In this document: positions 1 to 64,000 of the stretch, piece after piece
How positions within the stretch are numbered: the stretch's first letter is position 1
Layout of the letters: every line of letters begins with the position of its first letter
Assembly: GCF_963921235.1 (NCBI RefSeq)
Contig: NC_086108.1
Location: 40,674,001-40,738,000 of the forward strand
DNA length: 64,000 nt
Reading direction: 5' to 3'
Source of the DNA: Mobula hypostoma
Taxonomy: Eukaryota
Translations under genes and position numbers: made by a program
The notes under the pieces: generated by a model
Seen by the model: only the letters and a program-made list of their open reading frames with translations
Database searches by the model: none
Told to the model about the DNA's origin: nothing

Positions 1-449
1 GGAAAGCAAAACGTAGATTAGCTTAGTGCAGCCATCATCATTTGGAGATAAGCATCATTCAGATTTACACTCCTAGTTTATTTGGCAGAAATTGATGACT
101 TTCCATTCAATAACGTTATCCGTGCTAAAAGTGCACAGAGCAACCAACTCTGAAATGCGTTAGTTCCGCATTTAGTTTGCAGTGTTTCCTCATTTAGTAA
201 CTCACATTGAAACACCTGCACAGTGGTATGATTACTCCGGAATGTGCCAAAGCTGAATTCCACAATCCTACAGTATCCTGGACCCAATCAGGATAGGTCC
301 CGCTATGTACATGAGGGTGAATGGGCCAGAGGCCCTGAATCAACTGTTGCTGCTCGTCATGGAATTACCAACATCACAATGCACACTGACTAGATGGATT
401 ATAACTGTAGGTCAGGTTCCCTGACGAGCTGCACCGGCAAGTTGATTAC

Positions 450-676
450 GGATGCAAGAGATTCTTCAGATGCCGGAAATCTTGAGTGACACACATAAAA
501 TTGCTGGAAATCTTGAGTAAAACACATAGAAGAACTTACCAAGCCAGGCAGCATCTATGGAGTTGGGGGTATAAGCAGTTGACGTTTCAGGGGTCTCAGC
601 CTGATGCATCAATTGTTTACTCCCTCCATAGATGCTGCCTGACTTGCTGAGTTCCTTCAGAATTGTATGTGTGTAT
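450..676. mobile_element. Palindromic non-autonomous Penelope-like (PLE) terminal-repeat element with TSD
   Basis: Perfect 17-bp inverted arms aggcagcatctatggag (546-562) / ctccatagatgctgcct (624-640), matching the PLE terminus at 53.4 kb. Flanking direct repeat aagttgattac at 439-449 and 680-690. Confidence 0.8.
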
Positions 677-1229
677 GGAAAGTTGATTACCTACAAGATA
701 GAGGAAGCAGGAAGCCAATGAGATTTTAACCACCTGGTCTCATTTGAAAACAATGTCCTTCTCATCTACAGAGTCTTAGCCATAACAAGTTCCAGCTAAG
801 TGGTCAGGCTTGTGAAAAGAATAGGTTAACGGCTCAGGCCAAAAGTGACCACACAGTCCCAGTTCAGCTAGTCAGTAAGGTCTGGCCTCACAAGAACAAC
901 GACTCTCTTTTATTCAGGTCAGCTCCAATGCAGCAAGTGAAAACACTATGCTGGCTTTACTGACCCAGATGCAGTCACAATGACACCAAGTACCCTCAGA
1001 CATGAAGACACTCCAGCTTGCATGGTCCAATCTTGCCAAGAGCTTCACCTGTCTGCCCAAAACTACAGGTAACAGTTGCCAGCAATCAGCACTTGAGTGA
1101 GCTGCAAAGGTGCTCATTCATAATAGCCGTTCTACCATCTTGTGCAGGAGTAAAACTGACTATGTTTCATAAGTGCAGACAGAGAACAAAGGCCATAATA
1201 ATTCATCCAACTGTGTTTGAAGTTACAAT

Positions 1230-1570
1230 GCTGCTTGTGGTGCAAGCAAGATGTGTCTATCATGATAAATTACTGAGGTGAGCCAGCAGTGACTCATTTT
1301 TGTAAAGGCTCAGAGAGCAGAAGGAACAACAGATGTGCTCTCTGAAGACTCCTCAACTTGTGTCTGTTCCCAGAGACCTCCACACACCTCTGGAAGTGTG
1401 ACAGTGCTCAGGTGATGGGGTTGACAGCCGAGCCAAATGACGTGACCTCAGGGGTGTGCTTGCTCTGCACAGGAACCCCTCCTGAGACTCTTCAAGCAAA
1501 ATACAGACACTGTGTCTGCAGGAAAAATTTAAAAAACAGCAACTAGGGGATCAGCTGCAGCCAACAGCAT
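1230..1570 (+). mobile_element. Highly decayed Tx1/L1-clade LINE ORF2 3' remnant
   Basis: Frameshifted traces resembling the C-terminal motifs E-T-V-T-H, GLFP and KIQ.YVLR...LG.AAA. Recognised by eye only. Confidence 0.35.
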
Positions 1571-3147
1571 CAAACATCAATTGTACAATCCAGGGTCATT
1601 TACTAGGTGTGGGATTGGAGCTAATGGAAAATGGAGACACACAGAAGTTTCATATGTCTGTAGGCTGTTGCTTTTGATACTCTTAGACCCCACCCCTCCC
1701 CACACAACCCTTCATTGATCCATTTTTAGCTAATGACATTAAACTTTGATGGCTTTAGTTTCCAAGTCCATCTTCTCCCACTTCCTGGACTGTATTAAGG
1801 TAGTTACAGGTTTCAGACAACACAAATCCAGCCACAGAGACATAAACAGATTAAAATCATAGATCTACATCTGGAATGAAATGAAATATATCTACACGGT
1901 GAGACGTCCATTTACAATTCTCTCCAACATCGAAGATGGTTGAGAAGCAGAGGGTGCAATACATTGCAATCTCTGTCGATGGTGCACGCCATCCTGCATT
2001 CATTAGTTTTGATTTAGGAGGTACTTGCATGACCGGGCAACTTACAAAAACAACAGGTAGCACCAAAAATTGTTTTAAAATGGTCACTTGGTAATGAAAA
2101 TAATTCCAAAAATGATTTAAATGGAATGTCCTTAAAAAGGCTTTTTATAACTCAACTCCTGTAAAAAAAATTGTGCATGTCTGGATAACTCCGCCCTTAC
2201 TTCAAACACCTCTCAGGATAATTTTAGAGCTGCTGAAATATATAGCCCTTTGAAAGCAGTAGAAGCATTTACAGTCTAGACAAGAGGTCAATGGCAGTTA
2301 AAACCTCACAATTAGTCAGAGTTCCAGGAGATTCCATTTAAACCAGGTTGCAATCAGGACTAATCTTGCTGTGTTCTTTGCTCGATTATTACTATGACCT
2401 TGTTTCTTCTCTTAAAAGAAGTCTAAGATAATGCATCACTTCTTTTCCCTATTTGCTAATATGTAATTCAGTCAAGATATAGATTTTTGTCAGAACCAGC
2501 CAACAGAATCTCTTTCAATATCATGTGTTATTCTAAATGTGGATGGTGTACAGTGACTCAGTGAGCCAATTATACTGTCACCAATTGCGCAGAGTATTAT
2601 TAACACTTGAGTCGTTGCAAAAAGCGGTATGGCATCAAATTAAAACCTGCCTGTCTGCATGTATTGCTGCTGACAGCAAGGATTATGGCCCCTCTCATAC
2701 GAATGGTTTCAGAGACTGGACCATGCCTTTGACACCACGTTTCACGCTGCCTTTTGGGGAGAAACTGACCGCCTTTTGTGGTGAAAGGTAAAACCTATGA
2801 TGAGCAATAGAGAATTTAAGTGCAGAAATGATCAATTCCACTTCTGCAGTTAATGTTGCTTTTATAGCAACTGGGAAGATTAAGGGCTGATGTAATTGAA
2901 ACGCTCAGGACATGAGTACGGGAAGACTGTTTCAGGAGCTAATGATTTCGATACCGAGTGATTATAAAATGGGAATTTAAAGGCAGGATTGAAAGTTAGT
3001 ATAGGCACTATAAAAATACCTTTTTAATTAAAATGTAGAATGCATTACAAGTAGCACTTGATGCAAAAGGAGAAATGTGTGTTTATTTTATGTCTTCTGC
3101 ATTCCTCGGGAATTTTCAAAACACTTTATATGACAAACATTTAGCGA

Positions 3148-3376
3148 CTTACAGCACTTAACAGGCCCTTCCAGTCCAACAAGGCCACACTGCCCGATTA
3201 CACCTATGTGATCAATTTAACCTACTAGCCCGCATGTCTTTGGAACGCGAGAGGAAACTAGAGCACCCGGAGGAAACCCAAGTGGTCATGCAGAGAATGT
3301 GCAAACTCCTTGCAGGCAATGGCGGGAATTGAACATGATCCGCTGTAATGGTACTACGCTAACCACTGCACTATGG
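3148..3376 (-). mobile_element. tRNA-derived V-domain (HE1-like) SINE
   Basis: Antisense V-domain core (ggaaactagagcacccggaggaaacccaagtggtcatgcagagaatgtgcaaactcc), B-box-like gggaattgaac and a CR1-like tail. Appears inserted into an older Deu-SINE remnant. Confidence 0.8.
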
Positions 3377-3600
3377 TGAAGTATTTGTGTAGTTATTTTT
3401 GCAATGCTGCAAACGAACAGCCATTTAATACAGGACAAGTTGTCACAGGAAGAATGTAACAGTTATCATATGCTTTGTGTTTTCAGTGAGGTAGAGTGGG
3501 GGATAAATATTGATTGTACTGGAGAGACAGCCTCAACTTTGGTGCTTACTCCTCTGCAATGGAATCTGAGCTGGAACTTACCAACGCAGAAGTGAAAATG
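3377..3600 (-). mobile_element. Old Deu-domain SINE remnant
   Basis: Motif gggggataaatattg is shared with the copy at 23.5 kb. A 3' part seems to lie at ~3075-3140, on the other side of the V-SINE. Confidence 0.5.
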
Positions 3601-4030
3601 TCACCACATCCCCTCCTGATACTGACGACATATAAAGAGCATTTGAAGAATTTAATAAATTTGCAAAACATTCGGAATTTAGAGGAAAAAGACAGAAAAT
3701 GGGTTTAACGTGGTGAGCTCCATGTGGACTGGATTAAGCGATGTTCTGTGCACTGCAAGATCAGAGCTCCTCCTAGAAAAATAACAGATGAAACTGTACC
3801 AAGTAGTACAGGCAGATAAATACACTTGCAGATTTGTATTACATTTCTTAGTCTACTGTTAAAAGTGTGTATTTCTGAAACAACACGGATCTCTGGGTTT
3901 ATTTTTAGATTGTAATATTTTGAAACTGTTCAGGTAGATGATCTGGATAAATGTCATTGACACTCCAGATAAGTGTACATCAAATAGCATTTAGTGAAGC
4001 TCTTCAACAAAATTGTTTCAGGTAATTAGA

Positions 4031-4630
4031 TTTCAATCCCCATTCCTATTCTGACATGTAGTTCATGGCCTGCTCTATTGCCACAACGAGGCCACTCTCA
4101 GGGTGGGGGAGCAATACCTCATTCTGTCTGGGTAGCCTCAAATCTGATAGCATGAATATTAATTTCTCTAACTTCTGGCAATTTCTGCCCCACTCCCTTT
4201 TTCCCTTCCCCATTCTGGCTCCTCTTTTACCTCTTCTCTTCTCATCTGCCCATCACCTCTCCCTGGTGCCCCTCCTCCTCCCCCCCCCCTTTTGCCATGG
4301 TTCATTCTCCTCTCCTATCAAATTCCCTCTTCTTCAGTCCTTTACCTGTTCCATCTTTCACCACCCAGCTTCTCAATTCATCCCCTCTCTCCCACCCATC
4401 TACCTTCTCTCACCTGGCTTCACCTATGACCTTCGACCTTGTACTCCTCCCCCTCCCCCACCTTCCTATTCTGGCTTCGTCATTCTTCCTTTCCAGTCCT
4501 GATGAAGGGTCTCTGCCCAAAACATCAGCTCTTTATTCCTTTCCATAGATGCTGCCTGACCTGCTGAGTTCCTCCAGCAATTTGTTTCTGTTGCTCTGGA
4601 TTTCCTGCATTTCAGAAACTCCTGTATTTC
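4031..4630 (+). mobile_element. 5'-truncated Penelope-like retroelement (degenerate GIY-YIG end plus terminal repeat)
   Basis: Colinear with 52841-53440: decayed ...LGSLKSDSMNINFSNF, a pyrimidine-rich tract, a degenerate hammerhead (cagtcctgatgaagggtctctgcccaaaac) and gatgctgcctgacctgctgagttcctccagca. Confidence 0.9.
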
Positions 4631-7289
4631 AGAATTAGATGCTGGGATGGATGAATGATGGGAATTCACCTACACTGCCTGCATTTGAATGCACCCAGAT
4701 GGAAAAATTTAAATGATTCCTCTTTCGCCCTTCTATGGCCTAGATAGAATTTCGCTTGGACTGCCTCAAGCATTTCTGGTAGTCAGAATGGTGTCTCTAA
4801 TTTTGCACCAGGATGAGTTGTCATTCAGATCAACTGGGAATAGGGCGCAAAATGAAATGCTTGTTCAGCAGCCTGCACGTCTGTGGTCAAACCTGACAGA
4901 CCCTCAGAACATGATCGAGGAAAGCCTATAAAATGGATTAGTGAGAAAAAAAAATGTGACTTTTTTTTCCCCAATGTGTAGATCAGGCATGTGGACATTT
5001 TGGTGTGTGCACCATTTCTGGTCTGTTCTGCCCAGGAGGAAATTTGCTGGGGGACATGTAGCTATAATTCACCTCAACACTGATGCCATTTCCCCATTTT
5101 AATTGGTGATAAGGTCATGTTTCCGACTCACCAATGGAGACCAGATCAGAAAATCAACACCTTCGCTGTTCACTCACAGAGAAAAAAAAAGAGTAAACCA
5201 TGCAGGAAGTTAAGAATCATGCATGAATTTGAAAGCTCCCCAGAGATCTTCTATTACCTTCATTGCCTACCCAGCATTGATTTCAATGTGCTGCCCTTTC
5301 AGACCGGTAGCAAGAGTGCATATCAGAGCAATGTGTGCAATGCATGCTGAAATCTCTGGCCCTGGCTACCACTGACCTGATTGCAACTCAGGACCCGCAA
5401 CGCACCATAAAAATCCATCCCTATGACCTAATTTCACCCCCTCCCCGACCCACCCAGCTTCCCTCATCTTCATGCAGTGCAATTGCCATGGAGGGAGCTC
5501 TTCAACTGTGCCAACCCTCTCTCACAGGTCGAGTTAGCTCAGGCAGCAAACGCCAACTCAAACTGCATCTGCATAAAGAGGCTTCTCAAGCTTATTAATG
5601 GGGTGAGGGTGGCCAATTTATTTTGGGATGCGGTATTGCTCAATATGTTGCAGCAAACACTCTGCCCATTTAGTGTGCCAAAATGGATACATTCTAGGTT
5701 ATTGTGCTTAATCCAGAACACGAATGCCTCGACATCGGTGACCGGTGTATGAACTCAAGACCCCAACCATCAGCAAATAAGTTTCTTCTAGCTGTTGCGT
5801 GATTTGGTTTCACATTCAGCAGCTGAGACAAGGTTATGGTATACAATGTTATAAGATCATACATCAATTGCTTTAACAGACAGATGTTTGAAAGAAAAAT
5901 GCATGCCAAGTATTAGAGGATAAAACCATTTAAAAGGCAATTAAAATAATTCAGGGCAATAATCATTCTTCACGTTGACTACTTCTGCTAATTGATTGGT
6001 AGCTACATCATAACATTCCCTTCTGAAGCTTGAATGATATAATGATATTGAAGAATTTTGAATAATGTTGAAGAGTTTTTAATGGTGTAGCAAAAGCAAA
6101 CTGCAAACATTTGCATTTCATTGTGAGAAACCACAACTCACCTATTAAGTACATATATTTTTTCCCCACAGATGAACTAAGAGATTCGCAATTCATGAGT
6201 GAGAGCATTTTAGAATTCACATTGTCCTAATCTTTTTCCTCTTCTTGAGCCTCTCCTCTGTACAGAGATTAATGAGAATGACTGAATGATTTCAGTTGTG
6301 ACTCATGGGACTTCATGAAGTATTTAATGGGAATCAAGCAGCAGACTAAAGTCTGAAGCAGAAGCCTGAAATTTTATTGTTATCTGTTTGGAAACTGGGA
6401 AGGCCCCAGTGTAGCAGTTGAGAGATTTGGCATCACCATTCATACATGCACACAGTTGGATTACTTCCACAAACAAAAACCGAGCACTACTTGCATGAAT
6501 CAAATGCCTGACTACTGTGCTACTGGCACTCTGCAAAGAAATCATCTCACTTTACTGAGCGAATTACTGGCTGGGCTAAACCTCGAGCGATCCAAAAACG
6601 CAGCATTACCTCCTGGCCACTGGAGGAGCACTGCTGCTGCAGTCAATCCTTCGCAGAGTCAAACCTTTTGTTCCTCGAGTTCTCCCATGGGATAAAGCAG
6701 TGATTACGTTACCGCTCCTCGGCATCACCACTGCCTTCGCTTTTATTCAGTAGCAGTCCCTTTTGTCTTGTCTAACCAATCCCCCTGAATATATGAGGAC
6801 CATCGTGCAGAAGCAGACCTCCAACCCAGTACATCTGCAAAGGCATTTTTGTGCCTCTTACTTTATCTCATTTATTTCCAAACCTTCACTTTCCTATCAA
6901 TGAACATTGACTCTATGCACAGCTTGAGACAAACCATTCCAGTCATTTTGTAAGTGCCTGTTCCCATGCAAAAAGCAAACACAAGTTTAATGTTTCCATC
7001 TCCCTATCTTAGCCATTGAACAATAGTGGAGGACATGTTTGCTTATCTGGAAGCTTAATTAAATTAGTTTTATCTCCCTGGTTTGTAATAAGCCTTTTGG
7101 CAATGTAAACTTCTTCAGTAATCGGCAACCAAACGACTAATGATCTTGCACATCTTATTTCCATTTGATGTAAAGCTTTCCTCCCTAAACTTAACGATGA
7201 ATTTCTATCAAGAAAAGCTGGCCAGAACGATGTTGGACTGAAGAGCAATGAGTTGTAGCTGTAATATGGTAATATAGCTGTAATTGTGA

Positions 7290-8100
7290 GGAGCGCCAAG
7301 ATGGCACCAAATGGCTGCAAAAACAGCTTAAATTCCTCTCTTTAATGTCTTTTTTCCCCCTGTTCAAGGAGGTTGAGGTCCTATCGAAGTCCCTGATCTG
7401 CAACTGTGTTCCCACCCCCCTCCACAGCGGATGAGTTCCTGCTCTCGGAGCTCACCTGCCGGCCGTTCTCTCACATTCTCCACAAGCAGCCTGGAATACG
7501 CCAGGGTACAGCCCTGCGGACGACCGACTTCAGGCTTGTGCTTCCGACAGGAGAAGGAACATCAGGATTTTGCAGCGGTGGATGCTGCGGACAGAGGTCT
7601 CTGTATTCGAGTGATCGCTCTCTCTTTCTCTTGGTGGGGAGAATTTGCTGCCAATTATCGAGTCGGAGAATCTTGGAATAAAAAGCCACATGGCAGAATG
7701 TAATATCGTAACAGTGATTGTTTGTTGGTCTCCCCTTTCACTATGAAATGGGTGATGTCTCTCTGTCTCTCGTTAATGGGAGAGAGCGCGCACCTGTGGC
7801 ATGTCGAACTGTTGCATAAACAATAGCTTTTGATGACCGCAGATCATGATTTCTCTTTGGGTGCTTTGCTATTGCTTGGTGGGCACTGATGCTTTCTGCT
7901 GAAATGGGTGGGGGGGGGGAGGGAAAGGTTGATGCTTTGCTCCCGCTTGTGTGGGGGGGGCAGGGAGGGGTGCTTTGGGGTTCTAACATTTTTCTGTTGT
8001 TCATTCCTTTGGTGTTCTCTTGTTTTTTGCAGAGGTCTGTGAAGAGTAAGAATTTCAGGTTGTATACAGAATACATTCTCTGATAATAAAATGGAACCAA
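7290..8100 (+). mobile_element. Non-autonomous retroposon with LINE-like 3' tail
   Basis: GC/CpG-richer than its flanks. Starts with caagatggc and ends tttcaggttgtatacagaatacattctctgataataaaatggaacc, resembling Rex1-type tails. No coding capacity. Confidence 0.5.
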
Positions 8101-9954
8101 AAAATATTTTGTCAGGTGCCAGCGTTAGGAACAGTGTTGTGATGCCATTGCTGAAATCACTAGCAATTTAATGAAGTTTATAAGGGCTGCAAGAACAAAG
8201 ATGATAGAGATGGTCTAACAGATGACGAGTAGTTCTGTTCCCTGGGGCACAATTGCAAATAAGAGGTGACTTGGTAGAATTGCCTGTGACACCCAATGTT
8301 GTGGAATAAATTAATCAATCACAGAAGGCCACAGAAACAATGGTGTATATGCATTCAAGATGCGATTAGATTCCTTTTGTCTATTTTCTTCAGGGAATTC
8401 ATCTGCACAAGTTCGTTCTCCCTCTCTCCCTCATAACATTGGCAGCAGAGTGTTTTGCAGACTATGTGCCATTCATAGGAAGTTCCAAAACTTCTGTACT
8501 GGAGTTCCAAAGAAAACTGTTCGCTTGTGCCATGAAAAAATCACTACTTCATTCCAGTTTTCATCGAAGCACATCATTTTCAATGTGAGCACAACATAAA
8601 TGGACCTTAGCTTTCTCGGAGCAGAGGTACAGAGCCATCACTAAGCCAAGGAATGAAAGTTAGATGCTTTTCTATTATCTGAAACTGAATATGCATCCTT
8701 ATTTCTGTAAACCCTTGGTGTCCCTTACTCAATATTGATCACATGGAAATGAGCAGAGATGGTGGATTTGTAGAGTTTAGAATCAGAGGATTCAGTGTTC
8801 CCCTGAATTCCCAGTGCTGGTGTAGGTTCAAGTGCGTTTTAATCTTATATACTGGAAATCTGGTGGGGGTGGAATCATAATTAGAGTTAAGATGGATGGA
8901 AGACCAGTAAATGTGCATCAAGTGCTCAGAGCAGAGACATCAGGACCACCATAAAACCAAAAAAAGTAAATTATACAAGCTGTTCTGTCACTGAAAACCA
9001 ACACATCTTTACTTTGATTCAGCAGAGTCCTACCTGCTTGAAAAGGCCTTTGAATTTCTTTTACATCTCAAGAAAAATAATGTCCCATTTCACAGCTGTC
9101 TACCAAAGATGCCCCCTTTAAACATTGTGCTAGGAAAATGAATTTCATTGAAATTGAGTACACAGTGATGTACTGCAAACTTTCATTCCTCTGCAAATGT
9201 TGCTGTTTCATCAAGTCAATGATCAAGTTAATCAGGGGAAAAAAATGATAAAGCCCTTCTTTGTCCCAATGTCACATAGTATATTTGTCTGGCAAGTGAT
9301 TGGAAATGGTTTTGATCTTCTCCCTGGGTTGTTCATAGCATACACAAAGACCCACACAAAATGTACTGAGCCTTTCTGGTTCCTAATCCTTCTCCACTCT
9401 AAGGCTAATAGATGTGGGAAGGTTCCTCCAGCCAGAACCCTGGCTTCTTGCTCACTAACCACTTTTGTCACCTTACCCGTTTAGGTCCCAACTCCTAGAA
9501 TTCCCTCCCTCAATTGTGAGCTCTTACAGACTCCTTTTCCTTCAAGGCTTTCCGCAAAACTGATCTCTATTCAGGATTTTGGTCACCTGCCCTAAATTTC
9601 CTTGGTGCCAAACAATATGTATCAATGCACAAAACAGTTAATTTTGGTTGTTTACACTCTGATACAGGATGGTACACAAACGCAGACTGTCAGGTTAGAC
9701 ATGAACACACTGAGAACTAGTTAACCCAATGATTTGTTCCCAACCTTTTGTTAGGCATACTGACAAACAAGCTTGATCATAGTTACAGTACAGCACAAAT
9801 ATTCCTCACAATGCATACTAGGAATCAATCAACCATTTCAAGGGTCCTATATAGATTACGTTACATTAGGTTTGAAAAGTCTCAAATTTCAGCATCAGAG
9901 TGCAGAAACATCCTGATAACAGACACCAATGGCTCCTTCCCAGATTATGGACAG

Positions 9955-10300
9955 GACATAGAACATCGAACACCGAACACAGTACATTCCCATGTGCGGG
10001 CCATTCAGCCCAAAATGTCTGTGCCAAAGAAAGATGAATTAGACCAAATCTCTTCTACCAGTACATAATCCATAACCCTCTGTTCCCTGTATATTCAGGT
10101 ATTTATGTAACAGTCTCTAAAACACCACCATCATATCTGCTATCACCACCACCCCTGGCAGTTCATTCCAAGTACCTACCACTCTCCGTATAAAATAACT
10201 TACCCTGCACATCTTCAAAACTTTTTCTCTCTAACCTTAAACGCTCCTTCTCAAGTATTTGACGTTTCTACACTGGCAAAAGGACCCTATCCAGTTGAGA
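9955..10300 (-). mobile_element. CR1 LINE 3' fragment
   Basis: Tail repeat catagaacatcgaac and the antisense CR1 end motif accacccctggcagttcattccaagtacctaccactctc. Confidence 0.7.
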
Positions 10301-13300
10301 CATGCCAGCTGGCTTACATTCACCTCTTTTATGTGTTTGCAATGTTCCTTGATGATTAACAGAATGCAGGCTGAAAGCAGAGAAGGATGAATGAGAGGAC
10401 AAACGGGGAAAAAAACTGGCTGCCGACAGTACAGTAAAAATGTTAACACCCAATTAAATGTCCAAAATCAGATTTTATGTTCATTTACCCGAATAATAAA
10501 ATTGAAAGCATGGCAAAAATAGGTTGATATCTTTAATGATTGAGAATTTAAAAGATGCAATTAATTTGCTTTCCAAAGTTTATTTCCTCCAGTTCTTCAA
10601 CCAAAGATGAATTCAATTCAATTCATCTCGCTCTGGGATTTCTTCAGCTTCCTGCTAAAGTTACAGCAGGAGACTGAGAATCGAGAGACCCTGGTTCCCC
10701 ACTGTGGAAATCCTAAGGACTTAAATCTAGTCTGGTTCATGGAGATTAGTAAGAAATGGAGCTTTAAGCTCCCTCTCCACAGCCAATAGCATTGCCACAC
10801 CATAGTGATTCCAAGTCTGAAGCTCGCAGATGTGATCAAGTTAGAGCAAGCTTATTTCCTTCTGGGGAAAAAGGTCTCACCACATCTGTGGCTCACAGCA
10901 GAAACAGACTCCAGTTGTACCCAAGGCTATGCTCTGTTTTCATCCAGGAACTGATAGTCAGCCAGCAGGGGAGTCCCATGTGTCACTTCCCTACTTGAAT
11001 ATGGCAAAGCATGTTAATTGTTCCATGTTAATTATAGCAGATGTAGCAACAGACTTGAGTAATGATATGGAATCATTTTGTCACATGCTACACAGACTCG
11101 CCATTCACTTCCATCGGATAAATGGAGGATTGAGCAATGTGTGTCAACCGACAAAGTAATACTACCAATGCATCCGCGGCCAAATCTAATTTCACCCAGA
11201 ATGTTGCGAAAATGTAAATTAATGCTATTCTAAGTCCATTTCAGAACAAAGCTATTATTTGGCTCAGAAGGGATGAAGATGGAATGGTTAGCTGGTATTT
11301 AAATAAACAGCCATTCAAATATTTTCCGGGAAATCAGTAAAGGTGCAATATTTTTGTGTAGTAATTCCAAAACAAGTTGGCAATCCCCTATACTCCATTA
11401 ACTGTTCACACTACTACCTGTTCTGTTCTATTGACTTCAAAAGGAAGAGAATCAAACAGGGTTTAAAAAGGGCCACCAATGGATTTTTGCCAATTTTGCC
11501 CAAAATCAATTCATCCATCTCCCAGAGCATATTACTAAGGAAATTACAGACCTTCTCTTATTTAGTCCTCTCATTTACAAAGTGTGACTGCCACCTTGTA
11601 AGCAATACAACCATATTTCATTACACAACAGAACAAGTTAGATATAGGAATGGAAACAAACATCCTGAGCAAGCTATTGTATGCTCTTATGGATTTTTCC
11701 TATAAATCCACTGCCACTATTGCTGGACTTTTGGTACTCTTAGAAAGAGGCTTAATTCATGATTCAAGGAGGCAGTTTTTGTTTCGGGTAACATCTTTAA
11801 TTTCTAATAAAAAATCTTTCTTGAATTCCTGACATGTTGTATGATCTTTCTTAGTTGGAAAAAATACGATCGACCAGCTATAAATCTGATTTTTTTTTGT
11901 CTGGAAAAGGTTAAGACTATAACCTTGGCCTTTGGCAAGATAATGCCATAAGTGAAATGTTTGAAGTTCAGGACCATTTAGGGTAAAGTGATTTTGCTAG
12001 TTGTGATTGTTGAAAGAGTGTTAAATCAGTGATAATCACAGTAACTATCAGAAAACATACCATGTGCACAGGGCTTCCAGAAAAATGTCTCAAATTGAGT
12101 TAATGCCTCGATTATCGCAGACCCTGGCCACATTCCAAATGAATGAAGTACGGCTGACACAAGGAGACTTCTAACGCCTGGGAATGGATCGACCCAGAAA
12201 CAGCCATTATAAAAAGAGCATTCAGACTAAAACAACGTGCTGTGACAAAGGTGATTTGTGATCAAAAGGTCATTATGATAACTGGTTCCAATTGTGTGAG
12301 AAAACTTCAAATAACCTGATTACAATCCATTGTAATGGAACTTGCTTCTGGCAACTTCATGAAAACAACATTTTGAGTTTTCCTTTATTATGACCCTCAT
12401 TGTCTACATTAACCATCACATCACAAAAGTAATACAACAGATACAAAACCTACTTTAATGTTAAAGCAAAAAAAAACTGCAATTAATATTTGGTTTTCGA
12501 GTATCATTGGCTTATTCTGCACTTGTTGCCAATGTAACATCACCACCTTGAACAGTAAGGCTGGCTTTAAATGATACTAATTATAGTTTCCATGACCAAA
12601 TGCGACACTCAACATTGAAACAATTGTATTATGACATGTTCTTTGCCAAGGACGAATTACAAACTTTGATCAAGTTGAAATTTGCTTCCAATTTTTTTTC
12701 TCTTTAGAACGTAATATCTGTGGTAAATTTTTAAATAGCTTCTGGTTTAAAAAGTTCCATACACTGTTTAATGTATTATTCAATAATGAAGTGACCATGT
12801 ATGAGACCATAAAATAATGTGTAATGCCTAGAGTTTACAGAGCAAATAGTTTGTTCTTAAACAGTGAATTTGAGTGAGGAGCAACATGGTGGCATAAAAC
12901 GTAAAACATTGCAAATTGACTAGGAAGCTCTGAAGCCTCATCGATCTTCTATAGACTTTTGCCCAGTGACACATTAACCATAGTGGCTAGTGGACTCTTG
13001 CACCTTTGACAAAATTCTACAATATTTTACTGATAACTGATGTCAATTAAGAAACAAAAGCATATTCATAACATAACCCTGTGAAAAGAGTGAAAGGGAG
13101 TGGCAAAATGGCTGACATATTATTGTAAACCAAGCACTTTGGCTGATTAACTTAACCAAAACAGTTTTTGCTTGTAAGATGGTAGTTGTCATTGAAGCAG
13201 TTCTGGGTACCATATTTTATGGAGGATGTTGAGGCTAACCAGAGCACACTACTCACGTCAGATTGAAAAGTCCTTAAAGTTATTTACAAGATGGGGGGGA

Positions 13301-13559
13301 ATTATCACTGGCAAGGCTAGCATTTACTCCCCATCATTATTGGCTCCAAGCCATTTCAGAAGAGTCAACTGCAACAAATTAGCGCCATTGTCAATGTCAC
13401 AATAATACAGTTCAATATTCCATGATCCCAGGCACCGCCAATACTCATCCCATTGAGGATCTGAAAGTATAAAGGGGCATCCGATTGATCTAGACTCACT
13501 GGGTATTCTGGGGGCTGTGGGCATTGATGGATCTGTGAGCATATTGCTCTGTATGCCAC

Positions 13560-15240
13560 ATTCAAGAGTCATGATTCAAGACTCAAGGTTGTTTAATGTA
13601 ATTTCCTGTATACAAGTGTAAAGGAGAACAAAATAATTGTTACTCTCGATCTGATACAGCACAAATGATAAAGAACTCAATACACAATAATTATAAATAC
13701 ATAAAATGGCTTATACACTTTGATTGATTTTATGTCCATAAAATGACTCCAGGCTGTGCATAAGGTGACTGACAGGAAATAAAGTTGTAGTGGAGGTGTG
13801 GATCAGCCTTACTGCTTGGGGAAAGTAACTGAGTCCGGTGGTCCTGGCATGGATACTATGAAGCCTCCTCCCTGACGGAGTGGGACAAACAGTCTATGAG
13901 CAGGGTGGGTGAGATCCTTCACGATGTTACTGGCCCTCGTCTGCAACCTTTCTGAATACATGTCCTCAACGGTGGATAGGCTAGTGCTGGTGATGCTTTA
14001 AGCAGTTTTGACTACCCACTGTAGAGCCTTTCTGTCCACTGCAGTGCAGTTTCCGCATCACGCAGTCATGCAGCTTGTCTGTAGAATGACGCGAGTATGG
14101 ATGTACAAAGCCCGGCTCTCTTTAGCCTCCTCAAGAAGTAGAAGAGGCTAAAGGGATGAAGTGCTTCAAGTTTCCACTGTTGTGCCGCCGATGTAAAGGG
14201 CGGGGGTGGGGGTGGGGTGAGTGGTGCAAATTGTCCTGAAATACATAACCTTCTCCTTTGTTTTGTTAACATTAAGGAAGAGGTTATTTGCCAAACACCA
14301 GGCCTCTAGCTCTTCCACCTCCTCCCTGTAGGCCATTCCATTGCTGTCGGTAATGAGCCCACTACTGTTGTATCAACAATGAACTTGACAATGTGATTGC
14401 TGGGGTGTTTGGCCGTACAGTCACGTGTGAGCAGAGTGTACAGCAACAGGCTCAGCACACTGCCCTGGGGAGCACCCGCGTTAACAGCGATGTGCAGGAG
14501 GAGCAGTTGTGCATCCTGACTATCTGAGGTCTGTTCGTTAGGAAGTCCAACACCCAGTTCACAGTGATAGATTTAGACTGAGGAGTAGGTGTTTGCTCAC
14601 CAAGTCAGTGAGACAAAAGTGTTCTGAAATCTAGAAACAGCATTCATAGCCAGGTGCATGATAGATGCTATGACATCTGCCATAGAGCGGTTCTGACTGT
14701 AAGCATATTGGTGAGTGTCCAATGTAGCAGGGATGGTGTTTTTGATATGCGCCATTATAGGTGTTCAATGCACTTCATGATGATTGGAGTCAATGCCATT
14801 GGGTTGTAGACATTTAGTTCTAAAGGTTAGTTATTTGGTACAGGGATGATGGTGGTTGATTTGAAGTATGTGGGGACAGCAGCCTGGATAGGCGAAGTGT
14901 TGAAGATGTCCATGAAGACATCAGTGAACTGGTGTGCACACTCCCGGGGTACTCGGCCTGGGATGTTGTCCGGCCCGGTTGACTCCCTGCAGAATCCTGC
15001 TGTGACAGAGTGGCTGCTCACCTGGGAGGAATTGGCCCAGCTTTGTGTTGCATGCCTCGAAGCATGCATAGAAGTTGTTTAGAGCATCAGAGAGGGAAGT
15101 ATCACTGGTACAGTCAATGCAGTTTCCCCCCCTCCCCCCTTTGTGTAGTCTGTATTGCCCTTGATGCCCTGCCACATATGCTAGGGATCGCTATCGGACA
15201 GGTGTCCATAACACAGTCCCTGCCCCAAAAATAGTTCAGG
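13560..15240 (-). mobile_element. Rex1/Babar-type LINE fragment (decayed RT)
   Basis: Minus-strand peptide [47 protein letters not shown], a degenerate NHIVKF..DTTVVG near 14.36-14.40 kb, and a ttcaaga tail repeat at ~13560-13590. Confidence 0.9.
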
Positions 15241-16935
15241 AAGGTACCTGTTGAGTACCCTGGTTCAGATTCTTTAAAACTTCCAACCCTTGCAAGTATT
15301 TTTCAAAAAAAAAGAGAAGAGAAGAGAATTAGGTTCTCCAGGAGCTATCCCTTTCTTGGAGCACTTAGAGGAATAGTTCTGGAGGCTGGAAGCCTTTTCC
15401 TTGTAGAAGATGGTTACAGCAACTTCCTTACAAGTCATATAGGGAAGAACTATTCAATAACTTAATTACAATAATGAGTATCACCGTGGTAATTTTTTCA
15501 GATGGGAATGGATCATTTTCATCCCAAGTAGAAGCTTAATGAACACATTAATAGTTGGCTGGAAACTTACAGAATCACCTTATACACTTCTCTTGGTACA
15601 GCTGGAATTAGAATGGAAGTCAGGAAAAAAATTCCTCACGGATATATTTAGGGAGAGTTATCTACTATCTACTATCTGATGCTACTATCTGAGCATCAAC
15701 ATTTTCCGTTGATGAGACACCCACCACAGCATTTGGTACACACCTGTACTAGAATTAGAGGACATCAGAAACTACTTTACCTGGGGCACGTTAAGTTACA
15801 GGAGGCTGATTATTTTCATGCTACAACCTGTCAAACACTGGCATATTTGAAATGAATCCAAGTTACTCAAGGAAGGGCTCGAAACCCAGGGGCTACTTTT
15901 CTAACTTTACTGAGTAGCACATGTCGTTTCTTCAAAAAGAAAATGAAAACACGTACTGAAATCCTAATGCCAAATGGAGACTGAAACCAAGAAATTCTCA
16001 AAATATCCCCCCAGTGTTCAAATCAATATTGCATGGATCATCTTCAATTCAGGTTCTAATCTAAAACAGGTGCAAAAATGGCTAGTCCATGCAACAGCTT
16101 TCAATGGGAAAAAAAAAATCAGGCAATAATTATTGTGCCCCGATTTCCCTGAAGTAGGAATAGTGACTTGGTGGAAGGAAATTACTTTTCTGAGCAGGAG
16201 GCTGGTGCATTTTATTAAGTTCAATGCAAAGCAATTTTCAATTGCACATGTGACAGAATTCTTAAAGTCAAACAATACCAGAACCCATTTCTACAGGATG
16301 CCAGAAATTTAAAAATTGATGATAATCACTGCTTTGAACATGCTGAAGGACAACCTTGGTTCGTGATTTGGAGTTTTTATAGAGAGGCTACAGGAATAGA
16401 AGTTGCCATTCTTGCAATGTAAATCTTATGATATTGCTCCATCTTCATCAAACTCAATAGGGTGATCCTAGATCTGTTCTAACTAGATTTCACAAAAGTG
16501 TAAAGCATATTGGTTTAAATGACTACAAGACTGAAAAATTGCATTTGATAGCTTGAATTGTTCAAATTATTTTCAAAGTTCGCAAGAAAATGGTCACTGC
16601 ACCAGATTTTCTGTCTGATTCTTCATCTCACCCTCTCTACTTCTTTTGCAAAACTAATCGTAAAACTAAACATTTCTACACTCTCATACATATTCAATCA
16701 CACTGTGGAATGAAAATATACAGCCATGGTAGTTCTCTACTCTTTTGGCTATCTCCACTAAGCTATTCAATCCTAATTCCAACTATGCTTCTTTTCCCAG
16801 ACTTTCAAATATAAAAAAACACCCTGAACTCCGGATCTGAAGCAGAACAAAGTTTGTATGAAGCTTTTCATCAGCATCAAGGCTAAAATTCATGGGAGGA
16901 TACCTCTTTTCTAGAAAAGGAACCAGTGAGGAGTA

Positions 16936-17040
16936 TTTAAACGCAAACAACAGGAATTCTGCAGATGCTGGAAATTCAAGCAACATACATCAAAGTTGCT
17001 GGTGAACGCAGCAGGCCAAGCAGCATCTATAGGAAGAGGA
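16936..17040 (-). mobile_element. Short PLE terminal-repeat fragment
   Basis: aaagttgctggtgaacgcagcaggcc is the reverse complement of 53407-53432. Possible TSD gaggagta at 16928-16935 and 17036-17043. Confidence 0.8.
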
Positions 17041-17051
17041 GTAAGCACTTC

Positions 17052-17336
17052 GGGGCACCATGGTAGTGTAGTGGTTAATGCAACGCTATTACAGCTCAGG
17101 GCGTCAGAGTTTGGAGTTCAATTCCAGCGTCATCAGTAAGAGACTTAGTATGGCGTGTGCATGCATGTTTCCTATGTGTCCTTTGGTTTCCACCCAGTAG
17201 GTTAAGTAGGTTAATTTGTCATTGTAATTTGTCCTGTAATTAGGCTAGGGTTCAGTTGGTGGATTAGTGGCGTGGCCCATTGTGCTCGAACAGGCTGTTT
17301 CATACTGTACCTCTGAATAAAAAAATATAATAAATA
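17052..17336 (+). mobile_element. tRNA-derived V-domain (HE1-like) SINE
   Basis: A-box-like gtagtgtagtgg, B-box gagttcaattcc, a degenerate V core, and a CR1-like tail with an A-rich end. Confidence 0.75.
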
Positions 17337-18938
17337 GCCATGTCATCATCTCCGCACTTCCCTGCCATACATAAATTTGCCTTTACCCATCCTGAAATCC
17401 CAGCTTTCGTGTGCTGGGAACATCCACCCAGTGGGAGTCAACTGCACCAAAGGGTGGAAATGCTGCAAGAAGTTGATGGAGAAAATGTGGAGGGAATATG
17501 CAGGGCAAAGCAAAGGGGATAAAACAGAATAGAAAACTAACAATGAACACTGGAAAAAAAAGAGACTGCACAAGCGCTCTGTCTGTGGCATCACTTACAA
17601 AGTCCGTTTATCTCAACAGCACAGTGACAGAGGCAACGTAGAAAGTAAAAAGGATGGAGGGAGTGGAGATATCATCAAGGCAGTAGTAATGCATGCAACT
17701 AAACTGAAAAGGCGGCAAGTGACAAAACAGACTCCAAACCTAATTCAGGGAAGAGACAAGAGGCGCACCCTTGACTGGAGCCAGAGACAGGAACTGATAT
17801 CCATTTATGGGTAGGGTGTGATCTGATATGGGAGTGGAATTCATCCACTGTTGCCAGAGGCAAGCACACAGTACAGCAGGAATTGTATGCCTACAGACAA
17901 TGCCAGCAACAGAGATTGAGTGGTTCTCCCCGCTCGAAATGGAACAGCCTCTGCCAGGCCCCTGTAATTATACAGCAACGCGAAGAGGGAATACACCAGC
18001 AATTTGAAGAAGCTGCTTTGAGTTTATGTATTCCGCAAATCTCTTCAAAGGAAATAAGAATCCCGATTGGAAAAAGACATGTACAGTGCTCCGATACTAG
18101 CTCAAAGAGATAAAGAAGTTCTCATTCCACCAAGGCACCTTGAATATTTTATTTGTTGAAGGCAGCTGAGGAGCATGAAAAGAAGATGAGAGGGTTGTTG
18201 CAGCACAGACAGACTGTAATGAGAGACTGGAGAATATGTTGAGGTTTTATTGTGACTGGGAAAATCCAGAAGTCTGTAATTTAAATACCATTATTAGGAG
18301 AGCAAGGTAGAAGGACACTTGACTCTGGTGGTGGTATGACAGAGCTTGCAGCCTCACTTGGATGTCTGATCAAACTGGTGCCTGTGACTTGACAGTAAAT
18401 TAAATATACTGCTGTTGTCAGACACTGCTGTTCTGCCACTGAATAATTATGTCTGTCAGATAATGAAGAGTTATTTTAAGCTAAGCACATCACATGTACT
18501 CATTTTCTTTACTTTTCTCAGTAAATTATTTCCACTGTGACATCTCCCTGATTAGTTCAGACTATACTGACCAAACCAAGATATAAAATAGGCACAAATC
18601 ATTTCATTCTAATTTTAGATAAGCACGGTGCCACTTTGTCAACTAAATCTGTTCTTCCAGTTATACTTAAAATTACATAGTGGTGAAAGTTCAATCATTC
18701 CACTTACCAAACTTCCCCTGTTAAATGAAAGCAACCATACAAATTTTGTTGGGTTATTTTGAGTTATTTTTGCCTGCAGAGGATCAGAGGCATTTCATTC
18801 TACTTTGCACCTAGTAATTTTTCACTACTCTTTTCAACTTTAAGATCATGAGAAGAGAAGCAGACAGTCCAGTTCTTCAAGGGTGCTCCACCATAGGAGG
18901 GAACAGTGCCTCAGTTCCAAAGTTTTATATTGCTAGAT

Positions 18939-20249
18939 CAGACATCCCACCTCTCCTGGAAGATCTGGGAGTCTCCTGCATATCGATAGTGGCTCCCTGA
19001 TGCCTGGAAATTATATACAATATCCCGGAAATAGATTTTTTTGAGAGGGAGAGGGAGAGCGAGCATCCTGATTGGTCTGTCTTTGTGCTAAGCGTGGTCC
19101 CCCACCACTGGGCCGTGAGGAAACTATGATTTGGCGATATGAAACGATACGAGTCATTTGCACCTTTCCTCATTCCCTGTCACACACTGTTGAACTTGAA
19201 CGCACGCGAGGTCATTATGCGCGCGTCATCCATGTCAGCGCGGGAAAAAGATCAACTCCTCGAGCTTGTAAATGACAGTGGGCTGAAAAGTATGTTTGAC
19301 ATAACATCTCTGCCGGCATTCTGGGTCAACAGCATTCTTGATCAAAGTCAAGATATCCTAAGATAGCCACGGAAGCACTGAAAACATTGCTTCCATTTCC
19401 AATACCATATCGCTGCGAAGTGGAGTTTTCTGCAATGAATGCAACGAAAACTGAATTGCGGAATAGACTGGACATAAGGAACCCCGTTCGAGTATCGCTG
19501 TCTCCCATCATCCCTCGATAGGACCGTCTTGTTGCAGGGAAACAAGCCCAGGGCTCCCACTGATTCAGCGATATTGGTGTGTTGCAATGATTTTATATGT
19601 TCATACAGGGAAAGTATGCACTGTGTGTTTAATATCCAAACGTTACTTAAAATGTTATGATGCTATTGACTTATCACCTATATTCCGGTCATGATTAACA
19701 CCCCCCGTCAGCTGGTCCGCAAGAATATTGTCATTATTAATCCGGTCTGCGGTGCACAAAATGTTGGGGACCCCTGCTAAGTAGACCTATCAGTTTTCTC
19801 TGTGGGCGGGCTTTACAATCGACCTCAAAAATAATGACAGTGTTGCTCGCTGCACTGTTTGCAACAGCGACTTTTCTATTGCCCATGGTGAGTTAAAATG
19901 TAAAAGACATGTTTAGGTGAATTTAACAGGTGTCATTACAGCATAGCTAACGTTATTTAAACTAGCTGGCTAGCTGCTAAGGAGCTCTCTATTGATGTCC
20001 TACTTGATGAGGCCAAACTCCCTGTAGACTTGCTTAAAGTTGTAATAGAATAAACATGATAATAGAATAGAATATAAGTACATATTTTAATGTCACATTT
20101 GCTGCATATACCCAACATGGTTTACAGATTAGACAAAAACACTAAACAAAGTATTACATACACCCTTGGAGGTCGACGGTGGGTGGGGGGTGCGGGGGTG
20201 CTACCTCCCTGGAATGAGTTTTTGCAGGGTGGGAAGGGTGGGATGCCTG
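18939..20249 (+). mobile_element. Non-autonomous DNA transposon (probably hAT) with a residual zinc-finger-like transposase N-terminus
   Basis: TIRs cagacatcccacc (18939-18951) / ggtgggatgcctg (20237-20249). 19830-19913 translates NNDSVARCTVCNSDFSIAHGELKCKRHV (BED-finger-like). Confidence 0.7.
19093..19776 (+). mobile_element. Internally deleted hAT Charlie/Buster transposon
   Basis: Ends cgtggtcccc... and ...ggggacccctg. 19232-19563 encodes a disrupted hAT dimerisation domain (DQLLEL..DSGLK..F...SLPAFW / YPKIATEALKTLLPFP..Y.CE..FSAM..TKT..RNRLD...KQAQGSH*). Confidence 0.9.
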
Positions 20250-23200
20250 ATAGATAGTTATGCTCAAAATGGGTCAATTGCTTTCATAATAAGCCCTCTT
20301 GCCTAACATCGGCGGCCTTAAAAGATCTCCAGCTTTCCACTACCAAAAACTAAAGGAAACCTAGAGTACAAAACAACCAGTGAGTTGCAGAAGGTAAACT
20401 AAACCAATGAACAAAAAAAAATTAAGTAACTTCTTTTTACTGCTGTTGATTAAGAAGCCTCCGAGGTGGTACAAATAGGGCTTGTCACTCGTGTATGGAG
20501 ACACTGGTTTAGAGTGCAGTCTACATAAATGCATCTTTGATAATGCAGCTCTTTTACAGTACTGCACCGTGGCATCCTTGTTTTGTGCTCCGGAGCCCAC
20601 AGAATTTGGAATCCAGCACGCTGCCTCTGATTCAGAGACAAGCCTGCTCCAACTTCTTTCATTAAAATGTCTTTACAGCTGCTGAGCCATTGTGGGAAAC
20701 AATGCAGTTTAAAAAAAACATTATCTTAATGCATCATCATTCACTTTAGATTTTTGTATGAAAACAAACATCCTGCATGCATTACAGAATGAATAAGCCA
20801 TGCATAAAAGCTATCTTCAAATATTTTATTCTTGCTGACTGCAATAATAGTCAGCTTTCTCTGCTGTCGTATATGGTTAGGCTCAAGTCCCACAGACATT
20901 AGATCATAGCCACTTCACTGTAGATTCATTGTCCTTTATAGTCTTAGTTTGCTTACCTATAAGTGTTCTTAGTACAGTAATGGATTAGTTGTAGTAACCT
21001 GCTTTCCTGATTTAATATCTTTAATTTGAATGAAACGCTGTTACATAGGCAATTTTTATTTAATTGTCATCTTTCATAATGATACTGTCTTATAATAACC
21101 CAAAAACTAAAGAATAGTTGAGTTTAAGATGTTCAATCAGTTTTATGTATTTAATTCTAATTAAGGTTTGCTGTTCTTTAGTTATTGAAATCCCAATAGT
21201 GCAGATGTTTTGAATGAAACTACTTTTGGATGACTTATTGGTGTCTTTAAAGAGAGGGTGTACATTCTGTAAAAAGTTTAAACTCTTTTTTGGATAAAAC
21301 TACCCGCTTCCTTGTCCAAATGCTACCTACTCCTAGATATTTTTGAGAATGGCTGTGGAATTACATCATTTAAGACCTTAGTTGAATCCTGATGTTATCA
21401 TAGCACATTTATTAGAGGTAATGCTGGTAATTATTGTACACTGAACACAAGCATTTTCTGGCAACCTTACAAGCCTGTCTGCAATTTAATCTTGCAATTG
21501 TGAGCCAGTAATGGATGCCAATAGGCTGTCCTGTGTTCAGTAAGTACTTACAGAAACTGTATTCTCAACTCATTTATTTGCTATTAAACATGCTCTTTTG
21601 CAGCATTCCATGTGAACAGCTTTCTAATTTTCTGTCAGCAAAGATCCTTGCATCTGACTTTTGATAGAAGGACTAAAGAATGATTAAAAAAGCATATTGG
21701 ATTAAATAAATCTTTATGATGACTGCTTGGCAAGATCTCATATGAAATAATCTTAATACCAGAGTAACAAATCACTTGAGCTTTGAATGAAATGACTTTT
21801 GGTTGTCTTCTTAATGTTGGTACATTACTTCTCATGAACCATCAGCTGTTAGGTTAACAACTTCTGACTCACCTCATCCAGAAATTTGCAATCTTTCAAC
21901 ACTGGATCACAAAATATAGGAGCAGAATTAGGCAGTTCAGTGCATCAAATCTCATTTCATAATTCAGTTTACTCCAGCAGTCGGATAAATGAGTGACCAT
22001 TACTACAACCATTTACTTGACATGTGCAGTTAGTTAAAATAAAAATTGAGCTGTAGTGTTTAAGAAAGATGCAGACTTCCATTTGCATGTATTAAATGGT
22101 ACCTTTGTCTGTCATGTTTATTTGTGCTGAGAAATGTGGTTAGTTTCCCTGAACAAAACATTTTTATTTTGCTTGAATTACCACATTCCGACTGCATGGA
22201 AATTTGAACAGAGTCTTTTTCCCTTCTTCACAATCCACTCTCCAGAGGTTTCAAGCTGCCTAATTTGCATTGTCTGCAAATAATCATTTTGAGTGCTCTT
22301 CATTAATTTGGAACTGCAATTTTCAGAAAAGAAAAGAATCTTTAAGAAAACATACTAAGGAATCGTTAACTTGGACAATTCCTGCTAGATTTTAGCAGCA
22401 CATGGGGAAATGTGTAGAAGAGATACTGACCACCACCCCCCCACCACCTCCCATGACTTGAAAAATCTTTGTTGACACGTTAAATATACTGCTGAAGCAT
22501 ATTAGACTAATGAGTGATGTTCATCTTGTTGCTTTCATCTCATCAGACAAGGCAAATAGTTTACTCAAAATGACTTTGAAAATATTCACAGGCTAAGTAG
22601 TCCATGAGTGAAATCTTTCACTGAATGGTCACAGGTGAATGGTATACATTTGTTGTTTTGTACATTTTAAAGTTCACCGCCAACATAGTGAAATAATTAC
22701 AGCAGTATTCCCATTTTCCCCTATTAAAGCCTGTTTTATAAAAGGCTACATTATGCTAAACGTTGTACAACACTACAGTAGCTCTTTTGTCTGCAGTGTG
22801 AAAGATCCATATCTGGTAAGCACTGTAGGGTGAAAGAGTTCAGAAAGACTCAGGATTGAAAGAATGCAAAAACAGTGTCACTAGGTTCAATACAGTTAAC
22901 TACTTATGCTTAGCACTGATTGGACAGCCTTGTTTAATAAAACACTCTAAATGAATAGCACAACGTGACAAATTAAATGACAAATCCAGCTAGCATTACC
23001 TTCCGTACTTGTTCATACTGTACATTAGATGACTGAACTTCCTAAGTAAAATCATCAGAAAGTACTATGCTCTCTTGCATGTGAATTAATATCCCTGGTG
23101 AAAATACAGTTTTACTGTTTATGACACTATTCAGCAGTTTTGTTGTGAATACTTGAACAGGGAACAAAGACTTGTTCATGGACCTCACCTAAATAAACAC

Positions 23201-23334
23201 GGAGGCAGCCTCATCCACCATAAAATATGCAAAAACTGTTTCAGACTACCAATAGTTTTTTTTTAAACTTTCAATATTCAGCATGCTTTCATATTTCCTG
23301 TGGTTTTGAGAATAACTTAAATTTATAAAGTCCC

Positions 23335-23640
23335 CTCCACAACCTCATGATGTCTTGATGTACCTAACAGAATGTTTTGGAAGCAGTTACAATTGCAAGA
23401 TGCGGAAGTCCAGGGGCATTTAAGCACCACCAAATGCCACAAACTTCATTGCAATCAATGCTACAGGATGTTGGATGAGGGATAAATATTCACCAGAACA
23501 GTAAGAATAACTCCACTACTGTGTTTTGTATAGCGGCACAGGATTTTCATTTCCACCCAGCTGAGCAGATCGGACCTCAGTCTACTGTTCCATCTGAAAG
23601 AATCCATCCCTTGAATATGGAACACTGTCAATGCAAATAG
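23335..23640 (-). mobile_element. Old Deu-domain SINE
   Basis: gagggataaatattcaccagaac...ggattttcatttccacccagctgagcagatcggacctcagt...catctgaaaga resembles the antisense Deu domain. Related copies at 43.9, 47.9 and 60.0 kb. Confidence 0.65.
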
Positions 23641-26600
23641 AAGGTAGTTTTTTCGAATAATCCCAAAACAGGATCATCAATGTTCTGGTATCGAATGCAT
23701 GCACAAGGCTAAATACTAGCCTGCTAATATCTTGATTTTAAGAAAATTCTTGGATGAACACAATCATCATCTTTGGATCAGTTTTGTTTTAAAACCCCTG
23801 ATAGCATGTTTTCCTATGTTGGCTGGCATTGAAGCTTGTACTCCACACACCCTATAATTTTTAGGGCATAAAAGAACTCACATGTTTATTCACTTTAGGC
23901 ATTCTTAGCAGATGTAAAACTGACTAAAGGGGGATTAGACAGAGATATGTTTGTCTGTCGCAAGATTTCTTAAAAGCTGTAATTGGCAGTTAGATAAAAC
24001 AAAATAAACGCATACTTTCGACTCCTCTTTACTTGAGACAAAATGAGGTCCAATCTATAAATATCATTTTCTTCTACAGCTTGGAAACAAGTAAGCAGCA
24101 CACCATTGATTGTAAGGGCATTATGAATTAAATAGTGCAACGCTTTAAAAAATGGGTTATGATCTCCTGCAAAGCTGTTTGATGCAATTAAAACTTCTAA
24201 ACAATCAAAAATGGCAAAAGATGAACCAAACTTTGTCTCTTCCAAAAGTAAATAATTTCTTTTTTAACGATTTAGCCTAAGTCAATTTGCAGATCACCTA
24301 AGAGCTGAAGTACCAAAAAAAAGTGGATATACAGAACAAAATACAAAACTAAGAGCAAATTAGGAATTGTTGCAAATTGTGTCAAAGCAGCTACAAATCA
24401 CAATGGAGCTACACTGCTCACTTTCAGGTGAGGCGCTTAAAGTTCCTGCCAAGGAGTACTGAGAGATAATTTGTCAAACTATAGACAAAGCGTTGCTTTT
24501 GATGTATTATGACAGATTACAGTGGCAGTGAAAATCCTAAAACTGCTGTCTAACTGTAGCTTAACAATTGTTTTGAACAGGTTTAATGCTGGCAATTTCC
24601 TCTTGAATTTCACAATTTTATTAAATGCCAGTTGTTACTCAGCTTTGTACTGCGCTAAAGAATCTTCTGAAAAATTCTTTGTTCATTCGCTACATTGTTC
24701 CACACATCTAACTCTGCGGTATGGTTCTCAATCTACCTAAAGAGATTTGTAGTAACAGATTTTATTCACTGCTTGCATGTAGCACTTTGAACTGTGTATC
24801 ATCTTATAGAAAATTAAAATATACAATATGTGAACAGGTGCATGACAAAGATCCAGATTTGGATTAAAGATTCATTCTAATCTGCTCTGAAGAATACAAT
24901 CCTTTTAAAATGACTAAATAGTCGCTAGCCCAAGATGTATGCCAAATCTGAATCAATGTTGCTCCAGTTTTCACAATGTCTAGTATTTAATGAGATGAAT
25001 AAATCATCTCTAGGGCAGAACCAGGCAAAGCTGATTTTTATCCCAGTTTAATCAAACCTACTAGCTTTGGATTAGCTCACAACTGATCTACTTGGCGTCA
25101 GATTTGCACTCATCCTTGGTACCAAGGATCAGGAAGGACATTAGTCAATGAATTAACGTTAACTGAAATTCAGAAGAATGGTGCAAACACCAGACAGACA
25201 ATTGCCCTATTTAAAGCTACATTTGCCGAACAATCCACTGTTTGTATTATTCCCAGAGACACAAAAAACATTTATTCTCACCCACAGCCAATCACATTAA
25301 GTACCTCCAAAGCAGCTAGAAAGTCAATCTTAACGGTTTTCAGAAAATGGAAGAATGACACCTAAAATTGTCAGAAATTAAAAAGGCAGAAATGCTTGAC
25401 AGAAAGGAACAAGCGGAACACATTTTGAACAAGAAGCATGCATCATCTTAGTTTGTATTCTGTGAACAATGGAGAGGAGTGGGTTCAGATAACATTGAAA
25501 ACCTGCTTGGAAACAAGTTACTATCAGCAAAGAGCTGTAGATAAAGCACAGATCAACACCAGGTAAGTGACCAGAGCAGTGCTCCTGCAAAAACTGGTAC
25601 TGGAAGGAAAGTTATTTCAACATGCTTTAGGAATCTGGACCTAGGGAAGGCACATCATTGTAAAGTGGACATCTCCATATCCTCTTCCTTTCATGTTGAA
25701 AAACATCCCATTTATTCGCAAAGGAATGGAAACTTCCAACACCGAACAGCAGTCAAAGCTGTGAATTACTGCTACATAAGAAAGATGGACAAAAAATAAT
25801 TGCAAGAGAAGCCAGAGAATGGAATCTCCTAGTGAATGAGCAGAGACAGGACGTAAAGCAGCTGGAGGGTGTGAAGCTTGTAAAACGAAAACACTTCTTG
25901 CTTCTTTTAAAAATAGAGATGCAGGAATTGTTCACTGGACTTCGTAATTCCCAGTTCCCAGAAATCAGGTTCGGCACCATTTCTCACAGTTGTAGCAACC
26001 ACAGAAAGGCCATTAAAATGACAGCTTTCAGACTGCCTGAACCTCTTATTTTCTGCAACTATAATCTTCTAGTTTATGTCCGTCTGACCACTTTAGCAGG
26101 CTGATTCAAAATATGCAGTGTGGATTCTGTAGGAAAAGGCAGACCTAAAAGAAAGCCTAGGGACAGCAGGGGGGAAAAAAACAACTTTCAAGGGAGGGGG
26201 GTAAAAGTGGGTGTTGGAAAGCAAAATAGAAAGAATTATAAGGGTTTATCAATTGAGTGTGTAGCTTATACATAGCATGTTTATTAACAAAATATTTAAT
26301 AACTACTCCGAAGCATTTATTTGTGAAAAGAGCAAGATCAGAAAGCTTCAGCTAGGCATTCTGAGACACAGGAAGAACAGGAGTCCATGCAGAGGGTTAT
26401 TTTTACCTCCTCTAGAATGGTATTCAGAGTCCATTTTATTGAGGCATCCGTGTTTCTCAGCACCTGCTTGATGGCAGACAGTTTGAAGCCACAACAAACA
26501 GCAATTACAGCCCATGTGCAGTAAGTAAAAGGATAACAAAATATTCTAACTTCCAGTGGCGCATCGGCTTAAGACTCGACTCAGAATAATAGTGTGGCTC

Positions 26601-26685
26601 CAGTCATTATGATTTTTCCAGTTTAATGGGCTAATCTGTGTCTGTGCCTTCAAGGCAAGAACACATGGCAATGTACCGCCCTTAC

Positions 26686-26771
26686 CTTAGTGTAGATCAG
26701 CCAGAAATGCCTTCAGTCACATCCCTCTTTTGCTAGACTTAACTGCTCAAAGGCGTAGAGATTCAAGTAGC
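26686..26771 (-). other. Candidate 86-nt internal exon, probably 5'UTR or lncRNA
   Basis: Minus strand: acceptor ttttcttgtcctctag|GCTAC and donor CTAAG|gtaagg. Stops in all three frames. Non-repetitive context. Confidence 0.45.
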
Positions 26772-28804
26772 CTAGAGGACAAGAAAAACTCATGTCAGAA
26801 CACACAATTCTTTAATATAAGAACATGCTGTAATTAAAATGTTATCTCAAATGTTACACATATACATTTTGTGCTCAGTAAGTTTTGAATCAAGAATCAA
26901 ACTTCATGTTTGCATTATAACCATAGAGCAACTAAAATTCCAAAAGGAGGCATATGCTAGTTACTCTTGCAAAGACCCCCAAAAAAATTGACCCAGCCTT
27001 GTGTTCAGCCTGAACAAAACAGCTAAGTGGTTTCAATTTAATTCTCAGCAGCCACTGTAGTTCAAAAACAAAATACATTCAGCTTCCCTCCTTCCTGTGG
27101 GATTTTAATGGTAACAGTACACTCATATTCATGGAAAAATTCAGTCTATTTGCTTTTGTCTCACTGTTAGCTCTCAGGCATGTCTTGACAGGAGCTCAGT
27201 ATTGCAGAGAAGGTGGAGGAGGGGACAAGCAATCATTTGCAAGGCTCTCTCAACCCTGAAAATTCCAGCCAACTCAGCACTCTTTGGAGGGGCGAGCGAA
27301 GGGGAATTGATGCTGTCACCCCTGAATCATAATTTGCAGAAACCCTTCATCTGTTTAGATAGGAGCAATAATGAGATTACTGATCCAGAAATGGCATCTT
27401 CTGTGTAATTTAATTAAGAGCATCAAAACCATCTGGAAACCTGGGAAAAGAATTAAAAAGTCGTCCACAGTTAAGTTACAGGAATGAGTGCACGATAACA
27501 AAATAGGAACAAATCCAAAACACCAGCATTCTAAGCCTTTGGTGCTAAAGCTTTTAAGTTAGTGTTTCTTTATCTCACTCCCTCCTCCTTTGTATCACAA
27601 GCCAAAACTGCATGATAAAAAGATGCTTCCAGCCTTCCAGTGCCTCTCCTTCAGGCTGATTTGGTTTGGAGATAACAATGAACTATCAGCCAATGTGATA
27701 GATCAGGAGAGCAAGAGGATATTTTCCCATATTCTGCCACTAGAAATGGAGACAAAGGCCCTTAGTACAGCAAGTTAGAAAATTATTTACTTCAATAACT
27801 AATAACTGATGAACATGACTTCAGATATTTGGAATAACCTTGTTTCCCCCATGGAGATCCTTGTCTACTACTCTGCAATAATGTACTTCATTGCTACCTT
27901 CTGACCAGCCACGAGAGATACAAACAATTCATGGTTTCTGCAAAGCATTTTCGAAAAATAAGTATATGGTTGTTTACAAACCCAGTTTTGAACCTGCTCA
28001 AATCCAAGCTGTGGGCTAATGACTGAGACAGTCAAACTGATCTGTGATCAATTCAAACACTCTCTGCACACATGTTCTAGAGCCAAAAATCAGCTTCTTC
28101 AGTTAATTCCAAAACCTGAGATTGCTGAGATAATTTAACTCTAGCAATGAACTTCACAAAAGACTTCCAACTCGAAAGAGAAAGCTGTGCTCTTAAGGCT
28201 AACGATAGACCCATCGTAAAAATAAGTAATACGATCAAGAGGATTCCATTTTGCTGGCAGAGCAACACAACTAAAAATTGGTGTTTTCATCCAGTGGACG
28301 CCTTTTTACAATCAACTTCCACACCGAATAAGTGCAACAGTATTTCAATCGGGTTCAAAGCAAATTTACTACAAGCTATTCTTTATGGCATCAGTTATTT
28401 GATATTATCTTATCTATAGTTAAGCAAAATTATGAAGCACACTTTAATAAGTTTGTGAAGAGGATCGAGTGAACTTATGCATAAAACACACTAAAGAAGA
28501 AAGTCTTCTTAGCCCGTGAAGTATACCCTGATAGAGAGGTTTGTCTTTTGTGCTAAAGCAAAGAAATACAAGAGTGTTCTCTTAGCCCAGAACATTAAGC
28601 TACCAACTGTAACCTTTAACAGGTAAATGCTATTTGTTAAACTGGTATTATCCTGTCAATGTGCACATGATTATATTGTTAACTAATAGAAGTACAAAGT
28701 AAATGAGCCTTCACTGATATAACCAATGATTGATCATCACAACTACAATGACCAACAATGTAAATTTGCATATTATCTTAAATAGAAATCTATTAAAATG
28801 AGAG

Positions 28805-29395
28805 CAGAATCAGAATCAGGTTTAATACCACTAGAGGGAAAATAATACCGAACCCATGAATGCTAATTCAACATCCATTCAGAAATCTGAAGGCCAAGGG
28901 GAGGAAGCTGTTCCTGAAATGTTGAGTGCACCTCTTCAGGCTCCTGTACCTCCTGTCGGATGGTAGCAGTGAGAAAGGGGCATGTCCAGGGTGATGGTGG
29001 TTCCTAATGATGATGGCGCCTTTTTGAGGCATCGCCTTTTGAAGGTGTCCTGCATTCTCTTGGGAGGCTAGTACCCATGATGGAACTGGATGGGTTTACA
29101 ATTTTCTACAGCTTTTTCCAATCCTGCCCAGTGCCCCCCCATACCAGATGGCGATGCAACCAGAGTGCTCTCCACGGTACATCTTTAGAAATTTGCAAGC
29201 GTCTTTGCTGACATACCAATTCTCCTCAAATTTCAAATGAAATATAGCCAGTAATTGCATTAACGTGTTGGGCCCAGGATAGATGTTGCATCAGAGATGT
29301 TGACACCCAGTTACTGGAGACTGCTCACCTTTTCCACTTTTGACTCCTCAATGAGGATCTGGTGTGTGTTCCCTTGACTTCCCCTTCCTGAAGTT
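28805..29395 (-). mobile_element. Rex1/Babar-type LINE 3' fragment
   Basis: Tail cagaatcagaatcaggtttaat and a decayed antisense KFLGVNIS / ESTL / WYG region. Confidence 0.8.
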
Positions 29396-29734
29396 TGACA
29401 TGGCACCTTATGTATCAGTTGGTAGAATTAGCATATGTATTAATCAGCTTTTTACTGTGCGTGTTTAAGTTAACATTAATCTGGATTGTATTGAATTTAG
29501 AAAACTATAGCAGATTCTGGTCAAGATAAACCCCCCAAAAAAATCGTGTATGCGTACACACACTCACACTTCCAAATTCTCCAATTCTAAAACCTAAATG
29601 CCTCTTGATCATTTACATTCATTGTAGTTAGTGATAATCAATCATTGGTTACATCTGTGAAGGCCCATTTAATGTCCCTTGCAGAACTTTCATCAATAAA
29701 AATCATAAACATTATGGGAATTGTTTTGCTAAAC

Positions 29735-29965
29735 TTCCTACTGCTGCCTGTAAGGAGTTTGTACATTCTCCCTGTGACCGCATGGGTTTCCTCCAGGTGC
29801 TCCATTTCTCCCCCCCTTCCACAGTCCAAAGACATACCAGTTGGTAGGCCAATTGGACATTGTAAATTGTCCTGTGATAAGGGTAGGATTAAATCAGGGG
29901 ATTGCTGGCTGGCACAGCTCAAAGGACCAGAAGGGCCTATTCTGTGTTGCATCTCAATAAATATA
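29735..29965 (+). mobile_element. V-domain (HE1-like) SINE, 5'-truncated
   Basis: ggagtttgtacattctccctgtgaccgcatgggtttcctccaggtgctcc core and gaagggcctattctgtgttgcatctcaataaa tail. Confidence 0.85.
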
Positions 29966-30799
29966 CAAACAAGCTATCTACAGAGTCAATAGTTCAAGAA
30001 ATACCTGATCAGGTTTATTAATCTTCAAGATGGTACGTGGTAAGTCAGATCTAAATATTTTAGCCATCCAGTTCCATGTTTACTAGGTAATGGGCAAATT
30101 TCACTTCATATAATATTGTTTGAAGGGTCATTAAACATATCACAAAGCAAATTGATGACATATTTAACCATTTCAGTCTTATTATACAAGACATTAACAC
30201 TCATGGTTAAGAGTAGTAGGCACTCCAATTAGTCAATCAAACTAAACAAAGCAGATTTTTAATAACTTCTTAACCTGCAAGACAGGCACTAATCAAGGAA
30301 CTCATACGGACCTTAAAAAAACCCATCCCAGACTAAATATACGGATGTGTCAGATACTTTGTTTCATTAAATACTTTAGCTAAAATAGAATTCAGCACTT
30401 AAAACCCCACCAATTACAGAAGTAAATTATACAAAGCAATATACATGTTGAAAGCACAGGATCACTTTAAAGGACTTAAGCAAGTGTATTGTCACTTAAA
30501 GTTCTAAAAGGTAGCTGAGAATGTGCCACAATGCTCAAAGGTTGTTCACCAAGGATGTAGCTCAAAGCAACATTGTACCTTTTCTATCCACACACTGCAT
30601 ATTTGTGAGATTACCCTTGTTCTACAGAAACCGCACCTTGAAGTCAAACATTTCTCATGAGTCAGTTACCCAGATTATGATATGAAATATTTCACATTAT
30701 TTCCTGACTTTTCTGCATGTACAATGAAGCAGACTGTCGTAAAGTACTAGTATCACTAGCTTGGATCACAGGGTTGAAATGGCTGTTTATATGACCAAT

Positions 30800-31025
30800 A
30801 CAAATACTTCACTTTATTGTTGCCAAACAATTAATACTAGAGTGTACAATCATCACAGTGATATTTGATTCTGCGCTTCGTGCTCCCTGGATTACAAATC
30901 AATCGTAAATATTAAAAATTTAAATTATAAATCATAAATAGAAAATAGAAAAGGGAAAGTAAGGTAGTGCAAAAAAAAAACTGAGAGGCAGGTCCGGATA
31001 TTTGGAGGGTACGGCCCAGATCCGG
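30800..31025 (-). mobile_element. 3' end of a LINE-mobilised repeat
   Basis: Antisense aataaag at the left end, then an A-rich segment and a GC-rich segment that ends abruptly, consistent with 5' truncation. Confidence 0.45.
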
Positions 31026-31139
31026 TCATATGCCATCATATTTCTAAACTTTGACGATTTTTCTTTCATTCTGCTCCTTAACACCTTGTCCAATCCACTA
31101 TGTTCAGATTAGTATTTTAAACAATGATTAGTTTAAGCA

Positions 31140-31750
31140 ATGTAATATAATAAGAACTAGATTCAGGACTAGGTCACTTGGCTCTCCAAGCTGTTCCATC
31201 ATTTGAGATCATTGCTGAACCATCTCCATATCTCCTGTTCCTTAAATGCCCAGAAATCTACCCTTCCGCTTTGAAAGATCAAACAGAAACTCCTTGCACC
31301 TCTAGAGTAAAAAATGTTAAAGACACACCACCTCTACATCAGAATATATTCTTTGCCTCAGTCTTGAATTTTTAATGTTTTACTGAAATCTTCTTTCAAT
31401 TTTTCTAAATGCTAGGGAATATAGACCTAGTGTACTCTATCCCTTCTTATAAAGAAGACTCACTATTCCAAAACCAGATCACTGCACCCACACTAATCAA
31501 GGCACATCCTTTCTGAGGAGATCAAACTGTACACAATTCTCCAGATGCAGATAATTGCAATAAGAAGCCTTTTGTAATCAAAATCTCCAGTAATTAAGGT
31601 CAATGTACCAGTTGCCTTCATAATCACTTGCTGCAGCTGCAGGTTGGTATTCAGTGCCTCCTGCACAAATAGAGCTAGGCCCCTTTGAACATCAACATTA
31701 CTCAGTCTCTCACCTAGTTAAAAAACAGGCACACCAAAGTGAACAACTTC
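31140..31750 (-). mobile_element. Decayed CR1 LINE
   Basis: Antisense motifs such as caaactgtacacaattctccagatgc (HLE.CVQF) and a CR1-type end near 31150. Confidence 0.65.
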
Positions 31751-31959
31751 ACAGAAGTTAGCTAGGTTATTCCACACACAGTTTGATACAATGTGCTTCA
31801 TATCATGGTACTCAAATTTTTGCAAGTCAAATTATTTGGATTAGTAAATTAAACAAGCTACGAATCCATAACCAGAAGGAAGCTCAGAGTAAAACTATAT
31901 TTGTGGTTCTATGCTACATTACTGATTTAAGCAGTTTATCCCAGACAATCACACTTCAG

Positions 31960-32150
31960 AGAAAAACTGCAGCTGCTGAAAATCTTAAATTTAAACAAAA
32001 TAGAAATTTCTCAAGGTAGCAGCTGTAAAGAGAGCAAAATAGAGCTCTGGGTCTCAGGAATGAAGGATCCCTGACTTGAAACATGATCTGTTTTCTCCCT
32101 AAGCTGATGCTGTCTGACCTGCTGAGCACATCCAACATTTTTCATTTCTA
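31960..32150. mobile_element. Degenerate palindromic PLE-derived element
   Basis: An antisense terminus (aactgcagctgctgaaaatc) followed by a sense terminus (gatgctgtctgacctgctgagcacatccaacattttt), with a decayed hammerhead-like centre. Confidence 0.6.
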
Positions 32151-34009
32151 AATCAAACGCCAAAGAATAAGGTTGGCACATCATTGTGGGCCGAAGGGCC
32201 TGGCATGTGCTGCAATGTTCTGTGTTCTAGAATAATCAAAGCTGATTTTGTCAAGGCAATGAGAGCAGGAGAGGTCTGTGAGTCACACATTATAGAGACA
32301 CAAAAAAGCTATTGAGAGTTGGCAGGTTGAATCCAACAGAAAACTTTCCCCCCCATATCAGTGGTAGTTGCAATCTGTTTGATTAACAGTATGCCACTAA
32401 TGATCATTTCAATATGGTGTCACTTATTTTGCCCATACTCAAATTAATTGGGTTCATTATGACGGAACGTATGGAGCACAAGACTAGTAGGGAATACGTT
32501 ATCTGAATAAATTGGCAGAACACAAATGTAAAGTAAAGCACTTCAATATCACTAAAAAATTCTCATATTTTCACTGGTCAAAAGTCACAAACCGGAATTT
32601 TTTTTAAGGTATATAATCCCATGGTGTTCTGCTTCATCAGAAATCTGGCAGAGAATGAAAAGATATTATACCGTAACAGCATTTTTCTAATTAATCTTTT
32701 GATGACTACATGGAGATTTTTCAAAAAAAAAATTGTCTAGCAGAGAAAACCAAGATTGAAAGATTTTCTTTGGATCCCTACATTCTTCTGGTTAAACGGA
32801 AAGTGCAGAGGCAAGTTTTGCAGATGTTGTATGATAGGAAACATGTGGCTAGCCTGAAATCTACTGAGGACTTTCTGTATCTTAAAGATTACGATTAAGC
32901 ATTTTCAAATAACTGTAAACAGTATGTGAAAGAGGAAAGCAAATTGCTGAAAAATCAAAATTCCTAAATGTTACTCTTCTCACTGGTGTGTAAAATTTAT
33001 CCTTTCAGCCACAAGGTGTTATGCAGAGAAAGCATGGGCTGTTTCAGCCATTATTGACAGCCACCTTTTATTTTTCATCTCAGCAACTGTTCCAAGCCAG
33101 TCAAAGATAGCTTTGTACAGTTACAGCTTATTTTATTTAAGCTCCAAGGAAGGATTTTTTAAAATTTAAAACTAATATTCACAAAGTTGCTACAGTTGCA
33201 TTTTTCAGCCTCTATTTATTCACTATCTTTTCAAACAAACAAAAGCTCTGGTGAAACACTGTTAATTGCCCCTAGCTTAAATAATGATTTGCATAATTGA
33301 AAATAACACTCACACAAAAGAGAAAGATCATGAAATATATGAAAGGATATAATCTCGTTCTAGTCAGGTCATATAAGAAAAATATCGCCACTGCAAACTG
33401 TGAACAAATATTTGTTGTATAAATTTATCTTTAACATCTTTGTAATGACCTTGCACTTGGCATTGTAGCTAAATCTGACTGACCCCGTCTTTTCCTTACA
33501 CAGTAAACCTTGACAGACACAAATCAATACTTATGCAGTTCTGGGATAATGATGCTTTTTCTTCCTCCTTATTTTCTTGCTTAAATCTCCCTCAGTCTAT
33601 TATTTTGGTGAAAACTAAATTTAATATTTTTAAGATTGGCAATGTCAACTTTTTGTCAACAACCAGGAAAATCAAAACATGACTCACACTACTAGGAAGT
33701 TGCAATAAATGATACTGTAGTAAAGGAGAGAGGACATGCCATTACTCATTGACTGATTGACAAAAGGATCAATTCTAGATTCGTCTATCACCCATTAACC
33801 TGGGTTTCTCTGCCGATATACAAGATGGCAGTTCATTTTTGTCAACAGATACTACAAAACCGACTGAAACTTTGTCAGAATTTAATTTTAAACAAAATAA
33901 ATTGGTGTATTAAATGTAGTCTACAAAGGAAAATTAGAAGCACAGTTTGTTTGAAAAATTAAACTGGGTACCAGTTAAAAAAAAACTGCTTTGTTATAAA
34001 CAATCATCA

Positions 34010-34145
34010 ACAAATGATGGAAATCTTCAGCAACACAAAGTGCCGAAGGAACTCAGCAGGTCAGGCAGCATCTATGGACGGGAATAAGTAGTCAATGTTT
34101 TGGGCTGAGATCCTGAGAAAAGGAAGGATGCAGAAGCCAGAATGC
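34010..34145 (-). mobile_element. PLE terminal-repeat fragment
   Basis: ggaactcagcaggtcaggcagcatctatgga. Similar short fragments at 37478-37527, 43110-43170 and 49780-49910. Confidence 0.75.
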
Positions 34146-37100
34146 AGAACTACTTTGCTATGATCATTCGGGATGCTTGGCAGATGGCAGAAAGATTTTC
34201 GAGCAGCCAAAATCAAAGCTCAATCCCCAGTGACATTCAACATTTTATTCTTACAACAATATTTAGGGGTGGAGCATTTAAAACTAACATGTAATTTTCT
34301 TCAGAAACATGGCTTCTTAACTGATCATCCTTAATTAACAATCTATTAACTCAGAGAAGTTTTTAATTAAAGTTGCCTTCTTGAGACACAATTTCAAAAT
34401 TTAATATTGTTAAATTGGTGTTTTCAGAATGAAGACTAATAGTTAGATAGTAAAAATTTGCCCCCCATTTTAAAGTGTGAATAGGTTGGCCTCTTTGTTA
34501 TTTGAGGTACAAGATCTACACAACCAATACTAAGTCTCAATATGTTAAACAAAAATACTCTGCTCAGCATTAAAGGAAATCTATGATATGAGGTGGATTA
34601 AACAATGAGAATTTCTAATACATAGCATTTGAAGTTATGGTTTCTTAATCGTGAAGTATGGCTAGAGAGCAAAGTTTTATTTAATCTTCCCACTTCCAGT
34701 CAACCATTTCCTGTTTTTGATAAAAACTGTACAAAGGTCAACTTGACTACCGCATTTTGTCATCTTTAATAATATATCTGGAATAATATTCTGGGACCAA
34801 AAGGGATAAAGTACCACGGTTTAGTTGCCCATACTGGATTTCTTCTTCTTGTAACTAATCTATTCAAATTGCAGTTGAATCTGCAATAAACTTATATTAT
34901 TTGACCAGCTTACAAACATTATTCTATTCTTGTTGGAGAACACAGCTCAGTACTTCAGATTGTATCCTTGCACCCAGTTAAAAAATACAACGGAATACAG
35001 CTGGAGGAAAAATGAGGTGAAAATTTCTGTGCACGTGCTAGATGAGGTGATCTAGTTGGAATTAAAAGGTGTTCTTGTTCCTATGGCCCAACATTCCCAG
35101 TCGTTACCCTTTCCTATTGTGAACCAATTGAACTTGAACCAATTGAACTTTAGGCCATTGAAGTTTGTTCATCTCTGTTCACATTCATTCAAATTTCTGG
35201 CATCTATTATTTGCCCCCACCCCACCCACACATAAATGAGTTAATGTCAGAAATTATATGCCTTTGAAAAAAAATGTGAAATTGCAACAATAATATTTCA
35301 AATGGCTTGGTGGACACACATGGAACCAACATTTTAAAGACGTAATCTTTGATCCTAGCCAAAAAGGCAAAATTAACATTTATCCCTGAAAGAACAAACT
35401 ATTGGAATCTCTGCTTCCAGTAACGATCTTGCAATCTCAGATACTGGAGTGGGCAGTGCATCAACAAGACAAGGGTTGACTGCAACCTTTCCTTACCAAA
35501 TAATCCTACCCCCTTGTGCTGTGATCAATAGTCACTTAGTCCTTTAACTGTACAGAGCAAAATTTGACAGGTTCAAAAGACAAAACAGATTGCAAACTTG
35601 AATCCATGTTCCAGATATCTAAAATTTAGTTTTGAGAGCTCTATTGAAAAGTACCTTGTTCAGTTACACTAGGTTCACTCTTCAACAAGAACATGCAATT
35701 CTACCACCTTTCACTTCCTGGCTTGAATTTAAATGCTTTCAAAATTCACTACTGAACACAGCAGTTAAAAGTCAAAAGATTGCTCTGATTAAAAAAAAAG
35801 CTTCAGGGTGGTTAAAAGTTGGTTCTTGTAATGTACAACTTTAAAATATAAATTATGATCCACAAACAAGAAAATCACCACCCTGTCTGAGAGCTTGGTA
35901 AAAAAGGCTATGTGACCAAGAGTGGAACTAATATGGCCTGGGCTTTGCAGGATGTCCCTTAGTCACAACCAAACTATTCATTACCTAGTACTTCCACCAA
36001 TATAAAACAGCAAAGGGAAACATCACACTGGGTGAAAGAAAACATTAAACTCCGCTACAGGGCATTTGCATTGCCAAAATTAAATTTATTCTCCTAGCTG
36101 ATCTATTCAATCAGCAGAGTGTACTGTAAATTTATATTAACCACTTTACCAAGATTTGTTGGAAAACATAGCTCAGGTTTTCACACTGCTCCATGCACGC
36201 AGTTAAACAGTGACTGTGGAAACGATTTAAGTCATCAGGAGACTTTTGAAAAAAAAAATCTGGAAAGTGTATTTTGACTTGCTGCTTAAATTCTTTCCTG
36301 CCTGTTCATAAAGATTAAATACACCACGTTAAATTTCTTAAAAGTGGAGGGGGGGGGGCATAAAATGTGCTTTTAATAATTTACTGTCTAACGGGGAAAT
36401 GGCTGTGTAGCACACCGTCAAAGCACTCTGATTAGGAACAAGAATCTCTTACTGATTTTTATGTGTAACTGCCTACTTGTGTTTTCCGAGTCAGCAGCGG
36501 TAATGATATCCAGCTTTTACTAAAAGGGGATGGATTAGTTCACTGGATGGAGTAACGTTTTAATGTATAGTTTAGATGGAGCAATGCGGCTTTTCAGCAA
36601 AGCTCTGTATGTCTGCTGCAATGCATCCAGACAGTTAGGCTCTCAGCATGTCTGGGCTTTTGATTTTAAATGCATGTCTTCGCAGAATTCAATTGCTTGC
36701 TGCTCAATTATTGATTGTCACGAGGTCTCGCTTTGTCTTTCAGAAACAGTGGCAAAATGGATTACAGGGTGCTACAGGGAGGGGGGTGTATTTCTCATGA
36801 AGAAGCGCACCAGGAAAGTTACTGATAATGAAGTCCATGATTAAAATAAAATGCATCGTCTCCAACCATGCACGAAAACGGCGGTCGTGAAATTAGAGAA
36901 ACGGTTGGGAAGGGAAGGAGGGAGTGAAGAAATAAGAAACAATGTAAGGAATACCAAACCAAACGCTGTCCAAGTCTCATGCTGAAGATAGTCTGTACGA
37001 CCCTATTTTCAAATTTCCCAACTCCAGAGTGGCAAGGCAGGAGGGGAAAAGGGCCCCCTTTACAGACAGTTGAGAAGATTTTTCACAGAACGTGATACTT

Positions 37101-39979
37101 CTCCGTTATCCACCAGGTAGCGCGGAACCGTCACTCTTCATTTTACTACACCGAACAGTACGCGGTTCATAAAATTTGCAGACATGCGGCCGTTTACAAA
37201 AACTGGTGGCCAATCTAGGAGTTGTAAAACAATTCAACGTGCCACATGAATTGGTGGGAGAGGCCAACGCTCACTTCCAAAGCCACGTTCAATTTAACAT
37301 TTGTCATGGTAACAGCCCAAGTGCTCTTTTCAGTCGTGTCACTTCTCCCTCCCCATGGAGGCGACCAGGTACCTTAAACCCCCTGAGGGCCGTCTCTGGT
37401 TATTTAATTTGAAAGAAAAGGTAGAGTTAAAAGCGCGCTCTCAGGGCACAAGATTTTCCCCCCACAAAACAGAACCAAGTAACACACACAAAATGCTGGA
37501 GGAACTGAGCAGGTCAGGCAGCATCGGAGTACTGAGAACAGCTACCGCATTTTTCTACACTTGATAAGTTAAATGCGGGTTGAAATCACATTAGAGGCAC
37601 GTCGGGGCTCTCAGGGCATCCGAAAGGGCTGAAGTAAAAGCTGAGATTGGCATTTCAGACGGGAGGAGCACCAGAGGAGACGGGCAGGGGAGTAGGCTGC
37701 GGCTTGCATGGCTGCCCAGCTCCATGTGTAGCCGGCAGTCAGAGGTCCCACCCGCCAGAGGTCAAGTAGCTGGCTGCACCTGGGCGCGGGGGGAGACGAT
37801 GAAGAGGGCAGGGGCTGACCCGGCCGAGGGCACTGACTGCACACACTTTGCACCGTATGAAAAGTCCAGACAGCCCCTGCGGATTCATCATGTGACACGC
37901 GCCTTTCTTCTTTCCCAGCCGCGGTAATCCACAAAATACACTCAAGATCACCAGCAGTGTAATTGTTCTCCCACCCGTTGCAAGAAATACGGGTATTTTT
38001 TTAAAAAACTTTAAAAATTAGATTGCACAGAAAGCCTGTCTTATGACTACCTTTCAAATTCCATCAAGCCGATCTAAATCCTCACCGTTAGAAGCTAGGA
38101 GCCTCGTTAGACGGCAGAAGAGCCAATGCAGCGAGGAGCTTCTCTGCGGGCGTGGTGCTCGTCTCTTTCAGACGTCAGATACTTTTGTCATTCAAAAAAG
38201 CTACCACGGGTTACACGAGTTCTGCGTGGCGTACCTATGCCTACGAGCGCCTTTCCGCCACCTCCTCCGCAGTGAGCTACAGCCTCTCCCTATGCAGTTA
38301 CACACACCTGGCTTCTCGGTTACGCGAACCGTGAACGATACCTTTGGTGGCATTTCCTCTTGTCACTTCCAGTCCGCCTTTACACACCTCCTCTCATCCT
38401 CCCATCACACCCGCTCGAATTGCGGGCAAGCGACTGGAATACAAGTGCAGGTCCGGGTAGTAAGAGGGTTTCTTCATATCATGAGGAGCCCATAAGCGTT
38501 TGAAGACCAAATTTTCCTTGCAGTAATGACATGATTCATTTGTCTGGAGATGTGCAATAATGCTTGCTAAGATGCAATGCATCTAAAGGCCTGTAATTCA
38601 AAGCGCCGTTAATCTCCTATTTTTTCTTCAAAAAATGTTAACAGTTTAAAAGTTCTCATGTTTGACGGATGCTTGGGAACTGGCACAAATGGGATTTTAC
38701 TCTGTATTCAATGACCAGGGTAAGAAACCGGCAAGCCATCCCGTCGTCACTCCATAACAGTGCGGAGAGTTTGAAAGTTATGCCAGTCGCGAAAACTTAT
38801 GACGGAATATTTACGTTGCAGCCATACTGAAGCGGGAAATGTCCGCAATAGATCGATTAAGTTCAAGAGCAGCAGCCCCGGAGCCCTCGACGTACTGTAA
38901 ATGATGTGTCAGAAATGAGGTAGCGCCGAAGCAAGTACTGCATAAAAAATGTTCAATTTCTCTACCCCCCCCCATCGCAAAGGGAGACAAAGAGCAGATT
39001 GATCCCCTTAGTCTGACAAAGGTCCCAGTGACTGCACACACGAGCCCTTCCTCTGCATATGGTCAATTAGTATTGAAAATACTCAGCTGATTTCATTCGC
39101 TGGAAACTTTAAGCTGGGCCTTATGAGCAGGAAGAATGATGTTATTGAAAGGAAGAGTCTCATCTAAATAATAAAAGGGCACGCGGCCATCTGGTCTGGT
39201 CAAACTCTGTACAAAGTTTACTGCAGCGACTGTCTCTCTCCTGCATGTCCTGTCGTTTTTGAGGTGCCTTAATGTAGGCAGATCCAAAAACGACTGGTCG
39301 TGTAACATTTTTAAAAATCCACCCTTTTAGTGTTTGCAGTATATGGAAGCTCACTGTAGTCGATCTCTCGGTACAGAAAATACACTCGACCTGCATTGCG
39401 TGCAGGCTCCTTGATTGTAGGGGAAAAGCTGGCTGGCGGCCAGACAGGCGAAAGCTCTGTTGATCATTATGTCTAGCCTTCAGGTGTCTCAGCTCACAGT
39501 GGGTGGTGGTGAAGGGGAAGGAGAGAGAGAGGGAGGGAGGAGGGGAATGGGGGGGGTGAAGGAGGAGTCGCCGTAGATGACATGACGGCAGACAAAGAAA
39601 GGGGAAAAAACGCCTATATAAAAAAAGCTCATTCCCTTGTTACATGAATGTATGTACTCTATTTTATCTGTGCATTCTCCCGAGAACTGGAGACCGATTT
39701 AAGCCTGTCCCAATAAAGTCCAGCTTCTTTCAGGATTTACTGGCCGCTGCTCAGTGTTGTACGTAGAAATGCATAGGAAAGATTAATTAATGTAAACACA
39801 CACAACAAAGAGAGAAAAAAATCCCCTCCTGCTTGGCCTTTGTCTGAATTTCATAGTCTTGCAGCTGTGTCTCTGTAAACCACTGCCCTTTCAGCAACTC
39901 GGTGGACGAACTGAACTCGGAGTTGGCTGGACAGGCTTCAGCCCCTCGCCGTGGGGTCAGTTGAGTTTGTTCTACTTAC

Positions 39980-40075
39980 TGCTCACAATGCCACTGATTG
40001 GACACGGCTGATGTGTTATCACAAGCATCAGACTTCATCTCCAGCTCTGCCTGAATAATGCAGCGGGCTGCCTCC
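39980..40075 (-). other. Candidate alternative first exon B with an open ATG
   Basis: Upstream TTTAAA (~40100) and a G-rich box. ATG at 40038 reads MKSDACDNTSAVSNQWHCE up to donor GCA|gtaagt (39979-39974). Peptide not recognised. Confidence 0.4.
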
Positions 40076-40302
40076 ACTGCAGCGGGCCGGCAGCTCCCTT
40101 AAACTGCCGACTCTTAATTCCCACCCCCCCCACCTCAAACAAAAGTGATTTAAGGTCAAACTGCAGAATGTGAGCTGTTTCCCCACAAACTTTAAACGTT
40201 TTTCCAATGTATTTATTTACAAGGTTATGTGACCGTTTAACAAACATTTGCTGAGTCGGTGTGTGGATCTGTGTAGTTAAGTGCATTAAAAGAAATACTT
40301 AC

Positions 40303-40478
40303 AGTTCAGTTGACAGTATAGATTCTTATCAATCTTCGTTAAGCTGTACAGTGCCTTTCAGTTTTAATATTGGGTGAGAAGGGAAAGGGTGAGGAAGTCC
40401 CATTAATTATACAAAGAAGCATGCTTCTATTTACAGTCAGACACTTGTGTGCAGACATCCCATTGCTCCAGTATTGCT
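40303..40478 (-). other. Candidate non-coding first exon A
   Basis: Starts ~25-30 nt downstream of the TATA-like box (start inferred) and ends at donor ACT|gtaagt (40302-40297). Confidence 0.45.
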
Positions 40479-40500
40479 TCATCTGCTGCACTGAATTGAA

Positions 40501-40640
40501 CTATATAACACCCATGTGAAAGACAGGGGAAATATAGTCACGTGGAGCACACAGACTCGTACCATTGGCTCAGCAGATAATCTTTAAGAGAGACATTTTT
40601 TCCTCCATTGGCCGCAATGGAAGATTGAAGGCGGGCGGTT
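40501..40640 (-). promoter_or_regulatory. Core/proximal promoter motif cluster
   Basis: In minus-strand order: GC box (40630-40638), two CCAAT boxes (40607-40611, 40564-40568), E-box CACGTG (40539-40544) and TATA-like TTATATAG (40501-40508). Confidence 0.6.
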
Positions 40641-41139
40641 CTTCCCAGTCAGAGCCTCCAGTTTTGTAAAAAAATACACAGGATAATGACTGTGTGGGTG
40701 TTAGGCTGACAGGAGAATGGGTCGGGAGAAAGGGTTGAAGCCATCGTTAAGTTGAGATCAGAGGAACAAGAACGGGAAGATTTGCGACCCCAACATTAGC
40801 TATCTTACTAATATATCTGCGTTACTGGTTTGTGAATGACTAACCTGAGCCCTGAGCGAAATGATGGGGCCGAGCAGCATAGCCTACTCGCGCTGAACTC
40901 GAATTACTTACTGAGGGGAGAAATCTTAATTGCGTTTTAAGTTAATCCTGATGGGATCTAATAGGGTTTAACTAATCACTGGATTTTAAAATGATACTCT
41001 CTAAACCAGGAGGTCTTTAATTTGTTAATGCTCTATGAATCGAAGATCAATTTTTCATCACTACTTTGAGACTCGTTCTCTGGTCCCTCGGTCCCGTTCA
41101 CTCGAAGCTGCTGACTACCCAACCTCATCGCCTAGTCAC

Positions 41140-41338
41140 AAACAAGAGAAAATGTACAGAGGCTGGAAACCCAAGCCACACCCACACACTGCTGGAGGAA
41201 CTCAGCAGGCCAGGCAGCATCCGTGGGAAAGGGTACAGGACCGCTGAAAGGTCTTGGTCCGAAACGTCGACTGTCCTCTTTCCCATGGACGCAGAGAGGC
41301 CCGCTGAGTTCCTCCAGCAGCGTGTGGGTGTTGCTCAT
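41140..41338. mobile_element. Palindromic PLE-derived element
   Basis: Perfect 18-bp inverted arms ctgctggaggaactcagc (41189-41206) / gctgagttcctccagcag (41303-41320). The centre holds the hammerhead 3' half cgaaacgtcgactgt. Confidence 0.85.
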
Positions 41339-41849
41339 ACCCTCTACCTCGTCTTAATTTCATACTGTGAATATTCCTCTTTCTTTAGGGATCACCCCGT
41401 CCTCTGCCTCCATCTATCCTTTGCACAACAGACCCTTGAATCTACCATAGATTCAAGCCATCAACTCATTTCCACTTGGCTGCCCTTGTCTTCTCAAATT
41501 CCTTTATGTAGCCTGTTATCTTACAGTGAATCCTCCAAGTGAGCTTCTGCTTCTGTGCTATTTCCAAAGCAGATCCAAATTCACCAATGGCAAACATCGC
41601 CGTTATAACAAGGAAAATGTACTGCTCCTTGGCCCTAGTTTATCAGCAGACGCTGATAAAATTGGATGCACCATTATTCATTAAGCATTGTATCATTTCT
41701 TAATGCATGTATGCATTTCTAAATGACAATAAAAGAGGACTGAGTGTTCTCATAATCTCTTCTCAACAGCTCTCCCCTTTTGTTAATTTGGAGAGCCTGC
41801 ATATTTGCCTGTCCATACTCATCTATTGTGTCCCAACCAATGAATCACA

Positions 41850-42330
41850 GGAGTCATAGAGCTCAGAGATAGGCCTCATGCTGACCAAAATGTACATCCA
41901 AGCTAGTCCCCGTTGCCAGAATTTTGCTCATGACCTTCTGAAACATTTTCATCTATGTATCGCTCCAAATGTCTTTAAAAGCTGTTATTGTACATGCCTC
42001 AACCACTTCCTCTGGGAGCTTATTGCACATAAATACTACCCTTGGTGTAAAAAAAATGTCCCTCAAATTCTGATTAAATCTTTCCACTCTCACCTTAAAA
42101 CTATGCCTTCTATTTCTTGATTTCTCAACCCTGGGGGAAAAACATTGAGTGTATTCACCATATCTATACCCCTCATGATTATATATGCCCCTGTAAGATC
42201 AGCTCTCAATCTCTTACACTTCAAGGAAAGGAAGCTCTAGCTTATCCAACCTCCCCACGTAACTCAGTCCCACAATCCTGGCAACCTTCTTGTAAATCTT
42301 TTTTGCACTCTTGCCTGTTTAATACCTTAA
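41850..42330 (-). mobile_element. CR1 LINE 3' fragment, apparently within decayed L2-like sequence
   Basis: Antisense CR1 end motifs (aaccacttcctctgggagc, cccctcatgattatatat). The pyrimidine-rich flanks at 41340-41640 and 42350-42990 look L2-like. Confidence 0.7.
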
Positions 42331-43006
42331 ATGTTTTTTTTCACTCATAATGCTTGTTCTTTCTATGTCCTCACTGTCATCTCTGCCTTCACCAAGGATC
42401 TCTCTTTGCTTCCAGCACATCCAATTTAATCATCTGCTTGCTTCACTCAGTAATGTCAATTGAAACGACAGTCAGCATTTACAAATCCTCAAAGGAGACT
42501 CATTGGCTTGTCATCTGCACACACAATCTTTCCACTAGACCTAAATCATCAACATTCAACATCACATGAACAGAAATTTCCTCCAGTCACTTTCTAGGAA
42601 GAAACTAAGATCTTGTTCCCTGTAACAAACTCCATTCCGCATTCATCAGCTCTATCCCTCTCTCCGTTAACTGTGTGAAACTTAACTAGATTGCTCATAA
42701 CCTTGGTGTGATATTTGAATTTTGTATCTCTATTATAACTGTTTATTGCTTCCAACTCCTTGACGTTACCCAGTTCAGTCACTTCCACAGTTCACCTTGA
42801 TGCTGAAACTCAAAACCCTGCCTTAAGGTTTCACTCTCCAATACACATGACTTCTCCCCCCTCATTCTCTCCCCACCTTTTAAAACCTGCCTCTTTCACT
42901 AAATGAAATGCCTTTTGTACTGAAATCTTCTTATTAGGTAGAACATCAATGTTTCTATTTGTTTAGTTACAAGTCTATAACTATTGGTGATCAGTGTTGG
43001 GTCCTT

Positions 43007-43036
43007 TGTGTGCGCATGCATGCATGCGTGCACACA

Positions 43037-43114
<78 letters not shown>
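43007..43114. repeat. (CA)n microsatellite preceded by a (TGCA)n-like palindrome
   Basis: Seen directly: tgtgtgcgcatgcatgcatgcgtg followed by ~80 bp of interrupted CA repeat. Confidence 0.97.
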
Positions 43115-43435
43115 AAATGCTGCTGAAGGAACTCAGCAGGTCAGGCAGCATCCGTGAAGGAAAATGTACAGTCTGTGCTTTGGGTCTATCTGTCTATTAT
43201 CTCCTCCATTATTGTTGCTTTCTCAATGCCTCTCTGTCCCTCCTTCTCCCAGTTTTAATCAGCTGTTGCTGTCAGTACCTTAACACAAAATTGAATTTTA
43301 CTATCTTCAGCTATTGGTCAGAAGCTGATATTTTTGTTTATCATCCAGAGAATAAAGGGCATAGTGGATGTCGTGCTAAATCATATCCAAAATTGCATCA
43401 AAATGGATGTGAAATGCAAGCTTGTTTCTAAAGAA

Positions 43436-43815
43436 AACAAAAACAGAAAATGCCAGAAATGCTCAGCAGATCAGGCAGCAAAATGGAGAGAGAAACAGAA
43501 TTCATACTTCAAGTTGAGGAATGTTGATTTAGAACTGGGCCAGAGAGACGATAGGTTAGTTCTTAGTAATAGAGCTGGAATGGATCGGCTAAAGAGAATA
43601 TATTTGGTAAGGCATCTAGCATAGATGGATATCATTTGTTCCACCCACCCCTCAATCAATCCCTCTACAACTTCAAACTCTCTTGCTTTCCCTCTTTCAC
43701 AGTTCTGCTGAATTGCCCTAGATCTGAAGGATTTACTCTGTGTCTCTTTCCAGAGATGCTGCTTGATCTGTTGTACTTCCATTTTTAAAAATTTTACTTA
43801 AGACTTCTAGCATGT
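43436..43815. mobile_element. Degenerate inverted PLE-terminus pair with ~200 bp spacer
   Basis: aatgctcagcagatcaggcagca at the left and gatgctgcttgatctgttgtacttcca at the right. Confidence 0.6.
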
Positions 43816-43839
43816 TTTTGTTATCATTTGATAATATTT

Positions 43840-44158
43840 GGTTTTACACGAACACCTTTTATGACTCCAGAATCTTCCCAAATTACTTTACAGTTAGTGA
43901 AATACTTAAGAATTTGAGTCACCATGAACACATAACAATTAACTTTCACTCAAGGTCCCAAAAACATGAGTGAAGTAACAACCTGATGAGCTAAACATTG
44001 GCCAGAAGTAAGGAGAAATCCTGCTCCTTTAAGTATCATGGGATCATTGAATTAGTTAACAGATTAACCTCTGTTTTGACTTTGTGCTTGAGAATGCAGC
44101 ACCTAATTCAGTACTGGGATGGGAAAATTAGCCTTACGAGCAGAAGTTGAAATGAACT
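43840..44158 (-). mobile_element. Old Deu-domain SINE
   Basis: aaacattggccagaagtaaggagaaatcctgctc...catgggatc...aatgcagcacctaattcagtactg. Confidence 0.6.
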
Positions 44159-44159
44159 T

Positions 44160-44678
44160 CAGAATTGTGCAAAAGTGTTAAGCACAGATATATATCTAGG
44201 GCGCCTAAAACTTTCGCATAGTACTATAGTAGCTTTATGTATTGCACTGCCGCCGCAAAATAAATCATGACATATGTGAGTGATGATAAACCTGATTCTG
44301 ATATGGGTCTCTGCTGTGTGCTGAGAATGGGAAGGGGGTAGGAAGAGGGGAATCATAGTTGGATAAAGGTGATTGGAGAGGGGCGAGAGTGGGAAGCACC
44401 AGAGGGACATTCTATATTGATCAATAAGCCAATTGTTTGGGATCAAATTACCTTGCCTGGTGACTTAGGGCCGGGTGTGTCTGTACCCACGCCACACCTT
44501 GCCCCTAGCACTCCTTCTCTGCCACCTGTCCCTCACCCCTCCCTCGGTGCTCCACCCTCACCATTTCCAACATCCTTTATAAATTCGCTCTCTGCTCCAT
44601 GTTGACAAATACAGTACTGTGCAAAAGTCTTGGGCACCCTAGTTATATTTATGTGCCTAAGACTTTTGCACAGTACTG
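44160..44678. mobile_element. Composite Tc1/mariner-type MITE
   Basis: The right end 44612-44678 is a TA-flanked hairpin cagtactgtgcaaaagtcttgggcac...gtgcctaagacttttgcacagtactg. The left end 44160-44226 is a degenerate inverted copy. Confidence 0.8.
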
Positions 44679-44800
44679 TATGTAACCCCATTTGGATGGC
44701 ACATTGGTGGCAGGGTTGCTGCCTCACAGTTTCAGCAACCTGATGATGAATCCGACCACTGCTCTTTTTATGCAGCTTTCACATTCACCTTATGGCCACA

Positions 44801-45988
44801 AGACTTGGGGTGTATGGAGTCGCAGGGAGGGGTAGCACCTCTGGTGGGGGAGCATGTCACGACCTTTTCAAGGCGGTTAGTCCAACGTTGGTCCCCAGCT
44901 GGCACTCAGCTCTCACCTGTGGCTCCCCGTAGTTGTTTGCATGCGACAGCGGCCACACCCTGGGCAACGGCTAAACCAGGTGAGGGAAGCCGACGGGTCT
45001 CAAACCCTCGGTGAGATAGGGAGTTGTCTATCCCAGCATGTGAAGACAGACTCCGGCGGATTGAGCGGATGAAACCAATGGAAGGTCTAACGGTCAAGAA
45101 GGCGGTCTCTGCAAGCGTCGTGGAACGTGTAGAGCAGGACAAGACACAGAAGACGTCCTGGTCATCCAGTGCGCCTAATCCCATCGGGAGGAGAGAGAGC
45201 AGCGCGCCGCGCGTGCACAGCCCTCCGGTGAAAAATGATATCGTATCCATTAAATAGGGGCTGTGGACAATTGTGATTTGATGGAGACGGACGTGAAAGC
45301 ACAGAGGAACATTTGGAAAAATTTCTGAAACGCTCGTTTACTGCTGTCATTACTGCATGTTCAGGAATCTTTTGGAGGGAAGGCCTCAAAATCCCCGGCT
45401 TTGTCTGCTGTTGGTGACTGAGATGGAGGTCGAATCGCTCGGATAGAGATGGCGCTCAGTACCCGGTGTCAGAGAGCTGATCAGTGCTCGAAGTTTTCGG
45501 ATGACTGAGAGTCGGACCGTGGTCGGGTATGGCAGGGAGAGTTTTTCTTCCTTCTCCCGTCTGCGTGAGATGTGGGACATTTGAGAGCCTTTGAACTTTT
45601 ACTGTGCTCATGGACTTCTTCATCAAGTTATGGTATTGTTGCACTGTTGTAGCTATATGTTATAATTATGTGGTTTTGTTAGTTTTTTTTTCAGTCTTGG
45701 TCTGTCCTCTGTTTTGTGACATGACACCAGAGGAAATAATGTATCATTTATTAATGCATGCATTACTAAATGACAATAAAAGTGGACTGCGTGTCTTCAT
45801 AATCTAATCATAATCTAATCTTCAGCCATCTCGACTCTGTCTTGCCACTGGATCCAGATGGGAATTGGGAAGAGAGAGTGAGGCTGACACTGCGCAACTC
45901 TCCCTCATCTAAATCCAAATCATGCGCTAGTCTCAACACCATCATAATGGTGTCGAGGTCCTCATCGACGCTGATGATGGACGAACAC
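44801..45988 (+). mobile_element. Non-autonomous retroposon, probably RTE-derived, with 9-bp TSD
   Basis: TSD atggccaca at 44792-44800 and 45989-45997, a structured 5' region and a 3' stem-loop (45932-45957). The RTE affiliation is from resemblance only. Confidence 0.75.
45186..45820 (+). mobile_element. Young CpG-rich non-autonomous retroposon with (taatc)n tail, nested in the previous element
   Basis: Ends aaatgacaataaaagtggactgcgtgtcttcataatctaatc. The same 3' end occurs as a ~70-bp truncated copy at 41686-41758. Confidence 0.75.
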
Positions 45989-46149
45989 ATGGCCACATGG
46001 CTTACCTCTGGGTCCTCCGGTTTCCATGCCAAACTCAAAGGCATGCATTTTAGTGGATTCATTCTCCACTAACTTGCCCCTGGTGCATGCAGGGAGAACA
46101 AAATGACACTGGCATAAAAGGGTGCCTGAAGGTGAGCGTTGTCACTGAG

Positions 46150-47062
46150 TTGCATAGCTGTTTGCTTCATAATATATATGAATGTTTTGGATAGGGATAT
46201 AATAGGTATAAATTTGCAGAGATTTGTGGAGTTATTGACAATGTGGGCAACAGTCAGACAGCAAGGCGGAATTGATGTGTTGGTAAAATGGGCTGAGAAA
46301 TGGCAGATGGTGTTTAATCCTGATAGATATGATGTAATGCAGTTGGGGAGTACTAATGAGGCTAGGAAGTACCCCATGAATGGTAGGGAATGAGGAAGTA
46401 TTGAGGAACAGAGGGACCCAAGTATATAAGTCCAAAGATCCTTGAAGGTAGAAGTGACTGTAAGTAATACATAGAAGGCATAGGAAATGCTGACTATCAT
46501 TAGTCAGGGCAGTGAATACAAACCAAAGGGAAGTTATTCTCCTGCTTTATAACACAATGATCAGACATCAGCAGGAGTACAGCACTGAAGTCACTCCCGG
46601 TAACTCCAGTTTGCCACACTACAGGGAAAATGGGAATGTGCTGGACAGGCAGCTCAACAGGATGTTACCTGGATTGCAGTGACTCATTTCTGAGGAGAGA
46701 CCAGCTCTGTTTTCTCTCAGCTGGAGGAGATTAAGAAGGGATGTGTTTCAGGTACTTAAAATAATGAGGAGTATAGACAGTGAAGGCACCAGGAAATCCT
46801 TCTCTGTGTAAGAAGTAAACAGATTTAGAGGGGATCTGATGAGGACGTAGGGATTATTGTGTACCTGGAATACACTACCAGAGACAGTGGTAGAAGCAGA
46901 GTCAGGGACAGCATGTAAGAGGTGTCTAGACAGGCACATGAATCATCTAGGATTGAAGGCGATAGGGCAAGTGCTGAAAGATGGGATTAATACAGATGGG
47001 TGCCCACTGATTTTTGTGAGTGTGGTGAGCCAAATGGCCTGTTTACCTGCTGTATGACTGTG
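46150..47062 (+). mobile_element. CR1 LINE 3' fragment (decayed RT)
   Basis: Peptide LVKWAEKWQMVFNPDRYDVMQLG, then WNTLPETVVEA, and tail ggcctgtttacctgctgtatgactg. Confidence 0.9.
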
Positions 47063-47819
47063 AAGGAAAGTAACATAAAAGAAAGCAAGAGGTTACATGT
47101 GTTTTTTTTGCACAAAGAAATGTTTTAAATGAGGTCACCCTCCCATTATAGAAGCTTCCATGCTTCTTTACTCCCACTGCCTGCCAAAACACACTGCAGC
47201 CCATACAGAGGAAGAGCTCTTTGTCACCTTTTGCTTTGCCAGTATGTCATTCTGAGGACCAGGGATGTAAAATTCCTGCTCCATAGAGTACGGCGTGATT
47301 GGTGCGCAGTACACAAAATGGACAGGAGTGAATCACAATCCACTTTGTACTTTAGAGTGCCAAACAATCTGCTGGAAGAACTCACCTAGCTGAGCAGCAT
47401 CTATGGGAGGAAGGGACATCTTGAGTTGAAACCCTGCACCAGGATCATTTGATGATTGCTTCAGATTCCTGCATCTGCAGTCTATTGTGTCTTTTTTTCC
47501 AATCAGAAAGGAATTCATGTTGTGTAATGAGCAGGCTGTTCAATTCCTATTATCCCCTTTGAAAAAGCACGATTTCAGATCAATTTCACCTCTGTGATAT
47601 CTTTATTGGAGAAGAAGAGAACCTTTATTCCACCCGGCCATACCAGAAACTCTTGTCCACTGGAGAGGCCTTCCTGCAGGATCTGACAGGCACTGGAAAC
47701 ATGGCACTAAATTCTGTTTACGCTACCTTAACATGACTAATTGTAATAATTCCTAATGCCACAATTCATGAATTCAGCTGAAAGAAGGGGCTAAGTTTAG
47801 AAAAGGAAAAGAAAGATTT

Positions 47820-48170
47820 GCCTCATGTAAGCCAATGAAATGATTTTGAGGCCTAGTCAATGTTGAAATGTTAGGAATGTGATCACCAGCTTTGCATACT
47901 GAAAGATAATCTGTTTTGTCAGAGTTCACTATTGGTCAGAGTGCAGGGGAGAACCTTCTGCTCTTTCAAATAATGGCTGTAGGATTTTTCACTTCCAAAT
48001 GAGAAGACTGATATGTGTACATTTAATTTCTTGAATAAAAGACACTTCCGCAGAGTGACTAGACCTCTCCAATGAGAAGGTCAGTGTCAGCTTAGATTTT
48101 GTGTTCAAATCTCTGCAAGAGAACTCAAACCCGTATCTTGGAACTTGAGAGCAGACTCCTTCTGAATCAA
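47820..48170 (-). mobile_element. Old Deu-domain SINE
   Basis: ggggagaaccttctgctctttcaaataatggctgtaggatttttcacttcca...gtgtcagcttagattttgtgttcaaatctctg...actcaaaccc. Confidence 0.7.
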
Positions 48171-49984
48171 TGTTGATGCATCTGGCAATTGTTGTACTAT
48201 ATTAAGCTTTTAGTAATATAATAAATAGTACAGTACAGTACAATGAAGTTGAACTAATATTCCTTTTTCTGTGCAAATGTTGTAACATCCAGGTCAATTT
48301 AGCACAACTGATCGGCTCAGACAGGGGGAAAAAAAACTTCTTTATTTTGAAGATTGCTGCACAATTGCACAGAAGTGAAGTCAAAACGGTTCTTCTGTGG
48401 TTAGATCTGGCTGCAATAATTGTTTTAATTTGTAATGGTAAAGTTGGCAAGCGTTCCTCTTTGTAATTTGTGCAACTCTTTTAAAATCTCTGGTGATCGT
48501 GGGGGAATGAAGTAATGAGGCACAGGATGAGGTCATGCACCATTATGTAATTATTCCATCATTATCATTAAAGTCAATAGCACTCGTGCACCACTTTGCA
48601 CAAGTCAACTCCTTCTGCAATTTTGCCTCTGTGGTCTTTGCAAAAACTGGATGAAAACTTTCCCTTTAGTGAACTTTATGCAGAATTATGCCAGACTAAT
48701 TGGTAGTGAGGCAACATATGCTACATTCCACTATTCCGGGGGCACAGGAAGCTGAGTGCAGCCAGGTTATATATGGGAGTCAGAGAATGGAAGGAACACT
48801 TTGCCATCTTGAGTTCTCATTTGTTAATCAAGATGATTATTTACAGGTGGAATAGAGCCTTCTGTTTGCCTTAATTGTGTGAATCAATATCTTCTATACC
48901 AGTATAATATTTTCCATTCTCCATTCCACCCAATACAAGAACCCTAGTTAGCCTCAAGCATGAAAAAATCTGTCTTCTACTCTGAATGGTGACAAGTGAA
49001 TGCATTGTAGGTCTGCAAATTTTATGAATAAAGTGTATTTTAAAAACTTTTGATCATGTTTTGTAGTCTTTATGTATGAGTATTAGAAATTTAACTGTGT
49101 GAGACAGCGAGGAGGATTATTTGAAGAAAGGATGAAGAATAAGAAAGGTAAAACAATCTAATATTTTGAGTTTAAGATGTAGTACAGATGCTAGAAAGAA
49201 GGTTGTAGATATTGAAGGAAAGAATGAACAGAAGTAGACACATTGAAGTTCTTAAAATGGTCAGAAATGTAATGTTTGTCTTCAATGTTCAAGCATGGGA
49301 AATGTGTGAAACTAATATTAAGTAAAACTCAAGGGCGCAATAAAGAAAACTCCATAGTAAGTTAATTCACCTGTGTGAATCTCAGATCTAAGATCACTTC
49401 AAAAATTAGGTTGTGATGGAAAAGGAGAAAGAGAGATGTCTTATTCATTCTAGTTTATTAATTAGGGACACCATTATGACCTCAGAAATCAGAGATTTTA
49501 TTACTAGCATTGATCAGATGGAGATTATTTGGGTTAGGATAATAAATAATAAGGAGCCAGTTGAAATCTTGGGGATCACAAACCTTGTTGTCAAAGGTGA
49601 TAGACAAAATACCATCTCATTTTTGATAGTTAATTTTTTTGATGTTAATTAAGATCGAGTTTTGCTTTGTGCATGTAGACACAGAATGAACAATTGATTC
49701 AGGATACATCAGGTTTCAAATCTTATTTCCTCAGATGCCATTTGCCATCAGCATAAGCAATACAACAAGTTTTACAGGAGACACTAGAAACTGCAGATGC
49801 AGGAATATAGACCTTAAAACAAAGCGTTAGAGAAAGTCAGTGGGTCAAGCAGCATTAATGGAGGCAAAAGAATGGTCTGCGTTTTGGATTAGAAACCTGC
49901 ATCAGGAATAGGCCCTTTGGCCGATCATACTTGTTCCAGTTTATGCTAATCCCTGCACACCTGTAAGCACATGGTCTATATCAC

Positions 49985-50485
49985 CCCACAAAAAGAAGTG
50001 GATACAGCCCACTCCAACATACGTCAAGCCCTCCACACCTTTGAGCACATTTACAAGGAGTGCATTGCACCATCCAGGCCATACTCTTTTCTCGATGCCT
50101 CTGTCAGGAAGGAGGTACAGGAGCCACACCACCAGGTTCAGGAACAGTTATTACCCCTCAACCATAAGGCTCTTGAACCATAGACAATAATTCCACTTAC
50201 CCCAACACGGAACTGATTCAACTCTCTATGGACTCACTCTTAAGGACTCTACAACAGGTGTTTTCAATATTTATTCTTTATTCATTATTATTATTGTTTT
50301 TTTTTGTATTTGCATAATTAGTTTTCTTTTGAACATCTTTGTCATGTACGTTTTTTTACTGATTCTCTTGTGTTTCTTTGGATCTACTGTGAATGCCTGC
50401 AAGAAAATGAACCTCAGGTTCATACTGCATATGGTGACATGCAGTATATGTACTTTGATAATAAATTTATTTTGAACTCTGAACG
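49985..50485 (+). mobile_element. Rex1/Babar-type LINE 3' end
   Basis: QKEVDTA...QAL.TFEHIYKEC, then HPGH.LFS..P.SGRRYRS-like sequence, and tail actttgataataaattt...gaactctgaac. Confidence 0.85.
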
Positions 50486-52840
50486 TTACCTTGCCTGTTT
50501 GTGTGCCTGTCTAAATTCCCCTTAAATGTTGCTTTCTATTTCTCTTCCTAATTTTTCCATGAGCACCGGATAGCAGGCACCTACACCCTACTACCTCCAT
50601 GTAAAAAAATGCCTTGCAAATTGTTTTAATCTTTCCTCTTCTATGCCCTTTAGTACTTGACATTTCTGCAGTCAGAAAAAGACTATCTTTGCCTCTCATA
50701 AGTTCATATACAATGTATCAATAAAAATAACAAATGAGCTTTCCAGATACAGTGTCTAAAAGACGTTTGTATTTGTAGGGCTTTTAAGTAGACTGAGGTA
50801 GATTGAGATGACCAAATGCATATAATTTAAAGTGATCTGAATTACATAAAATGTTTTCCTTAACAAAGTTTTATCAGGCAAGAATGTAAAAGAAAATAAA
50901 ATAGAAAATGCTGGAAAATATAGGCCAGTTAGGGAGCATCTGGACAAAGAGAAAAGTTAATATTTCAGATCTATGGCTCTTCATTGGTTTTCCAGCACCT
51001 AGAATGTCATTCTTGAAGAGGTTCCCTGCTCTCTGACAAGACATCTGCCTGTCTCTTTCACCTGATTTCCAACATCTGCGGTTTTGTTTTGATTTTCAAA
51101 TTTAAAAGAATAATTGTCAATAACATAAAAGAAACAGAAAGAGTTAGCATAAACTCAAAGCGTAGGTACCTTAATTGTTTTTGTCAGTTTTTAGACTAAT
51201 TTCAGCTGGATGGGCAATGGTTAGCACAGACTCAATGGGCTGAAGGGCCTGTTCTTGTCTTTCTATGACTGTGAAAACCAGTGGAGGGGGTGGGAGGAAA
51301 GAACTTGTGAAATGGAAACCTTATCATTGAGCCTACAATAAAAAGGTCAAATACTCCAGAACATAGCAATTCTTTTATTCTTTAGAAGAGATTAAAAAAA
51401 GCACAAAATAAACAATCATGCTATTTTACATTACCTGAAATTAGTAAACATTTAAAAAAATATAAATAATCAAATTATGATGAACTGCACGAATTAAAGT
51501 TTTGAACAACGACTGTGCAATTGTGGAGACTGAGATGTTGTAGATTATAACTTTCATAAAATGTATTTCACAAAAGGAGGTACGCAAGAGGCTTGTAGAG
51601 ATGTGAGGATGCACCAGCTTAAAGAGCATCCAGTCCAAGAATGAATAGAGGAGAAAAACTCAGAAGGAGTAAAGGATTGCCGTTGCAATTAGGAGAGCAT
51701 GTTTATAAGTATGCTTCAGAAAGGAGGACCTCTATCTGTTTTCCAGTAAATAACTTGGTTTGATGACAATTTTAATGGTATAATACTGACATTTTCTGAT
51801 CTACCTGATTTCAAGGACATGGTAAAATATGAAGAAGACCCAGGAGGCTGCAAAAGACCATTGCACATTAGCAGAGACCAAGTGTGAAATGAAGATTTTG
51901 GAAAGGAAATGTCTTATCCACAGTAATGGAATGTAACATACAATTAAAAAGAAAAGTGTAAATGATAATATTCTTAGCAGAAGTACAGAGGGAGTTCAGA
52001 ATAAACAAGGAATTAAGAGTGAGGCTGCATTCAGTGAAGCCATTAATGAAAAATGAAGTTCTGAGGCTGATTCATGGTGGTGATATGAAAGGAAGATTGT
52101 ACTCCAATCAATATTTTACTGGGTTCCACTAAGCAATGATGCCATGTGATAAAGGAAGAATGAATGGCCATCACTTATTTAGCTTTTTGCACAACTTCTA
52201 TTGGGATGCATGAAAGCCATTGATCACTTCAGTAAAGTTCAGTAAGCAGGAGAGTAGGTCTGAAAATTTTCACAATGTGAGCTCATACAAACAGCAACGT
52301 AGTAACCACCAGATAACTGATCTTAAATGTCATTGGACGGCTGCGCATTAGACAGGCAATTGCATGCAACTCTCCTTCTCCTATTTGGATTGATATTGGG
52401 AGCAGAAGGAACCTGCCTTCAGGAAGTGTGATTATGGTTATGAAAAAGGCAACAAGTACTGACTCTTTTCTTTCAGTGTGACATTACATGTTAAACAGAA
52501 TCCATTAACTTGTTCAAGGTTTCAAAAGGTTTTGAAGGGGTAATTAGTGAATGATTGTTTCTGCTATTTTAGTATCAAGAGCTTAGAGACTCATGATATT
52601 ACTATAATGATGAAAAGAGAATGTAGAAGGCCTTCTTTAAGAATAGCTTTCCAAAAGTACCTATTGAGGCTGGAATTATGCGGTACTCAAGAGAGAACTT
52701 GATGAGCACTTGAAAAGGGGAAATATAAATAATACAAGGAAACCAGAGGGGTATTGCACTAACACTGGCTAAATGGTTTCATGGCAACCACAAGACACAC
52801 ATTGAAAGGAATGGCAAGACAAAACAGATAGGCTCAGTGA

Positions 52841-53440
52841 CACCTACGCTCTATCTGCCAGAGAAAGCAGGATCTCCCAGTGGCCATACATTTTAATTCC
52901 ACGTCCCATTCCCATTCTGACATGTCTATCCACGGCCTCCTCTACTGTCAAGATGAAGCCACACTCAGGTTGGAGGAACAACACCTCATATTCCGTCTGG
53001 GTAGCCTCCAACCTGATGGCATGAACATTGACTTCTCTAACTTCCGTTAGTGCCCCACCTCCCCTTCGTACCCCATCTGTTATTTATTTATTATTATTAT
53101 ATATTTTTTTCTCTCTCTTTTTCTCCCTCTGTCCCTCTCACTATACTCCTTGCCCATCCTCTGGGATTCCCCCCTCCCCCTTTCTTTCTCCCTAGGCCTC
53201 CCGCCCCATGTTCCTTTCATATCCCTTTTTGCCAATCAGCTGTCCAGCTCTTAGCTTCATCCCTCCCCCTTCTGTCTTCTCCTATCATTTCAGATCTCCG
53301 CTCCTACTCCCACTTTCAAATCTCTTACTATCTCTTCTTTCAGTTAGTCCTGACGAAGGGTCTCGACCCGAAACGTCGACTGTACCTCTTCCTGTAGATG
53401 CTGCCCGGCCTGCTGCGTTCACCAGCAACTTTTATGTGTG
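52841..53440 (+). mobile_element. Recent 5'-truncated Penelope-like retroelement with 11-bp TSD
   Basis: TSD aggctcagtga at 52830-52840 and 53441-53451. 52841-53050 is an uninterrupted frame HLRSICQRKQDLPVAIHFNSTSHSHSDMSIHGLLYCQDEATLRLEEQHLIFRLGSLQPDGMNIDFSNFR* (C-terminus of a PLE GIY-YIG endonuclease). Confidence 0.95.
53346..53381 (+). ncRNA. Minimal type I hammerhead ribozyme in the PLE terminal repeat
   Basis: Stem I agtc/gact, core CUGACGA plus one extra A, stem II GGGU-cucg-ACCC, GAAA, palindromic ACGU stem III, and cleavage triplet GUC (53375-53377). Confidence 0.85.
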
Positions 53441-54499
53441 AGGCTCAGTGATGCCGCCTTTTCCCACTAAGCAATGCAATCCCATTCCCCATTTCTAGAA
53501 AGTGCTTGTAATCCTTCCCTGGGTAAAGTAAGAAAGTGCTAGAGGAAGGAAATGCTGCGTAGGTTTATGTAAATCTCTTGATAACTCTATAACGTATCAT
53601 CAACTTTCAGGTTGCCACGTATACCATTTGTTAACTGAATTAACCAATGAATCCTGAGATGGCACTGCCTGGTCTAAACGTAATACTTTAAGTCAAAATT
53701 TATACTTTTACAAGTTGTTTCTGTTTCAATCATCTTCCCAGTTTGCAGCTCCTTTACGTCCCACCGTTCCTTGTTACCTTTGCTCAGGAGCTTGTCAGGT
53801 TCCTTCTCCCAGAACTGCAGCACATCCATGGTTTCCCCCAGGCCAAAGGGTCTTTAGCCAATCGGTCTAGCGTATTAAGTCACAGATGCAGAGTGGAATG
53901 TCAATTACTGAACACAGGAGATGTTTCCTCAGCTTTCTTTCTCATGGTTTGCTCAGACTGTCCATCTTTCAACAATGTGGCTGATTGTAGACGCAAGGAT
54001 TTTTATAAAGGGACACCACATTTGTGCTGCAAATCAAGTGAAAGTACTGGCTTTGAATAAGACTGCTATCATTAATAAGGAAGCATTCCTATTTTCTTCA
54101 ATTTCCTGGCTTTCTCTCTTCCTTCCCTTGAAACCTGTTCTGTCCTTATCATCTACTCTGTAAAAGCTGGAAACCCCCTTATATCTCATCCAAACATAAG
54201 TTTTTAATGTGGAGTCTGAGAGTATCAGCAGACTTTTCTGCTGTTGGAGCAAGCTGGTCACCTGCTGGGACTCATCCGCATATTCAGAACAACGTTGGAA
54301 GATGCATCTGCACCCACAACTATTGCAGAATGTTCCCATTGGAAGATTTCAGAAAGGAATCTGGAAAGTATTTGAATAACATTGCAAGGTGTTTGGCAAA
54401 AACTGAGAATTGAGCTAACCAGATTAGTCTTGGAACCTGTTGGTAATGAGTCATTGAGCTGAGGAGCTTCCTTCTGTACAACTGTGACTCCTGGATTCA

Positions 54500-55270
54500 C
54501 TAACCAGACTGATACCAGGAATAGATAAGTGGTTACATGAGGAAAGGTTGAATAAACAAGACCTTTATTGACTGGAATTTAGGCAAGCAAGAGATGACTT
54601 GAAGGAATCAGAGGGGAATTTGCCAGGTGGGTGTGGAAATGATGTTTCCTTGTGATAGAATTGTGAACTGTTGCTCACAGTTTAAAATTAGGAGCTCACC
54701 CACTTAAGTCAGAGATAAAGTGAAATTTTAAATCTCAGAGGGATGTTAGTCATTAGAAGTTCAAAGTTCAAAATATGTATAAATTATACAATCTCCTTAC
54801 GGGTAGCCACAGAAAAGAAGCCCGAGCAGGTTTGAAGATATAGGTGGGAATAAGGAATTGAGAATGTTGGCGCATGGCCAAGTGGTTAAGGCATTCGTCT
54901 AGTGATTTGAAGGTCACTAGTTCGAGCTGTGGCTGAGGCAGCGTGTGTGTCCTTGAACAGGGCACTTAACCACACATTGCTCTGCGATGACACCGGTGCC
55001 AAGCTGATTGGGTCCTAATGCCCTTCCCTTGGACAACATCGATGTCGTGGAGAGGGGAGACTTGCAGCATGGGAAACTGCTGGTCTTCCATACAACCTTG
55101 CCTAGGCCTGCGTCCTGGAAACCTTCCAAGGTGCAAATCCGTGGTCTCATGAGACTAACGGATGCCTATATAAATGGAATTGAGGTTACAATCATATCAG
55201 CCATGAACTTTTCGAATGGCAGAGCTGCTTGAGGGGCCAAGTGGTCGAGCCCTGCTCCTAATTTGCATAC
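54500..55270 (+). mobile_element. Decayed CR1 3' end interrupted by younger insertions
   Basis: CR1 motifs (tacatgaggaaaggttg, tcagccatga...gaatggcagagc...cctgctcctaattt) on both sides of the SINE at 54869. Confidence 0.7.
54869..55172 (+). mobile_element. Near-full-length tRNA-derived SINE
   Basis: A box tggccaagtgg (54875-54885), B box gttcgagc (~54920), body gtgtccttgaacagggcacttaacc and tail gagactaacggatgcctatata. Confidence 0.85.
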
Positions 55271-56389
55271 GTGAATACTCTCATGACATATCTAATGGAA
55301 ACCTTCCACACAAGCATGTTAGTCCGTAGTCACAACTTTCTCTCAGTAAGTAATCATATTTGTACCAATATGATAGTTTGTATATAAGGTTCCCCTTTGT
55401 TTAGTTCCTCATGTGATGCAGAGCCAACATTTATCCTACAATTCTGTGATTCTATGTAAAACATTAAGTGCCTTTAAAGAAGGCTATTTTCCTAGATGTT
55501 CTCCAAGAACAAAGTTTGCACTGACTAACTACAAGAAGCTGGTGGGGAAGCCAATTGTAGTCTCTCAGCAAGAAAACATCATAGTAGAGATTTCATTTGA
55601 AAAGTAGCACTCAATACAATTTGTAACAACCTGGGATCATGTAAGTCCTGCAAGTGCAGGACCATCAGTTAATTAGAAGGAGAAGTGGGGTCTGTAACTA
55701 GAAAGCCTGGTCTATAGATTGAGTGCTGCATTAACACTCTGTAGCAACTGTTAATACCTCCTGCAATATGCCACATTGCAAGAAGCATATTTTATGTATT
55801 TTCAATATATGGTATCTGATGCTTTTAACTAATCTGCACCACAGGTGTGTGGAGAGAACTTGAGCAATGCAGGAAGAACTAAGTTGCAGCTGTATGTGAG
55901 AATCTGATAAGGAAGAAATAGACCTCACACATAGTCACAGATCTATTCAAAATTATTCCATTACAACAAACCCCATGTAGTCGACTTTTGTGCTGTTACG
56001 CTGTTTTATTGTGCAGAGGAAAAATTGAAGAGCTGTTCTGCAGTCACCACAATATTTTTATAGCTTAATCTATTCTTCAATGATGGTGCAGAACAACATA
56101 CAGCCCTCTCGGAAATATATTTCCAGTGCCATGCAACAAGGCCTGTCGAAACTGAGGGTAGTATTCAGCACAGGTGCAAGTTGAAAATGGGAGATAATTG
56201 GATCATGTAACAGCGTATGCGCACGTACTTGAAGAATTACCCTAACTTCATATCACAAGTTCATAGGACCATGTCTACAACCTAAACTACTGATGTTGAT
56301 GGGAATGTGCAGAATATTGTAGATTACATGGAAAATTAGTGTGGAAATGGATTGCACTGCCTTCCAGCACAGACATGAATTCCTTCTAT

Positions 56390-56860
56390 GTTTAGAATTG
56401 GAATTATTATTATTATTATTGGAATAATTGTTTATTATTGTTACATGTATAGAGATACAGTGAAAAGCTTGTCTTGAGTATTATTCATGCATACAAATTC
56501 ATTACACAGTGCATTGAGGTAGTGCAAAGTAAAACAGTAGCAGAATTCAGAATAAAGTTTAGCAGCTACTGAGAAATGCAATGCTGGTAGACAATAAAGG
56601 TCCAGAATCATAATGAGGTTGATTGTGAGTCAAGAGTCCATCTTGTCATACTGGGGAACTCTTCAATAGTCTTATAATAGTGATGTAGAAACTGTCCTTG
56701 ATTCTTGTGATAGATGTTTTCAGACTTTTGTATTTTCTGCCTGTTTGGAGGGGGTAGAAGAGACAGTGTCAGGGGATGGTTGGGGTGTTTGATTATGCTG
56801 GCTACTTTACTGAGACAGTGAGAAGTATAGTCACTGGAAGGTATAATGGTTTGTGTGATG
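56390..56860 (-). mobile_element. Rex1/Babar-type LINE 3' end
   Basis: Minus-strand peptide YTSHCLSKVASIIKHPNHP, with an (aat)n/aataaac tail at the left. Confidence 0.8.
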
Positions 56861-57545
56861 TGTAGGAGAATAAGGATTAATAGAAATGTGTAGAAGGATA
56901 CAGTTGTTCTTGTACATGATTTGCAAAAGGCAAACATGCAAGTTCAGCAATTAATTAGAAAAGCCAACAGACTGTTATTGTTCATTGCAAGAGGAATTAA
57001 ATACTAAAAATAGAGGGGTTATGCTTCATTTATATTATACATTGGTAAGACCACATCTGGAATACTATGTACAGTATTAGTTTCCTCATTCAAGGAAGGG
57101 TGTTGGAAGCAGTTGCGAGAAACTTGACTACAAATATATCTGGAATGGCGAGTTTGTCTTATCAGGAAAGATTGGACAGACTAGGCTTATGTCCTGGAGT
57201 TTCGAAGAATCAGAAGTGACTTGAATGAAAATTTTAAAATTTTGAGGCGTCTTGGCAGGATGGATATGGAACAGATGATTCCTCTTGGAGAGTATTCAAG
57301 AACTGGGAGTCGCTTTATAAATAAGGGTTTACCCATTGAAGACAGAGACAAGAGCATTTTTTCTTAAACTGTGGTAGGAACTGAGTATTCTTAAGGGAGA
57401 GGTAGACAGATTCTTGATAAACTAGGGGATAAAATGTTACAAGTATAGATGCAAATGTGGAATTGAGATTACAGACAACCACGACCTTGCTCCATGGTGG
57501 AACAGGCTTCTGGCCCACTACTGCATTCAATTTGTGTATCTATAC
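56860..57545 (+). mobile_element. CR1 LINE 3' fragment
   Basis: Decayed QVQQ.IRKAN..L.FIARG / TLVRPHLEY.VQ motifs and a CR1-type end. Confidence 0.85.
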
Positions 57546-60162
57546 ATTGATTCTTGACTAGGTATGGCAAGATAAGAAAACTTTAATCAAATGTGTATTG
57601 GATGCTTTCTTTACAGTTTAGCACACAGCCCATATTGGCATTGCACCTATGAGGCACCTTGCATGCTCTTTGACATTGCTAATTGAACTTGGGCTAGCTA
57701 CTGACTTGGGAATATTGGTGGAATGGGAAGCTGCTAATAGACTAGAATTCTATTAATAGTGGTGAATGACAGTGCCTCGTGGATGCTTGGTTTTGGGCTG
57801 TTAGATTCCGGACATTCCAAAGGAGCCACAGGACTTGATGGACAGTTCCCCAACGTGAAGTTGGAAGTTTGTCTCCACAGAAGTTTGTTCACTTCTTCCA
57901 GCACTGGCATGGAAGGATGTATCTTCAACAGAGAAGTTGTTAAGAAACAGTTCACATTGAATTTTGAAAATTATCACCCAGTATTCCTCCTGAGCCCTTG
58001 GCATTTCTTCCAATTTGTATTCAAGATATATTGGTGCTGAATGATCAGTTATGAGTCAGCAAATTGGTGGAGATTAACAAAATTCCTTATACTGTATTTG
58101 TCTGACAAAATTTTTTGATATTGCTTGGGGTTCAAAGTCAAGGTTGACCATTCCTGGAGCCATTGCCCCCCGAGAGAACATCACAGTGTTGGTAGGATTG
58201 ATGAAGCAGGGATGATTAAGTACAATTCTGGGACAGTGTCTGTCACATATATTTCATGAAATGCTCCCTGAAGCAAGCTAGGGCAATGATCTGGTCTGGT
58301 TTAATTTATACAGCCAGACATGATTTTATCTTAAGTATAAATACTCTAAAGGAGTGCCTGGCCCACCATCTGAGAAACTCAATTAGAATTTACAAAAACT
58401 GGCTTGTAACAACTGTACTGCATTCGCTAATGATTTCATTGATATATAGTAGTTATTATCTCTGGAAATAAAATTTAATGTGGGTCTTTATTCATTAAGT
58501 CCCACCAGATTAATTTGAAGAGCAGATGGATGTAAACTCACTTTCTTTTTTTCTTGGTATGGCCTATTGAATGGCTGCTTCCCATTGTTTGTTAAGTTTG
58601 TGCCCAAAATAGCAGAGCGATTACTTAAATTGACATAAAAATGACAAGATTTTCACCTTCCTTTGTCAATTTCATACATATTGGTCTATTAAGGCCTCTG
58701 GAACTTCTAGGTCAGGACTGACAATGCAATCCTCAATGAGAAAGGTATGAAAGCTTAAGGATTCCATGTGTAGTGAGCAAATACATATTTTGATAGCACA
58801 TTTTACCCACAGTGCAAATCACAATTTTGGGAGAAAGTTGTCTGTCATTTTCCAATAATTAAAATGAATGGGTCACGAACAGTCAAAATTCATGGGCATT
58901 TTGAGGTAGCAGAAAAGGTCCATGACATTATCTCAGAGCTTTCATGTATTGTGAATCTAATCTTCATACAGAGCCAAAAGGAAAAAAATCAAATTTTAAA
59001 TATTCATATGATTGGATATTTTGAACTTAATAACACTATTTGATTTTCAGATCATGATCTCGTGGGCATAGGTACTTCATCATTTTCTAAAGGTCTTAAC
59101 TGTACCATTCAGGATAGGATTATAAAAAGGTGTAGGCTACATTTAACATGTTATTAATAACCCATTATCCACAGTTCAGTGAGAACCTGCTCTCCAACTC
59201 AGTGAATAAAGGCAGAAAAAGGTGTGAAGAGCATGAGGGAGGGGGTGGCTGTGATGTGTGATAAACAGTATGTGCTGTATGTAATTGACAATGTGATTAA
59301 CTGTCTAGTGTGTTGTCTACATTGTACTAATACTGAAAGGGAATATCCTAACCCATGGAAAATGAAAGCAAGCAGGGAGTTAATTAAATAGTAGACTCAA
59401 AATTAGTCAAAGCAGAAAACCTATTATGCAGTGGAATGGATCAGTGGCAAGTTACTGATTTGTAGACCCATGAGAAAGACCCTAAGCCAACCATCACAAT
59501 AGAAACTACAGATGTTCATGTGCACAGGTGCAAGCAAGTTGGAGAAGAGCTTCAAAAAGATAATTTTTTTAAATATATCAAAGCACATTGAACATTCTGA
59601 TACTGGAATACACTGATACAAACTGGGACTTTGCTCATGAGTTTTGCTCTCAGTGACAATATTCATATTTCCACCAATTTAAACTTGGTTGAGCATTTCA
59701 AACTCTATTCCATCAAATGCTGCCACTTTGGGTTAATTATATACTATTAATAAATCAGAATAATGTTCAGTAAATTAAATGCATCTCAATTCACTCCAAT
59801 GGTGATACAATATTGTGCAGATGTGGGAAGGATGTCTCTTAGTCTCACATATCCAGTGAAAAGCCTTTAAATTAACATCCAGGCTAAAATGCAAGGAATT
59901 TGCAAACTGCAGGACTCCAGAAAGCATTAGGAGGGTCAGTGAATAAGGGATCTTCTGTTCTACTGATTATCACTAAAGAAAAACTATTATCCAGGATATG
60001 AGTGAAATTTCCCTGGCTCTGTTATAAATGTCTATTTGGGTAAGGCAGACAAGCCTCTGCTTAACACTCCAACAGAGATGGTAAGTGGGACAGTGCAGAA
60101 AATTGTTCATCTGAATTATGGCCCCAATTGCCTGAAACTTGAAACCACAACTTTCAAAAGAA

Positions 60163-60492
60163 AAGATTAAAGATTGTCTTTATTTGTCACATGTACATTG
60201 AAACATCAAAACATACAATGAAATGCATTGTTTGCGTCAACGACCAACACAATCCGAGGACATGCTGGGGCCAGCCTGCAAGTGTTGCCATGCTTCTGAC
60301 GGCAACAAAGCACACCAACAACTTACTTACCCTAACTTGTACTTCTTTTTGGAATGTGGGAGGAAACTGGAGTGTCAGGATGAAACCCATATAGTCATAA
60401 GGAGAATGTACAATCTCCCCACAGACAGAGGTGGGAATTGAAATCTGATCTGATGCTGTAAATTTTTACACTGCTCTGCTATCGTACCACAC
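60163..60492 (-). mobile_element. V-domain SINE with a non-CR1 (Rex1-like) 3' tail
   Basis: Antisense V core tttggaatgtgggaggaaactggag...ggagaatgtacaatctcc. Minus-strand tail tgtacatgtgacaaataaagacaatctttaatcttt. Confidence 0.75.
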
Positions 60493-60941
60493 TTTATAAA
60501 TGAGGAGTACATCAGTTGGAGCACATGAGAATTTGGAGCACTAGTTGACTCATTCGCAATGATGTACCGTGGATGAATTTCTCTATCAACCCCACTCGCC
60601 TTTTGCAGCAACACACTACTGTGTTCCAACATTCCCAATACTCACTTGATTTCCTTAGTGTCTGAAAGCTCACAATGTTGCTTTTGGACTTAGTCATCAT
60701 CTGAAATCACTAAACCGCATCTAACATCGAAGCTAAAGGAAAGGCGAAAACAGGTGAACTTTTTGGAGTGATCTATTCCAATGGAGCCCCTGAAGCAGGA
60801 ATATTAATCCAAATATTCCGGTGCACAAGCTCCTTTCCTGCAGCAGTAAATTGCCACAGAATTTGTTGTGTGCCTTGTTAGAAGTTGTACGTCTTCACAA
60901 GTGTTTTCTTCAACTATGGTTGCCTTTGCAACACCAGTAAT

Positions 60942-61400
60942 AAAGTCCAAGTTCAAGTTTATTGTCATCTGACTGTACATATGAAATAATGTTCTTCCAG
61001 ACTACGGTATACCCACAGAACATACTGTATATCACACACAGCATATAAACCAAAATATTATTCAATAAATAATTTAATAAAATATAATTCAAAATGCATG
61101 TAGTAAAGTGAAGATGATCGTCTCGGCAGTTTTTACTGTCCTCTGTAGGGTCTTGTGGTCCAATGCCTTGCAGTTTCTGTTCCACCTAACGAAGCTGCCA
61201 GACAGGACACTCTCGATGGTGCTCCTGTGGAAAGTTGTTAGAATGGAGGCAGGGAGACTTGCATGCCTCCACCGCCTCTGAAAGTGGAGACACTGCTGTG
61301 CCTTCTTGACTAGTGAGGAGGTGTTGATGGTCCGGGTTAGATCGTCCATTTTGTGCACACCAAGGAACTTCGTGCTCTTCACTCTCTCCCTGGCAGAGCC
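60942..61400 (-). mobile_element. Rex1/Babar-type LINE 3' fragment
   Basis: ORF 61089-61382: KFLGVH..DDLT..INTSSLVKKAQQCLHF...ILTTFHRSTIESVLSG...LQRTVKTAE. Tail repeat aagttcaagtttattgtcat. Confidence 0.9.
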
Positions 61401-61999
61401 AGTGTATAAAACACATAAGGCAAGCCAGTGGATCCCGAATGGTAAACTTAGGAGTCAATGACAAGATCAGAGGCAGCACTATGATGGATACGCACTGTGA
61501 AACCCACACTGAGGGGAGGGGGTTGCAGGCACACATTTTCAGAGAAGCTTATCTGCAGGAGAATGGTTGTGCTGGATTCCTTGGTCTGGTTGTTTCTTCT
61601 CAAGGTATCCCTTCTGAGGTCTTGCTTCTGTAATAATGGCCTATGCCAGTCCCCAGTCAGGTCATGCAATGTACAAGTGTTTGTAATTTGTGCAAATGAC
61701 ATCAAAGATATACAGAACTTCGCATGCGATTTGCTAACACTGTACATGTCCCAATGCTTCTGTTTGGAAGCGGAGAACACAGAACTAGTTGAGAAGCCTC
61801 AGCAGGGTGACACTGAGCAATCCAGTTTATGGGCGCATACCTTTGCGCAGCACACCAAAACCTTGACCCTCCATCAAAGCACTTCTAAGTCTCTGTACTT
61901 CTGTGGAACAATTTGGAGAGCAAATTCATCCCCTGAGGTATTAATGAAGTCTGTGATAAGAGCAGATTTCTTTAAAATCACTCAATATTTTTCAGGGTT

Positions 62000-64000
62000 T
62001 GTATCTAACCAGTAAGCCCGGAGAGGGAGGTGGTAAGCAGCAGCAACTCTTGAAACGGATGGTGCTGCCACTGACAGCTCCAGGTTTCAGATCGGGTGTG
62101 CGTAGCGTGCTACTTGGAGGGATTCTGCAGGTGGTGGTGGTGGTATTCCCTCTGCCCCGTCCTCCCCAACCATTGCCTTACATATTTTTGGTGCTGCAGG
62201 TCATGGGTTTGGTTGGTGCTGGCATAGATGCAACACGTTTTGCAAATGTCACGCATGACAGCCACTGTGTGCCGTTGCCTAAGGGCATTAAATTTAAGAC
62301 AAGTGGATGGGCTGCTTTGCTTTTTCAGAACTATTGGAGCTGCCCTCCTCCTGTTACATGGACAACATCCAGTCATGCTCCTCACTTGCAGGATTTGGAA
62401 TGGCTCTGGTGTAACAGCAGGTGAGTCATTTGCAGCTGGATATCCAGTCTCTGGCCTACATCTGCGGCCATAGTATTTGTGTCATGAGTTCATCTTAGTT
62501 TCAAAGTCAAAGACAAATTTTTACTGAAGTATGTATATGTAACCATATACTACCTTGAAATTCATTTCCTTGCAGGAATTTACAGAAAAAATAAAGAAAT
62601 GCAATAGAAGTTATGAAAAACTATACATAAACAAAGACTGACAAATAACCAATGTGCAAAAGGCAAATTGTGTAAATAAAAAGAAACTCTAAGAACATGA
62701 GTTCTAAAGAGTCCTTGCAAGTGTTTCAGTATCTTATAGAATCAGTTCAGAGCTGTGGTGAGTGAAGTTATCCACGCTGGTTCAGGACCCTGATGCTCGT
62801 ATGGTAATAACTGGTTCTGAACTGAGTGGTTTGGGACTTAAGGCTTCTGTCCCTTCGGCCTGAACGTAGTAATGAGAAGAGGGCACGGCGTGGATGGTGG
62901 GGTCCTTGGTGATGGATGATCCTTTCTCGTGGCAGCACTCTATGCAGATGTGCTTGAAGGTGGGAAGGGCTTTGCCTGTGATGGGATGGGCTGCATCAAC
63001 CATGCTCTGTAGACTTTTCCTTTCCTGGGCGTTGGTGTTTCCATACCAGGCCCTGAGGCAACCAGTTAGGATACTCTCCACAATGAAGCTTGTCAAAATA
63101 TTTGGTCACATGCCAAATCTGTGCAAATTTCTAAGAAGGTGGAAGTGCTGTTGTGTTTTCTTTGTGCTGGTCCTCCTCCAGTTTTGATGGTTCAGTTCCC
63201 TCCAGTGTTGGATGGCTTCCCAAACAGTGGTTTCCCCCTGGGGTGGGAATGGATCTCCTGAGAAATTTAAAGTTACTGCTTCTCTCCACCTCCATTCCTT
63301 TTTCTCTTGTATTGGATACTCAGCTCTTTGGTTTGCCTGATGTTCAGCGAGAAGCTGTTGTTGTGGCACCATTTTCAACAACCAGATTTTCAATCTCCCT
63401 TCTACATGCTGATTTGTCAGCACCTTTGCTTCAGCCTACAACAGTGGTGTCATCAGCAAATTTAAATAAAACATTGAAGCTCTACTTAGCCACAACCTTA
63501 AGTATAAGCGAGTAAAGTGTGTGTGGAGGGGGCGGGGCGGTCGGTGCACCTGTGCTGATGGTGATTGTGGAGGTGTTGCTGCCAATTTGAACTGACTGGT
63601 GTCTGCATGTGAGAAAACTCAGGATCCAGTTGCACAGGGAGTTATTGAGACCAAGGTCTTGGAGCTAATTGATTAATTTCAAAGGGATGATTGTGTTGAA
63701 TGCTGAGCTGTAGTCAATGAAGAACATTCTGGCGTGTGCATCTTCATTGTCCAGGTATTTCTAGTCAGTGTACACCCCCAGGATTTGCTGGCTGAGGACT
63801 GGCAACATAATGTCATTGAATTTTAAGGGTAGGTGGTCAGAATCTGTCTTATTGGAAATGGCTGCGGTCTGACCTTTTTTTGGTTCAATTGATGCTTGCC
63901 ACTTAGAAGCCTATGCTTTAATGCTGTCTAGGTCTTGTTCTATGTAAGCATGATCTGTTTCACTTACTGAGAAGCACAGAATGGAAATGAACATAGTGGC
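62000..64000 (-). mobile_element. Old CR1/L2-group LINE split by a Rex1 insertion (parts ~62000-62502 and ~63758-64000)
   Basis: The antisense LINE text appears continuous across the insert (...ccatagtatttgtg...agtttc | tagtcagtgtacacccccagga...). Confidence 0.6.
62503..63757 (-). mobile_element. Rex1/Babar-type LINE fragment including the RT active-site motif
   Basis: Minus strand LFKFADDTTVVG at ~63433-63468 and VESILTGCLRAWYGNTNAQERKSLQ at ~63.0 kb. Confidence 0.92.

Follow-up and report, generated by a model that had tools for sequence, protein, structure and literature searches.

Minimal type I hammerhead ribozymes were described in the pseudo-LTRs of metazoan Penelope-like elements (PLEs) by Cervera and De la Pena in 2014 (PMC4209133). 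According to the available part of that paper, cleavage by a single minimal motif from S. mansoni was undetectable, and that by dimers and trimers was low. A second well-described system is PAc (Poseidon of Anolis carolinensis; PMC11167929), for which the accessible text reports that the hammerhead does not cleave without the element's protein and is dispensable for insertion, that core mutants abolish the protein-assisted cleavage, that the template is mainly RNA that has not been processed, and that the cut site is not marked by any RNA-seq read ends. The optional tail of PLEs is tied there to two internal reverse transcription (RT) start sites (Frangieh et al. 2024). The type I hammerheads of animal non-LTR retrozymes stem from PLE pseudo-LTRs, and PLE-derived hammerhead repeats are reported from one chondrichthyan genome (bioRxiv 10.64898/2026.07.22.740005, as far as its available part goes). 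The in vivo role of PLE hammerheads is still stated as unclear in the portion of PMC8557442 at hand.

We analyzed a hammerhead motif at positions 53346 to 53381 (plus strand) of a 64-kb window, that is, the whole stretch of 64,000 nucleotides of Mobula hypostoma DNA under study. As in the PLE minimal hammerheads of PMC4209133 (available part), there is a CUGANGA-H core with an extra base after A9, a G10.1-C11.1 pair, a loop-less palindromic stem III, and a short stem I, and the motif is located 3' of the endonuclease sequence in a 5'-truncated copy. The nearest motif published there is that of the Acropora digitifera Neptune element, which shares with it the CUGACGAA core, CGUC, and a stem II of 4 bp closed by a loop of 4 nt; the architecture is therefore not special to elasmobranchs, although the original prediction spoke of an elasmobranch variant. 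A stem II of 4 bp is near the lower limit of the class; in the remaining fish motifs of the list this stem measures 5 to 7 bp. None of the 56 motifs in the available part of the paper is from a cartilaginous fish.

Similar to PAc, the ray hammerhead lies near the 3' end of the insertion, copies span the cut site, and the 3' end occurs in two versions, one tailed and one tail-less. PAc, however, belongs to the Penelope/Poseidon clade and its ORF begins inside the ribozyme (PMC11167929, accessible text), whereas the ray relatives have a Neptune/Nematis linker and no conserved ORF start was found within the ribozyme; a ray copy has an additional tail of about 48 nt, compared with 30 to 40 nt in PAc. 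Retrozymes, as described in the available part of the preprint, are noncoding, tandemly repeated, and equipped with two or more ribozymes, whereas the ray copy is solitary and keeps endonuclease coding sequence. A retrozyme identity was rejected, given the single intact motif in the window and the coding remnant. Our literature search found no paper on this ray PLE family among the entries listed, and the supplements of the 2026 preprint may list the motif.

The PLE insertion and its surroundings

The insertion spans positions 52841 to 53440 (600 bp, 5' truncated). It is flanked by exact copies of the 11-nt target-site duplication (TSD) AGGCTCAGTGA at 52830..52840 and 53441..53451 (plus strand, spacing 611), as the original prediction of a 600-bp element with a perfect 11-bp TSD had it. 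Random pairs of 40-nt zones at the same spacing had an 11-mer in common in 10 of 20000 trials.

Positions 52841 to 53050 (plus strand) hold the last 69 codons and the stop of a PLE GIY-YIG endonuclease, as indicated by the open frame and by homology; the 69 codons (52841-53047) are uninterrupted and end at a TAG stop. The 5' truncation coincides with the first CCHH-motif His; this copy therefore lacks the RT as well as the GIY/YIG motifs. Because the frame starts 3' of the GIY, YIG, and conserved Arg positions, the 69 residues searched alone gave no Pfam match, and the enzyme cannot be made from the copy. Nine proteins among 16 candidates matched the 69-residue query, and five of them, from Hypanus sabinus and M. 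hypostoma, span it in full with 77 to 91% identity; in the alignment of the relatives, the 69 residues show 81 to 91% identity. In four of these five, RT motifs (YxDD-type) are followed by a weak GIY-YIG match (E values of 5e-4 to 2e-3, below the curated cutoff). The unbroken C-terminal frame claimed earlier is therefore real as an open run of 69 codons, but its GIY-YIG nature is seen only via the longer relatives.

All five aligned relatives contain a CX3-4CxxC linker, before which the present copy is truncated. A CX2-5CxxC linker between RT and endonuclease is given for the Neptune and Nematis clades in the available part of PMC8557442, and the element appears to be a Neptune/Nematis-type PLE, an assignment made by the linker motif in relatives rather than by a tree. 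The read-through tail of one Mobula protein (P0002) resembles translations of positions 53051..53345, which would place both in the same subfamily.

Downstream of the coding part, about 295 bases of pyrimidine-rich sequence (53051..53345, plus strand) form the 3' UTR, or pseudo-LTR body, and the 63 nt that follow the predicted cut (53378..53440, plus strand) lead to a short, "tail-less" 3' end. A small hairpin (TGCTG/CAGCA, 53411-53427, plus strand) stands 13 nt before this end; it is recognizable in most local copies, with varying loop lengths, and is a candidate RT start or binding signal. A GT coincides with the endonuclease stop, at 53046, and this codon is the last before protein P0003 diverges. 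An ORF from an ATG after 53397 was considered and rejected, as the subfamilies differ there by a one-base indel. A D. virilis-like pseudo-LTR intron ending at the hammerhead is no more than a weak lead, as the donor at 53046 scores only 3/6 and nine YAG candidates occur in 320 nt.

The search for host genes covered 204 open frames outside the element with a length of 68 amino acids or more, together with 6 shorter ones nearby; in these 210 frames, Pfam gave only two ALKBH8_N (PF09004) matches, at 14069-14305 and 61092-61454, both on the minus strand, and no host gene. These two matches are probably LINE remnants. Homology searches with the frames 53692-54057 (plus) and 53677-53853 (minus) yielded no homologs, and a crude exon scan, which small exons could escape, yielded nothing convincing; by Pfam, homology, and exon scans, neither a host gene nor a plus-strand transcript was identified at the insertion. 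CpG-rich stretches with observed/expected (o/e) values of 0.5 to 0.9, versus 0.32 overall, lie at 37000-41000, 19000-20000, and 45000-46000; the 37- to 41-kb block could be a CpG island, and no gene was identified there.

The hammerhead motif: structure, significance, and age

As read from the plus strand, the 5' strand of stem I (AGTC, 53346-49) is followed by the C3-A9 core CTGACGA (53350-56), by an extra A between A9 and 10.1 (53357), and by stem II, which consists of GGGT (53358-61), the loop CTCG, and ACCC (53366-69), with G53358-C53369 as the G10.1-C11.1 pair. Next come GAAA (G12 to A15.1, 53370-73), C15.2 (53374), G16.2 (53375), U16.1 (53376), and C17 (53377), and the 3' strand of stem I (GACT, 53378-81) completes the motif; the predicted cut falls between C53377 and G53378. 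Stem I (AGUC/GACU) has 4 bp, or 5 bp if the U-G pair 53345/53382 is added, and both the descriptor scan and the fold prediction have helix I closing the motif, which makes it type I. Stem III is the loop-less palindrome A-C-G-U at 53373-76, which forms no stable helix III. The core boxes CUGANGA, GAAA, and UH are kept at 11 of 11 positions, and the motif agrees everywhere with the published consensus of PLE minimal type I hammerheads (Fig. S3 of PMC4209133, in its available part). The core, the two 4-bp stems, and the ACGT stem III foreseen in the original prediction are thus all found, and the class that it named is borne out by the consensus match and by the position 3' of the endonuclease. 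A polypyrimidine tract with an AG at the 5' edge of stem I is observed in three subfamilies (53343 and 53347; about 4496; about 43702) and is reminiscent of the intron of D. virilis, whose end lies at helix I.

The bare core pattern is uninformative, with 4 matches in the window versus 11.8 expected. The full descriptor of core and stems, scanned over both strands of the 64 kb, gave 53346-53381 as its single match. Dinucleotide shuffles contained a match in 18 of 300 cases with stems of at least 3 bp and in 3 of 300 with stems of at least 4 bp; adding the loop-less stem III to the latter left 0 of 300. Both stems reached at least 3 bp in only 1 of 160 unrelated viral and metagenome core-box loci among the matches listed. 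A search with Rfam families against the window and the locus, a check proposed along with the original prediction, left the motif unmatched at the gathering score and at E values up to 10. The unmatched Rfam search, the ordinary folding energy of the 36-mer (z-score of -0.85), and the lack of a covariation signal in the local copies (see below) would suit a string that resembles a hammerhead by chance, but the shuffles, the core-box loci, and the location at the usual place of a PLE hammerhead, 3' of the endonuclease, make such an origin extremely improbable; position and consensus match effectively refute it. At the level of sequence, the motif is confirmed as a genuine, unmutated PLE minimal type I hammerhead and not a canonical Rfam hammerhead.

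Outside the ray, a relaxed motif pattern occurs in microbial collections at at least 42 viral and at least 118 metagenome loci. None of those 160 loci among the matches listed was matched by the element in blastn or tblastn, and tighter motif patterns and the protein query returned 0 matches in the microbial collections. Two metagenome loci (L142 and L068) have related motifs with a hammerhead core and a 5-bp stem II and are unrelated to the ray family by blast; they may be minimal hammerheads from animal PLEs present in these contigs.

The motif retains five CpGs, and the CpG o/e value of motif and tail, 0.93, exceeds those of the coding part (0.43), the window (0.32), and an older copy at 4490-4590 (0.0). 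CpG retention and the undamaged TSD suggest that the 52841-53440 copy is young relative to its neighbors. It is in this relative sense that the earlier description of the insertion as recent can be kept; 3 of the 69 residues depart from the majority of five relatives.

Predicted folding and the likelihood of cleavage

Folding was predicted from nearest-neighbor energies, which omit the tertiary core, and was computed without a control ribozyme of known activity. In the predicted monomer (36- and 45-mers), G5-A6-C7-G8 pairs with C15.2-G-U-C17 with a probability of 0.98 to 1.0, and stem II forms in short constructs with a probability of 0.85 to 1.0; on these models, the monomer would be locked by a helix between core and cut site. 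Open-core molecules are predicted to make up a fraction of about 0.001 when position 7 is C, compared with 2% for U and 46% for A. Similarly, the double hammerhead is predicted to lie 9.1 kcal/mol above two closed monomers, with values of 5.5 and 1.1 for U and A at position 7, respectively. With more flanking sequence (161 nt), the hammerhead stems and the locking helix are both nondominant (probabilities of 0.12 to 0.17). The combination of CUGACGA and CGUC is common to 4 of the 56 published motifs (PMC4209133, available part), which indicates that it is tolerated in other PLE families.

The descriptor scan of the window found no intact partner hammerhead in the 53 kb that precede the motif or in the 10.6 kb that follow it. 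Sequence on either side of the predicted cut is present in the insertion, whose template RNA was therefore uncut or religated. Judged by the modeled folds and by analogy with other PLE hammerheads, the lone copy at 53346-53381 is unlikely to cut RNA by itself. The cutting of plus-strand transcripts that had been suggested for it is hence not upheld: the motif is partnerless in the window, the monomer is predicted to be locked, and published single motifs are inactive without a partner or protein. A very high copy number could permit pairing in trans with other transcripts. Activity in vivo, with plus-strand transcripts cut at 53377/53378 via such trans pairing or via the element's protein, would accord with the 11 of 11 core positions and two intact stems, with the dimer and protein-assisted cleavage shown for other PLE hammerheads, and with the density of the family in the window. 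Against it stand the lack of an intact cis partner over the distances scanned, the closed fold predicted, the failure to find a host gene or transcript at the locus, and the Anolis RNA-seq data without cut ends (PMC11167929, accessible text), and we regard it as quite unlikely.

Local copies, fold-back insertions, and proposed history

A profile of the PLE 3' end, built from 14 local copies (its seeds are among the segments it then found), identified 18 family 3'-end segments in the window at E values up to 1, 17 of them below 0.001, and none in the reversed window. Nine local copies could be aligned over the ribozyme; only 53346-53381 has all 11 core positions, and the other eight keep 2 to 10, some of the low counts being due to truncation inside the motif. 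Over these nine mostly decayed copies, 62% of the stem cells are paired with one two-sided change, a level not above that of shuffles (407 to 486 of 500 as high); slid partners are 24 to 43% paired.

An older PLE copy of about 600 bp (4024-4640, plus strand, 8-bp TSD) runs from the endonuclease end to the tail, and it has lost every CpG of the motif region and changed G12. An insertion of the same subfamily (16928-17043, minus strand, 100 bp, 8-bp TSD) starts 8 to 12 nt after the hammerhead cut position and is the nearest in this respect, as none of the TSD-defined copies in the window begins at the cut site. It abuts what we presume to be a tRNA-derived SINE head. The copy proper (16936-17039) carries a long tail and ends about 48 nt further 3' than the 53440-type end. 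Longer-ending local copies of this kind fit the two-start optional tail of PMC11167929 (accessible text). Further old copies, at 31990-32150, 43440-43820, and 47360-47500, seem to be preceded by an inverted tail, and some of them belong to a subfamily that is more divergent. Overall, the PLE insertion traits in the window comprise TSDs, 5' truncation, longer-tailed copies, and inverted pseudo-LTR forms.

Two local PLE ends are folded back. The one at 41174-41335 has 65-nt inverted arms separated by a 32-nt gap, with a decayed hammerhead at the hairpin tip; a clean TSD was not found for it. The other, at 450-679 within 439-690, is bounded by the 11-bp TSD AAGTTGATTAC (439/680), is centered on the stem II hairpin, and contains a tandem duplication of a 30- to 31-nt tail unit in one arm. 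These two decayed fold-backs hint that stems I and II may also act as self-priming points of the cDNA. Carried further, the hammerhead helices would be mainly RT signals (a cDNA pause, fold-back, self-priming, or docking fold), with cleavage secondary or vestigial. The arms of 41174-41335 are exactly 32 nt apart, which is the distance that stem I encloses, and the center of 450-679 falls on stem II; in addition, insertion in vitro was unimpaired in hammerhead mutants (PMC11167929), and inverted PLE junction palindromes were read as self-priming (PMC3846280), each in the accessible part of the source. However, there are two clean cases only, both decayed, and any hairpin favors fold-back, so that the turns are possibly a by-product. 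Such a role also leaves unexplained the conservation of unpaired catalytic bases across phyla and the loss of protein-assisted cleavage in core mutants, and we consider a mainly structural function unlikely.

A combination of both functions is conceivable as a two-purpose switch, in which the RNA would be shut by the core/cut-site helix until a protein or partner opens it, while stems I and II of the cDNA would self-prime fold-backs. The lock predicted by the folding models is strongest with C at position 7, the base found here. We put this forward as a tentative proposal that is probably not the correct one.

We consider it very probable that the 52841-53440 copy is a 5'-truncated, dead-on-arrival PLE retrocopy that inherited a gated hammerhead and is, as a solitary copy, essentially noncutting. 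Its source would be a Neptune/Nematis-type PLE of very high abundance. In a first step, a staggered cut, presumably by the element's endonuclease, would have given rise to the 11-bp TSD observed. Reverse transcription would then have used the first of two starts, located within the RNA 63 nt downstream of the hammerhead cut; such an internal start is suggested by the Anolis PLE and by the longer ends of other copies. It would have passed through an uncut or religated hammerhead, in keeping with the site-spanning copy, and have ended in the endonuclease gene once 600 nt had been copied. The hammerhead would be inherited from the master element, in which, by comparison with other PLEs, it most likely is a gated ribozyme that is closed as a monomer and would cut only upon ACGU-mediated pairing of two tandem pseudo-LTR copies, upon refolding by the element's protein, or both. 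The solitary copy would be intact through youth and not through selection, and meaningful RNA cutting by it is most likely absent.

The ray motif is an ordinary further case of a class described since 2014, and a single copy is of little weight. It offers a clean, unmutated sequence suited to assay. Were lone copies to cut host transcripts, a family of such abundance would cause RNA breaks across the genome; our results speak against this. The more useful lead is statistical, namely, where many copies have their 5' junctions and their fold-back turns in relation to the cut site and the stems. If the two-purpose switch is true, the copies would constitute a fossil record in which junctions at the cut site (+1) and turn-points at the stems can be counted against each other, and the in vivo function of PLE hammerheads would become testable from sequence alone.
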